This document shows positions 1 through 64,000 of a stretch of DNA of 64,000 nt, one piece after another. Every line of letters begins with the position of its first letter. Within the stretch, counting starts at the first letter, position 1. Origin of the DNA: Octopus sinensis (Eukaryota). Position numbers and translations under genes: made by a program. The notes under the pieces were generated by a model, which was given only the letters and a program-made list of their open reading frames with translations, was not told the DNA's origin and ran no database searches. Location of the stretch: assembly GCF_006345805.1 (NCBI RefSeq), contig NC_042998.1, positions 62,496,001 to 62,560,000 of the forward strand, read 5' to 3'.

Positions 1-29
1 TATGTTGCAATGTGTACGCGTATGTATGA

Positions 30-64
<35 letters not shown>

Positions 65-117
65 AACATATATTGATATATATGTATACACATACATACG
101 CAAAAGCACATGCGCGC

Positions 118-151
<34 letters not shown>

Positions 152-1204
152 TACATGTACACATATAGACGCGTACGCATAACCCCTCCCAACAACACAA
201 AGAAAGAGACGTGTGAAGGACTATACGAGTATCAAAGCTAACATACACAGCGAAACAGACAGGAAGACGTATACATACATACATACATACATACATACAT
301 ACATACATACATACATGCATACATACATACATACATACATACATACATACATACATACACACACATATACATACATACATACATACATAGATACATACAT
401 ACACACATACACACATACATACATACATACTTAACATATACATATACAAACATACATTCATGCACACACATGTATTATAATATATATATATATAATATAT
501 AGATATAAATATATATATATAACCTACATAACACACGTATTTAACTATATATATATATATAACACGCACACACGCATGCATACACACATATATATACATA
601 TATATATGCAAGCACACACAACACCACCACCACACACACAGATATATATATATATATACACGCACACTCACACACACACAGATATCAATTGTTTAACTAA
701 GCAGACATAAATTTTTCCAAATGTTTTCTATAGTCCTTTGAATTAAACTGTTCTAGATGTTTATATTCCATGCATGATATCATATTTCATACAATAAAAG
801 ATAATCGCCGTCTCTATTTAACGCACTAATGCCTGCGATAAATCCACTCAATTGCTTACACTTTCATGATCACTGACTATCCATATACGTGTGATCAACT
901 TTACTGATATTAAGAGGATGAGTAAACATGGCCGCTCTGATATTTCTGCACTTCCCCCCAAGAGAAATAGTAACGTATTTATTAGAAGTCTTTTCGCTGC
1001 TTGTCTGCCACCTGAACGAAACGTTTAAGACACAGAATCTCCGAGTAAAGGCGTAGATGTGAGTAGCTAACAGCTAATAGCTGAATATATATACTCTTAT
1101 ATAAGCTTTACTCGCTGGACTGAACTAGTAATTTCACTAATGGTAATGCCCCAGCATGACCACAACCGATGGTTAAAAAACCCAGTGAAAATTAAGAGTA
1201 TCTC

Positions 1205-1432
1205 TTTTACTCTTTTTACTCTTTTACTTGTTTCAGTCATTTGACTGTGGCCATGCTAGAGCAGTGCTTTTAGTCGAGCAAATCAACCCCAGAACTTATT
1301 CTTTGTAAGCCTAGTACTTATTCTATCGGTCTCTTTTTCCGAACCGCTAAGTTACGGGGACATAAACACACCAGCATCGGTTGTCAAGCGATGTTGGGGA
1401 GACAAATACAGACACAGAAACATACCCACCCC
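1205..1432 (-). mobile_element. SINE family A, 3' half
   Basis: Reverse complement of the tail (...cgcttgacaaccgatgctggtgtgttt...gcagtcaaatgactgaaacaagtaaaag) also seen at about 47300-47475, 52400-52596 and 58940-59160. Confidence 0.8.
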
Positions 1433-1464
<32 letters not shown>

Positions 1465-1501
1465 TAATATATATATATATATATGTATGTATGTATGTAT
1501 A

Positions 1502-1537
<36 letters not shown>

Positions 1538-2005
1538 TGTATTATAACATATATATATATACATATACGAATTTATAACGAGTATATATATATATTATGT
1601 ACCTTATGAATATGTTCTTAGCATTCTCGAAGTTTCAGCTCGGCATTGTATCTATTGCTGACTGTAAATACGCCTGCGCGCGATATTTGAAAAATTATAG
1701 CATATAATGATGGAACACGTGTTATCTTGTCTCTGAATTATAAGTTAGTTGTTTAGGCCGGTTACTGACGAGTATTCGCCTGGTAGATAATATGGTTTGC
1801 TAAATTATCTATTAAAAGATGGCAAGCGATATTATTTGCTAAAGAAATCTGAAACCATGGTATAACCGTTATATAACAAGGTAAAGGTTTTTATTTTTCA
1901 TTTACTTCGAAATTTGCTATAAAATTGTAGTTTTTAGTCGTGTTGGCTGCTATTTCTAGCATGTAAAATTACCTATTAAAGGGTAATTTTCTATTTTGAA
2001 ATACG

Positions 2006-2079
<74 letters not shown>

Positions 2080-2517
2080 GTTAAATCTGAAAGTTAAGTT
2101 AACAAACAATTATATAAAAAAGATAATGCAAATGAAGCTAAAATGATAATTTTATAATTTGGGGTTTATTAGCAGCCTTTATTGCAGGGGAGTTTGAGAA
2201 ACACGAATTGAAGAACTCAAAAGAGTTGTCTCCCTTATTCACAACACAGGAACTGAAGAACCACAATTACTACTACTTCCTGTTTTGCCAACATCCTTAA
2301 TTAAACCACACAACATATGGTCTTAATCCCATTGGATCCTAATACCTCAAGGTAATTTTTCATGACAATCAGTAAACTCAAGATACACATCGAACTCACA
2401 ATGTATCGGAGTACTTATTTTTTAATTTTTGTACATATTTATTATTATTCTTTTGCAAAAAACAATGCAACATTCTTTTTTCCCCTTTCTTATTTTTAAA
2501 AAACTTTTTTACCTAAC

Positions 2518-2557
2518 TATTCTTGATAAGTCACATCATGACGAAACCGTTTGAATA
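2518..2557 (+). ncRNA. Minimal type I hammerhead ribozyme-like motif, U3:A8 variant, in a decayed PLE-like segment
   Basis: tattc-TTGATAA-gtca(catca)tgac-GAAA-ccgttt-gaata: 5-bp stem I, 4-bp stem II, stem III mutated relative to accggt. Confidence 0.6.
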
Positions 2558-2685
2558 AATATATTTATATATTTTATAAATTTCTCATTTCATTAAAATT
2601 TTCTTTCAATTTAGCATTCTGCATTTTTACAATTTTTCCTGCATCATTTCTCCACGTGCGGTCAACAAAACCCCACCATTATTGA

Positions 2686-2726
<41 letters not shown>

Positions 2727-2744
2727 ATTATATACTGATACTCT

Positions 2745-3056
2745 GTCTGATTATGCTGACGAGTTTTCCAGCTGATTTGATCAGCGGAGCAGCTTGCTCG
2801 AGAAATTAACGTACAAGTGGCTGATCCTTCCACAGACTCCCATACCGTTAACCTATTTCTCAGGGAGATTCAGTATTCGGCGTAATACAGAATGTGACAT
2901 GGATGGCCCTTTGAAATACAGGTACAGCCGAGTGGATTGGAGCAACGTGAAATAAACTGTCTTGCTTAAGGACACAACGCGCCACCAGCTATCGAATTCA
3001 CATGTTTACGATTGTAAGCCAAACACCCCTAACTCCTAAGACATGTGCCTTCACCT
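2745..3056 (-). mobile_element. SINE family C (tRNA-derived head on minus strand)
   Basis: Shares gaaattaacgt..aagtggctga...gaatgtgaca...ccctttgaaatacaggtac and gagtgga.tggagcaacgtgaaataaa.tgtcttgc with the copies at 13815 and 36903. Confidence 0.75.
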
Positions 3057-3074
3057 TCCCATATACATATATGT

Positions 3075-3960
3075 ACAGGGTGCGATGAGCACATTGTCGC
3101 CATTTTATATTTTAATTTCGCGCATGCGTGTTGTTTGTTTTTATTTTATCGGTTACACAGTATTGTAGGGTCAGTTGGAGACCGTCTGAGAAAAACAGAA
3201 CCATGAAGCAATTCACTCTGGCAGAGATTTAGAAATGACATGCTGCACTGCTTGGCATTTACGCAGTAAGCTCCAGTAAGAACATTTCAGTGTTTGGGAG
3301 TCAATCTGAGGAAAGTGCAATCTGAGGACATGTACCGAGAGTGATAAAAATCAAACATCCAGTCAACATGATGGCGTTTGGAGTGATTACTAATGATGGT
3401 GATGTTATGCCTCCATTCATCTTCCCACACAGCCTCACACTCAACACTGAGGTCTACATCAAATGCTTGGTGGAGGCAGTACTGTCCTGGGTCAAGAGGG
3501 TGGCTGCTGGAAGACCCTATGTCTGGAAACAGGATTCTGCACCATGTCATACAAGCAGGAGAACCCAGTCATGGCTGTCAGAAAATTTCTACGAGCACAT
3601 CATCCCTAACATTTAGTCACATAACTCCCCAGACTACAACTCCCTTGATTATTATGACTGGAGCGTGGTTGAGCGAGAGACCAACAAAACTCCTTGTAAC
3701 ATCAAAGATGAACTGAAGGCAAGGGTTATTGCAACTTTGACCATCTTAAACAAGGAGGTAATCCAGAAGAGTTGCTAGAGATTCCGAAGTCGCCTGGAGA
3801 CTGTCGTTGAAAACAATAGCGATTTTATTGAATAAATTTACTCTTTAGTATTTCAAGATATTTTTATGTAATTTTGGTAAATATATCTGTTAAAATGAGA
3901 TGTCCGCGTTATTTTCATTTTTGCGTAATTTAAACGACAATTTATTCCCCCGCATTCTGT
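3075..3960 (+). mobile_element. Tc1/mariner superfamily, maT-type (DD37D) transposon relic
   Basis: Translation ...WKQDSAPCH...I*SHNSPDYNSLDYY has 37 residues between the 2nd and 3rd Asp, with an in-frame stop. Imperfect TIRs (acagggtgcg...attgtcg / cgacaat...cgcattctgt). Confidence 0.8.
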
Positions 3961-3961
3961 G

Positions 3962-4059
<98 letters not shown>

Positions 4060-4284
4060 ATTCCCACTGCTTTCTCTCTTATTCATTCTCACCTTCTACA
4101 TCGAGTAATAACATAATATTGAACTTCCAACGTATTCTCTTTTAGTTGAAGTGTATAAGTGGATGATAACCAGCCATTAAAAGTGTAATTCTCCTAGTTA
4201 TGTATCTTCCCCTCAAGCTGCAATCATAAAATATTCCACATAAGGTTTCTTAAAACAGGATTCGTTGCATCAATAATTATACCA

Positions 4285-4326
<42 letters not shown>

Positions 4327-4360
4327 CAACAATAATAATCATTATTATCATTATCATTAA

Positions 4361-4428
<68 letters not shown>

Positions 4429-4847
4429 GTATTAGTATTAATCACAGATTATACATTTACAATATAATTTCTAATAGTAAATCATATGAGACACACATAC
4501 ACACACACACACACATATATATATACATACACATATACATACATATACATATATATATACATACACATATACATACATACACACACACACATATATATAT
4601 ATATATACACACACATATATATACATATATATATATACACATATACATACATATATATATATATACCACATATATGTGTGCATAATTATACACATAATTA
4701 TGCGTAAACACGCACACATATTACGTCCACACACCCATACGCTCACACGCACACACACATATACACGTACTTGTACATCTAATTCTACATACGCATAAAT
4801 GCATACATAATTATATATAATTAAATATACAAGTACATATGCATATA

Positions 4848-4880
<33 letters not shown>

Positions 4881-6394
4881 ATAGTTAATGAGAATAAGAG
4901 GAGGAAAAGAGTCAGAGAGAGGCTAAAATAAACAGATAAAGAAATATCTAAGGAAGAGATAGAAAGAGAAAGAGTGAGTGAGAGAAGAGAGAGAGAGAGA
5001 GAGAAGGAAGGAGAGATTACAGTTCGATTAGAGTCTATACGCTTGAGCTATGAGCAAGGATGAATGCAATTACTGCCGAGACTCATACACGATCGAGGTA
5101 CGAATAAATTGGTAACAAACTCAGTATGCAAGGCTTGGGTAGTCGACTTAATATTGCAGAAGTTAAGAGAACAAAAGAATTGTGATAAAATATTCAATGA
5201 ACCAACTTTTATCTTCTCCGGGGAAAGAATTGCTTATATTCATTAGAAAGCGTTACGCATCTCTTTATAAATGTATGTGATCATATCTTTTCTTGTGTTT
5301 ATTCGACATTTGCTGGTGGTTCGTGTCGAAATTCCTTAATTTTAGCCTCTTTCAGTTGCACGGTGAAGATAAGGAAATTACAGAAGAATTGTAGAATGAT
5401 TTATTTCCATTCTGCAATCAATAGCCATACCAGTTTCCTTTTAAACTGGCCTTTATATTTGCACAAAAGATTGCACAATACATTTTTCACGTAATCTATA
5501 TAATGGAAGTTAATTCAGTTCTACAGTTCTTAGAAAATCTATGGTTAGATGAATTTCAAGAAAGAGAAGATGAAAGTGAGAGAGAAGGAGGGAGAGAGAG
5601 ATAGAACGGGAGAAAGTGATAGATAGATAGAGAGAAAGGAGGGGGCGGAAAGAAAAAAATAGGATTAATAAATAAATCAACCATAATAAATAATAAAAAA
5701 AGGACATGAATACTAAAAATAATAAAAGCAGTAACAAAGTAAGCGATTTTAATGTGAATGTATCTGAAAATTTCTCTTCGGAATCTGATATTAGTTTTTA
5801 CACATTAAGAATTCATTTTATTCTATGAAGGAATTTCTTCGACACGAATCATGATTTTATTTATTTATTTATTTGTTTATATGTTTATTTGTTTCTTTTT
5901 TCACTTATTTTTCAAAATATAGTTCTTCATTGTGAGATGAACTCTATAGCGAAAGATAGATAGATAGACAGATAGGGAGAGTGTAAGGGGAGAGAGAAAG
6001 AGAATAGTGAGAGAGGGTGTAGTGGGAAACAATAGTGAGAGAAATAGATATAAGGAGAGATATATAGAGGCGAGAGATTAAGCTCATGGTGCGCCGAGCT
6101 GGCGACACATTTTCGATTCTGCTATAAAAATATTTTTCTTACTTAAAATATACAAAAACTTTACTTACTTATAATCCTAATTAATGCATTTCATTTCTCA
6201 TGGGTCGATAAAATAAAGTAAAACTTACCATTCGCAGACTGGGTTCCCGATGGTGCCATTATTCTTTCTTATAAATTTCTAGCCTTTCGCCGTTTGACAT
6301 CAACTTTAAAAAATCCAATTTTCAGTTTTGCCATTGTAACATTTTGAGTTCAAATTCCACCTGGAAACAGCCGAGATCGTCGCTTGATCTTTTC

Positions 6395-6600
6395 TAATTT
6401 TTGCACAAGGCTAGCAAATTTAAGGATTGAATTATAATCCATTACATCGATCCCAGGGCTCAATCGTTCCTTATTTTTTCGACCTCGAAAGTATTAAAGA
6501 CAAAGTCAACTTCAGTGACATTTGAACTTAGAACATAAAGAGCCGGAAGAAATGTCCTTAAGCGTTTCGTCCGGCACAGTAACGATTCTGCCAGCTCACC
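6395..6600 (-). mobile_element. SINE family B copy
   Basis: Reverse complement matches ggtgagctggcagaatcgtta...ttctaagttcaaat...gttgactttg...ggtcga. Confidence 0.7.
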
Positions 6601-6639
6601 GAATTGTAAAAAAGAAGTAAAATAAGTCTCCTGGATATT

Positions 6640-6872
6640 ACCCTTTCGAGTCCTTGGGCTCATAGGGACCGTTAGTCTGTTTTCATGGTGTAGAAGTGGT
6701 TGAGATCACCGCATTACCACTGAACGTGGGACGCCAACATAGGGTTACACATTTACAGCTGAGTGGATTGGAGCAGCTTGAAATGAATAATGCACCGCCC
6801 AGTCCAGGAATCGAAACCACGATGTTATGGTCGGGAATGCAACACCCAAACCACAAGACCATGTGCTTTCAC
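6640..6872 (-). mobile_element. SINE family C-related copy
   Basis: cagctgagtggattggagcagc core plus the tRNA-like ggaatcgaaaccacg box. Confidence 0.6.
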
Positions 6873-7261
6873 TCGTCGCCTCGAGGTCGCCGGCAAATGG
6901 ACGATTTTCCACCAACGCCGCCATTGGTGTTGAAGCGATAGTCGAAACGGTTTTCAATTCATGGCTGTAACAGCGAATTGTTTGGCAATTGTGCTTCGTA
7001 ATGTTTTGTATGTCAGTGAACGGCTGGTTAGCAAAAAAATAACAAAAAATCAAAACAAAACAAAGCAAAAAATGAATAAAGAGAAAATTTCTCAGTTTTT
7101 GGCATTCATACAACTACCACCAATGAAAAATATTTGTTGTTTCTGTTTCAACAGAAGATGGCCCATATATAACAATAATGATGTTTTATATCCTCCTCCT
7201 CCTCCCCTCCTCTCCCTCATTCTCCTCTTCCTCCTCATCATTACCACCGTTGTTTGTTTCT

Positions 7262-7680
7262 AACATAGGCACAAGAAACGAATTTGATGACAGATGAATA
7301 GTGAAATGGAACTGAACTCAGTATTTTCGTTTATCGAAATCCGAAAGGATAAAAGTAAAGCTGAGGTCGGTGGGATATGAACCGCAAACGTTCTTAGTCT
7401 TAACTACCCACTGCAAGGCATTTTGAGCGATTCTACCAATCTATCATCGCCTTCTCAGATCACAGTAATAACTGTTTCTAACGCGGGCACAAAACCACAA
7501 ATTAAGAGGAGTAAATTAACCCCAGTACTTGACTAATACTTTATTTTATCGACTCCAAGAAGGAGGGAGCTGAACTTAACTTCAGAAGGATTTATACACA
7601 GATTGTAAAAAGCCGGTGCGAAAACTGCAAGGCATTTTATCCGACATTCGAACGATTCTGCTGATCTAGCACGCAAAACG
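7262..7680 (-). mobile_element. Two degenerate SINE family B copies in tandem
   Basis: The ggcacaa...ttttatcga...aaggcattt...gattct pattern occurs twice. Confidence 0.55.
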
Positions 7681-8170
7681 ACAATGTACAGCATTTAACA
7701 GCGATAACGTATGCCATTTAATAGCGATAATGTACAAGATTTAACAACGATAGTGCACAAGGTTTAACAACGATAATGTACAACACCTAACAGAAATAAT
7801 GTGCAACACTTAGCAGAGATAATGTGCGACACTTAACCGAGGTAATATGCAACACCTAACAGAGATAATGTGCGACACCTAACGGACAGTACTTAGCAAG
7901 CTCAAATATACAGTACCTAACTATGATTACGTATAAATAACACTGGACACTGCAAGCAGAAAATATTATTACTGCTAGAGTGCAACATTTAACATTTGCC
8001 AGCGAGTAACATTTCTAACGCGTAACATCTAACGTTGCTAGCGAGTGACAATTCTGTGGGTGTATAACCTTTAGTATTTCCAGCACGTAACACTTAACGC
8101 TACCAGTGTACTTAACACCTTAACACTGCCAGTGTATAACACGAAAAGTGCTAACGTTCAGTACAAAACA
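7680..8170. repeat. Degenerate ~22-bp minisatellite in two drifting blocks
   Basis: Units such as taacagagataatgtgcaacac repeat about 9 times to ~7885; a more diverged block follows at ~7960-8170. Confidence 0.7.
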
Positions 8171-8189
8171 CTACGAATTTTATTTTATT

Positions 8190-8371
8190 CTTTTTTTATT
8201 TTACTTGTTTCAGTCATTTAACTGCAGCAATGCTGGTGCACCGCGGTTAGTCGAACAGATCGACTCCAGGACTTATTCTTTATAAGCCTGGTACGTATTC
8301 TGTCATTCTCTTTTGGCGAACCGCAAGATTTCAGGTACGTAAACTCACCAGCACCGGTTGTCAAGCGATGG

Positions 8372-8418
<47 letters not shown>

Positions 8419-10326
8419 TATATATATACGACGGGCTTTCAGTTTCCGTCTACCAAATCCACTCCCAAGGCTTTGGTCGGCTCGAGGCTATAGTAGAAGA
8501 CACTTCCCCAAGTTTCCACGTAGTGGGATTGAATCTGGAACCATGTGGTTGGTAAGCAAGCTTCTTTATTTCATGAAAATTGTCCATAAAAGCCTTACAT
8601 AGAGGGGACAGCACAAGGTGGGAGAAAAAAACAACAAAAAACAGTGAATGGAATTAATGAAATTGTACAATGAAAGACAAAATGAAGCCGCTCGGCCCCA
8701 CTTCCGAGCGACTTCATTGAAACTATACAACTTTGTTTTTTTAAACATTAATTAAAATTACCATTGATAATACCTTTCTGACAGCTAGTTTCCACTTTTT
8801 TGGAAAATGTCTACATCATGTTCTTTTAAAATGTAAGCATAACTCAGCCTTTTAGGTATTTTGCTGGTGTCCATTTTCAGAACCCACCAATCGAAATCAG
8901 CGTTTTCTTCGTAATTTATCCATCTTGAGAGGTACTCCGGGGCTGCCACTGCTCAGAAAACGCCTCCTACTCTTGTTATGTCCACTTCTATTGCTTTTTC
9001 CCATGACTTTATCTCGTTGCAAAGTTCTTTATTCTGTTATATAATATAACAAATTTATCCATAGGCTAGGGTGGGGAAATTTGGGGCTCCTGTGTGTTTG
9101 TGCTCGTGTTTATGTCAGACGGAGTATGGGGAGGGTTTTGTGTCTGTAGGGGGTTGTTGGGGGTAGAGTGGGTGTGGGTGGGAGCCGGATGGGTATGGAT
9201 TGGGGGTCATCCTTTACCACGTGTGTCCTCTTCCTACTCTTCCTCCTCTTCCTTCTCTTTTTTCCCGCCGTTTCCCAGCTGGTGTTTATCTCCTCTTCCT
9301 CGATGCTGGCGCTGGTCTTTGTCTGTGGTGCGCTTCACCCTCCTTCACGTGATTTTCCTCCACCTCCAGGGGTAGTGGAGCACCAACCACTTTCTTGTCT
9401 TTCTTTAGTCTTCGCAGGTGATTATAGTACAATCCGCTCTAATGTGGCCTTTCAGGCCACATTTATAGCATCGAGAAATCCTCTTTTCTACCCTGACTTT
9501 CAGTGTCACGCCTGCGACCGTGATTGTTTCCACCATACTTTCAATATCTTCTGAGTTAATCTGTATCACCATGCCCAGATTCTGTCTTTGCCAGTTTCTG
9601 TAGGGTGCTCTGGTGGCCTGCAGGACCTCTACTTTTTTCTTCCATGCTTAGCAGTATGGCAGCCACCAGCCAGGCTACATTCACTTCTGGTGGTATGTTT
9701 TCTACTCTAACCCTGGAAGCAAGCCTCCCAAGGTACACAGGTAGCAGTACCATCTCATCCGTTTCAACGACATGACCGTGTGCAGTTTAGCAGTTGCTAT
9801 CTCTCTAAACTGCACCTCCATCGTCCGTACTTTCTTCCCTTGGCAAGGTAGGATATCCCTTGCCAGACTGGCCTCCTCCGACACCACTTCTATTTTTCTT
9901 GTTGCCACCGCGTATGTCCTGTAAACAATCGTTTCCTCTTCCTTATCCTTTAACACCTCTTTGGTGGTGTTGTTGTTGGTGGTGAGAAACACTTTCATAT
10001 CGTTCCCCTCCCTTTTAAGTATTTCCTTGAACTTGCTCAGCTCTTACAGACTTATATCTTCAATTTTTCCCTTTGCCGCTGCAGCATAATTCTTTATTTG
10101 TATTGTTGCATCAATCTTGTTCAAACATTCCACCAATTCCTCCTCAGATAAATCAAATTCTGAGGAAGAACACCTCTACATTTCCCAACTTCTCGCTCGA
10201 CACCCCTCCATTACAAGAGAAAAAACGTCACACAGTCAAAAAGCACGTCCGCCTTTCTCAAAACCAGCAAACCGAATGAATCCTGGGTAACCGGAAGTAA
10301 GCTTCTTACCACACAGCCACTCATAC
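8190..10326 (-). mobile_element. SINE family A copy interrupted by a Tx1/L1-like insert
   Basis: SINE body at 8190-8565, head at 10293-10326. 14-bp duplication at 8552-8565 and 10293-10306. Confidence 0.8.
8566..10292 (-). mobile_element. ORF1-only Tx1/L1-like non-LTR element (decayed)
   Basis: Frameshifted ORF1 with an RRM-like LLPVYLGRLASRVRVENIPPEV segment and a CCHC knuckle CYKCGLKGHIRADC (~9430-9472). 3' end ...cttgtgctgtcccctct...aaataa. No endonuclease or RT motifs seen. Confidence 0.7.
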
Positions 10327-10405
10327 ACTTTACAAACCAACGTACCCCAATTAAAACTGCCATTGTTTAACACGAACTGCTGCTAAACTATAACATTTCT
10401 AAAGT

Positions 10406-10822
10406 ATTGGGTCATCCCATAAAGATTTTATAATTAATTTATTTTTCAAAATTAAGATAAAGTTCTATTTTAATCTAAATTATACTCTCCTTCGTTTTCT
10501 ACAATGCTCTTCCGTCTCTATGGTAGACTTGCAACGCCCTTCTTCCAAAATCCACTTGTCCGTGACGAAAAATACTCCTCAAGTACTGTTCTCACTTCCT
10601 CTACAGAATTCATAGTTTTTCCGTCCAAATGATTTTGAAGACTGTGGAATAAATGATAATCAGATGGGGCGATGTCCGGCGAATATGGTGGGTGGAGTAT
10701 CGTTTCCCATTCAAAGTACTCCAGCCTTTGGAATGTTATCCTCGCTGTATGACGTCGAGCAATATCTTGATGGAAGAACACCTTTCGTCTTGAAGCCAAA
10801 GATGGCCGTTTTTCTTCAAGCG
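10406..10822 (-). mobile_element. mariner (DD34D) transposase 3' fragment with TIR
   Basis: HQDIARRH...HPPYSPDIAPSDYHLF with 34-residue D-D spacing. TIR-like tattgggtcatcccataaa at ~10406. Confidence 0.85.
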
Positions 10823-11464
10823 CTGCTGCTGCTGATGATGATGATGATGACGATGACGATGATGATCTATTGCGCTAATTCTTATGTCTGAACTTAATAG
10901 ATCTAAGCGGATGAGAGACAAATAGTCACATGGACAGGATGATATGTCAACATATGGCTATATATTTGTTACGTTTTTGGTCCCCACAAGATCACAGATA
11001 GGACCTGCTTTTTATGATGTCCACATACAAGCATTTCATTTCTTACATATATATTTTTATATTTTCACATATTTATATATATATATATTGTTTTATATAT
11101 TTTATTGCTTTATGTATTTTTATATATTTTTTCTTTACATTACCTTTCACCCTGCATATTTGTGCATGTGCATGTAGAGATGTGTATATGAACATAATTG
11201 TGCGCGTATGGGTATATATGTGTGTGTGTGTGTGTGCGGGTATGTATATGTGTACATGTGTATGGATGCATATATATGTATACATATAGGTGTGTGTGTG
11301 TGGGTGTGCATGTATGTGTTTCACGTGAGTGTGAGTGAGCATTTACATATATGCACATGCACGTGGGTGTGCGTGCGCGCATGTGTATATATGTACATGC
11401 GCGCATACGCGGATTCTATGAGAGTGGGTTTACCTTCTTCGAGTATTTTTACTTTCTCCCTATT

Positions 11465-11715
11465 CGGGTAATTTCCTTTTATTTAACAGTCATTCTCATA
11501 GCTCTTTTGTTTGTCTTAATAACGGTGATCTTCATAGTAATTTTCCTTTATTTAACGGTCATTTTCATAGCTTTTTGTTTGTCTTAATAACTGACGAGAT
11601 GCCGGAGCAGTTTTACTATGGCAACCGACTAATTGTCACATATTATAGATAAATTCCTCTATTTACATAATATCCATAATATCGAGGTCTCATTCATTCT
11701 TTTGTTGTTATATTA
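11465..11715 (+). mobile_element. PLE-type terminal repeat fragment, same family as the 58.6-kb palindrome, with an internal tandem duplication
   Basis: ataaCTGACGAgatgccgg followed by sequence reverse-complementary to 58560-58650. The hammerhead GAAA half is missing. Confidence 0.6.
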
Positions 11716-11727
11716 TACATACATACA

Positions 11728-11763
<36 letters not shown>

Positions 11764-11764
11764 T

Positions 11765-12245
11765 ACATGGTGATTGCTCCATCATCAGAGATGATTGATG
11801 AGCTTCGTCGTCAATGATATTTCAGACATACCGTGTATGACCTCACGATGACTCTTCAATCCCACTACAGATCTGAGTGTTTTGAAGCAAAAGTGACAGA
11901 CTAAAGTTGTAATTTCTATAAGATTGATCGGATCACGCTGTGAGATATGATCCCTGTGAACCGCCACATTTACTCTTCAGACACGGAATCGACTTGCAAG
12001 TCCTTTCACACCCTACATACGTCGAATCATCCGGTCTAGAAGGATGGACGTTGCATACAATTGATCTTTCATGAGACTACAGTCGGTTGACCTACGCAAC
12101 CTTGAAAAGGAGTACACTGCCACACGCTTCATATCTCTAACACTTCATGCTCTCATCAAAGGTCTGATGACAGCCTTTTAAAGCTAACGCTTCCCTCTTC
12201 GAAGGTTTTACAACCTTCCCCTACACGCTTCCTCCTCCCAGCTAT
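11765..12245 (-). mobile_element. RTE-like LINE 3' remnant
   Basis: C-terminal zinc-finger-like CHFCFKTLRSVVGLKSHREVIH, typical of RTE ORF ends. The 3' end runs into microsatellite. Confidence 0.5.
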
Positions 12246-12926
12246 GTTAAGGTAGAGCTTCTAAATATTCTTTAGACTTGCTAGAACAACAGGTAAATCT
12301 TCGAATTACACCTTATTAATCAAAGGAAGAACACATTGGATAATATATTCCTAAATGAATTATTTGAAACTAATATGTTCCAGTAGCACTATCGTCCGAA
12401 CCCTTGTCGCCATTGATATATTCCATGATGCGACGTATTTCGCCGTCTCTGCGGGAATGGTCCGAACGGCGTACCTTCGCTGACCGACCCTACTGACTGT
12501 GTCAGTCCACTATTAGTAGGGGACCAGCTCATTTCTCGCCCGTGGGCGTCCGCCGCAACAGAAAATAAAATAGACCGGTCATTGTTGGAACGCTTTGATC
12601 ATAGATCTCTATGTTTGATGGGTGATACTTGGACTTCAATAAAAGCAACAAACATAATCACAATTACAGCATCACAAAACTGTAAACCATAATATACAAA
12701 AATATAAGATTATTTTCTTCAGAAATTTAATAAAATGTACACGACGATGGACTCAAGATCTGTGTTGTTTTGGTAGACAAGACCTTATTCACTTAACTCT
12801 TTCACCTTAATATTATTGCTTACGCAGTTTTTCTCATTACTGAATTGCTCTAAAAATTTGATTACAGTAATTGTAGTCTGAGCTGCAATTTATAACACAG
12901 GACAACACACATACATGCACACACAG

Positions 12927-12985
<59 letters not shown>

Positions 12986-13191
12986 CACGTGTGTGTGAGT
13001 GTATGTGTGTGCGTGCGCGCGTGTGTGTATGTGCATGTATGTGTGTTGTCTTATATATATGAATATATATACATACGTTTCTCTTTGTGTATATATAAAT
13101 ATATATTTCTGCTTGTGTATATATATATATATATATATATGTTTCTGTTTGTGTGTGTATATATATATGTATATATGTGTATGTATGCATG

Positions 13192-13261
<70 letters not shown>

Positions 13262-13814
13262 ATCAACTTAGGTAGATTCTTTCTCTAAGTAATTTACGTT
13301 CTTATTTTTCTGTTTTCTTTACTTTCTTTCTGAAATGTAATCCTTCAGATAATTTAACTTTCCCAGAAAAATAACCCTAACCTATAAAATCGCTGTAAAT
13401 TCCCATAAATAACTTCTCAACATTGGAACACATTTAACGGGGGGAAATTTTCCGATGGAAAATTTTTCTTTTTCTTGAATATTTTATTCCCCGTTTGACA
13501 ATTCGGCAATTTAAAATGTCTGCAATGTTAGAAAGTGGACTCAAAATAAACGATTCTATATACGGTAACCAATCAAACTGACGGAAAATACTGCCATTAG
13601 ATACAGTTTCTTTCATAAATATTTAGAAACACTAGTCGATAAAATATTTAACGGATCAAGCTATTAAAGAAATCTTTAAGGAATTATTCTACGTTTACTT
13701 TTTTTGTTACTCAAAACCACTGAGTGCTCGATGTACGCTTTGAAGTAAAATGTTTAAAGTTTAGCTAATGTTCACGCACACACGCACATACTCGATCAAG
13801 CACTCATACTAGAA

Positions 13815-14130
13815 GTCCGTATGTTGTAGCGACGAGGATTCTAGCTGATCCGATCAACGGAACAGCCTGCTCACGAAATTAAGATGCAAATGGTTGAGCA
13901 CTCGACAGTCACGCGTACTCTTAACGTAGTTTTCAGGGAGATTCAGAGTGACACAGAATGTGACAAGACTGGCCCTTTGAAATACAGGTACTACTCATTT
14001 TTGCCAGCTGAGTGGACTGGAGCAACGTGAAATAAAGTGTCTTACTCAAGCCGACAATGTGCTGCCGGGAACTCATGGTATTACGATCGTTAACCTAATA
14101 CACAAACTGATAATTCACACACCTTCACTT
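13815..14130 (-). mobile_element. SINE family C copy
   Basis: Near full-length match to the 2745 and 36903 copies. Confidence 0.8.
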
Positions 14131-14816
14131 CACACGCTCATACACTCACACACACTCATACATGCATACACGCACACGCATGTATAATATTTCAGACACA
14201 TTGATGAATACAGGTGACTGCTCGAAACCTTCAGATATGAGTAATCAATCTGGTTATCTGGTTTGCCAACACGCGATTGCAATAGACACCTCATACATGT
14301 AACTCAGGTCTGTATTGAGCACTTTGCACCGGAACACAAATCAACACTACCCACACATCCTTACACATTCTAGCCTGCACACACCATATATGTATACGAC
14401 TGGCTGAAGAAGATTTTTGCAGCAACGTACCACAACCACTGGTTCACTGACGTCATATTTATTCAATACGTTACCTCCATTGTTTATACAGCAGCCCTTT
14501 CTTCTCCGCTGAATTATATATTTGTTTACCTTTCTACTTACACTCCCTTGAAAATATATTTGTATTTCTTCCTCTTGTCATGCAACATATATTTCATCAG
14601 GCACTGACCATGTATTGCCGAACGATTCCTTCCCAGAATTGCAACCGTATCATATGGAATTATACATACATACATGCATGCATGCATACATACATACATA
14701 CATACATACATACATACATACATACATCATATATATATACATACATACATATATATATATAAGGAAAAGGGAGGAAGAGAATTTCGATTATCCCTACGTG
14801 GTGAGTTGTAATGCAA

Positions 14817-14864
<48 letters not shown>

Positions 14865-16159
14865 AAATAAAGAAGGAAAATGCACATAGTTTACATCATT
14901 TTAATATATTTTTAAAATGTGTTTTATAAATGAAAGAGTATTGTATTTGTCGACCGGTTTCGCTTTCGCATTTCATGACGTTGAAATTATTGAAATTATT
15001 GTAATTACAATAATTATTATGATAATTATTATAATTATTGTAATGCTTGTAATTATTATGGACTTCTCTCCTTGTTTGAATAGGAATTCCGAAGCTTCCT
15101 GCATGCTAGGGCATGTTCCACAGTTTGGATGTCACATTTTTTAACCTCTAACATACTAAGGGAAACAAAACGTAACACCACATCTCAAAACACTGCTGTA
15201 TATATATATAAACTAACAGCCCTAGAAATAATAAAGCATGCAATACTATTGTACAAAATTTACCTATGCTCACTCGGTATCCAAAAATGAACAACATTCT
15301 GAAAACAAATAATCAATCTTAAAAAGCAACACAAATCGCCGAAAAGACTTCTGATAAATGCAAAGATTTACACAACAACCACGATACCAATAGTTAAAGA
15401 ATGTGGACGTCCAAACTGGGGAACATGCCCCAACATGCAGGAAGGCTCAGAAATCCCTATTCAAACAAGGAGAGAGGTTTACAATTAAAACCAATTTCAT
15501 TTGTACCTCCGAGAATCTAATTTATGTTATAACTTGTTCCGCCTGTGGGCATGACTATATAGGACAGACAAGTATGACACTTAGACGGGGGACCACAATA
15601 CATAAGGAACAGATATGTTTACCACAGTACAGACAGATTCCTTTGAGTGAACACATAGAGAGATGTGCGGGTAATATACACAGTTTTCCCCATCTGCCAG
15701 TGCAAAGAACCAATTTCTGTGCAAGAGCGTTTAAATACAGAAAATTTATTTATTGAAAAATAGAGAACACGCCTAAATATGAACGCGTTTTTGATCACAG
15801 TATATATTTTAATTCATGTTTACATGCACATCACAGTAGATATTTCATCTCACTGCTTTAGCTTTTGAGTTTGTGTATGTTTATTTACCTCTCCCCCTAA
15901 AATGAGCATTTACCCCCACTGTCCCAAATAATGACGATTACCAATTACCTCCCTTAGATTTTTCTACCACTTGATTCATTTCATTCACAAATCCCCATAC
16001 ACAACATGGACTAAAATCTTCTTAAGAAAATACGATATTACAATAATTTCAATGTCATGATTAGCGACAGCGAAACCGGTTGACAAACACAATACTATTT
16101 AACTAACAAAATATATTAGAAAATATATTAAAATTATGTAAACAGTATACGTTTTCCTT

Positions 16160-16163
<4 letters not shown>
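14865..16163 (+). mobile_element. Penelope-like element relic: GIY-YIG endonuclease region flanked by inverted terminal repeats
   Basis: ORF 15403-15756 CTSENLIYVITCSACGHDYIGQTS...H is GIY-YIG-like. 14865-15005 is inverted relative to 16035-16163. Both ends abut (TA)n. Confidence 0.85.
16053..16085 (+). ncRNA. Minimal hammerhead-like motif, A3:U8 variant (degenerate inverted copy at 14948-14980)
   Basis: tgtc-ATGATTA-gc(gaca)gc-GAA-ACCGGT-T-gaca. The inverted copy reads cgtc-ATGAAAT-gc(gaaa)gc-GAA-ACCGGT-C-gaca. Confidence 0.55.
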
Positions 16164-16202
<39 letters not shown>

Positions 16203-16389
16203 GGTGGGTTAAAGAAGGGATATATTATCCGGGCAGACACCGTGGGAGCTCTCAGTTAGGTTCCAGGTTACGGCTAACTGCATAGATTAGTATTTAACAT
16301 TATGTCACTACTAGACTACTAGGAGTTGTCACTCACGCTGTAAATTCCTCCAATAGGTATATATATATATATTATATATATATATATAG

Positions 16390-16870
16390 TTAATCCAAAC
16401 ATGAAAACACAAAGAGAAAAGACAACAACGCGAGGACGTGGAACAAGTATAGTGTTATCTGACAGTCAGGAAAGGAAAGAAAGAAAGAGGACTTAACATT
16501 TCGAACGGAGCTCTTCGTCAGAAACATAGAAAAAGGAAAGATCCAAGGAAGGGAAAACGGAGGAAAAAATCACCAGCGATACACACGCGGTCACATATTG
16601 AATGACCGGAAAAGAATGGGTGAAGAAAAAGTTCTTTCAAAGACAGGAGAGTGCAAGAGAAAGAGGTATGTGTGTATGAGTGGGTATGTGCGTGCGCGCA
16701 AGTCTGCGTGTGCGTATGTGTGTGTGTGTAATGATAGGACGTGTGTCTCTGTATGTGTGTGTGGTTGTGGCTGATAATCTGTGTGTGGTTGGGTTTAGTA
16801 TCGTTTAAGGACATAGGAGGAATTTATAGTAGGAGTGGCTCCTGTGGTGTGTCTACCTACACATGTGCGT
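16390..16870 (-). mobile_element. PLE-type element 3' end with a canonical hammerhead motif at 16492-16524
   Basis: Minus strand ttt-CTGACGA-a-gagc(tcc)gttc-GAA-ATGT-T-aag. A related terminal fragment lies at 58140-58235. Abuts (TA)n. Confidence 0.6.
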
Positions 16871-16904
16871 AGGAGAATGGACAGTGGAAGGTACTGGTAG
16901 TTTG

Positions 16905-18020
16905 AAGTGTGTGTGTGTGTATGTATGTATATGTAGTTAGGGTTTTATTTGCAGTGTGTGTGTGTGTTTGTGTAAGTATGTGTGTGTTCGTGCGTGTATG
17001 TGTGTATGCGTAGGGGTTGTGTATGTAGGGAATAACTGTGCTTTACTTTGTGTATGCGTATGTGTGTATGCTCGTATGTACGTATGTGTGTATACATGTA
17101 TGTATAATTGTGTGCGTATATGTATGAGTGTGCTGTGTGTGTATGGGAGGTATGTGTGGGTTCATTTGCGTGTGCGTGTGTCTGCGTGTATGTATGTGCG
17201 TGTAGTTGTGTGTGCGTGTATGTGTGCGTGTGTATGTGTGAGTATGTGTGTGCATGTGTACATATGTGGGTGTATATACGTGTATGCGTGGGGTTGTGAG
17301 TGTTAGGTATGTGTGCATTCGTGTGCGTGTGTGCGTCCGTATGTGTGCGCATTTTTGTGTGTGCGTGTGTGTGTCTGTGTCTATACGTGTATGAAGCTGT
17401 GCGTGTATGCGTGTGTGCGCGGATGGTGTGTGTGTGTGGGGGTTTTGTGGGGTTTGTGTAGGCGTACTGCGCGTACCTGTGTGTATGTGCGTGCGTGTGC
17501 TTGTATGTGTGCTTACGTGTGTGTGTGCGTGTATGTGCGTGTGTGTTTGTGCCCATGTGTGTATAATTGTGTGAGTGTTTATATGTGCATTGTGTGTTGG
17601 AGGTATATGTGCGAACCTATGCTAGTGTGTGTGTATGTACGTGTGTATATGTGTGCGTGCGTGTATTATGTGCGTATGTGTATATGTGCATGTGTGTGTA
17701 TGTGCGTGTGTGCATGTGTGTATGTGCGTGCGTGTGTATATGTGTGTGTGAACGTGGAGATGTGTGTCGGGTTATGTGTGCATTTTGTTGTGTGTATGCA
17801 CGTGTACTTGAGTATGTGTGTGTATGTGGTTGTGTGTACGTTTATATCTGTGTGTGTCTAAAGGTATGTGTGTCTGTGTGTGTGAGGTTGTTTGGGATAT
17901 GTATCAGTGCATTCCTGTGCGTGTGTCTATGTGTGCGTATATATGTGCATGTATGTATGTTGTATGTGTGTGGTGTGGGAGGTATATGTGCGTTCGTGGA
18001 TACGTACGTGTGAGCGTGTA
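16905..18020. repeat. ~1.1-kb degenerate (GT)/(GTAT)/(GCGT) array
   Basis: Continuous imperfect TG-rich microsatellite. Confidence 0.9.
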
Positions 18021-18219
18021 TATAGAAATAACAACAATAATTTATAAAAACAATATATTATAAACAATAGAAAACAAAAATTATAAAACAATAAGATAAT
18101 GTTTGAAAGGAGATAAGGAAGTTAATGTAATATATATGATGCAATTACAAGTAAAAAAATGAAAAATGAGAAAAGAAATTAAGTTGCTTGTTGCGGGAGG
18201 TGTAGAGGCGGTCACTAGG

Positions 18220-18259
<40 letters not shown>

Positions 18260-18319
18260 TAAGGAGATGTACTTGCATAGCGAGTGACCTGATCTGAGAT
18301 CGTGTGCTGGAAAGAAAAC

Positions 18320-18530
18320 AATTGCAGCGTGGAAGGTGTTTAGAAGCCATTTAAGAAACACACAAAACCGTTAGATTCACTTCAACGTTAAATTTAATTT
18401 GTCAAAATATTTTCGTCGCTTTGAAACCGCGACCTGTTCACTGACAAAGCTTCATGCTGCATCTGTTTTGCATCTGTTCCGGTTTTGTGTGTTTCTTAAA
18501 TGGCTTATAAACACCTTCCACGCTGCAATT
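18320..18530. mobile_element. Short fold-back element with ~50-bp inverted arms, PLE-type
   Basis: aattgcagcgtggaaggtgttt...cacaaaaccg (18320-18370) is inverted at 18480-18530. Another arm copy is at ~55470-55540. Confidence 0.75.
18398..18448 (-). ncRNA. Minimal type I hammerhead motif, G3:C8 variant
   Basis: Minus strand tttgtca-GTGAACA-g-gtcgc(ggtttcaaa)gcgac-GAA-AATATT-T-tgacaaa: perfect 7-bp stem I, 5-bp stem II, palindromic stem III. Confidence 0.7.
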
Positions 18531-18732
18531 ATTTATATAAATTAAATTAGAGATAAAACCACTAGTAGGCAACTCAAACAGTGATAGACATAAAACCAAA
18601 ACATAAAAAACAAAAAATAAATATAATTAATATAATATATAATATATATATAAAATATAAAATTGAAAATTTAAATTATAAATTTAAAACATTTTAAAAT
18701 TTATATCTTTAAATTTTTATATTTTAAATTTA

Positions 18733-18779
<47 letters not shown>

Positions 18780-18781
18780 AT

Positions 18782-18816
<35 letters not shown>

Positions 18817-19412
18817 GTATATATGTAGCAGAATAGGCAAAAGAAAGTTCTTGGTTCAGTATTATATATTTGAAAAAATTAGTAGAGATGGCTTTCATCC
18901 CCCAAAATCCATCTCTGCTAATTTTTCAAATATATATATACGCATATATTTGAATGGATGAAAGAAATATCGTCAGAAAATGAAGACAGCAGCGGCTATA
19001 TATCTAAAATCTTTGACATTAATGATTGAACACGTAAAAACTAAAATTCCTGCCCCAAGGTCATCGTGAAGCTAAACTAAAACATACGCGCTCAAGGTGT
19101 CGTGCAGTGGAAGCGATCCCGGAATGACGAAACTATACCTTCGTGAATTTGATTTAGGAATACATTTTTGAGAAAGAAGACAAGAACGTTAGCGTCCCAC
19201 ATAATTGTTTGTGAATATGTCTTCCCTTCAAATAATTTTACAACATGAACAATATATAAAAGGCCAGGTCTTGTTCCGTTTTTCATCTTATTTATTCTAA
19301 TTTTAAAAGGCAACACACACTCTCTCTCTCTCACACACACACATTCATCTGTGTGTGTATATACATATATTTATATATACACTCACACACATATGTATAT
19401 GTATGTATGTAC

Positions 19413-19490
<78 letters not shown>

Positions 19491-20189
19491 GTATCGTTAC
19501 ACAGTTTTCACACAAGAACGTTCTTGAATATATCGATATTTTTATTGACATTTATCGCATAGTTAGTTGATCGCCAAAAAATTTATAATATTTAAAAATA
19601 AAAAATAAAAGAACATAAGCATAAAAAATGAAAAAAATGAAAAGAATGAAATAAACAAATAAATAAAATATTGTGTATTTTTTAAAAATAAAAGATGAAA
19701 AACCTCAGACATTTTCAACCATTTTTGTCAGAAAAAAAACCCAAAAATGAAAATGTAATAAATATTAAAATATAAATAATTGAACAATTTTTCTCAAATA
19801 AAACATAAATAAATATAAAAAGCAAAAAATGTAATATTTTTTTTGAATATGTAATTTCTTCTAAAATTGGTAGTTTCCTCTCGTTATTTATTTCTTGAAA
19901 AATATATATTTTTGTTGTAATATATGAATATATAAAGCTTGATATAACACTTTCGTTGTAATCTCTGAATATAGAAAAATTCAATATAATAATTTTGTTT
20001 TCTATTTATTATTATTTATTTTTATTATTTATTATTCATTGTTATTTCTCAGTGGAAAGTGAGGGTGAAAAATGTCTCAAATACCGTTGAAAAAGCTATG
20101 CCCTAACGTTTTTCTCCCTACCGATAAATACAAAATAAGAAACTTCATCGAAGGTTGCTTCTCTCTCTCTCTCCTCTTTCTCCTGCGCG

Positions 20190-20190
20190 T

Positions 20191-20243
<53 letters not shown>

Positions 20244-20400
20244 TATTTATATACATACGTGTATATATATATACATATATATATATGTATATATATATGT
20301 ATATATGTATATAAATACATATAAAATACATACATGCATACACATATATATGTATGTATATATATATGTATCTATGGATATATATGTATATATATATATG

Positions 20401-20492
<92 letters not shown>

Positions 20493-20890
20493 TATATGTG
20501 TATATACGTATGCACGTATAGTTTTTTGATAATTTTTCCGTTAACTTCGTGAGAGATGATCACAACTATCAATGTATTTTATAAGATTTTTGAAATAAGA
20601 GTTTTAAAAAAGGGCATTATTAATCGCATGCCACGTTCATCCTCACCACCACAACCATCATCATCCTCATCATCCTCATCATCGTCGTCGTCGTCATCAT
20701 AAGCATCATCATCATAATCATCATTATCATGATTATCATCACCATCACCACCATTGCTATCATTATTATTACTTTTACAACTATCAACATCATAATCTGC
20801 ATCACCACAATCTCCATCATCATTATCGAGAAAAATTATCCCACTATTATTCTTTATTATTCAATTACTATTTTTATCATCATCATCATC

Positions 20891-20944
<54 letters not shown>

Positions 20945-21013
20945 GTTGTTGTTGTTGTTGTTGTTGTTATTATTATTATATTATTATGATTATCATCATC
21001 ATCATCGTCGTCG

Positions 21014-21065
<52 letters not shown>

Positions 21066-21365
21066 TATCTTCATCATCATCGTTTTCGTCATCTTCTACA
21101 TCATCATCGTCATTGTTATTAATAGCAATTATTATTAATACTGTAATACTTTTCGTTACTGTTGTTGTTGTTGTTGTTATACGATTGTTATTTTCCACTA
21201 CTATATGTTATACACATTTTGTTTCGCTTTTTTTTTTAGTTATCATTATGCACTCGAGTAAACAGACGATTTCCAAACAATGTATAATTATCGGAGTGAG
21301 GGAGAAGAGAGGAAAAAAAAATCAACCCCCCCACAAAAAAAAGAAACGCAACGCTTCCACTCGAA

Positions 21366-21424
<59 letters not shown>

Positions 21425-22111
21425 ACTAGCACAAAATAAGCAAAAAATACTAACATAAAACAATAAAAAGAGGCAAGATATGAAAATATATCAAATAAAA
21501 AAAAGAATTCTTTGAAGCGAAATAAATATAAAGTTAGAAAATTCTTCAAGCGTTCCATAACTACTGTATATTGTAGAAATCGACACTAATTGTTTTTGTT
21601 TTTGTTTTTTCTAGTTGTTGCTGTTGTTGTTTTTTCTAACCAATAATATCTTGATGCTATTGTTTCTTGTTACGTTTATATTCTATAATTATGTATTTTT
21701 GCTTGTGTTTTTATATCCGTACAAAGCAGCACATATGGGCAGTTTTGTTGTTGTTGTTGTTGTTGGTTGTTGTTGTCGTTGTTGTTGGTGGAGTTGTTGT
21801 TGTGGTGCTGTTTCAGTTCTTTAGTTGGTGCAAACTCTTGTGGAACAAGTTAAATGTGTATGTTCATGTATGTACATATAACTGTATATGTATACATACA
21901 TACATACATAAATACGTACGTACACACGCAGATATAAGTATAGAGACATATATGTAGATGCATGTGCGTATGTATAATATATATATATATATATATATGT
22001 ATGTATTTGGATATCTATGTACGTGTGTATATTTATGTATCTGTGCGTGCATGTCTATATATACGTATGCATATGTGTAACTATATATATATATATACGT
22101 ATGTATGTGTC

Positions 22112-22191
<80 letters not shown>

Positions 22192-22334
22192 TGCGTGCAT
22201 GTGTGTATAATGTATGTGTATGCATGTGTATACCTTTATTTGTGTATGCATGAATGAATATTTCGGTATAAGTATGCAATTGTGTATTATACGCATGTAT
22301 TTATACATGTGCGTATATGTGTTTGTATGAAAAT

Positions 22335-22423
<89 letters not shown>

Positions 22424-22720
22424 CATATACATATATGTCTGTATGTATATATGTATGAGAGTATGATTATCAGTATATTATGTATTCGTGTGTATTTTTG
22501 TAAATATGCATGCTTGAATGCTTTTGTACGTGTGTATGTATATATATATATGTATATAAATACGTATATGTTTATATATATGTATTTGTATTATGTATGC
22601 ATCTATCTACCAATCTCTCTATCTATCTATATATGTATAAATATGTATGTATGTATATATTATATATAATACAAACATATATATACATATTTGTATATAT
22701 ATTGTTGTATATATAGATAC

Positions 22721-22789
<69 letters not shown>

Positions 22790-23131
22790 CATACATCATA
22801 CATATATTATATATATATATATACATATACCTATATTATAGACACATATCTTGATGTAAATCAAGAGCATCACATTTGCCTAGAGAACAACATGCCCAGT
22901 GAGATTCCCTTATCAGATATAATAACATCGTGCGAGAACTACCAGCGAATAAATCATTGAGATTGTAAATAGAAGATAACTTTTTGCTTGGTTTCTTGTG
23001 TCTTTTTATCAATATATATAATCTATAACACATACATACACGCATACAAATACACACACACACACACGCACACACACATGCACATACATATACATATGTA
23101 TTATACATGTAGATGATATACATACTTTATA

Positions 23132-23163
<32 letters not shown>

Positions 23164-23315
23164 ACACACACATATATACATATATTCATACAGGACACGT
23201 TATCTCTCTCCTCCCAGTATAGATGCATATATATGTTTCTCCCTGCTCCTCTCTTTATTTATATAATAATATATATATATATATATATATGTATATACAC
23301 AAATATGTATATACA

Positions 23316-23366
<51 letters not shown>

Positions 23367-23395
23367 TCAATATATATCTATCTATGTATATATGC

Positions 23396-23471
<76 letters not shown>

Positions 23472-23530
23472 TGCCCACACATTGATTATAAACGTCTATA
23501 TACAAACATACATGCATACTAAATATATGT
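20190..23530. repeat. Compound microsatellite field: (TA)n, (CAT)n, (TTA)n, (TTG)n, (TG)n
   Basis: Directly visible. All ORFs here are low-complexity. Confidence 0.9.
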
Positions 23531-25002
23531 AGACATATATGAGCGTAATCGTTAGCAGAGATTCAAAAGAATTATTAAAAAATGGACAACATGAATCATA
23601 TAAGCATAACACTTCTATGGTTTAGAACAAGAAGCAACCTCACTGCAGATGAAAATTGCAACATGTTTTCGATTCGTACTGTTATCAGTTTTACTCCACT
23701 TATGCCAATAATCTTTTCGGAGAAAGCATGTTAGTTTTAGTATTGAAACCTCCCTTTATCTCAGATATATATTGCCTCTTTGTCTAGTTAAAAGTCACCA
23801 TTACCATTGCCATAACTGTTATGAAACTTGAATGAAACTGATGGTGATAGTGTAGTAGAAATGGTAAAATCTCGGAATAGTGATGCTGCCATACAACATT
23901 GTCTGTTTATACTCCCAGCAATAAAATCCTAGCACATGCTTTCTGTTTTATATTCGCGTTGTGAGTCTAGTTAATCGAATGTATTCCTATGTACCTACGT
24001 GAGAATTGCTTATGGGCTAAGTAGTATGAGTAGCTAACTCGAGCAACGAGAGAAACTAAGGTCACTTGATAGAGTTTAGGTTATCAGTTCGTTGGTCATT
24101 TACTCATAATCGCCAGTGACTTCTGCCGTGTCCGTTCTATTACTTGTCATATATTTTTCAATTCTTTTTATTCTTTTCATGAATGAAATTTACTTTTCAT
24201 TTTAAAATTCTGTAATTTGAATTAAATAACCAAAAATAATATACTCGGTATGGATGTAAAAGACATAAAAGAAAATGATCGCACATTTTCCATCTCAAAG
24301 TCTACGCCTTGTTGTGATGTGGTGGTTTGTTTGCCTGACTGACCTTGAGAACCATGCAAGGGTCTCCCATGTAAGATAAGCCAAAGGATATAGGCTAGAT
24401 TTTTGGATAGATTCCAGAGGTAAAATGGGTTTGCGTGGGACCAACTGCAAGTTGCAGAAGCATCAATTACAGTTCAAAACTAAAAAAAGAGGAAAAAAAC
24501 ATGGGAAAAGAAATTTTTCCTCAGCGGAACCTAAGTAGAGCTGAGAAAGCAGGGATCCACTTCGTGAAAAGCAGAAAAGACTGCCCTGAGTCTAAAACAG
24601 TAGAGGAAAGTAGTCGATCGCCTATACTCTATAGGGAAGGAAGGGTGTAAGGAAGCAAGGAAGTAAAGAAAGAGTATACAATATCTTGGATACAGGGATA
24701 ATTAATAATAATAATTTGAAATTGAATAGTTAACATTGTATAAGTCTCTGACTCCGCTGTTCTGGAATAATGTATTTATAGATTAATCGTCAACTTCCAC
24801 GACCCGTGGAAATTCCATAATTATTTTGCAAACCATAAAAATGTTCGGAAGTCTATAAGAAACCATAGAATTTATGCTTTCTTTTGAAATTGCATTTCAT
24901 TTGAAACATCTGCTTCTTTAGATGGTGACAAAGTCTTAGAATAACTTTAATATTCTATTTCTTCCCTCATCTAGTCATTGATTCTATTATTTCTCTTCTT
25001 TC

Positions 25003-25205
25003 TGGCAGAATCGTTACCGTGCTAGAAAAGTGATTAGCAGCATTCTGTTCGTCTTTGCATTCTACGTTCAAACTCCACCGAAGTTGACTTTGCCTTTCAT
25101 CCTTTCGGGATCGATAAAATAAGTACCAGTTGATTGCTGGGGTCGATGTAACCGATTTATCCTTGCCGAAACTGCGGTCCTTGTACCAAAATTTGAAGCC
25201 ATTAT
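25003..25205 (+). mobile_element. SINE family B copy
   Basis: ctggcagaatcgtta...gttgactttgcctttcatcctttcgggatcgataaa. Confidence 0.75.
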
Positions 25206-25251
25206 TTCCCCTCTTTCTTTTTTCTCTCCCTCTTCTATCTCTGTCTGTCTA

Positions 25252-25320
<69 letters not shown>

Positions 25321-25323
25321 TTA

Positions 25324-25403
<80 letters not shown>

Positions 25404-25882
25404 GGTTTGTCTGTTTGTCTATTTTGATTCATCTCTGTCACATATCCTCACCATAAATTCGGATTCATCAATATTGAGAATGAAACTAGACAAACTGAAA
25501 CCACATGGAAGCCTGCCAGATACCTTATACATAAAATCCGAAGAACCAGCCTGGTCACATGGTTATTGCGTGTTGACTTTAGTGAAGGTCACTGCCCGAA
25601 CCGTTGGACTTTGCCTTTTCTTCATCTATCTTCGATCTGTTTGTATTCACTGTTCGCTGACGCCAATCATCACCACTTTATCGGATGGTTCTCTTTACTA
25701 AAATGTATCTACTGTTACTAGTTAAATTCAGCTAACAAGGATATGACTTTCGTCGGTTGCAACGATGATCTTTCAGTTGTTCGATTGACTGAACATCCGA
25801 CTCATTGAATTAACTTGTAAGTGGCTGAGTATTCCATGGACACGTGTCCTTAATACAATTCCCACACCAAAGCAGTGTGACA

Positions 25883-25982
25883 NNNNNNNNNNNNNNNNNN
25901 NNNNNNNNNNNNNNNNNNNNNNNNNNNNNNNNNNNNNNNNNNNNNNNNNNNNNNNNNNNNNNNNNNNNNNNNNNNNNNNNNN
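25883..25982. other. Assembly gap (100 N)
   Basis: Run of N; SINE C-like sequence lies to its left. Confidence 0.99.
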
Positions 25983-26311
25983 ATATTCATTTGATGTTTA
26001 CCCCATTGCATTCCCAATGCTTGATCAACTTGCGACTGTCGTAAAGACAATAGCCTAAGATAGTTATTTAGTAGAATTGAACCAGGGAACTCATGATTGC
26101 GAAATGAACAGCTTAACTATTCAGCTATGCTTGTATCCGCTCCAATGAAGATTCATACAAGAAACGACACAGTCTTATGACGAGTCAACTGAAGATATAT
26201 TTTCCTTATGTACTCACTACACTTGTTGAAAATAAAATCTTTGTTTTCACTCATAAGTGACTATGACCACGATTAAACCACTTTTTTGCTTATTATTTTA
26301 GGTCTGTAAAG

Positions 26312-26710
26312 ATGACGAGCTGGAAGAATCGTTAGCAACGCCGGGCGAAATACGTAGCCGTATTTCGTCTGCCGTTACGTTCTGAGTTCAAATTCCCGCG
26401 CGAGATCTATTTGCCTTTCATCCTTTCGTGGTCGATAAATTAAGTACCAGTTAAGCACTGGGGTCGATGTAATCGACTTAATCCGTTTGTCTGCTCTTGT
26501 TTGTCCTCTCTGTGTTTAACCCCTTGTGGGTAGTAAAGAAATAGGTAGTTCGCTCCTCGCAACTTTCTGAGTTCAAATTCCGCCAAGGTCGACTTTGCCT
26601 TTCATCCTTTCGGGGTCGATAAATTAAGCACCAGTTGCGGCCTGGGATCGATCGAATTGACTGACCCACTTCCTCAAATTTCAGACTTTGTGCCTATAGT
26701 AGAAAGGATT
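26312..26710 (+). mobile_element. Dimeric SINE family B
   Basis: A monomer ending ...ccccttgtgggtagtaaagaaata is followed directly by a headless second monomer ending ...tgtgcctatagtagaaaggatta. Confidence 0.8.
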
Positions 26711-26816
26711 ACTTTAGGTCTGTATTTAGTGGCGAACAGACACAAATACTTTGTCCAACCTTCAACATCGGTGTAACGCATCAAGATCGAAGAAGAGGGA
26801 GAGGAGAGAGAGAGAT

Positions 26817-26848
<32 letters not shown>

Positions 26849-26916
26849 TGAGAGAGTAGAGAAGAGGAGAGAGAGGGAAGTAAGAGAAGAGAGAGAGAGA
26901 GGAAGTAAGAGAGAGA

Positions 26917-26954
<38 letters not shown>

Positions 26955-27339
26955 GAGAGAGGGTGGGATGCACAAGTGTGAGGCTTGTACTCAATTACAG
27001 GTGAGTTTGACTGAAGCAACATGGAATACTGCTTGGTTCAGGAATCGAATCTACGACATTAAAATTGTGAGTCCGAACTCCTAATCATGTGGCTATGTAC
27101 CGTCACTGCTAGAAACAGTAGCAACTAAATTCCCTCTATCGCTCAGGCGTCTTTGAAAAGAACACATTAGATAATGAACGAGTTCCTAAGTAATATGTCT
27201 GAGAAAAATACTGGATAGCCATAACTAGAACGCTCTTGATCTGAGGCCTGACCAATCAGGGCTGACATGAAATATAACAGCAACAAAAACAAAACAATGA
27301 TGACGACCACAACAAAGACTACATGAACAAAAAGAACAA

Positions 27340-27600
27340 CAATTTCTTGGCGTCTCCTCGGCATTGGCCAGTCTCGTAACCGCAAGTATAATGGCGTCTA
27401 CTCCTTCGAGATGGACAACTCCGTACCTCCTCCGTTCAGGTATCTCCGAGACACTTGTCTTTCCATCTCTTGTCACCCTTGATGTATCTAGCCTTACCTT
27501 CAGGTTGGCACCAACCACTAGTCCTTCCTGCCCAGAACATCGCACCTCTGGAACCTTCTCATAGGCATGTCTTTCCAGCAGGTATTGGCTTGCAATAATT
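27340..27600 (-). mobile_element. Probable RTE-like LINE 3' remnant
   Basis: Minus-strand translation QPEGKARYIKGDKRWKDKCLGD resembles the RTE 'G.R..GR...RWKD' motif. Ends in a (TTG)-rich tail. Confidence 0.35.
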
Positions 27601-28090
27601 TAAAATGGAGAATTAATGGCAAAATATCAATGAGTGGCTTTAACAGAACAGCAGCGGTCATGGGCCCTACCTGTTCCTTCAGTCTCAGCAACTAGAAGAA
27701 AAAGAAAAAAAAAAAAGGGAAAGACACAAGCAGCGGCAGCAATTTTAGCAACAGTTGTTGCAATAGCAGCAGTAGCGGCACCGGCAGCACAAACGGCATC
27801 AGAAGCAGTAGCAGCTGCAGCACTGATAGCAGTCGTAGCAGCAGCAACGGTCGCAGCAACATCAGGTGTAGCAACAAGACCATTGATTATCATGGTAAAG
27901 CGTACAGTCTCATTATAAGTCAGCCATTTTAAAACTAAAGTCTTTTTTTTTTAGCCGATTCGATTTTGGCCCGCAACTTAGCACAGCGGCTGCAGCAGCA
28001 GCAGTAGCAGTAGTAGTAGCGGGAAACGAACCATCGATGTTTTGGCCAGTAAATTAACATACTAACTCTACTACAATCAGTGGTTCTCGG

Positions 28091-28288
<198 letters not shown>

Positions 28289-28952
28289 CACAAAAGCTTA
28301 TTACATAGGTTCATTTTATTATAAAACTGTGGGCCATTAAGCACATCAAACAAACAAAGGTCACATGATTCGTGATCTCCTGTTCCACGCGTCGCTGAAG
28401 AGGGTTGAGAACATTCAAAATAATATAATTTAAAGAATCAACATTAATCTCCGCTTTCGAAAAGAAACATTTAATTTCTCTTTTTCTTTTCTTTCTTTTT
28501 TTCTTTTACATTTTTATACATTTTTAGTTTTGTGTGTATTTGTGTGTTGTTTTTGTGTGTTGTTTTTATGTTGTATAAAGTGCTGTTTTATTTATATATT
28601 TTATTCAGATGAGTTTATGTTGGGTACAATAGCTCTATTAGTAGAGCACTCAACCAGAATCGAAACTTGTCAGTTCAATTCCCATTTGAACCGTTCACCA
28701 AATTTATTTATAAACGCTTCATTGAACACACCACACATCCAGTCTCACACGCACTCAGACACACATACACACATATGCAAGCGCAGACGCACTCTGACAC
28801 ACATACACGCATACATATAATGAAAGATCATATAGACAGATAGCTCGATCGATAGATTGATCGAATTATATATATATATATATATACACCCCCGTATATA
28901 ATTATATCTATATATATAATTATATATATGTAATTATATATACGGATAGATG

Positions 28953-28984
<32 letters not shown>

Positions 28985-30807
28985 CTGTGTGTGGTAGACT
29001 TAAGTCTCATTATAAAACAAGCAGTTAACTGCAAATGAATGTGATTTGTATCTAACAAGAGAAAGCTAAGATATTCAGAAAATCTACCGTTAAGATAAAA
29101 TTAATGAAGTTTTATTCGTCATCGTGGATATCCAACCCAAACAAAATACTATTAAAACGACAACAACGTCCAGTCACTTTGCTTTGTGTGTGTGTGTGTG
29201 TGTGTGTGAGTGTGCGTGTGTGTATGTCTGTGCGTGCCAGGATGGAGAAATTCATTTAATTTAGTAACCATTGTTGGAGAAATTAGGGCTTCGAGTGTCC
29301 AGTGATTTCATTTATCAGATGGCACACACCAAACACCGTGAAGCACAATGAGCGCTGCTTGATAAGCTTATAAGTTATCGGATATTCAAGCAAACAATCG
29401 AGAGTTCGTATCCTATCAATGGTTTCGTATTAATTTTAGGACACGAACCACTTGGCGCACGCTAATTCAATCTGGTTAGCAATTAATGCTGAGCATCACT
29501 AGATGTCCTTGATGTATAGCCCTCAGGTCAGCCGTCATTAAATTGTTCTGTGTACTCAGATGCCAACATAACCGTGACTATCTCGCCTCGTTTTCTTTAT
29601 TATAACAGTTTGTATGCTGGAACGTGCTACCTTTTGTAAGATTGACCACAATTATAATCTTAGGACCAAAGGAATTAAGCGTATGAATTAAGTCCTTTCT
29701 AAGCTTATCTGATGTGTGCTTGTTTACACAAGCACACATTACATATATACATGCAGGAACACAACATAGATATGTATATTTTATATTTTAAGAGGTTGGA
29801 AATGGATTTGAAGAAATTTCGGTATGTATTTCATGTACTCTGGAGAGTTGGAATCGTACCACAGCTTGGAATTAGAATAATTAGTGCCGAATTTAATAAG
29901 AATTTGGATCGAGCCAACAGTTGGACACTGGCATGAGGTTGGACATTTCCAGATGTTCTGGTACATATTGGCGAATTCTGGTTTGAATCTTGAAATTTCT
30001 AGGTATTCTGGTCAATATTGGTGTATTTTGCTCAGGGGCTTGACATCCCAGGTATTGTGGTTTATATTTCTGGACGCTTTCTGAGACCATAAATTCGCAG
30101 ATATTTTGGTACGTATGACTGGACTCGGATCTGAGACCGAGCTTTCCCAGAAATTCTAATATTTTCGACATTACAGCTAAATGCACTTACTCAAGGTGCC
30201 GTACCGTAAATTGAAACTCATATCTGTCTATTTACAAAACACTTCTAACCACAGAGAGATACCTGCCTCTACCTGTTTAACAATCACCAAACATTTTTCT
30301 AAGCATTTTTCAATGTATCGTACTTTTCTCATAATCATCAGTAGAAGGTACAGGAGAATGCATTTATTCAAGGTATCACACTAGAGGATTGAACACACAG
30401 CTATAAGATTACCAGACATATTTCTTGACCATACGAATGTTTACACCTACCTACTTAAAAAAAAATATTGTTATTTTTATTATCATAGAGCGTGTTAAAA
30501 AGCTTAATCACACGTTATACACAGATATACTTGCCAGCACCATTCGTTGCTTTATTACAGATAATCCTGTACAGCAAGAGAATATTTCCTTACATTTTTC
30601 AAGTCGTTCCTGCTTTATGAAGTAAAAGGATAATTTAGCTTTCCGCTGATTTCTCCAATTTTTCTTTTCTTTTTCTTCTGTTCCGTTAATAAGGAAAGCT
30701 GATTTGAATACTAACGATGTACGCATGTGATTTAGATTAATAAAATATAGGATTTTTATAACCAGTCTTTGTCTTATTTTGTGAAACCTCACAATATAAG
30801 CAAACCT

Positions 30808-30835
30808 AAGTTATTATTATTATTATTATTACTAT

Positions 30836-30885
<50 letters not shown>

Positions 30886-30900
30886 TTATTATTATTATTA

Positions 30901-30941
<41 letters not shown>

Positions 30942-31352
30942 TATTATTATTATTAATGTCCTTTCATGTCGTTCCTTCGCTTGCTCCATATATACATATA
31001 TATATATATATTCTGGACAATAGATAAACGGCAAATACATCCTTATCAACATTAGCAGTAGCAACAACAACATAAATAAATATATAAATAAATAACAACA
31101 ACAACAACAACAGCAACAACAGCAGAAGCGATGACAACAGCAGCAACGACAGCAACAAACGAAAAAAAAAATGTGGAAAGCAGCTAATACGGATTATGGC
31201 AATTCTTTGAAGATAAATTTCCTATGTAGATTCGTGGTAACATAATTATAAGGAATGGACATACCGACGATGATGGTGCTGCTACTGATGATGATGGTGA
31301 AGATGATGATGAGGATGGTGATGATGATAATGATGGTTGTGATGGTAATGGC

Positions 31353-31410
<58 letters not shown>

Positions 31411-31575
31411 GTGATGATGATGATGGTGTGATGGTGGTGATGGCGATGATCGGGGTCACGATGACGATGATGACGATGATGACGGTGATGATCACAATGA
31501 TGATGGTGATGATGATATGTAAGTCATGACCATAATGATGGGCATGACGGTGTTGATAATGATGGTGTTGAGGAA

Positions 31576-31634
<59 letters not shown>

Positions 31635-31642
31635 TAATAATG

Positions 31643-31696
<54 letters not shown>

Positions 31697-31725
31697 TCGA
31701 TGATAATAATAATGATAATAATAAT
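30808..31725. repeat. Trinucleotide repeat field: (TTA)/(CTA), (CAA), (GAT), (AAT)
   Basis: Directly visible. Confidence 0.9.
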
Positions 31726-31726
31726 G

Positions 31727-32700
31727 TTTTCTTTATTGGCCACAAGGGACGAACACAAAATAGATAGGGACAATACAATACGAGTAATAAATGGGGTTTA
31801 GCACAATGTCGTGTATAAAATAAATAACAAAAACAACAATAAAATTAAACAATAAAAATCCCCCCAAAGCGAGGAACAACCGAGAAACTCTACACATCCT
31901 GGTTACCCCGACCACCAGGGGTACCTCAGGAGGTGCCTCTCTCCTTCTCAACTCTTCTGATTTACAAAGGAATGTTCAGAGTAGGACCATTCTCACGGGC
32001 CACTCTCGCCATATTCACTCATCTTTCAACAAAAATATTGGGTGTGGTGAGGTGCGGTTCGGGGTGGGTGGGGTTTGGGGGCAGAACTTTCCTCTCCATC
32101 ATCGCTTTCCTTTTCTGGCGGAACTTGAAAAAGCTGATGAGGGCTTGGCCGAAGAGGTAAGTATCTGTCTTCAGTCCTTTCAAGCTCATCCACCACACTT
32201 TCCCCTTCGGCAAAGCCACCAGACAGGAAAAAATTGCCTTCCTTCTCAACCAAAAAAACCAAAAAAAACCCAGCAGGGTGATCTTCCCGATGGACTCAGT
32301 TGAAAACCGAATCGTACATGCATCAACAGCTGTTCAATAAAGATCCACAAGTCAGTATTGTCTGGACACTGGACTAGTGCAGACAGCACTTCTGTGTTTG
32401 TAAAGCTTGTCTCGAAACGGCAGAGCTCCTCGGCGGCATTTCCAGGTCAGGCCAGGCCAGGCCAGGCCAAGGATTTCGGGAAATTATCCATAGGCCCTGG
32501 CCCGAAAGTCTTCCAGAAAAAGATTCCTCCCGACGCCCAGAGTTTTCCCGAGGATGTCGTCGCTCTTGCTCACCACTAATTCCCTATAGAACTCCATAGT
32601 GGAACTTCCACCGACCGCATTGCCCGACTGGCAGAGGATGAGCGCTAGCCGACACTTCAGGTGTCAAGCAACCTTTCTCGGCCTACGTTATATCTAGGAC
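31727..32700 (-). mobile_element. Tx1/L1-clade LINE, ORF2 C-terminus plus 3' UTR (5'-truncated, decayed)
   Basis: Minus-strand peptides STMEFYRELV..., PGPMDNFPKSLAW..ALPFRDKLYKH and AIFSCLVAL.K..VWW..LKGL. 3' end ttgtccct...cccttgtggccaataaagaaa. Confidence 0.7.
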
Positions 32701-32864
32701 TGTAGCTCAATCAATTAAAACGAACTGCAGAAAATCCTGTCTGACAAAAGGCGACACACACTCACCGTTAAGAAAACGCTGAAGGTGTCGAAGCCTCAGT
32801 GCATGTCTGGTCATCATAAGCCACGGTATGGTCAGTCCTTTACTCACCGGCTTTTGACAGCAGA

Positions 32865-33088
32865 CGACCGTTGTGTCTATAATAATTGGTGCACTGGGAA
32901 CTGTAAGCGAAGATATAGACAATTGGCTGAAGGAGATTGCAATAGAATGTTCTGTATAACTTCTACAAAAAGTTCGCCTCTTAGGGATAGGAAAGATTAT
33001 CAGGAGTGTTCTACGCACTTGAAAGACTATCGAACCTAAAGTTACTGGTAGTAACACTCTAAGTTCATAAATCCTGCCAGGAATAACC

Positions 33089-33090
<2 letters not shown>
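32865..33090 (+). mobile_element. R4/Dong-like LINE 3' end fragment
   Basis: IIIGALGTV...LQKVRLLGIGKIIRSVLR, homologous to the end of ORF 34429-35244. Followed by (AAT)n. Confidence 0.7.
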
Positions 33091-33173
<83 letters not shown>

Positions 33174-33176
<3 letters not shown>

Positions 33177-34320
33177 CAAGACGAAGAGCGCGATTCGACT
33201 GTTAAAGATATTTTACTGGTTGAACGATATTTAACAGTAAGTCTGCTTGTTCAAAATAAGAGGTGATAAAAATTCAAAATTATAGAAAACTAAATGTAAA
33301 GTATGAACGAGAGTAACCAGCGTCCACACGTTGATGGAATGACATCATCAGTTTTTATAATTTCAATTTTATAACAGGCGAAAAGAAAATGACAGAAAAA
33401 CGAAGATAAAAAAGACATAAAAAAGAGGAAAGAAAAATGAAAAAAAAAGAAGAATATCTAATCAAACAGTTTTGTATAAATTTGATGATATTCTCCTGTC
33501 ATTTTATTCATTCCTCTATTTCTGACTCCAAGAAAACGAACATTGGAGTATCTGGACGCTGTACTTTGAAAAACAACCGCAAGAGAAGTAAGCCCTGTTC
33601 ATTGTGCAACAACATGACTCAAGTGAATTCCATCATGAATCATAACAGAAATGTTATGACTTATACAGAAAGTGGGACATGTAGAGATTCCCATTTGGTG
33701 TACCCGGCAGAATGCACGAAACAACTTGATTTATGTTGGTTGTACAACAGAACAATTAAACAAAAGGTTTAATGGGCATTGATTCAACGTCAGGCACAAT
33801 AACAGTAGTTCGACAGAACTTGCCGAACATTTCGTTTCAAACGGCTGTAATTTTGAAAAAGACTAGAATGTGCATATTATCAGAAAATATTTCGAATCTG
33901 CTTCACTTTCACCTCTCAGAATGCATGAGGAATAATATGTTTGCGGGTTATTAACATCACGCCCTGGAGGAATGAATAAAAGGACAGGAGAATATCATCA
34001 AATTTATAAAAAACTATTTGAGTAAATATTCTTTTCCCTTTTCATTTTTATTTCCTCTTTTCTTCTATCTTTTTTTTCTGTCTTTTTTTCTGTCTTTTTC
34101 TTTTCGCCTGTTATAAAATTGAAACTTAGAGACTGATGATGTTATTCCATTAACGTATGGACGCTGGTTGCTCTCGTTCATACTTTGAATTTAAATTTCT
34201 ATAATTTCGAATTTTTATCTCTTCTTATTTGGAACTTGACAAAGACAGACTTACTGTCGAAATATCGTTCAACCATTAAAATATCTATTACAATCAAATC
34301 ACGCTTTTCATCTTGATTGT
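33174..34320 (+). mobile_element. Penelope-like element relic: GIY-YIG remnant between ~240-bp inverted repeats
   Basis: Across frameshifts: C..C...CRDSHLVY.AEC...YVGCTTEQLNKRFNGH...ELAEHF...PGGMN. 33174-33410 is inverted relative to 34090-34320. Confidence 0.85.
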
Positions 34321-34340
34321 TTACATTTAAATATAATAAC

Positions 34341-34399
<59 letters not shown>

Positions 34400-34402
<3 letters not shown>

Positions 34403-35338
34403 GCTATAAAACAAAAGCTATAAAACAAATGAAATCCAAACTAAAAATAGAACAGCAACGAGCCATGATAAAACGATGGCAAGAAAAACCCCTTCATGGT
34501 AAATACTGCATTAAACTAAACGCAAAAGAAATAGACAAAGACAAATCCCAGCAATGGTTGAGAAGCTCAGGACTCAAAGCAGAAACAGAGGGATTTTTAA
34601 TTGCAGCACAAGACCAAAGCCTCCCCACCAGAAATTACCAAAAACATGTAATGAAAAGAAATATTACAAGTAACTGCAGAATATGTGGAGATGGACAAGA
34701 AACAATAAATCATATTATCTCTAGCTGCCCAGTCCTGGCTAAGAAGGAATATATTCACAGACATGACAGAGTTGGAGCCTACATACATTGGAAGCTATGC
34801 CAACATTATGGAATAACAACAGAAAAAAGATGGTATAGGCACACACCAGAAAAGGTCACAGAAAACGAGAAAGCAGCCATACTCTGGGATATGCCGATAC
34901 ACACAGATAGAGAAATTAAGGCCAACAGACCAGATATAGTTGTCAGAGATCATGAAGAAAAAAAATGCTTTCTAATTGATGTATCAATACCGGCAGATGA
35001 CAACGTGTCTCTAAAAGAAATGGAGAAACTCTCAAAATACAAAGACCTGGAAATAGAGGTAACTAGAATGTGGAACCTGAAAACAGAAACAATTCCTATC
35101 ATAGTAGGTGCATTAGGCATGATAAAAAAATATTCAGACAAATACATAACAAAAACACCAGGACTTACAAACACATATAACATACAGAAAATTGCACTAC
35201 TAGGCACTGCACACATCCTACGCAGAACACTTTCCATACAATAACCATCAGAGCATCACAACAAATCACAGCACATACCCAAGGTACACAGAGCTGCGCT
35301 CGGTAGTGAAGTGAAAGCACGCTATAAAAATAAAACTA

Positions 35339-35342
<4 letters not shown>
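34400..35342 (+). mobile_element. R4/Dong-clade non-LTR retrotransposon, 5'-truncated, with open CCHC plus restriction-like endonuclease region (ORF 34429-35244)
   Basis: 271-aa ORF with CRICGDGQETINHIISSC, RHD, RPDIV..D, IDVS and EKLSKY motifs. Short 3' UTR. Flanked by (AAT)n on both sides. Confidence 0.92.
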
Positions 35343-35400
<58 letters not shown>

Positions 35401-35414
35401 TAATAATAATATTA

Positions 35415-35910
35415 AAATATGATAAATAGAACTGGTATGCGGATACAAATGTTACGGCAAAACGATCAACTACCTTTTATTTATGGATGACCTAAAACTA
35501 TACGCTACAAATGACAAACAGCTGGAAACACTATTAAAGACAGTTCATGGATTTACCAAAGAAATAGATATGAAATTTGGATTAGAAAAATGCGCCAAAG
35601 TAACACTGAAAAGAGGGAAACTAGTGAAGAGCAGAAACATCACACTAGATAAAGCCAATGAAGTAAGAGAATTAGACCAAAGCCCAACTTACAAATATTT
35701 AGAAATCCATGAACTAGACATGACACAACACACACAAATGAAAGAGAAAATAAAGAAAGAATACTATAGACGAGTTAAATCAATACTGAAAACTGAACTC
35801 AATGCTAAAAACAAGATAATAGGTATTAACACTTTAGCCGTCCCAGTTATAAGTTACAGCTACAATATCCTTAACTGGATACTAAATGAACTAATTAGAG
35901 GAACTAAGTG
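35415..35910 (+). mobile_element. R4/Dong-like reverse transcriptase fragment
   Basis: INYLLFMDDLKLYA...FGLEKCA...YKYL: RT domains 5-7 with FMDD. Confidence 0.85.
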
Positions 35911-35949
35911 AATTAAAAGAGGAAGAAAAGCAAAGGAAACACAGTCCCT

Positions 35950-36200
35950 TAAAATTTTGAATAGGCAGAATTTGGAGCATAAGGTCATGCCTATAATAAT
36001 TGGTGCAATGGGAACAGTAAGCCAAGATATAGACAAATGGCTGAGAGAGATTGAAATAGAATGCCCGGTAGATCTTCTACAGAAAGTTTGTCTATTAGGG
36101 ACAGCAAGGATTATCAAGAGGGTCCTAAGCACCTAAGGTTAGAGGTCGTTACCCGCTGCCCACATAAAGGAATAAGACCGGACCTGATCTTTGTTTCTGT
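35950..36200 (+). mobile_element. R4/Dong-like 3' end fragment, related to the 32865 fragment
   Basis: VMPIIIGAMGTV...LLQKVCLLGTARIIKRVLS, then (AAT)n. Confidence 0.75.
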
Positions 36201-36247
36201 AATAATAATAACAATAATAATAATAATAATAATTAATAATAATAATA

Positions 36248-36294
<47 letters not shown>

Positions 36295-36379
36295 TGATAA
36301 TAATAATGATGATGATAATAATAATAATAACAATAATGATAATAATAATAATAATGATGATGATAATAATAATAATAAC

Positions 36380-36424
<45 letters not shown>

Positions 36425-36438
<14 letters not shown>

Positions 36439-36720
36439 TAATGGACTCTCAATAAGAGAATAACTAACCTCAGCGAAAGAAACACTTAAACAAAAAGTTC
36501 AGGCTAAAGCTCAGAGAATACGCAGATTTGAGAAAAGAATCAAATACTACAAACAAAATAAGATGTTCGAATCCAATGCCAAATCATTTTACAGGGAAAT
36601 AGGGAAAGAAAAAAATAACCATTGAAAACACACCCCTAATGGAAGAAGTTGAAAACTTTTGGAAAGAGATCTGGAGTGATGAGAAACCATACAATGAAAA
36701 TGCAGACTGGATCAAACGCA
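36425..36720 (+). mobile_element. R4/Dong-like pre-RT ORF fragment
   Basis: KVQAKAQRIRRFEKRIKYYKQNKMFESNAKSFYRE...VENFWKEIWS...ADWI. Begins in (AAT)n. Confidence 0.7.
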
Positions 36721-36902
36721 TTTTATAATAGAAAGGATTATTATTATCATCATCACGAACAACAGTGACACACAACCACCACTTCCGCCACCACCACCAG
36801 AAATAAGAAGTAAAATGTAAATATTCTGCACGGTGTTTCAAATTAAAAATGGAGAAAAGCGAATCCGTGCTGAATATTCTTCATACTTGATACAGAGTAA
36901 AT

Positions 36903-37288
36903 CGTGGCTCTCCGTCGGTTACGACGACGAGGATTCCAGTTGATTCGATCAAAGGAACAGCCTGCTCGTGAAATTAACGTGTCAGCGGCTGAACACTCCA
37001 CAGACACCTGTACCCTTAACGTAGTTCTCGGGGAGATTCAGCGTGTCACAGAGTGTGACAAGGCTGGCTCTTTGAAATACAGGTACAACAGAAAGAGGAA
37101 GAAAGAGTGAGACAAAGTTGTGGTGAAAGAGTACAGCATGGATCATCGCCACCCCAACCAGCTGGAGACTCGTGGACATTTAGGTGTTTTCGCTCAATAA
37201 AGACCCACAATGCCCGGTCTGAGAATCGAAACCGCGATCCTTTGATCGCAAGTTCGCTGTCCTAACCACTGGACAATTGCGCCTCCAC
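36903..37288 (-). mobile_element. SINE family C variant
   Basis: tRNA-like head on the minus strand (gtggaggcgcaa...tggttagg...ggtttcgattc) with the family C tail. Confidence 0.8.
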
Positions 37289-37617
37289 GCAGGGTGAATA
37301 AGCGAACAATGTTTCAACAACACTGAGCTATACAGCACCAGCATATAACCATAAATAATTTCATGAATAAATTATTTAAAAAATTGTATCAGGAAATGCA
37401 AGCCATATACTTTGTGCAACGAGATGAGACTACTGAGCACATTTTTAGGGCTATCTGTTCCTCGATAAATCCCTGTATATCCACAGTCATAATAAAATAA
37501 ATAGGCATGTGTCCACTGAACAATATGACAACACTTCGGCATGAAACGAATAAGTCGTTGACGACGTTAGAAGTCGAGGCTGTACAGAGTGTTGCAATTT
37601 ATTTGCAAATAATTCTA

Positions 37618-37820
37618 AGGCGACGATCTGGCAGAAACGTTAGCACGCCGGGCGAAATGCTTCGTCTGTCTTTACGTTCTGAGTTCAAATTCCGCCGAGG
37701 TCGACTTTGCCTTTCATCCTTTCGGGGATCGATAAATTAAGTACCAGTTGCGTGCTGGTTCGATCTAATCGACTGGCCTCCCCACCCCCAAAATTTCGGG
37801 CCTTGTACCTAGAGTAGAAG
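37618..37820 (+). mobile_element. SINE family B monomer
   Basis: ggcgacgatctggcagaaacgttagcacgccgggcgaaatg...aaatttcgggccttgtacctagagtagaa. Confidence 0.8.
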
Positions 37821-38629
37821 TGAATAATAGTAACAGTCATGATAGTAATATCTCTGTTAATGCGAACACATTACAATATTAAAAATGGTGATATAAGCAA
37901 TTTAAGTTACTGTATTTTTTCAGTAAATGCAAATCTCGCCTTTGTTGCTAGAACTCGGCGACATCTTAAAGTAGTTGAACAAGAAAGTGATGATACATAT
38001 GCCAACAGCTTGCTAAAAAAAAAACAGTATACTGAAATAATTCACATGATTTATAGACATTTCCTTAAGAGAACAACATAGATATAAGCGTAGCTATCAA
38101 CAATGTAAAAAGGGAGATTAAAAATCATAACATCATAACACACAATTGTAATTCCCGGTTAAGTAAGTTTATATGTGTTTGCAAACTCACAACAGGATTA
38201 AGTATACAATGCAACGTTACAAAAGAGAAAAGATAAGAAAGAATAGAGAACTGGAAGAGGAAATCACAGAATATTTTTTTTAACGTAACGAAGGACGAAA
38301 AGGAATCCAGGAGATAGTATATATAACATTTATAGAAAAATTAACAAAACTAAGTTCCACATATTGAGTTAATACAACTGAAACAGAGAACAAACTCCAC
38401 TGCAAACATTGGAACGCTTGAAATAAAAGATTGAAAATGTAGAGCATTCGAATACAAAACACCTGATACATTTAAAATCACGCTTTAGAAAACAATCCGA
38501 AAGAATTGTTTAGAACAATTCGTGGTAAGAACAGAAAAATTGATGCGATACCCACTAAAGAAACAGAAAAAAAAATTTGGTAACTTGTTTATGACAACAA
38601 AGCTAAATAATACAATTCTATATTTAAGA

Positions 38630-38925
38630 GGTGGAGGCACATGGCCTAGTGGTTAGAGCAACGGACTCGCGGTCGAAGGATCGCGGGCACGAATTCCAGA
38701 GCGGGCGATGTGTGTGTTTATGAGCGAAATACCTAAGCTCCACGCAGCTCCGGCAGAAGGTAACTTCTGCTGACTCTTTTGCCACAACTTTCTTTCACTC
38801 TTTCCCCGTGCATCTCGCAGCTCACCTGCGACGGACCGGCGTCCCGTCCAGGTGGGGAACCTATACGCCAAGGAAACCGGGAAACCGGCCCTTATGAGCC
38901 AGGCATGGCTAGAGAAGGAACAAAC
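38630..38925 (+). mobile_element. tRNA-derived SINE with a family C-type head
   Basis: gtggaggcacatggcctagtggttagagc (A box) ...cgaattcc (B box-like). The tail gtcccgtccagg...gaaaccgggaaacc is shared with the inverted copy at 39235-39490. Confidence 0.75.
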
Positions 38926-38949
38926 ATATTTAAGAGATGAGGATTTATG

Positions 38950-39136
38950 TACATTATTTACATTTTACGGATATTTGTCCTCATCCTGTTTGTTAATACA
39001 ACGTTTCGGCTGATATACCTTCCAGTTTTGAAATTTCCCCAAGACACCTGATGAAGGCTTGAGGGTATATCAGCCGAAACGTTGTGTTAACAACAAACAA
39101 GTTTAAGACAAATATCCGTCAAATGTAAATAATGTA
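38950..39136. mobile_element. Fold-back PLE-type element with a canonical minimal hammerhead at 39043-39088 (+)
   Basis: Arms of about 70 bp. gacac-CTGATGA-a-ggcttg(agggtatat)cagcc-GAA-ACGT-T-gtgtt. Confidence 0.8.
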
Positions 39137-39234
39137 AATGAAACTAAATATAGCAAAAATATTGCCAGGTTATAAGAATATATAGTAAAAAGAGAATTGA
39201 AAAATCACCTCAAAGCATTAAAACAAATAAAAAT

Positions 39235-39490
39235 AGGTGTTTCCTTCACGAGCCATGCCAGGGTCATGAGGGCTGGTTTCCCGGTTTCAATGGTGTATAT
39301 ATTCTCATCCTGGATTGGACGCCAGTCCGTCGCAGGATTACTCACTTTTGCCAGCTGAGTGGACTGGAGCAGCGTGAGGTGAAGTGTTTTTCTCAAGAAC
39401 ACAACGCGTTACCCGTCCAAGAATCGTTGCCCGACCACAATCATACGATCATGAGTCCAACACCTTGACCACCAAGCCACGCGCCTCCAC
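39235..39490 (-). mobile_element. SINE (family C-type core)
   Basis: ccagctgagtggactggagcagcgtg core and the head ccacgcgcctccac. Confidence 0.75.
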
Positions 39491-41204
39491 CCTCGAAGCA
39501 TTACAATGTATTATTTTATGCTTGCATTTAAACAGCTAGGACTGCATCTCAAAAACTAACCCTTCTTTTCAGGGCCGGAATATATTTCATCCTCCTGCAT
39601 CCTACAAGGATCAAATGATGGAGGACCCAATGGTGTATTGCTCTCAGGCATGTTGTTTCCTCTCTCTCTGACTTTTCTCTCACAACTATAACGGCTTCTC
39701 TTGGAACTAGCTGGTGTTGTCCCTCATCCGCTTTGGTATTTCCGACTCTTTCATCTCCCATCCCTCGTCATCCCTGTTGTGCCCAGTCCACTGCTTCAAC
39801 ACAAACCAACCACCAACTACAGTCTGTTCCCTACTCATGTGCTTCCTGCATATGCTGACCTGCAACAATCTTAAGGAAACATTGATGGTATCAATCTCGC
39901 GGGTCTCGGAGGGCCTGGAAGGTTATCAGAACCGAGCCATCTCCCAGATTCAGTAAATTAAAGAAAAGCTCCGGAAACTGGATAAAATCCCTGCATTGTA
40001 TAAAGTACTTGAATTGATAACATTAGTTGTTGCTGTTTTACATACGGCACTGCTAGAAACCAGCCATCTTCAATGCCTTCGTAAACAATCATAAACAAAT
40101 CCCTATAATGCTCTTTACAGGTTGGTCAACAATGATCCTCAAATAAAGGCCAACAGATGATCCATCTCACTATTTCCCTAGAACTTGTCATCTGCCAGTT
40201 TATAAAAATGCTCTCCAAACTTTTGTGGAACACAATAAGTGAAAATTAAAAAAAATAGCAAACAAACATTAAACTCGTGTTGTAAAATCCTACGAAACAA
40301 CTGACCAGTTCTTTGTTAACAAATGGCACTGGACGATTAGAAAATAAGCGAAAGGAACCTGTCCAGTAATTGCATTCACTACAAGAATGCTTTGATTTGA
40401 TCCCACATTATTGGTTGTTCAAAAATATTTGCTAAACTAATCGAAATTATTTCGTTTTGTATTGAATATTCAAAAATTTTCTTGTTAGTGTTCATTCTGT
40501 GATAAGACAAAGGTGTATAAAAATAGAGAAAGATACTTAAAAATGTGAGTAAATTAAGGACTTATAAAAATTAAATAATTATAAGAGAAACAACAATAAC
40601 AATATATTATTTAATAATATACATAGAGAAATATTTAGGTTTGCCCATCCATTCACGAGTTGGAAAGCGCCAGCTTGAGTGTGCCAGGGCATCCCACGGA
40701 TCTTCCTTCAGCTGCTCTTGGTTCTGATTTCTGGGGCAACTAAGGCGGTCGTTAACGCTATTTTTGTTAATTGTAGTGAGTTACAAAAATCCCAACGAGA
40801 TTTAAATGCATGTAGGATGCTGATGAATATTTTATATATAATCTGCCTGAAGCATTTTTATATAATTCTGCTTCTGGTAAAAATAGTCTTCTGAGAATAA
40901 TTCGTTATCAAATGTGTAGTTCATCTGGAAATACACTGCTCTCAGTTTCTCGTTAACCACTTCACAACACACGGCTGTTCTTCCTCGCCTTTTCTTTCAG
41001 ATGCTTCTTGTTGAGGTTTGATATTTTCTTGGTGGGGTGAATCGCCTCTTATTCGAGGCCTTTCCCATATTTTGTTTGTGTCCCTTCTCGTTAGGAGATT
41101 GAGATGCTATTGATAATGGTAGGGAGATGAGGGCACCTGGTCAATGGTTATCGGGATAAGACATAAAGTGACCTCCTATGCCATCTCTGTTTTCTTTTTC
41201 TGGC

Positions 41205-41420
41205 AATGGAGCGTGGCTCTAGAATCGTTAGCACACTAGGAAAAAAGCTTACCGACTTTTTGCCCTCTTTTACGTTCTGAGTTCAAATCTCGCCGAGCCT
41301 ACTTTACATTTCATCCTTTCGGGGTCGATAAAATGAGTATCAGTCAAACTCCGGGGTTGATATAATCGATTAGTCCCTGCCCCCGAAATTTCTGGCCTTG
41401 TGCTACAAATTTGAAACCGT
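41205..41420 (+). mobile_element. SINE family B copy
   Basis: agaatcgttagcac...ttctgagttcaaat...catcctttcggggtcgataaa. Confidence 0.75.
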
Positions 41421-41439
41421 TATTTCACATTTCGCTTTT

Positions 41440-43095
41440 ATAGGCGCAGGAGTGGTTGTGTGGTAAGAAGCTTGCTTACAGGAATGCGTTGTTGTCAGTG
41501 TCTTTGTTTGCACCGAAAGAAGTGGCCATGCTGGTTTGCAGCGTGGCGGCGAATTAAGTGAAGCTCAACTGCAAGGAAGACTTTTGCTTTTTGGGATTCA
41601 GTGGGGGTTTGTTGTTTGGTGTTTATTTTTTCTTTTCAAGTAAGAAATCCTCACTGAGTTCCGGGCATCTGTCTGCCTGTAGTTGGGCATAAGTATCTCA
41701 CTTAGCGGTGAGAAGTGTGTTTTGGGGGCGTATCTCTCCTTCAATAATTGCGAACATTGTGCTTAGTTTTTACCCATTTTTTGGTGAAATTGTTGTGTGA
41801 CTGTACTGTTTTGTATCCTGGATTACCAAGTGGATTAACCGAGTTGGACAGGAGTACCAAGACAGTCAGAAGAATAGTTTGCTGTGTTTTTTAACTGTTT
41901 TCCTTTCTTCCTTTCTTCATTTTTGTTTTTTTGAACGCTTTGAACGTTTGTTTTTCTGTGAACTTTTTACCCCCCAAAACATGGCAAAAAGGATGAACAA
42001 CACTGCGTTGGAGTTGGAGATTATCCCACCCAAATAGTGGATAAATGACTTTGAAGAGAGGACGTTGGTGTTGAGGACTTACTCAAAGTCGCTCGACACC
42101 ATCACCCTCTTTAAAAAGATAAAAATTGAAAAAGAGTTGGCAGAGTATCTGCCATCTATAAAATAATAAAATTTCCAGGGTTGGAGGTCAAGTATGCAAC
42201 GGTGTGGTTGCTATTTCACATTCCTGGGGAGGCTCGCAAATTTGCGAGCCAGCCCTTAGTGGGCAAAGAAATTTTGTTTCTTCCCACGTATTATGGGAAG
42301 AAGTTCACAAGAGCTTGGGTCTGTGGGTTGCCACTTGGGATAGAATCCGAGTGGATAGAAGATACTATCCGCCGGGGTCTGGGTGGCAGCGGATCCAAGC
42401 TGCTTAATGTAAAAATTTTGCCGGCTGTTGATTGGGTTGGGTCAAAATAACTTCCTTTCATCTTTCATTATATAATTTCATTCCCTCCATTAGTTTCGTT
42501 TTTTTTTTGTGTCCAACTTGTGCTGTCCCCTCTGTATAAGGCGATTATTGCCAATTTCATAAAATAAAGAAATTTCCTATCCAACCACATAGTTTCGAGT
42601 TCATTCTCACTGCGTGGCACCTTGGGCAAGTGTCTTCTACCATAACCTCGGGTTGACCAAAGCCTTGTGAGTGTATTTCGCCAATGAAAACTATATATAT
42701 ATATATACATATGAAATGGAGAAATTGTATAAAATGTATATATAGATGAAGAGTAAAGCACCGGTAAAGTTTCAATTACCTGTTGTTATCCGTAGATTTA
42801 TTGCAGGAACTTCGTAGTGGCGGCTGGGGTAACAGTATTAATAAAATATTTGTGTGTATTTGTGTGTGAGTATGTGCGTGTGCGTGTGTGTGTGCCTTTG
42901 AGTGTATTTGTCCCCCACCACCGCTTGGCAACCAACGTCGGTATTTTTACGTACTTGTAAACTTTTAAACAGTTCGACAAAAGTAACCGATAAAATAAGT
43001 ACGAGGCTTAAAAAAGGACTAGAGTCGATTCGTTCGATTAAAATACTTAAAGGCGGTGCCTCACGTTAATGACTGATACCAGTAAAAGTAAGAAA
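41440..43095 (+). mobile_element. SINE family A copy interrupted by a Tx1/L1-like insert
   Basis: Head at 41440-41479, body resumes at 42568-42700, 3' half at 42850-43095. Confidence 0.75.
41480..42567 (+). mobile_element. Second ORF1-only Tx1/L1-like element (shorter, decayed)
   Basis: EERTLVLRTY...FLPTYYGKKFTRAWVCGLP is homologous to the 9.7-kb ORF1 (EEETIVYRTY...LLPVYLGRLASRVRVENIP). Same 3' end cttgtgctgtcccctct...caatttcataaaataa. Confidence 0.7.
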
Positions 43096-43729
43096 AGACA
43101 AGATGAAGAAGAAAGGGAATTATTTATCTAAAAGCAAAAACAAAAAGGAAACAGCCCTTATTTTCCTTTGATTAATCTCTGCATGGTTCGACTTCTAAAC
43201 TTTTCGAAGCTCTCTGTAATCGAGCAAGTCAAATAGAACATTTTTTCATTTCGTAAACATCTTTCGCTTCGAGAAGCGACATGAAAAGTGAACGATAATA
43301 CTCCTTGTTTATGCAAGCGTTTGTAAAACCTTATAAAATCCTGAAGATATATATTCACAAGAAGCTTCAAAAGATTATTCAAATAGCAATGCTAAATGTG
43401 TACAATCTCATAGAAATTTACCAAAAGAAGCAATAGAAATGAGAAATTAGGAGATACATCAAGGACGAAGATGTTTAGAGGATGGAAGTTAAAAAAATAC
43501 ACTTCATGATCATTCCATAAAATGAATAAATATATTCGAAAGCAGCAAAATCGTTGTTATTACTGTGATTTAAACCCAGATAATCCCTGATCAAAAACCG
43601 TGTAGCAAGAGTTACATTATCCAGTGTGTCCTTTTTTTCAACAAGGTAAGGTGTAATCTGAAAGAACATTTACTTTCTATTTCTTGAAGCACAACAAAAC
43701 CCGGAAAAATACAATCAAAACTAATCACC

Positions 43730-44006
43730 GTGATCACCGTGATCGACCAGGCTATCAGATGTTGCTACACATCGCTGATCACAATGCGCTTCAAATGACG
43801 CCGCCCCACTGGCTAAGTATGCAGGCCAACAGAAGAAAGAGTGAGAGAAAGTTGCGGCGAGAGAAGACAGCAGGGATCGCCACCACCCACTGGAGCTTTA
43901 GGTGTTCTCGCTCAATAAACACTCACAACGCCCGGTCTGGGAATCGAAACCGCGATCCTACGACAGCGAGTCCTCTGCCCTAACCACTGGGCCATTGCAC
44001 TTCCAC
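43730..44006 (-). mobile_element. SINE with a family C-type head
   Basis: Head shared with the 36903 and 38630 copies (cgcccggtctgggaatcgaaaccgcgatcc...ctaaccactgggccatt). Confidence 0.75.
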
Positions 44007-47000
44007 ACAATCAAAACTAATAACAGTAATAAAAACGCGTATCAGGACAATTCCCTCCCGATGACAACTGCTCCCTAGGGCAATTACCCCCTCTCTAATA
44101 TATTAAGAAGTTTTAAATCATCATCTGTTGTCCTCAGGGGTATGTCCTTGCGGGGTTCTTTTCCATGGGGTTACGGTTAGGGTTAGGATCCTAGACTCAT
44201 AAAAATTATCATTTTAAGCAAGTTGAGGTTTAGTTTCGTAAATAAATTTGAAATTATTTTGATCCACGGAGAGCATGTGACAAACGAACGTACAGGGAAA
44301 TAAAACTCTTATTATAAAACAGATTATTGTTGGTTCTCTTTTTACTCGGGGTCACACTTAATCGAGCAGACTTATGACCAAAAACTTTCCAAACGTGACC
44401 ATCCTTTCATATTTCTTTTATACAGTGTGTATAGGACTGTAATTTAACGTGTCCTTCCATTATTTTAAATTGGTAGGGTGTGGTATGAAATATATCTGAC
44501 TGATATTTTTAGGAGCCCGAATAATAACGCAGCCCTTATGTTACGGAGGGCCTCTAATAGCGAGAACGTCTATGCCATAGAGGCTCTCCTGTTGGCTTAT
44601 CTGAGTCATAATAGAGTGATACACGGTTTCGAACCTATAAGGAGAGGCACTGATAAAACAAAATTGCTGGCCTTGCTAACGATTCTGCCAGCTCACTGCC
44701 TTAAGTAGACTTGATCCGTCTTCCAGTTCAGCACCATTGCTTGGCACATTGAATATCTTTAGTCCTCTTCGTTGTAAGTATTCGTAACTTTGAGGACATT
44801 TTCTTCCCTTCCTCTCTCCGTCCCTTCCTCCTCAGTGTCGGAGGTAACGAAAAGCGTCATGGGTGCTAACTTACCCCCTGACTAAATGGTAAAATGTATG
44901 TCTAGGGTGGGGAAGGTAGGCAGCTAAATTGTTCAGGGAAGCAGCTACCGTTGTAGTAGCTGTAGACAAGTTAAGGTGAGGATAAATATGCGTGGGTCTG
45001 TATATAGAGGGTGTAGTGTGTTGGTGAGTGGAACAATCCGCAGCGTGGCCATGTCTGGAGAGAAGAAAAAACTGTTGTAACAACAGAATAAACAGAAGGA
45101 AGACACCCTGAGTTTCGGAGTCTGTTGATGAACGAATCATCGACGTTCAGCAGTGGAGGACATAATTAGCTGGTTTTAAAGAGCAGATATGGAATATTAT
45201 TCCCTATTCTGTAACTATTATTCTGGTTGTGATGGAGTACATTGAATGAGGTAACTCACGTTTATGAGGCAGCGTGTGTTGTTTGTTGGCCAGTGAGTAT
45301 GTATAAAAAAGCTAGTAAGAGGAACAGAGGCCGTTACAGTGGTGATATAATAATGGAAAGACACCATGCATGAAGGTCAGAGGAAATGTAGCGTGTCTTT
45401 ACGAATTAGTTGGCCTTCATTTAACCACGATTCAAGATGTTTGCGTGTATAATAGCCGTGCCGTCTGCAGGAACTATATTATTCCATAGTGGATAAAGCT
45501 GCGATCCAATAGAACCGTTAACACGTCAGAAATAATGTTTAGTTTCACACGAGGTCGACTTTCCTTTTTATCCTTTTATCATTTCGGGATAAAATGGAAC
45601 GCAAGCCAAGTACTGGGGGTCGATGTAATCGATTAAGACCTCTTTCTCTAAAATCACTGGTCCTAGTGCTAAAATATTCAATCGTAAAACTTATCTAATC
45701 TTTGTTGATGGTCTGTAGTTGTACGGGCAGATGCAGTCTGGTTTCAATGAAAAATAATAGTCTTTGTGATGTAATTTAAGCTACGCCATGAAATTGGGAT
45801 CAGTAGGAATGATAATAAGAGATTGTAGGAAGTCGCAATTGTTGCGACTTCTCACTCATTGCGTGTTGCTCAATACTAGAGAAAACCTTTGTCAGAGAGA
45901 TAAAAGGCTGCTGTCGTGAAGCAACACCGACTGTTGATTCGGCTCTTACAAATATTTCTTTTACTGCTGCGTTACAGAAAATATTTCGTTTTGAAGTAGG
46001 ATGAAAACACACAAAATACCTATGAACTTTATTGTTGATCTGCTTCTAATTTCTGGTTGGATTTATCTAAATATAATTTTCCTTACTGTGATTAATTATT
46101 CCTCCACGAAGCGATGTTGGTATAAAGCCTTATTTTCTATTCCATATATCAGTGGTTCTTGCATCTATGTAAACATGTTAATACGTTGAATCTCTATTCA
46201 TTTCAGTGGGGAAGTAATTTTAAGTAACTGAATTAAAACTGTCAATCTATGATTTTCCCTTACAGGCTTTGTGTAAATGTCTGCATTGTGAAACTTCAAA
46301 AAAAGGGGTTGTATTATTTATATAAGAATAAACCAAGCGATATTCTATACGAAGACTGCAATTTATAAAGAGTTCTGAATCATAATCTTCAACCTGCTCA
46401 CATAGTATCCTGACACATTGAAATGAAATGGTCACTGACAGGAAAATCTTAAGAAGGTGCCGTAAGACAATAGGCACGAGGATCCTGAGGAAGTTTAAAG
46501 ACAGGATATGAGACGCCAAATAAGAGGACAAACCATTAAAAGTATTGATAATACTGAAGCAGCTGATGTGGTTATTGCTGTTAAAGGCAATCCTGTCTAC
46601 GGAAGTTGAAGTGGTTCTTCTAACGGCTAGTAATGTTGAGTGGCCAATTGTTGGATGAATACAGCACGTAATTACTGCTCCCTCTTCTCTCTCTTTCACT
46701 CTGTGTCTCTCTCTGTTTCTATCTCTCTCTGACCACCTCTCTCTGTCTCTAGAACACATACAGATAATGGATAATGTACATTTATTGGGAGCTAACAATT
46801 GTTTCGGTTAAGCAATGAAGGGATTTAGTTCCATAGATCAATTTCATTGATCTATCGATTCAAGGCCTGAAAAGAATAGAAAATAAAGTATTTTTGCTTT
46901 TATTCCGCCTGTTAGTTACATTTAGGGTACGCGTATCTGTGGAGTACTCGGCCACTTACAGAACGAGGTTTAGTACCAGACTAGGATTCAGTAGCTTTTG

Positions 47001-47096
47001 GTAAGTTTTGGGTTGTTATTGGTATATTCTTCATGGGTAAGTGTCTAAAATGTTACTGCATCAATTTCTGCTTCAGAAAAGGATGCAGCAACATCT

Positions 47097-47475
47097 AAGA
47101 CAGGAGTGGCTGTGTGGTAAGTAGCTTGCTTCCCTACCACATGGCTCGGGTTCAGTCCCACTGCGTTGCGCCTTGGGAAAATGTTTTCTACTATAACCTC
47201 GGGCCGACCAAGGCCTTGTGAGTGGATTTAGTAGGCAGAAACTGAAAGACGCCCGTCGTGTATATATAATTATATGTGTGTGTATATGAATGTCTGTGTA
47301 TCTGTGTTTGTCCCCCACCATAGCTTGACAACCGATGTTGGTGTGTTCAGGTCCCCATAACTTAGCGGTTCGGCAAAATGAACCAATAGAATAAGTCCTG
47401 GGGTTGATTTGTTCGACTAAAGGTGGTGCTCCAGCATGGTCGCAGTCAAATGACTGAAACAAATAAAAGAATAAA
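47097..47475 (+). mobile_element. SINE family A, full length
   Basis: caggagtggctgtgtggtaag head, central TA/TG microsatellite, conserved tail. Confidence 0.85.
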
Positions 47476-47499
47476 AGACTCTATATAAATATATATATA

Positions 47500-47760
47500 T
47501 ATATCTTAATATATAAAATCCATTCTGTCTGTCTCTCTGTCTGTCTGTTTGTGTGCTTATAACTCGAGTATTGTTCATCAGATCGCGCTGAAACTTTAAA
47601 GATGGATACATGAAAGAGCGGGGCGTTCCGTAATCTCAACAGATTTTCAAATGTTTTACTTTCAAAGTGAGAATCGCTATTTTTGTAATCTTTTAAACCT
47701 GTTTGTTCCGACATTAAAATCAACCAGTTGCTCAGACAGCCGGCAATACCATTTTGCTAG
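47500..47760 (+). mobile_element. Possible non-autonomous Helitron
   Basis: Starts tcttaatatataaaat, has a (CTGT)n tract near the 5' end, ends ...gccgg...gctag. Confidence 0.35.
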
Positions 47761-48374
47761 CAACAAGGGGAGTACAGGATGATAGTCAGCCAAGACCGTC
47801 ACTATACTGTCTCTCTTATGACGTCCAATTCCACTTGAAGTTGTATATATATTGTGTTAAGATTCGTTATCAATCAATTATCATTATTGAGAAAAAACAG
47901 TCAAAAGTAACCACCACATACAATCATCAAACATCTCCACTACTTAAAACCGTCCCTCTTCACCTTTACATCTGACATGAAAAACTACTAATTAAGCAAA
48001 AAAGAGAAAAAATTGATTGAGAAAACGCGTAAAATTTTGGGGTTAATAATCTTAATCTTTAGTTACAGTTTCTCATTAAAACTACATAATAGGCAGAATT
48101 ATCGGATTAAGACAGTAGGGTGTTTGGAGGGAGATTTGGCTGTTATTTCTATCAGATCTAGTTACCATGTAGACGTTTCCCTCATTGGCTTATACATACA
48201 TGTATACATAAAGTCGAAATAAAATACTTAAAGCAACAGGCTTCAAATACAAAAACCAAGATCCATGCAGTGTCATAGGCCAAAATAATTTCCTGCTTCT
48301 TGGCTAATGCAAGCCCAGAACAATCTCTTATCTCTTAGACTATTTCAGTATGACGTCTCTATTGTAATGTGAGA

Positions 48375-48945
48375 TACTGTCCTATATATATACTGCTGCC
48401 CACTGTGGTCTCTCCATACAAGACAAAAAATCTCGAGGATTGAGTCACCCCAGAGGGCACTCACTAAATGAATTGAAGGCATGGCTGCTCTCGATTATTG
48501 GGATCGCCTTAAAGCCTTGAAACTCTACTCTCTCCAGCGTCGCCGTCAGCGGTACATCATTTGTACGATGTGGAGAATATACCGCCAACTTTGTCCAAAC
48601 GACCTGAACATTAGCTTCAAGGTTCATCCAAGACTGGGACCACGGGCCATACGTCCCCTGCCCAATTAAAAATCACAGAATACATGTACACCGCAACATA
48701 ATTTCTTTTCCTCAACCAGCCCTGCCCTATTTAACATTGTCCTGAAAGAGATCAAAGAGGAAAAGGATCCCATCAACTTTAAACGGAGTCTGGATAGATT
48801 CCTTCAAAGAATACCAGATAAGCCACGGACCATAAACAAAACTTGACTTAAACAGGATTCGAATAATCATATCAGGTGGTGCTATTAAATTAGACATGGC
48901 CTGGACCAATCTTTGGTCGAAACATATCTAAGTTTTATCTAAGTT
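48375..48945 (+). mobile_element. CR1-clade LINE 3' fragment
   Basis: YCCPLWS...IESPQRALTK*IEGMAALDYWDRLKALKLYSLQRRR. Tandem tail tatctaagtt x2. Confidence 0.8.
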
Positions 48946-48965
48946 TATATATATATATATATATA

Positions 48966-48998
<33 letters not shown>

Positions 48999-49199
48999 GA
49001 GCTATTTTTCATTATTTTTTCTAAAAATACTCTAGTAAACACGGTTATAGAACGAGCATACAGATGTAAGCATTGGCAGAAACATACTTTTAGTGCATAT
49101 AAGTAGTCTCTATCATTATATATAGTTTAAACTTTAATTTCCTTTATATTTAACATTCACTATTAATATCCCTACTCTTTCTGTTAGCTATTTATGACG

Positions 49200-50022
49200 T
49201 TAGTTAGTTAGTTAGTTAGTTAGTTAATTTGTCTCAAAAGCAAATAGCAAGGCCATGTAGGGGGACATGGAGTTAAGTACAGGGTGGTGTTCATGTAAAG
49301 AGTTCAGGCCACTTGAGGTCAAGGGAGGCTTTGAACAAAGCGGTCGTCGGCATCTTCACCATCTCGTCTGGCAGCTTGTTCCACGGATCCGCAACCCGGA
49401 CGGAGAAAGCTCCTCTCCTTCGATTGAGATGAAATCGTCGCAGGTAGAGCTTTTCGAAATGACTCCGCAGCCGACGCTCTGGAGCAGGAGTGAAGAACAG
49501 CTCTTTCGAGAGGTTACACTTTCCGCTTATGATGTTGTGGGCGAGAATGAGATCACCACGGCGGCGGCGTTTTTCAAGAGAATAAAGGTCGAGCGTCCTC
49601 AGCCTTTCTTCGTAGGACAAATTTTTGAGACCATGAACCATGCGGGTAGCCAGCTTCTGGACTCTTTCGAGATGCTGTATGTCTTTGAGGAGATAAGGAG
49701 AAGAGGCTTGAATCCATACTCCAATATGGGTCTCACCAGCGTGACATAGAGTGGTAGGAATATGGCTGCTGTGAGCATTCCGAATGACCGTCGAATCAAG
49801 AACAGAATTCCGCGTGCTTTGTTGGCAGCATGGACGCACTGGGCCGAAGGCGAAAAGGAGGAATCCACCAAGATACCTAGGTCCTTTACCTGATCGGTCC
49901 TCTCCAGCAGCAGACGACCCGGCTCGAAATCAAGTTGAGTTGCAGGAGGAGAGCCGACAGGCAGATGACAGCACTTTGACACGTTCAGACACAGGTCCCA
50001 ATCGTTAGACCACTTCCAAATT
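49200..50022 (-). mobile_element. CR1-clade LINE 3' fragment (relatively young)
   Basis: VKDLGILVDSSFS...LYVTLVRPILEYG / LERVQKLATR...SYEERLRTLDLYSLEKRRRRGDLI with one frameshift. (TAAC)n tail at 49200-49225. Confidence 0.92.
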
Positions 50023-50661
50023 TGGTGGCGTTATATCGTATAACGTTTTTTTAAACAATATTAATAGCGTTCTGTCTATCGCTATACGAATCCATCATTT
50101 TTTGCTAAAATGTCGTATTGACGAGTTTCGTTTTTTCACTTTCCCGAAGAGAAAATTGCATTGTTTATACCTTTTATTCTTTTGAATAGTATCAGTGGAA
50201 TTTTCGAAACATATGTAGAAAGTAAAAATACTTGTTTAAACCTGCGTTAACTCCATTTTTTATTCATATATATATATATAATATATATATATAATATATA
50301 TATATATATATTCCTTATGCATTCCAAAACCGAGCTACATATTTTGACGTATGGGGTATCAAAAGGTTCAGTACTATTTCGGCTACCAATTAAACTTAAT
50401 TTCCATTCACATATTTGCATTTCAACAATTTAATATATTTTCCATAAATCAACTATCGTAAACATTTTATACAATAACGTCGCATTTTCTATATGTCTGT
50501 GTACCTTAAAAGACATCAGTCATCAAGACACACACCATCACTCACTCACTCTATCTCTCTTTCTCACCCTCTTTCTCTCTCACATACACACGCGCACGCA
50601 CACACGCACGCACACACACACGCACTCACAAACACACGCACACACACACACACACAACACA

Positions 50662-50712
<51 letters not shown>

Positions 50713-50895
50713 CATTTCATACAGATGTACATACATCCTTTACTTTCTTTCTCTGTTTTTTTTTCACTTTCTCTAATTTCAATTCCTGCTCTCTTCAAAT
50801 AAATTTTTACAGATACAACTGCTTACAAAAACAGGGATTAATGCATAATTTTTTTTCTATGTTCATAATGTTTTGTTTACAATATTGGAAAAAAT

Positions 50896-51500
50896 ATGCC
50901 ACCAAAGAAAAGACGTAATCTCTGCAGAAGCAAGTATAAAGCGAGGAGGATTGTAGAAAACCGAAGGCGAGAGTCTGAAGAGAGAAGCTAGATGAGATTT
51001 TCACAAGATCAGCAAATGCATGTTGCAGCACTTAATGCTGGATCATTAAATCAATGTTTTAATGAATAGACAGTGGTCCAATAGAATAGCTCTACGTACA
51101 ATCTCGTTCTTCACAACTCCTGAAGCTGTTTTCAGATATGATCCATTCCATTTTCATAAAAAAAAATAACTGTCCAAATTGGTGTGCTAAACACAAATTG
51201 TCTTTTCTGTAGAGCTTTAAAATTTTCAAATGAAACAAATATTACGTGATACTCAGGCGGTCAGGTAGCATTTCCAGCACTACCAGCTTCTTCTCAACCT
51301 CTTATAGATTTTTTAGATGCCATTTCCATCCAGTCAAAGGATTTTCTGCACAATATCAGACAATACAACTCTGCAAATGACAACGTTTGATGCATCTAAG
51401 AAGATAGATAAACGAATTGGTTCCCTTTTACCTATAAAGGAACAACCAGTTTCTCCAAATTTACTTTATGAGTGATGTAGGAAAACACACCCGAAGGAGG
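50896..51500 (+). pseudogene. Helitron RepHel N-terminal relic
   Basis: MPPKKRRN... then IGVLNTNCLFCRALKFSNET...SGGQV.FPAL, FLHNIRQYNSA, RIGSLLP and FLQIYFM: characteristic Helitron N-terminal motifs, with stops and frameshifts. Confidence 0.8.
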
Positions 51501-51585
51501 TGTCAACATTTCAGATGATGGGTTGTGTTAGACACAGTACCGACTGGACAGCTTTTCAGTTCGTTTAAAAATATATATTAATCTA

Positions 51586-51820
51586 AGGCGGGCGAGCTGG
51601 CAGAAACGTTAGAACGGCGGCCGAAAATCTTAGCGCTATTTCGTCTGCCGCTACGTTCTAAGTTCACATTCCGCCGAGGTAGACTTTTTCTTTCATCCTT
51701 TCGGGGTCGATTAAATAAGTACCAGTTACGCACTGGGTTCGATGGAATCGACTTAATCTCTTTGTCTGCCCTTGTTTTTCCCCTCTATGCTTAGCCCCCT
51801 GTGAGCAATAAAGAAATAAA
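51586..51820 (+). mobile_element. SINE family B monomer with a Tx1-like tail
   Basis: Ends ccttgtttttcccctctatgcttagccccctgtgagcaataaagaaata. Confidence 0.8.
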
Positions 51821-51956
51821 TATATATGAATCTATCTATCTCTGTGTTGGTTCAAGTTTGTCTGTCGCATTTTTCTCTCGCTCTTTCACGATATGTATAC
51901 ACACACATGTGTGTATATATATATATATATATTATATATATATATATAACACACAC

Positions 51957-51999
<43 letters not shown>

Positions 52000-52005
<6 letters not shown>

Positions 52006-52106
52006 GGGGTATGAAAAGTTTACGCCTTCAAGGCCTTTGAGCCTTGAAGTCTTGTACCATGTTTTATTTTTTTTGATGCTCAAAATCTTTTCATACACTC
52101 CTCGTA
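52000..52106. mobile_element. ~105-bp mariner-type MITE
   Basis: TIRs tatgagggggtatgaaaag / cttttcatacactcctcgta with TA flanks. Confidence 0.6.
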
Positions 52107-52208
52107 TATAGGCATACACAAACGCACGCATACACACACAAGCATATATGTATGTGTACGTTGAGGATGAAAGAGGGGTAGACACAGGCACATATAAAGA
52201 TTGATTAA

Positions 52209-52596
52209 TAGACGTAGGAGTGACTGTGTGGTAAGTAGCTTGCTTACCAACCACATGGTTCCGGGATCAGTCCCACTGCGTTGTATCTTGGGCAAGTGCC
52301 TTCTACTATAGCCTCGGGCCGACTAAAGTCTTGTGAGTGGATTTGGTAGACGGAAACTGAAAGAAGCCCGTCGTATATATGTGTATGTGTGTGTGTATAT
52401 GTTTGTGTTCGTATTTATCCCCACAACATCTCTTGACAACCGATGCTGGTGTATTTACGTCTCCGTTACTTAGCGATTCGGCAAAAGGGACCGATAGAAT
52501 AAGTGCTAGGCTTACAAAGAGTAAATCCTGGGGTCGATTTGCTCGACTAAAAGGCGATGCTCCAGCATGGTCGCAGTCAAATCACTGGAACAAATA
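52209..52596 (+). mobile_element. SINE family A, full length
   Basis: Same head, central microsatellite and tail as the 47097 copy. Confidence 0.85.
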
Positions 52597-52710
52597 AACG
52601 TGGTGTATGAATATATTTGTATGAAGACACCAATATATAAATGAGAAAAGCATACACCCACATTATATACACGCATACACTTTCATATCTGCACAAAGTT
52701 ATACGCATAG

Positions 52711-52816
<106 letters not shown>

Positions 52817-53338
52817 TGTGTGTGTTGTGTGCCTGTCTAATGGTACATATAGATATGTAAACTAACCTACATAAGTGAATAGATGAAGTCTCGGTTGTTC
52901 CATTAAGCTACATTCCAATATACATGCATGCATACATACATACGTACATACATACATGCATACATACATACATACAAACATACAGAGTCTTACACACATA
53001 CGTATATGAATATGTATGTATATGAGCGTTATGTATATACAAACAAATGTATATGAATGTATGCATATTTATATATATATATGAATGTTTGTATATATCT
53101 ATATACGTGTGTGAATGTATGTATATATATATATGTGTGTGTGTATATGAATGTATGTATATATATATGTATATGAATGTATACATATATATATATATGT
53201 ATATGAATGTATATATATATATACTATGTAGCAAATGGCGATACCCCAGCATGACCACAGCTCGTGAGCTGAAACTAGATAAAAAAATAAAATAAAAATA
53301 CTAATATGTGTGTGTATATGAATGTATGTATATGAATG

Positions 53339-53437
<99 letters not shown>

Positions 53438-53884
53438 GTATATGGAAGTATGCATATATATATGTATATGAATGTATGTATATATATATGTATATGAATG
53501 TATGTATATATATACATATACATACATATATATGTATATATTTTTGTATATATATATGTGTGTGTGTATACACACACACACCTACACACACACACGCACG
53601 CATACACACGCACAAAGATAGATACACACTTTTCGACAGTTCTTGCACCTTTCAACCTTTGATTGTACAGGAATGTAATAAACAAAAAATACATTATATT
53701 CTCGTTTCTGTTTCGCTTAGAGACATATATCAAGTTATCCGGTGATAGCTGCAAATATAGGCTATACAGACTTTTGTCTGAAAATTTACATTTGCACAGA
53801 AAATGGATGTACTGATAACCAATAATTCGCAAACATTGCAAAGATTTGTAACGCATTGCCCGAGGCTGAAATAGAACTTCAACT

Positions 53885-54080
<196 letters not shown>

Positions 54081-54879
54081 CATTGATAGCAACATCAATA
54101 AAAACAATGACAACAACAAGAGCAAGGGCAAGAACAACTTAGACAAGAAATAAGAAGACAGTCAGTAAAGGGAGAGAAACCTTTCGAAAGAAACAATTAT
54201 TTTCTTCCAAAATGGAAAAAAAAAATTCGTCAGAATATCGATATCGAATCATCTTTGATATGAGAATAAAGAGCTATAATAGCTCTGAGATATGCAGCTT
54301 AATTCTAGTCTTTCCCTTTAGGTTAACAGGATAACCGGCAAAATAGTCTTCCATCTTGGACAAGATTCTTATCTCTCGCAGGTAAATTTCATAGAAGCAT
54401 TCATAACTCTATTTCTGTGGAATGGAATATAATTCTGTGAATAAGATAACGTGGGCTCCAAGAATTGTTATCGTTGCTGCTGCTGGTGTTGCTACTGCCG
54501 CTATTAATTAGACGTATGAAGAAAATCTTAAACTGCTGTGACCATCTGGATTAATTTATCAAATGTCCCCTTCTTTATTTATTATAGATGAAAGTGATTG
54601 AAAGGACATTTGGCTGCTATTTTTTGTTATGCTCCAGGGCACCTTTGAGCCAGTAGACCTATGATTAATGGCATCTCCTGTTGAGATCATGCTAGTTCGG
54701 GATAAATTTGAAATTTTTTTTAAATCTCGATTTTTTTTTAGGGACAGTTTGATATGTTGGTGAACAGTCAACGGCGTTTGAAAGCATAATAATTGTTGAG
54801 AAAAATATAGCTGACGTAGAGGAATCGAAGCCAGCCGAGCAGTTGCCTGTATAGTGATGCCAGCACCATGACTGCTGCT

Positions 54880-55250
54880 AAATGCTCTATGACTTCACCA
54901 GGCTCGTTTTTGGCCTCTTAATCCCCTTCATTGTAATCCTATGGATTAATATGATTGGGATGCGGTTGAGAAAGACACCAACGGCTCTGCCTGCAACACA
55001 AAGGCTGACGTGGTGGGCAAGATCAAAGAAGTGTTCGAAAATATCTTCCCAGGGACACAATGAAGAACGCATGCGCCATGTTCCGGAACCGTTTTGAGGC
55101 CATTGTGGAGAGTGAGAACGAGTATTATTATCTTGCAGCTATAATCAAGTTGATATTTTTGATTAAAAAAAAACCTTTTATATTTGGATGGTGTATTCTG
55201 TTTTCTTTTCTTTTTATGCAAACTGTCAACTTTATCCCGAACACCCTATA
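54880..55250 (+). mobile_element. maT/Tc1-like transposase 3' relic with right TIR
   Basis: CNPMD*YDWDAVEKDTN...ACAMFRNRFEAIVES is homologous to 3640-3830. Ends gaacaccctata. Confidence 0.7.
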
Positions 55251-55378
55251 TACATACACACATACATACATACATACATACATACATACATACACATACA
55301 TACATACATACATACATACATGCATACATACATACATACATACATATATAAATATATATATATATGTATATATGTATA

Positions 55379-55456
<78 letters not shown>

Positions 55457-55753
55457 CATACATATATGTACAATTGCACCGTGAAAGGTGTTTATAAGCC
55501 ATTATAAACACACAAAAACCGTTGGATTTACTTCAACATTTAGTTTAGATGTTTTTGGGGGCAAGCAGATCGAACCGTCATAAGTGTAACTGCCCGAAAA
55601 GGTCGTGACTTCTGGTACTTGATTGAGGAAAAAAGGCCACGAATTTTTGCCCGTCCTTCTAATTGTTGTTTCTCTTGTCCGCCTTTGTATCGTCTATGTA
55701 TCCGAATGTTTTATTGTCCTCTATTGCATTTCTGTTCCATTTATATATATATA

Positions 55754-55844
<91 letters not shown>

Positions 55845-55945
55845 GATATATATATATATATGTGTGTATATTTATATATATATATATATGTATGTTTATA
55901 TATATATATATATGTTTATATATAATATATATATATGTATATATA

Positions 55946-55978
<33 letters not shown>

Positions 55979-55984
55979 ATATAT

Positions 55985-56030
<46 letters not shown>

Positions 56031-56075
56031 TATTATATCATAATGGAATAATTACTATAAAGTATTGTGTAGAAT

Positions 56076-56432
56076 ATATTGTACAAAAGATTGTGGGCAA
56101 GGCTAAAACAATGCGAAGTAAATGCAAGGTAAATCACGCGAAAACAAATATATGAATTAATGTAGACTTGCCTAGTATTCAATATTTCGGGGTTATGACC
56201 CCATTTTCAAGAAAATTAATGAATGTTGCCGATATGCGTGTGTGTGACCATGTCCATTCCACACACGCTCACACACACGCACATCGGGAACATTCATTAA
56301 TTTCTTGAAAATGGGGTCATAACCCCGAAATATTGAATTCAAGGTAAGTCTACATTAATTCATATATTTCTTTGGTGGTGATTTACGTTGCATTTACTTC
56401 GCATTGTTTCGGCCTTACCCACGATCCTTTAT

Positions 56433-56438
<6 letters not shown>
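56076..56438. mobile_element. ~360-bp fold-back element with two inverted U3:A8 hammerhead-like motifs (56178-56213 minus, 56302-56337 plus)
   Basis: Arms of about 170 bp. Motif ttc-TTGAAAA-t-gggg(tcataa)cccc-GAA-ATAT-T-gaa. Embedded in (TA)n. Confidence 0.8.
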
Positions 56439-56510
<72 letters not shown>

Positions 56511-56519
56511 GTATATATA

Positions 56520-56735
56520 TATACTTATGTATGTATTTGTGTATCTGTATTTGTCCTCCCACCATCGCTTGACAACTGATGTTGGTGTGCTTAGATTCCC
56601 GCAACGTAATGGTTCGGCAAAAGATACCGATAGAACATCTACTCGGCTTACAAAGAATAAGAACATCTTCTCGGTTTACTTAAAGGCGGTGCTCCAGCAT
56701 GGCCGCAGTCAAATGACTGAAACACGTAAAAGGAT
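56520..56735 (+). mobile_element. SINE family A, 3' half
   Basis: catcgcttgacaactgatgttgg...ccagcatggccgcagtcaaatgactgaaac. Confidence 0.75.
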
Positions 56736-57733
56736 AAATGTACAAAAGAATATACATATTAATGTAAGAAAAATCTAACTAACTAATTAAAGCAATGTAA
56801 CAGATTAACCGACCGACTAATTAACTAAGCAGCCATCACACAGACCAACACACCTTACCAATGAAAGAAGCTAGAAAGCTGGAAGGAAAGAAAGGGAAGT
56901 ATATATAAGAGAAAATAATAAGAGATGTAAGGAGTGGGGGGTGTCGTGTGGGCGTCAGGTAGAAAGTCACGTAAATGGGAAATAGTTAAAAAATATTCTT
57001 GGTCGGTGGAGGAAATGTAATATATTGCTATCTACGTGAATATTTTATTTACTTCGACTCAGAAGACATTATATCTTCAAGACTATCTTCGATGTGTTAA
57101 AAATGCTTTTTCTATTGAAATAAATGGTGGTGGCGGTGGTGGTGGTGATGGTGGTGATGCTGATGATGAGTTAGGTGGTGACGGGGGGTAGACATGACAA
57201 CGAAGACAACGACGACGACATGGACAAATATGATAATGACAATGATGATGATGATGATGATGACGGTGGTGGTGGTGGTGGTTATGCGGTTGTGATGATA
57301 GTCATGGTGATGATGTGAATGATGAGGATGAATGTAGCAAAACTGATGATGATGGTGATGATGATGGTGATGATAACGATGATGAAAATGATGGTGATGA
57401 TGATGATGGCGATGATAATGGCGATGACAATGGTGGTGATTTAAAGATAATGGTGGAGGTTTTAGTAGTGATGGTAGTGATGATGATGATGATGATGAAG
57501 GGGCGCCGACGACGACGTCAACGATAATGATAAGGTTAAACTGATGATTGTGCTATGATGTTGATGACAAAGACGGTGGTGATAATGATGATGATGGTGA
57601 AGCAAATAATGGTGTTGATGATGATCTTGATGACAACGACGATGATCCCCCTAAATCACCGAATTTATCAATCTTATCATAGATGTTTACCGGTGTGTAA
57701 TATATACATATAAACATACTGTGTACCTCACAC

Positions 57734-57782
<49 letters not shown>

Positions 57783-57844
57783 GTATGTATACATATGTAT
57801 ATATACGCCTACAAACTTGTTTATATAATTTTGAATATACATGC

Positions 57845-57882
<38 letters not shown>

Positions 57883-58104
57883 ATACATATATATATATGC
57901 TTTTGGTGCGAATGGTTTTGTTATACGGTGCTGTGTTTTACAACCCTGAAAATAATAATGATGGTATTTTTATACGCCTAAAGCTTATAGCTTAATAATG
58001 GGGCTTATATAAGTCGAGGGCATATATGCCCCATTATTCGACTATTTTCCTTAGTCATTGCACGGTGATTGCTGTAAGTTTTAAGCTTATAACATATACC
58101 ATTA

Positions 58105-58142
<38 letters not shown>

Positions 58143-58376
58143 GCAAATCCCCAAAACGCGAAGAACAAACACAAAAAAGAACAACGTGAGGATGTGGCAC
58201 ATGTAAAGTATTAGAAGACGCTCATGGAAAGGATGTAATACATACACACACACATATACCTTAACACATATATAGGTATATACATTTATTTACATCATAT
58301 ATACATATAACAAATCTCTCTCCCCCTCTCTCTCTCTCCCTATATATATATATATATATTGAATATATCATACACA

Positions 58377-58894
58377 TAGGCGCAGGAGCGGCTGTGCGGT
58401 AAGTAGCTTACTTACCAACCACATGGTTCCGGGTTCAGTCCCACTGCGTTGCACCTTGGGCAAGTGTCTTCTTCTATAGCCTCGAGCCGACCAAAGCCTT
58501 GTGAGTGGATTTGGTAGGCGGAAACTGAAAGAAGCCCGTCGTATGTATATATATAAATGACAAGACAACAAGAGAATGAAAGAGACCTCGATAGTATGTA
58601 AATAGAGGAATTTATCTGTAAATATATGTGACAATTCTTCGGTAGCCATGATATAACTCCGAGTTTCGGATGTCGGAGCGGAAACCCACGCCGGCATCTC
58701 TTCAGTTATGGGGCCATCGAAAAGAAAAATACAATGAAAATGACCGTTAATTCCCCTTTGTTTTAACGGTCATTTTCATAGCATTTTTTTCGATGGCCCC
58801 ATAACTGAAGAGATGCCGGTGTGGATTTCGCCCAGACATCCGAAACTCGGAGTTTTATCATGGCTACCAAACAATTGTCAGATATTATGTTTAC

Positions 58895-58966
<72 letters not shown>

Positions 58967-59160
58967 CTGTGTTAGCCCCACCTCCATCGCTTGACAACCG
59001 ATTTTGTTGTGTTTGCGTCACCGTGACTTAGCGTTTCTGGAAAGGAGACCGTCAGAATAAGTACTAGTCTTGCAAAGAAGTCCTGGGGTCGATTTGTTCG
59101 ACTAAAGCTGCTGCTCCAGCATGGCCGTAGTCAAATGACTGAAACAAGTAAAAGAAAAGA
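58377..59160 (+). mobile_element. SINE family A with a PLE-type fold-back element in its central microsatellite
   Basis: 5' half at 58377-58545, 3' half at 58940-59160. Confidence 0.8.
58613..58899. mobile_element. ~290-bp fold-back element with two inverted hammerhead motifs (58651-58709 minus, 58801-58858 plus)
   Basis: ataa-CTGAAGA-gatg...catc-c-GAA-ACTCGGAGT-T-ttat. 12-nt central loop at about 58751-58762. Confidence 0.85.
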
Positions 59161-59502
59161 ATACATTATATTGAACATTCATCAAACAAAGTATATTCGT
59201 CATATATAGCCTCAACCTAAGAGAATGTAATGCAAGCACAAGGAACAAACAAAACAAGAAAAAAAACTCCTCATTCACACGGGGAACCGTAAGCCTGCAA
59301 GTGACAGGATGCATCTCAGACAGTTAACATAATATCCAAATAGCTATGTAAATATAAAGTTATAAACTTTATATTTCAAACTGTTGATAATATTTATATC
59401 CTGGAGAGAATTGCAGAAGCAAAACCTAGGTAAGCGATGCTTTACGTCACTAAAAACAAAATTAACTTAGATACTGTACAATGATAATAAATTGTTGCTA
59501 TA

Positions 59503-60255
59503 AGGCCGGGCGAAACGCGTAGCTGTATTTCGTCTGCCGTTACGTTCTGAGTTCAAATTCCGCCGAGGTCGACTTTGCCTTTCATTCTTTCGGGGTTGCT
59601 TGAATAAAAACCAGTTACGCACTGGGGTCGATGCAATCGACTTAATCCGTGTGTCTGTCCTTGTTTGTCCCCCCTGTGTGTAGTAAAGAAATAGGTATTT
59701 CGTCTGTCTTTATGTTCTGAGTTCAAATTCCGCCGAGGTCGGGTCGATGAATTAAGTACCCGTTGCATACAGGGGTCGATCTAATCAACTTACCCCTCCT
59801 TCAAAATTTCGGGCCTTGTGTCCAGAGTAGAAAAGAATAGAATGAGCTTGACAAGGCGGTGAGCTAGCTGAAACGTTAGTACGCCGGGTGAAATGCTTAC
59901 CGGTATTTCGTCCGCCGCTGCGTTCTGAGTTCAAATTCCGCCGAAGTTGACTTTGCATTTCATCCTTTCGGGGTCGATAAATTAAGCACCAGTTACGCAC
60001 TGGGGTCGAAATAATCGACTTAATCCGTTAGTCTGTTCTTGTTTGTTCTCTCTGTGTTTAGCCCCATGCGGGTAGTAAAGAAATAGGTATTTCGTCTGTT
60101 TTTACGTTCTGAGTTCAAATTCCGCCGAGGTAGACTTTGCCTTTCATCCTTTCGCGGTCGATAAATTAAGAACCTGTTGCGTACTGGAGTCGATCTAGTC
60201 GACTGGTTCCCTCCCCCAAAATTTCGGGCCTTGTGTCTGGACTAGAAAAGAATAA
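59503..60255 (+). mobile_element. Two consecutive dimeric SINE family B units
   Basis: The pattern [monomer + gtaaagaaata][ggtatttcgtctg monomer + gtagaaaagaata] occurs twice. Confidence 0.85.
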
Positions 60256-61073
60256 ATTGTTACTATCAATTAATTTTCAGTCCGTTCAAGAGGGCTTTTT
60301 CAGAGTAAATTTCCGATCTCAGCGCGCCAATATGACGGCATTTGAAAGATACACATAAATATAATCTGAGGGCGATGTAATCGACTAGCCCCGTCTCCAA
60401 AACTTTTAAGCCTTGTGCTTATACTAGGAAGGATTATTTAGGCTTCAATAATTAAACATTTATATATTCGTTTTATATATCCGATCATTTATTTCGTAGA
60501 ATCGACAGAGACAAAAGTAAATTCTGTAACATACATTACAATATACTAAGGAACACTACTGCAAATTATGTAACGCACACAACTGTAAGATCGCCGAGTG
60601 TGTAAGCCATCGTTAACAAACTCCCAAAGAGACAAGAAGAGAAATCAAAAATCTTCTGTAAGAATTGACATACATCTTAGAAACTTTATCTATTATAGAT
60701 AAATGTCTGTAGCTTTTATTATCGTGATTCTTTTAAACCCCGAACTGAATTCACCCGATCGTGATTTTAAACCTATATATCAAGTGAATTTAATGGTTAC
60801 AAACATTTACGATTACAAATAGTGTTTCTTTCCTCCCCATAAAACTGTATGAATTTAACTGTTCAATGTATTTAAAAATTTAGAAAATGGAGAAAAAAAT
60901 TTTTTTCCTCTTACGTCGATTAGGAAAAAGAAAAAAAATTGCTTTTACGAATAACACATTTTTTCAGTATTATTTTAAATGTATTTAAAAGTGTCTTCTT
61001 CGTTTAAATCTTCAAATACTTTATGTAGATTAATGTTTACTGAGGCCAAAAACAATGATTAAACGAAAGCAAA

Positions 61074-61163
<90 letters not shown>

Positions 61164-61250
61164 GTCTGTCTGTCTGTCTGTCTATCTGTATGTATGTATG
61201 TATGTATGTATGTATGTATGTATGTGTCTATCTAGCTGTCTAGCTGTCTG

Positions 61251-61357
<107 letters not shown>

Positions 61358-61601
61358 GCCTCTAGATTTCTTCCTCTCCCCTCTTTTCTCCCCACCACTC
61401 TGTCTCTATATGTTTATAAATATATAAATATATATGTGTATATATTCAAATGTTTTAGCCAAAGCAATAAATCCAACATATGTGTGTGTGTATTTCTGTC
61501 TGCATGTATAGATATATATGTCTGTGTGCGTGTGTGTGAATGTATGTGTGTGTATATATATATTTGGTGATGCAAACAAGAAGACTGAATTTAAAACACG
61601 A

Positions 61602-61640
<39 letters not shown>

Positions 61641-62669
61641 TAAATTTTTTTTTATTATTAATCGGCATAGTTACAGAGAAGCCGAAAAGAAAGTCTTGCC
61701 GCATTTCAAGATGTGAAAGAAACAAGTACTTCTTTGGTCTTAAAAGATAGATTTAATCAATATAATATTTTCCTTATCATTAAAACCACAATCCCAACTA
61801 TTTGGATAATTGTTGATCCCTCGGGCGTAAAATACGTCAGCTTTCGAAGCCAAAAAAAACAAACAAAATAACTCTCAATATCATTTCGAAGCTCTTTATG
61901 ATATAAAAAAAGCCTACTTTCTCTTCAAATAATACTGCAATGATCTGAAAAGATGATAATTGAAACAAATTCAAGAGAGTAAGGAGAATGAAGTAAAAGT
62001 TCCAATCTCTTTCTGAGTAACCTGATTAACTTGTAGTCTTGTATTATCGTGTAAGAGCAATACCCTTTTACAATTGACCGCGGACAGGCCCCTTTTTTGG
62101 CAATTTAGAGCTACATTTTATCGGGCGCTTCATAATGATGTTGACACATTTTAAACATAAGTCTGGAAGAAGTTTATTTGTTACGAATAAATTACAAACC
62201 GTACAAAGAAAATGTGTGCCATATTTATAAAACACCCTGTACAATGTATTCCTATATTTTTTAAAGATGACTTACTTTCTATTTTTAGTTGCTCAGGCTC
62301 AGTTCAAACTTAGTTTCACAGATCTATCAAAGGGTTTCCTCTTATCACCCTATCTCTCTTTTATAGTCATAATATATCTCAGAAGACGTTACCCAATGTG
62401 TCTTTCTGAAGAGGGTAGCGCTTGGTATGAAAAAGATTTGAGTACTATTTCCGGTGACTTACACGCTGGGCAATCTTGATTCAGAATACTTATTTTCAAA
62501 AGAGTTCCCTATTGCTACCATCTCTTCTTTATACAACAGACTGAACTGGAACATCCGTCTTCCTTTCTTATTTCTACATTGTCACAATTATTTAATCTTG
62601 CAATAAAGACATTCTGAAAACATTTATTTAGCATTTTACCTGGACAGTTCACAGACGCTTTTTTCTTCA

Positions 62670-62762
<93 letters not shown>

Positions 62763-63140
62763 GGCTGCTGCCACTGCTGCTGCTGAGGCCGATCTGAGTC
62801 TACCGTCTGTCTCTATCATTGTTTGTGATATCGTATAGAATGTCAAAACCACTTAATCTAACAATGAACTTGTCCTGCAAACTTCTATTGTTTTGTTCGA
62901 CCATTTGTTGTTCCGGCTGGCAACGATCTAAATATGTCTAAACTGTCTGACATCTCACCCCCGCCCTGTTAAAGACACACCTTCGGGTATCCAAACTACC
63001 TGATATCCTTCAGTTTTGGATTTCTTCTGCAGACGTCCAAACCGAGATCAAACCGCAATGGTTCCATCTGGTTGAAAGGACCTGCAAAGGAATAGAGATT
63101 GCCTCTCTTCCTTTGTCTAACAGATAAATACAATAATGGT

Positions 63141-63174
<34 letters not shown>

Positions 63175-63177
63175 AAT

Positions 63178-63600
63178 TGTTTCAAATTTTGGATCAAGGC
63201 CAAAACCGTAAGAAGATGGTAATCGATTATATCGACTCAACTGATTGACAAGTAACATATCTTATCGACTGCGGAAAGATGAAAGGAAAGTAGACTGCGG
63301 CGCGATTTGAACTCAGAACCTTAAGTGTTAGCTAACGATTAAGCTAAGTCGTCGCCTTAACAATGATTTCTTTTATTATATCTAATGATCCTTTCTACTT
63401 TAGGCACAAGGCCTGAACTTTAGGGGAGGGGGCCAGTCGATTACATTGACCCCAGTACACAACTGATACTTATTTTATCGACCTCGAAAGGATGAATAGT
63501 AAATTCGACCTCGGCTGAATTTGAACTCAGAACGTTAGCGACAAGCGAAATGCCGGTAAACATTTTTCGGCGCGCTATCTATTGTGCCAGCTCGCCGCCT
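63178..63600 (-). mobile_element. Two SINE family B copies
   Basis: Reverse complement of the ggcggcgagctggca...ttctgagttcaaat pattern, twice. Confidence 0.7.
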
Positions 63601-63602
63601 TA

Positions 63603-64000
<398 letters not shown>

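Follow-up and report, generated by a model that had tools for sequence, protein, structure and literature searches.

The 64,000-nt stretch of Octopus sinensis DNA analysed here (the window; contig NC_042998.1, positions 62,496,001 to 62,560,000) raises the question of how a hammerhead ribozyme motif that lacks the canonical letters C3 and G8 is to be understood. In the standard hammerhead numbering scheme, which is followed throughout, G8 is a central catalytic position, and C3:G8 is part of nearly every search descriptor. The window copy carries G3 and C8 instead. A sequence-only reading had placed a hammerhead with this swapped pair at 18398-18448, describing all helices as perfect and the core as GUGAACA. 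The motif itself is confirmed and resides on the minus strand, which had been left unstated. The 7-bp stem I, the 5-bp stem II and the core letters also stood, but stem III (AAUAUU) is unpaired in the monomer and available in a dimer only, and an extra G at 18434 had been omitted.

Stem I consists of 18448-18442 paired with 18404-18398 (seven Watson-Crick pairs), and stem II (GUCGC/GCGAC, five pairs, 9-nt loop) of 18433-18429 paired with 18419-18415, closed by G10.1:C11.1. The core strand runs from G3 (18441) through U4, G5, A6, A7 and C8 (18436) to A9 (18435), and the extra G is situated between A9 and stem II. Beyond stem II, G12 A13 A14 (GAA, 18414-18412) are followed by AAUAUU (15.1 to 16.1) and by U17 at 18405, and cleavage is predicted between U17 and 18404. 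All of U4, G5, A6 and A9, G12, A13 and A14, A15.1:U16.1 and H17 are thus found in a three-way-junction layout in which stem III exists only as a dimer. Positions 3 and 8 are complementary, in agreement with the Watson-Crick requirement at this place, and going by published structure-function work they would pair. An alternative register with a canonical CUGA is absent from the sequence.

A motif scan open to every Watson-Crick pair at 3:8 yielded, over 100 local dinucleotide shuffles, 0.02 motifs per window with stems of seven and five pairs and none once the 6-nt palindrome was added. The hammerhead motif is real and beyond chance. Rfam gave no match at gathering threshold anywhere in the window and, on 18255-18560, none to a hammerhead family at E<=10; its models do not cover the minimal type, as a motif with canonical core at 39048 was missed as well. 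In the monomer fold (z -2.3, 6 of 200 shuffles as good) stems I and II form and the palindrome is left unpaired. Both stems are predicted in a solo and in a fold-back transcript alike, with pair probabilities mostly above 0.85. AAUAUU is pairable only between two copies, and the domain-swapped dimer (-25.4 kcal/mol), if forced, gains just 0.6 kcal/mol over two monomers (-24.8 kcal/mol); the minimum-energy dimer as computed (-30.6 kcal/mol) is a different, non-hammerhead pairing. The features of the locus and the further hammerheads of the window are compiled in the table.

Table. Coordinates of the G3:C8 hammerhead, of the copies of its repeat and of further minimal hammerheads in the window.
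Feature	Positions	Strand	Basis
Minimal type I hammerhead motif, G3:C8 variant	18398-18448	-	Motif scan, fold and sequence
Core strand G3 U4 G5 A6 A7 C8 A9, with the extra G ahead of G10.1	18434-18441	-	Sequence; family state from public runs
Self-complementary AAUAUU (15.1-16.1), stem III in dimer only	18406-18411	-	Scan, fold, dimer computation
Copy A of ~200-nt repeat: hammerhead preceded by about 13-15 nt and followed by 134 nt	18264-18463	-	Depth and loose ends in public runs
54-nt extension, in copy A, lacking in copy B and at 55470	18264-18317	-	Sequence comparison
Locus-specific junction, short duplication between head-to-head copies	18463-18479		Sequence; near-zero depth
Copy B, inverted, 5'-truncated, second fold-back arm, then AT-rich sequence	18480-18530	+	Arm and copy comparison
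Third copy, 5'-truncated, 3' end as copy B, adjoining TA microsatellite, without hammerhead	55470-55547	-	Sequence comparison
(TA)n tract flanking the copy A 3' end, likely insertion target	18221-18256		Sequence
U3:A8 minimal hammerhead	2518-2557	+	
A3:U8 core, 2-bp stem II, palindrome ACCGGT, in ~150-nt inverted-repeat arm	16053-16092	+	
Sibling of the A3:U8 motif, core broken	~14950-14990	-	
Canonical C3:G8 minimal hammerhead	~16485-16525	-	
U3:A8 minimal hammerhead in inverted repeat 33091-33516/33967-34400, core of other arm deleted	34232-34275	+	
Canonical C3:G8 minimal hammerhead, arms 38944-39142, fold-back layout like the G3:C8 locus	39043-39088	+	

Public sequencing runs bear on whether the swapped pair belongs to this copy or to its family. 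The stretch is present in 20 of the 24 runs listed, under five organism codes, and four of them were compared at 80% likeness and a 3% share: a set of RNA reads (X23, added by its species label, no RNA set having been listed with the stretch) and three sets of contigs (X1, X2 and X8). Depth is very high from ~18264 to ~18461 in all four, bearing out the earlier suggestion of a repeated family, and almost nil at the junction in every run, which defines a repeat unit of ~200 nt. Summed word depth reaches millions, against 4-54 for long single pieces, and is no copy number. Variant positions were taken from the best 40 of 131 rows, which can be located, alongside complete counts by variant kind. 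None of the 40 rows falls at 18441 or 18436. In all four runs no C>G place is unaccounted for, and canonical C3 therefore stays below 3% in each of them. Since X8 has no G>C place at all, G8 is below 3% there; 2, 2 and 7 unlocated G>C places exist in X1, X2 and X23, respectively, and G8 is excluded in one of the four runs only. Minor A3 or U8 variants are compatible with the 40 of 131 rows listed. Among the 33 variant places of X8, 26 are located, none of them in the core, and the other seven are C>T or G>A changes for which 14 unshown CpG positions are available. No variant reaches 3% in this run at U4, A6, A7, A9, A13, A14, the palindrome or U17, and transitions at G3, G5, C8 and G12 are compatible with its counts. 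Loose ends around the motif are, among the 24 of 1006 listed, most conspicuous at 18448, outside the core.

With C3 below 3% in four of four runs and G8 excluded in one of four, G3:C8 is a family state and not decay of the window copy, as the sequence-only reading had held. Variation inside the motif amounts to six listed rows, three in loop II, one in stem I (A1.3→G giving U·G, 13-29%) and two at opposite positions of a single stem II pair (C11.4→U and G10.4→A, both at 5-7% in contigs and, respectively, at 29% and 17% in RNA reads). The latter two changes (18418 and 18430) fall on CpG sites and their counts are unphased, so that they give no more than a hint of covariation of stems I and II, also at issue in that reading. 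X1, X2 and X8 share variant frequencies and one piece despite their different organism codes; the runs probably stem from one species or close kin and therefore speak for fixation in the family, not for deep-time conservation. For a family propagated from a few master copies, fixation alone is no proof of catalysis.

The motif had further been assigned to a short fold-back element. Two arms exist indeed (18316-18370 and 18480-18534, 55 nt, 96%), but the element is the ~200-nt unit, and the fold-back is an arrangement of this locus, in which a copy is joined by a truncated one in inverted orientation, a known layout of Penelope-like elements (PLEs). The additional copy announced near 55470 was recovered as well (85% over 80 nt); it breaks off shortly before the hammerhead. 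Copy B and the 55470 copy share one 3' end, 114 nt from where stem II begins, and copy A ends 54 nt further; both of these 3' ends lie next to AT-rich or (TA)n sequence. 5' truncation, an inverted partner, a one-sided tail and AT-rich or microsatellite targets, i.e. the traits of PLE copies, are all present. Inverted truncated copies with a one-sided tail have been described for PLEs (PMC8557442), and a tail is also reported in PMC11167929. According to the latter text, the ORF of the anole PLE PAc begins at stem II, and RT is initiated 111-118 nt inside it and a second time after another 30-40 nt; both strands of AT-rich DNA are cut, and uncut RNA serves as the main template. The 114 nt that separate the first 3' end from stem II here compare with these 111-118 nt, while the tail is longer, 54 nt versus a published 30-40 nt (PMC8557442). 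Copy A is likely a solo pseudo-LTR-type piece of a PLE, judging from its architecture, and the 54-nt extension likely corresponds to the PLE tail that separates two starts of RT.

Some smaller observations concern the surroundings of the copies. Several of the joints listed (best 15 of 123, alongside the best 12 of 72 between-letter rows) connect 18414-18463 with the second arm through breakpoints that differ from the one here, with depths of ~40-120. They may be read as other loci with inverted partners; such joints are unreliable in repeats. Head-to-tail hammerhead units do not occur among the three window copies. The contigs contain one back-joint, from 18448 to 18393 with four letters between, at depths of 431 (X1) and 3227 (X2); it may mark tandem ~60-nt units that comprise little more than the hammerhead, which would favour dimers. 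The start of the 54-nt tail (18303-18316, minus strand) is a pyrimidine tract ending in AG and resembles a splice acceptor. PLEs keep 5' introns; a spliced joint is not among the best 15 of 123 joints listed. Right of the fold-back, 18540-18595 features high contig depth and no RNA reads, and a separate repeat family abuts the element there.

The extra nucleotide at 9/10.1, G10.1:C11.1 and the palindromic 15.2-16.2 are all traits of the minimal hammerheads of PLEs (min-HHRs). These min-HHRs have been described as type I motifs with the same extra nucleotide, G10.1:C11.1, a dimer-requiring palindromic helix III and low activity, occurring mostly as solo copies with some opposite-strand pairs and with natural covariation at 3:8, there in the form of U3:A8 (Cervera & de la Peña 2014, PMC4209133). 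The octopus motif differs in its G3:C8 core and longer stem I (7 bp), and no PLE ORF is linked to it here. Its extra nucleotide is G, versus A, C or U in the published consensus, with one listed PLE motif having G. The text covered of PMC4209133 names no G3:C8 core, and the rows covered of its supplementary alignment contain C3:G8, U3:A8 and U3·G8 and no G3:C8. A natural compensatory change at 3:8 is likewise named by Perreault et al. 2011 (PMC3088659), in the text covered as U3:A8, not G3:C8. Identical swaps (C3G/G8C) are known as laboratory mutants. In PAc, single C3G or G8C exchanges kill the hammerhead and the double exchange partly restores cleavage (PMC11167929), a partial rescue by the double swap is also stated in general terms (PMC8495972), and a remark without data in PMC3884650 has the G3-C8 variant more active with G17 than with C17. 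In the octopus the same swap occurs naturally and prevails across a genomic family. A report of natural G3:C8 was not found in the literature searched, with figures and some supplements outside the reach of the search, nor in a cephalopod-directed literature search. The surprise is moderate, because the swap partly works in the laboratory.

Membership in the PLEs is based on architecture, since no RT could be linked. Neither an RT nor a GIY-YIG ORF was found in association with the G3:C8 family, and the window copies of the element contain no ORF. An ATG-led frame at 18350-18231 gave no hits in a search for relatives. The single match of a 37-aa frame at 18370-18260, to a tandem-repeat protein (31-38% identity by summed repeats), was discarded as spurious. 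Family-specific DNA patterns gave no matches in metagenome contigs, viral contigs or prokaryote genomes. Two generic scans of viral contigs for G3:C8 returned at least 120 loci each (estimated about 122 and about 1400), and of the 240 loci listed a single one has a stem I of >=5 and a stem II of >=3 pairs, which we regard as chance level, so that natural G3:C8 is not confirmed there.

By its layout the motif is a natural, family-wide G3:C8 variant of the PLE min-HHR type, with activity predicted. With a probability of about 0.6, we consider G3:C8 the normal state of a minimal type I hammerhead in an abundant ~200-nt family that is likely a non-coding PLE pseudo-LTR fragment and for which self-cleavage is predicted to be weak and to require a dimer or protein. 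Pseudo-LTR pieces would be copied by internal RT initiation on uncut RNA, giving short copies that retain the whole hammerhead, and fold-backs would arise through head-to-head placement of a second, truncated copy. Selection likely kept the 3:8 pair in the master element, because the swap leaves intact the Watson-Crick pair by which the 2'-OH of nucleotide 8 is positioned. Activity would be low and dependent on a dimer or on protein, and U17 would avoid a G3:C17 trap pair.

The competing explanation that deserves most attention, though we give it clearly less credence, is a founder effect on a dead ribozyme: an inactive master gained both changes, and the family was amplified as insertion needs no cleavage, the fold perhaps being kept as a protein-binding or passive structure. 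Several facts agree with it. The PAc hammerhead cuts only in the presence of protein, and its cleavage is dispensable for insertion in vitro (PMC11167929); Naiad PLEs thrive without canonical hammerheads (PMC8557442); PLE min-HHRs cut poorly even with a canonical core (PMC4209133); and the octopus copies keep the whole motif, hence their template was uncut. It is opposed by the nature of the changes, two specific transversions that restore a Watson-Crick pair in a motif whose other core letters and 12 stem pairs are intact, by the pairing of 3:8 in all six hammerhead motifs of the window (see below) and by the partial activity that the engineered swap retains (PMC8495972, PMC11167929).

A self-contained non-LTR retrozyme or SINE, cycling via a small circular RNA from hammerhead cleavage and ligation and not arising as a by-product of autonomous PLEs, appears improbable. 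Like the published non-LTR retrozymes (PMC7229834; bioRxiv 10.64898/2026.07.22.740005), for which an origin from PLE pseudo-LTRs has been proposed, the octopus family consists of short non-coding hammerhead repeats. The ~200-nt unit, for which no ORF link was found, has a fairly sharp 5' boundary near 18461, and the joint from 18448 to 18393 could reflect tandem hammerhead units. In the covered parts of these sources, by contrast, animal retrozymes form tandem arrays with canonical type I motifs and circular RNAs; here, all three copies are solo or inverted, and the motif is of the minimal PLE type. The RNA reads also speak against such a cycle. In X23, 1768 of 12.9 million records fall on the stretch (137 per million) and ~600 reads span 18438-18449; the reads split about equally by first-mate strand and 77% continue into unlike sequence. 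This pattern fits dispersed copies inside host transcripts and is uninformative on cleavage: RNA starts or ends do not pile up in this one RNA run, and a fragmented cDNA library need not reveal cleavage. Hardly credible, and largely refuted by the public runs, is a MITE or a miRNA-like fold-back whose terminal inverted repeats would measure 55 nt and in whose loop the motif would be incidental. The 96% complementary arms could be taken for one, as could sub-threshold matches to plant miRNA hairpin models (40-45 bits, far under gathering scores of 94 and 211), which were rejected as generic. Against it, homology extends past one of the arms in both directions (18264-18461), the junction is specific to this locus, further joints use different breakpoints, the copy at 55470 stands alone and no terminal inverted repeats are common to the copies at both ends.

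Returning to the preferred reading of G3:C8 as the normal state of a PLE-type family, we find that the motif has company. A relaxed descriptor with letters 3 and 8 free, set after two of its hits (2523 and 16057) had already been seen, detects six minimal hammerheads in the window: 2523+ (U:A), 16057+ (A:U), 16521- (C:G), 18441- (G:C), 34236+ (U:A) and 39048+ (C:G). All six are Watson-Crick paired at 3:8 and together cover all four pairs (two C:G, two U:A, one A:U, one G:C), against a background from 300 shuffles of 0.017 paired and 0.017 unpaired motifs per window. The chance that four non-C:G motifs all pair is ~0.004 from base composition. The motifs at 16057, 34236 and 39048 reside within inverted-repeat pairs, too, and the inverted siblings of the 16057 (A:U) and 34236 (U:A) motifs have broken cores. 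The A3:U8 motif is located ~300 nt behind a frame (15394-15753) with a GIY-YIG-like match that stays below the Pfam cut-off (E=0.1) and for which no longer relative was found. If conserved in its own family, it would represent a fourth pair type.

A natural G3:C8 pair in an abundant animal repeat is a third pair type carried by an element that spread, and it implies that descriptor-based hammerhead counts are too low. Combined with U3:A8 and possibly A3:U8 in one 64 kb, it offers a natural allelic series for the question of whether PLE hammerheads must cut, and how fast. It is tempting, if rather doubtful, to go further and regard the four 3:8 pairs as a dial by which the PLEs of this genome set their cleavage rate, slow G3:C8 being favoured since uncut RNA is the insertion template and leading to a very high copy number. 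Were this true, censuses based on CUGANGA would miss most families (four of the six window motifs are not C3:G8), including some elements described as hammerhead-less.

A tRNA scan of the stretch and a scan for bacterial promoters and terminators came back empty. A short fold-back with ~80% complementary arms, in which motif scans detect no hammerhead, is located 330 nt downstream (18859-18941). Retrotransposon coding remnants are found at 34240-35911 and 49291-50030; one of their frames matches Pfam zf-RVT (E 5e-6), and the frames next to it are presumably RT-like by their resemblance.

Follow-up and report, generated by a model that had tools for sequence, protein, structure and literature searches.

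The split SINE and its insert

The window, that is, the whole stretch of 64,000 nucleotides of Octopus sinensis DNA that was analysed, contains a tRNA-like SINE with its start at 41443; an insert of 1.09 kb interrupts it after 41479, and it resumes at 42567. The host register is restored in silico once the insert and one flank copy are taken out, and the 5' and 3' parts of the host are 86% identical over 37 nt and 87% identical over 98 nt, respectively, to the intact head at 58379. The remainder of the host is 80–87% identical to other copies over its first ~100 nt and 68–73% identical over its distal part. The features of the locus and of the related sequences in the window are as follows.

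41443..41464, plus strand: host tRNA-like SINE head, 5' part, with an A-box-like motif at 41453-41463; 86% identical to the head at 58379 over 37 nt
41465..41479, plus strand: target-site duplication, 5' copy; 10/15 against the 3' copy
41480..41980, plus strand: family-A 5' UTR; 19/19 other family-A loci begin at the same SINE site
41981..42447, plus strand: family-A ORF1, N-terminal half; stops at 42035, 42164 and 42167, one frameshift, no knuckle
42448..42449, plus strand: A/B junction, two bases foreign to both families
42450..42566, plus strand: family-B 3' tail; 79–86% identical to the family-B tails of fetched loci
42540-42552, plus strand: conserved 4-bp/5-nt hairpin in the tail, with covariation
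42567..42581, plus strand: target-site duplication, 3' copy, decayed
42582..43098, plus strand: rest of the host SINE (body, microsatellite, 3' part); B-box-like motif near 42598-42608
8567..10292, minus strand: family-B ORF1-only element of 1.73 kb at the same SINE site, decayed, CCHC knuckle present
10293-10307 and 8552-8566: duplication copies of the element at 8567..10292
47101..47236, plus strand: uninterrupted T-type SINE head
52213..52352, plus strand: uninterrupted T-type SINE head
58379..58520, plus strand: uninterrupted T-type SINE head

An earlier note on this DNA had described the insert as a second, divergent ORF1-only element at the same SINE nucleotide as another one. Its bounding flanks, 41466-41479 and 42568-42581, do match at 9 of 14 positions, or 10 of 15 with the preceding A, and the minus-strand element at 8567-10292 indeed occupies the identical SINE position. 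The two elements differ in their 5' sequence, only the last ~126 nt being common to both with 78% identity, and both targets read AAGAAGC whereas the three intact heads read AAGTAGC, as had been noticed. The position just after an A-box-like motif stands, but the letters given for the motif do not, and they read TGGTTGTGTGG here. The "8.6-kb element" of the note is 1.73 kb long, 8.6 kb being its position.

The host head carries box-like A and B motifs and aligns locally to genomic tRNA-Lys. ARAGORN calls one head as a tRNA at a relaxed threshold and finds no tRNA in the 64-kb window, and an intact head has no Rfam tRNA match at E<=5. LINE 3' fragments ending in (AAT)n lie on the plus strand at 34240-35420 and 35426-36650, and we take them to be RTE-like from their look. 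A second abundant SINE-like family is present at 41221-41439, 37620-37820, 25007-25221, 26375-26635, 59540-60235 and 63173-63568; one copy immediately precedes the host SINE, and inserts are seen in none of these copies. A long imperfect inverted repeat at 58640-58830 lies in or behind the SINE at 58379, and its Rfam matches are far below gathering scores. An octopus CORE-SINE, OR2, is named in PMC4758252.

Chimeric nature of the window copy

The insert is not a second clean element but a chimera, in which 968 nt of one family, family A, are joined to the tail of another, family B. A search of the 2.72-Gb genome with the first 970 nt of the insert gave 44 matches, of which 20 loci were fetched. 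The SINE site is the 5' start in all 19 other family-A loci (three near-identical, ~17 independent), and these loci extend beyond the breakpoint of the window copy, in most cases reaching a CCHC knuckle. The 10 loci whose end lies in the fetched DNA are about 1.6–2.1 kb long and have a tail different from that of the window copy. When the last 120 nt were used as a query, the matches mostly carried, upstream, the ORF1 of the element at 8.6 kb, which defines family B. The window copy therefore follows family A to 42447, has two extra bases and continues as a family-B tail. Hence the 3' end is common to the two window elements, as had been stated, but it belongs to family B and is not family A's own.

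The ORF1 of the insert is present only as its N-terminal half, interrupted by stops and a frameshift and deprived of the CCHC knuckle. Its pieces are 62–72% identical at the amino acid level to family-A copies, about 30% to the ORF1 of the LINE described below and 27–28% to other family-B copies, in agreement with the earlier view that the two ORF1s are only distantly similar.

None of the 39 other scored matches runs more than 6 nt past the A/B junction, which rules out an amplified chimeric subfamily; a common short B subfamily is ruled out by the differing breakpoints of L004, L009 and L027. Tandem stacks are common; by eye, a duplication and the 5' end of another element come after 5 of 29 family-B tails. 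Copies also commonly show independent internal deletions with both ends retained, and homology at the A/B junction is slight. A deletion across a tandem A–B pair would be the simplest and most likely origin of the chimera; a template switch, which the sequence does not separate from a deletion, is the alternative. The window copy is a dead one-off chimera and matters only as a pointer to the system to which its parts belong.

Site specificity across the genome

The pattern of the shared 3' tail has 559 exact matches genome-wide, compared with 3 for a reversed control, and 412 of the 559 continue with AAGWAG, the site in the D arm of one particular tRNA-like SINE, compared with none for the control. 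As only exact matches were counted, both 559 and 412 are lower bounds. Among the first 30 tail matches by position, 27 lie in the SINE and 1 in a tandem, and 2 are unclear (L251, L268). Family-B tails, found with a query that included 3 nt of flank, are followed by the target with at most 4 mismatches of 14 in 28 of 29 cases, L010 being the one without a clear target; 21 of the 28 then continue into the SINE body and 7 into a tandem element or a broken SINE. With 28/29, 30/30 and 28/30 tails on target in three samples, the flanks are not mostly random. Nine 5'-truncated inserts of 71–1652 nt have duplications that match their own target for 9–16 nt, which marks separate insertion events. A LINE and at least two ORF1-only families are found at the same nucleotide, in the same orientation and with a 15–16-nt duplication. 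The central claim of the earlier note, target-specific retroposition by independent insertions at a single nucleotide within an abundant tRNA-like SINE, is thus upheld against both of the outcomes that it had named as fatal, random flanks and, as described below, a unit of SINE head and insert.

Two young-LINE insertions occupy sites that resemble the target: L119 (G000:C13) lies in a non-SINE repeat, and L121 (G000:C10) before an extra 19-nt copy of the head. Both are useful for defining the minimal target.

The position of the site in the D-arm-to-anticodon region of a tRNA-like head raises the question of whether a tRNA gene or array is the true target and the SINE heads only an abundant sink. 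There is a precedent in Dewa, a Tx1-type element that targets a tRNA-Leu spacer (PMC3706591). Yet none of 27 distinct tRNA sequences (30 loci, six isotypes) has the 7-mer at the D-arm site, and no tRNA gene follows any sampled tail, which makes a tRNA target very unlikely. The check that the earlier note had suggested, whether real tRNA genes are also hit, gave no sign of it in these 30 tRNA loci, which contain no element tail, although this is a weak test in which split genes would be missed. tRNA-Phe alone has the AAGTAGC 7-mer, near its 5' end (7 copies among L191-L220), in a context like that of the L119 off-target site, and is a possible secondary target.

ORF1-only riders and a probable partner LINE

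Family A measures ~1.6–2.2 kb end to end in 11 loci and family B 1.73 kb, and so both are too short for an ORF2. The family-B ORF1 is 41–45% identical to the N-terminal part of the LINE ORF1 and the family-A ORF1 31%, and the two rider ORF1s are 23–29% identical to each other. In the database, the family-A ORF1 has only two relatives, both of them octopus proteins. Comparison of rider subfamilies gives a dN/dS of 0.09–0.38 in 19 of 20 pairs, one pair resting on 13 codons, and 0.88 at a dS of 0.05 in the remaining pair, indicating purifying selection on rider ORF1. Another group of riders with an ORF1, the third (L071, L072, L057, L075), is 33–43% identical in amino acids to family B and has its own tail at the same site.

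The LINE and the riders share a 3' hairpin with a 4-bp stem and a 5-nt loop. In 62 tails chosen from 84 distinct ones, 90% of cells are paired and 34 two-sided changes are seen, a result reached in 0/500 shuffles, and slid controls give 18–48%. The hairpin model was derived from these same, related tails and the shuffles ignore relatedness, so that the covariation is supportive and carries no probability. We infer that the hairpin would be recognised by the ORF2 protein (ORF2p) of the partner LINE.

To find the partner, 7 kb upstream of 20 junctions were fetched, 17 of T type (AAGTAG) from the top of the list and 3 of A type (AAGAAG) chosen for traces of ORF2. Two LINEs are present at the site, L087 of 5.46 kb and the older L098 of 5.37 kb. 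In Pfam, the ORF1 of L087 has zf-CCHC above the cut-off, as does L025, whereas L029 and L094 have it below the cut-off; its ORF2 matches Exo_endo_phos (1e-12), RVT_1 (1e-28) and zf-RVT (7e-09). The best named relative of the partner reverse transcriptase (RT) is from Argonauta, with 60% identity, and the closest named hits carry no annotation. The proximity of part of the LINE ORF1 to CCHC and ZCCHC3-RBD clusters, at 0.91–0.93 in the Atlas, serves as a lead only. Copies of the young LINE are 97–99% identical to the query copy in their 3' parts, and 30 of 30 tails, including the L087 query locus, are followed by AAGTAG; 27 of these lie in a SINE body, 1 in a tandem, 1 at a non-SINE look-alike and 1 at a look-alike upstream in the SINE. 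No translated copy of the young LINE is fully open, breaks being found in both ORFs of L087 and in at least ORF2 of L179 and L180. The riders were likely mobilised in trans by the endonuclease (EN) and RT of this LINE.

At 1547-1600 of L087, a short hairpin in the 5' leader is flanked on either side by a direct copy of an 11-mer that resembles the target; it has no Rfam match. The window also contains, at 31727-32870 on the minus strand, the decayed 3' part of a sister LINE that adjoins (ATT)n arrays. It is 38% identical in amino acids to the C-terminal part of the partner's ORF2 (RT) and has a similar hairpin tail. Triplet repeats of several kinds, mostly ATT, follow 19 of 20 of its genomic loci, suggesting that it is a microsatellite-targeting relative.

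5' junctions and the upstream A box

The 5' junction ends in TAACC, with recurrent one-base insertions, in 33 of 35 full-length young LINEs; of the other two, one has an exact copy of the target and one is slightly truncated. Identical duplications are found in 11 of 30 young LINEs read at both ends, and the 5' copy is still TAACC in 12 of 13 whose 3' copy is of another type, suggesting that the distal part of the 5' "duplication" is likely derived from RNA. By the behaviour of these young copies, the distal part of the 5' duplication copy in the window may also come from the element's own RNA leader, and such a leader may contribute to the poor 9/14 match of the flanks.

The uniform 5' copy and the presence of a SINE head directly upstream of nearly all full-length LINE copies would be expected if head and insert together formed one element that Pol III transcribes from the start of the SINE and that multiplies as a whole. 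However, the upstream heads have locus-specific changes, 2 of the 35 full-length LINEs (L146, L150) have the tail of another element upstream instead of a head, and no head duplications are seen. Among 43 copies of one LINE the 3' half of the SINE varies as well (22 TAACC-type, 17 TTACC-type, 4 other). Inserts at the site range from 71 nt to 5.46 kb, begin with several unrelated 5' ends, belong to several families and form tandem stacks, and T4 runs begin within about 20–100 nt of the element start. A composite unit is therefore hardly credible. Contig joints that skip the insert are explained by intact SINEs elsewhere.

The earlier note had placed the insert downstream of a Pol III A box. The position is a fact, but use of that box as a promoter is not supported. 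Type-2 Pol III promoters need both A and B boxes, and the insertion separates them. Transcription from the upstream A box was rejected, the B box being displaced by 1–5.5 kb; neither four reference elements nor the window copy has a B-box match within its first 400 nt. The early T4 runs and the two full-length LINEs that lack an upstream head also speak against it.

A-type and T-type targets

There are 32,572 exact intact heads and 352 exact 3' junctions in the genome, neither pattern covering the TAACC subfamily, and so ~1% of exact heads are occupied. By hand count, A-type sites account for 10 heads and 33 junctions among the first 100 of each (p 1e-4). A-type heads are thus occupied more densely, and T-type heads hold most exact junctions. 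The idea that the AGAAGC subfamily is the landing site holds for the old families only; a restriction to AGAAGC is rejected for the system as a whole, 67 of the first 100 junctions being AGTAGC.

Among 37 intact heads in 701 kb, 11 are A-type, 19 T/TTACC, 5 T/TAACC and 2 other, and their divergence from the yardstick is about 15% for A-type, 6.5% for T/TTACC and 2% for T/TAACC. The young LINE has a T-type target in 43 of 43 loci, compared with 11 A-type heads among the 37 (Fisher p 8e-5), a background of heads in repeat-rich flanks scored by a T-type yardstick. Against a 10% background of exact heads, the chance of 0/43 A-type is ~0.01 by hand; the shift is thus explained in part by a requirement for a near-perfect site. 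In the first 100 rows of the tail listing, counted by hand, two tail types are followed by the A-type target in 31/31 cases and four by the T-type target in 45/45, the other 24 rows being rarer tail types that were left out. The LINE and family A each have old A-type and younger T-type members, and the heads occupied by the old families are themselves old ones of the AAGAAG type. These elements may have inserted before the T-types arose, but the young ones avoid A-type heads that are still present. A shift of the site preference from AAGAAG to AAGTAG is likely, though not proven. Comparison of two old with two young LINEs shows a difference in the EN loop, which is a lead only as to the cause of the target change.

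These observations lead to an explanation that seems evenly poised between right and wrong: the LINE and its riders would be hyperparasites of the SINE that cut between its A and B boxes and disable copies, and that were re-specified from AAGAAG to AAGTAG, through the EN loop or the RNA 3' end, thereby tracking the SINE subfamilies. The same pattern could arise if specificity had not shifted at all, an enzyme that takes both AAGAAG and AAGTAG needing a long, near-intact site, so that young elements avoid decayed old heads and old elements met only the subfamily then present. The divergence of A-type heads (~15%, against 6.5% and 2% for the T-types) fits such an enzyme, and the old riders, with 75–87% identity between copies, may predate the T-types. 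However, the A type still accounts for ~10 of 100 exact 31-nt heads, and yet all 43 young-LINE loci are T-type, as are 45/45 rows of the four T-linked tail types, and the young LINE has also entered visibly mutated T-type heads. An unchanged specificity is therefore unlikely.

A change of preference that needs no change of protein, which is somewhat less improbable though still doubtful, would follow if the targeting were set mainly by RNA–DNA pairing: transcripts that read through into the downstream SINE would pair with the primer by their 3' end, and preference would follow the source locus. The perfect linkage of tail types to target types (45/45 T and 31/31 A in the hand count of the first 100 rows) is consistent with this, as are the end of the sister microsatellite-associated LINE in AATAAAGAA, which matches the start of the A-type target, and the target-like sequence already present at the RNA 5' end. 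L121 has AAGTAGC before a site upstream of the usual one, but a prior 19-nt duplication in the SINE explains this equally well. L117 and truncated copies have target-specific changes in both duplication copies, and the differing EN loops of two old and two young LINEs point to the protein. RNA pairing would modify the insertion mechanism proposed below more than replace it.

Relation to known systems

Tx1 ORF2 comprises an APE endonuclease, an RT and a C-terminal zinc motif, a set also found in L1, and Tx1 ORF1 has a CCHC knuckle. The ORF2 of L087 contains the same three parts, and among PDB entries it comes closest to human L1 ORF2p (E 4e-33), ahead of R2 (3e-17). The partner LINE is likely a member of the Tx1 clade. 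Target specificity has been taken to exist where more than 20% of copies share a flank type (PMC4494074), a fraction exceeded here by 412/559, 28/30 and 30/30. The EN hairpin loop of Tx1L has eleven residues with an RDGH tip, at the position of the target-reading hairpin of L1 (PMC1950540); here, there are 9 residues between a conserved T and S, the tip being GDGR in young copies and of another sequence in old copies, and the comparison is with Tx1L as one Tx1 member and not with a family definition.

Tx1L inserts into Tx1D in Xenopus, and Tx1-Mar into Mariner-N4_AMi in crocodilians, with SINEU riders and tandem insertions (PMC4494074). The octopus system resembles them in having an APE-type LINE, a repeat as target, non-autonomous riders at the target and tandem insertions that sandwich the duplication. 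It differs in that the target is a tRNA-like SINE head, that 74% (exact) to over 90% of tails lie at one nucleotide, that the riders encode ORF1 and that the target type changes with the age of the SINE subfamily. HAL1, or half-L1, is a non-autonomous LINE derivative that encodes only ORF1p and has arisen more than once (PMC5753468). The riders likewise encode ORF1 without ORF2, but they do not stem from mammalian L1, their ORF1 relates to the local LINE (31–45%), and they have no poly(A) tail, a covarying hairpin and target specificity. Thus, they work like HAL1 but are not HAL1. The sister LINE in the window, with triplet repeats after 19/20 loci, resembles the microsatellite-targeting Tx1 elements Kibi and Koshi (PMC4494074), from which it differs in its repeat unit, mostly ATT.

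R2 uses a restriction-like endonuclease. Similarities to R2, which is co-transcribed (PMC4494074), and to Dada, which inserts into multicopy RNA genes (PMC3706591), lie in the use of a multicopy RNA-gene-like sequence as a safe site and in the target-like sequence at the RNA 5' end; Dada, however, is a DNA transposon, and the head is not carried along here. No Rfam ribozyme family matched the LINE 5' end. Published lists of targets, as far as the accessible text of these sources goes, name DNA transposons, LTR elements, snRNA, 5S, satellites and microsatellites, and SINEs are absent from them. Octopus repeats are reported to include L1-Tx1, with no targets given in the accessible text (PMC13282606, PMC8967140). 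A literature search whose reach stopped short of Repbase Reports and most subscription papers found no paper on a SINE-targeting LINE.

Proposed mechanism and implications

The insert in the window is very probably a decayed chimera of two ORF1-only riders that share one SINE-head site, likely inserted by target-primed reverse transcription with the EN and RT of a related, probably Tx1-clade LINE. Trans-mobilisation, the nick positions and the function of the hairpin are deduced from sequence comparison in what follows. The ORF2p of the LINE would bind the 3' hairpin of its own or of a rider RNA and nick the bottom strand across from GGT|AAGWAGC, to within two A, whereupon the terminal A's of the RNA would pair with the primer. 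The top strand would be cut 9–16 nt downstream. In full-length copies the target-like leader of the RNA would join at the top-strand cut, and for this reason the two duplication copies would often differ. The duplication would regenerate the site, giving tandem stacks, and the window copy would have arisen by deletion across a tandem A–B pair (most likely) or by a template switch. With the rise of younger SINE subfamilies, AAGTAG would have replaced AAGAAG as the preferred site.

Among APE LINEs, target specificity has been described for RNA genes, microsatellites and DNA transposons. The octopus system adds a strict SINE-head target, with ORF1-only riders and hundreds of dated insertions. The pressure of the inserts on the SINE is probably small, given that ~1% of exact heads are occupied. 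The young family, with its partly RNA-derived 5' "duplication", bears on how the second strand is joined, and ORF1-only families under purifying selection beside a partner that would recognise the hairpin offer a test of why riders keep ORF1. If the hyperparasite explanation is true, the octopus elements would provide a dated natural series of target re-programming, in which old and young enzyme–target pairs one base apart would make it testable whether a protein loop or RNA pairing sets the target.
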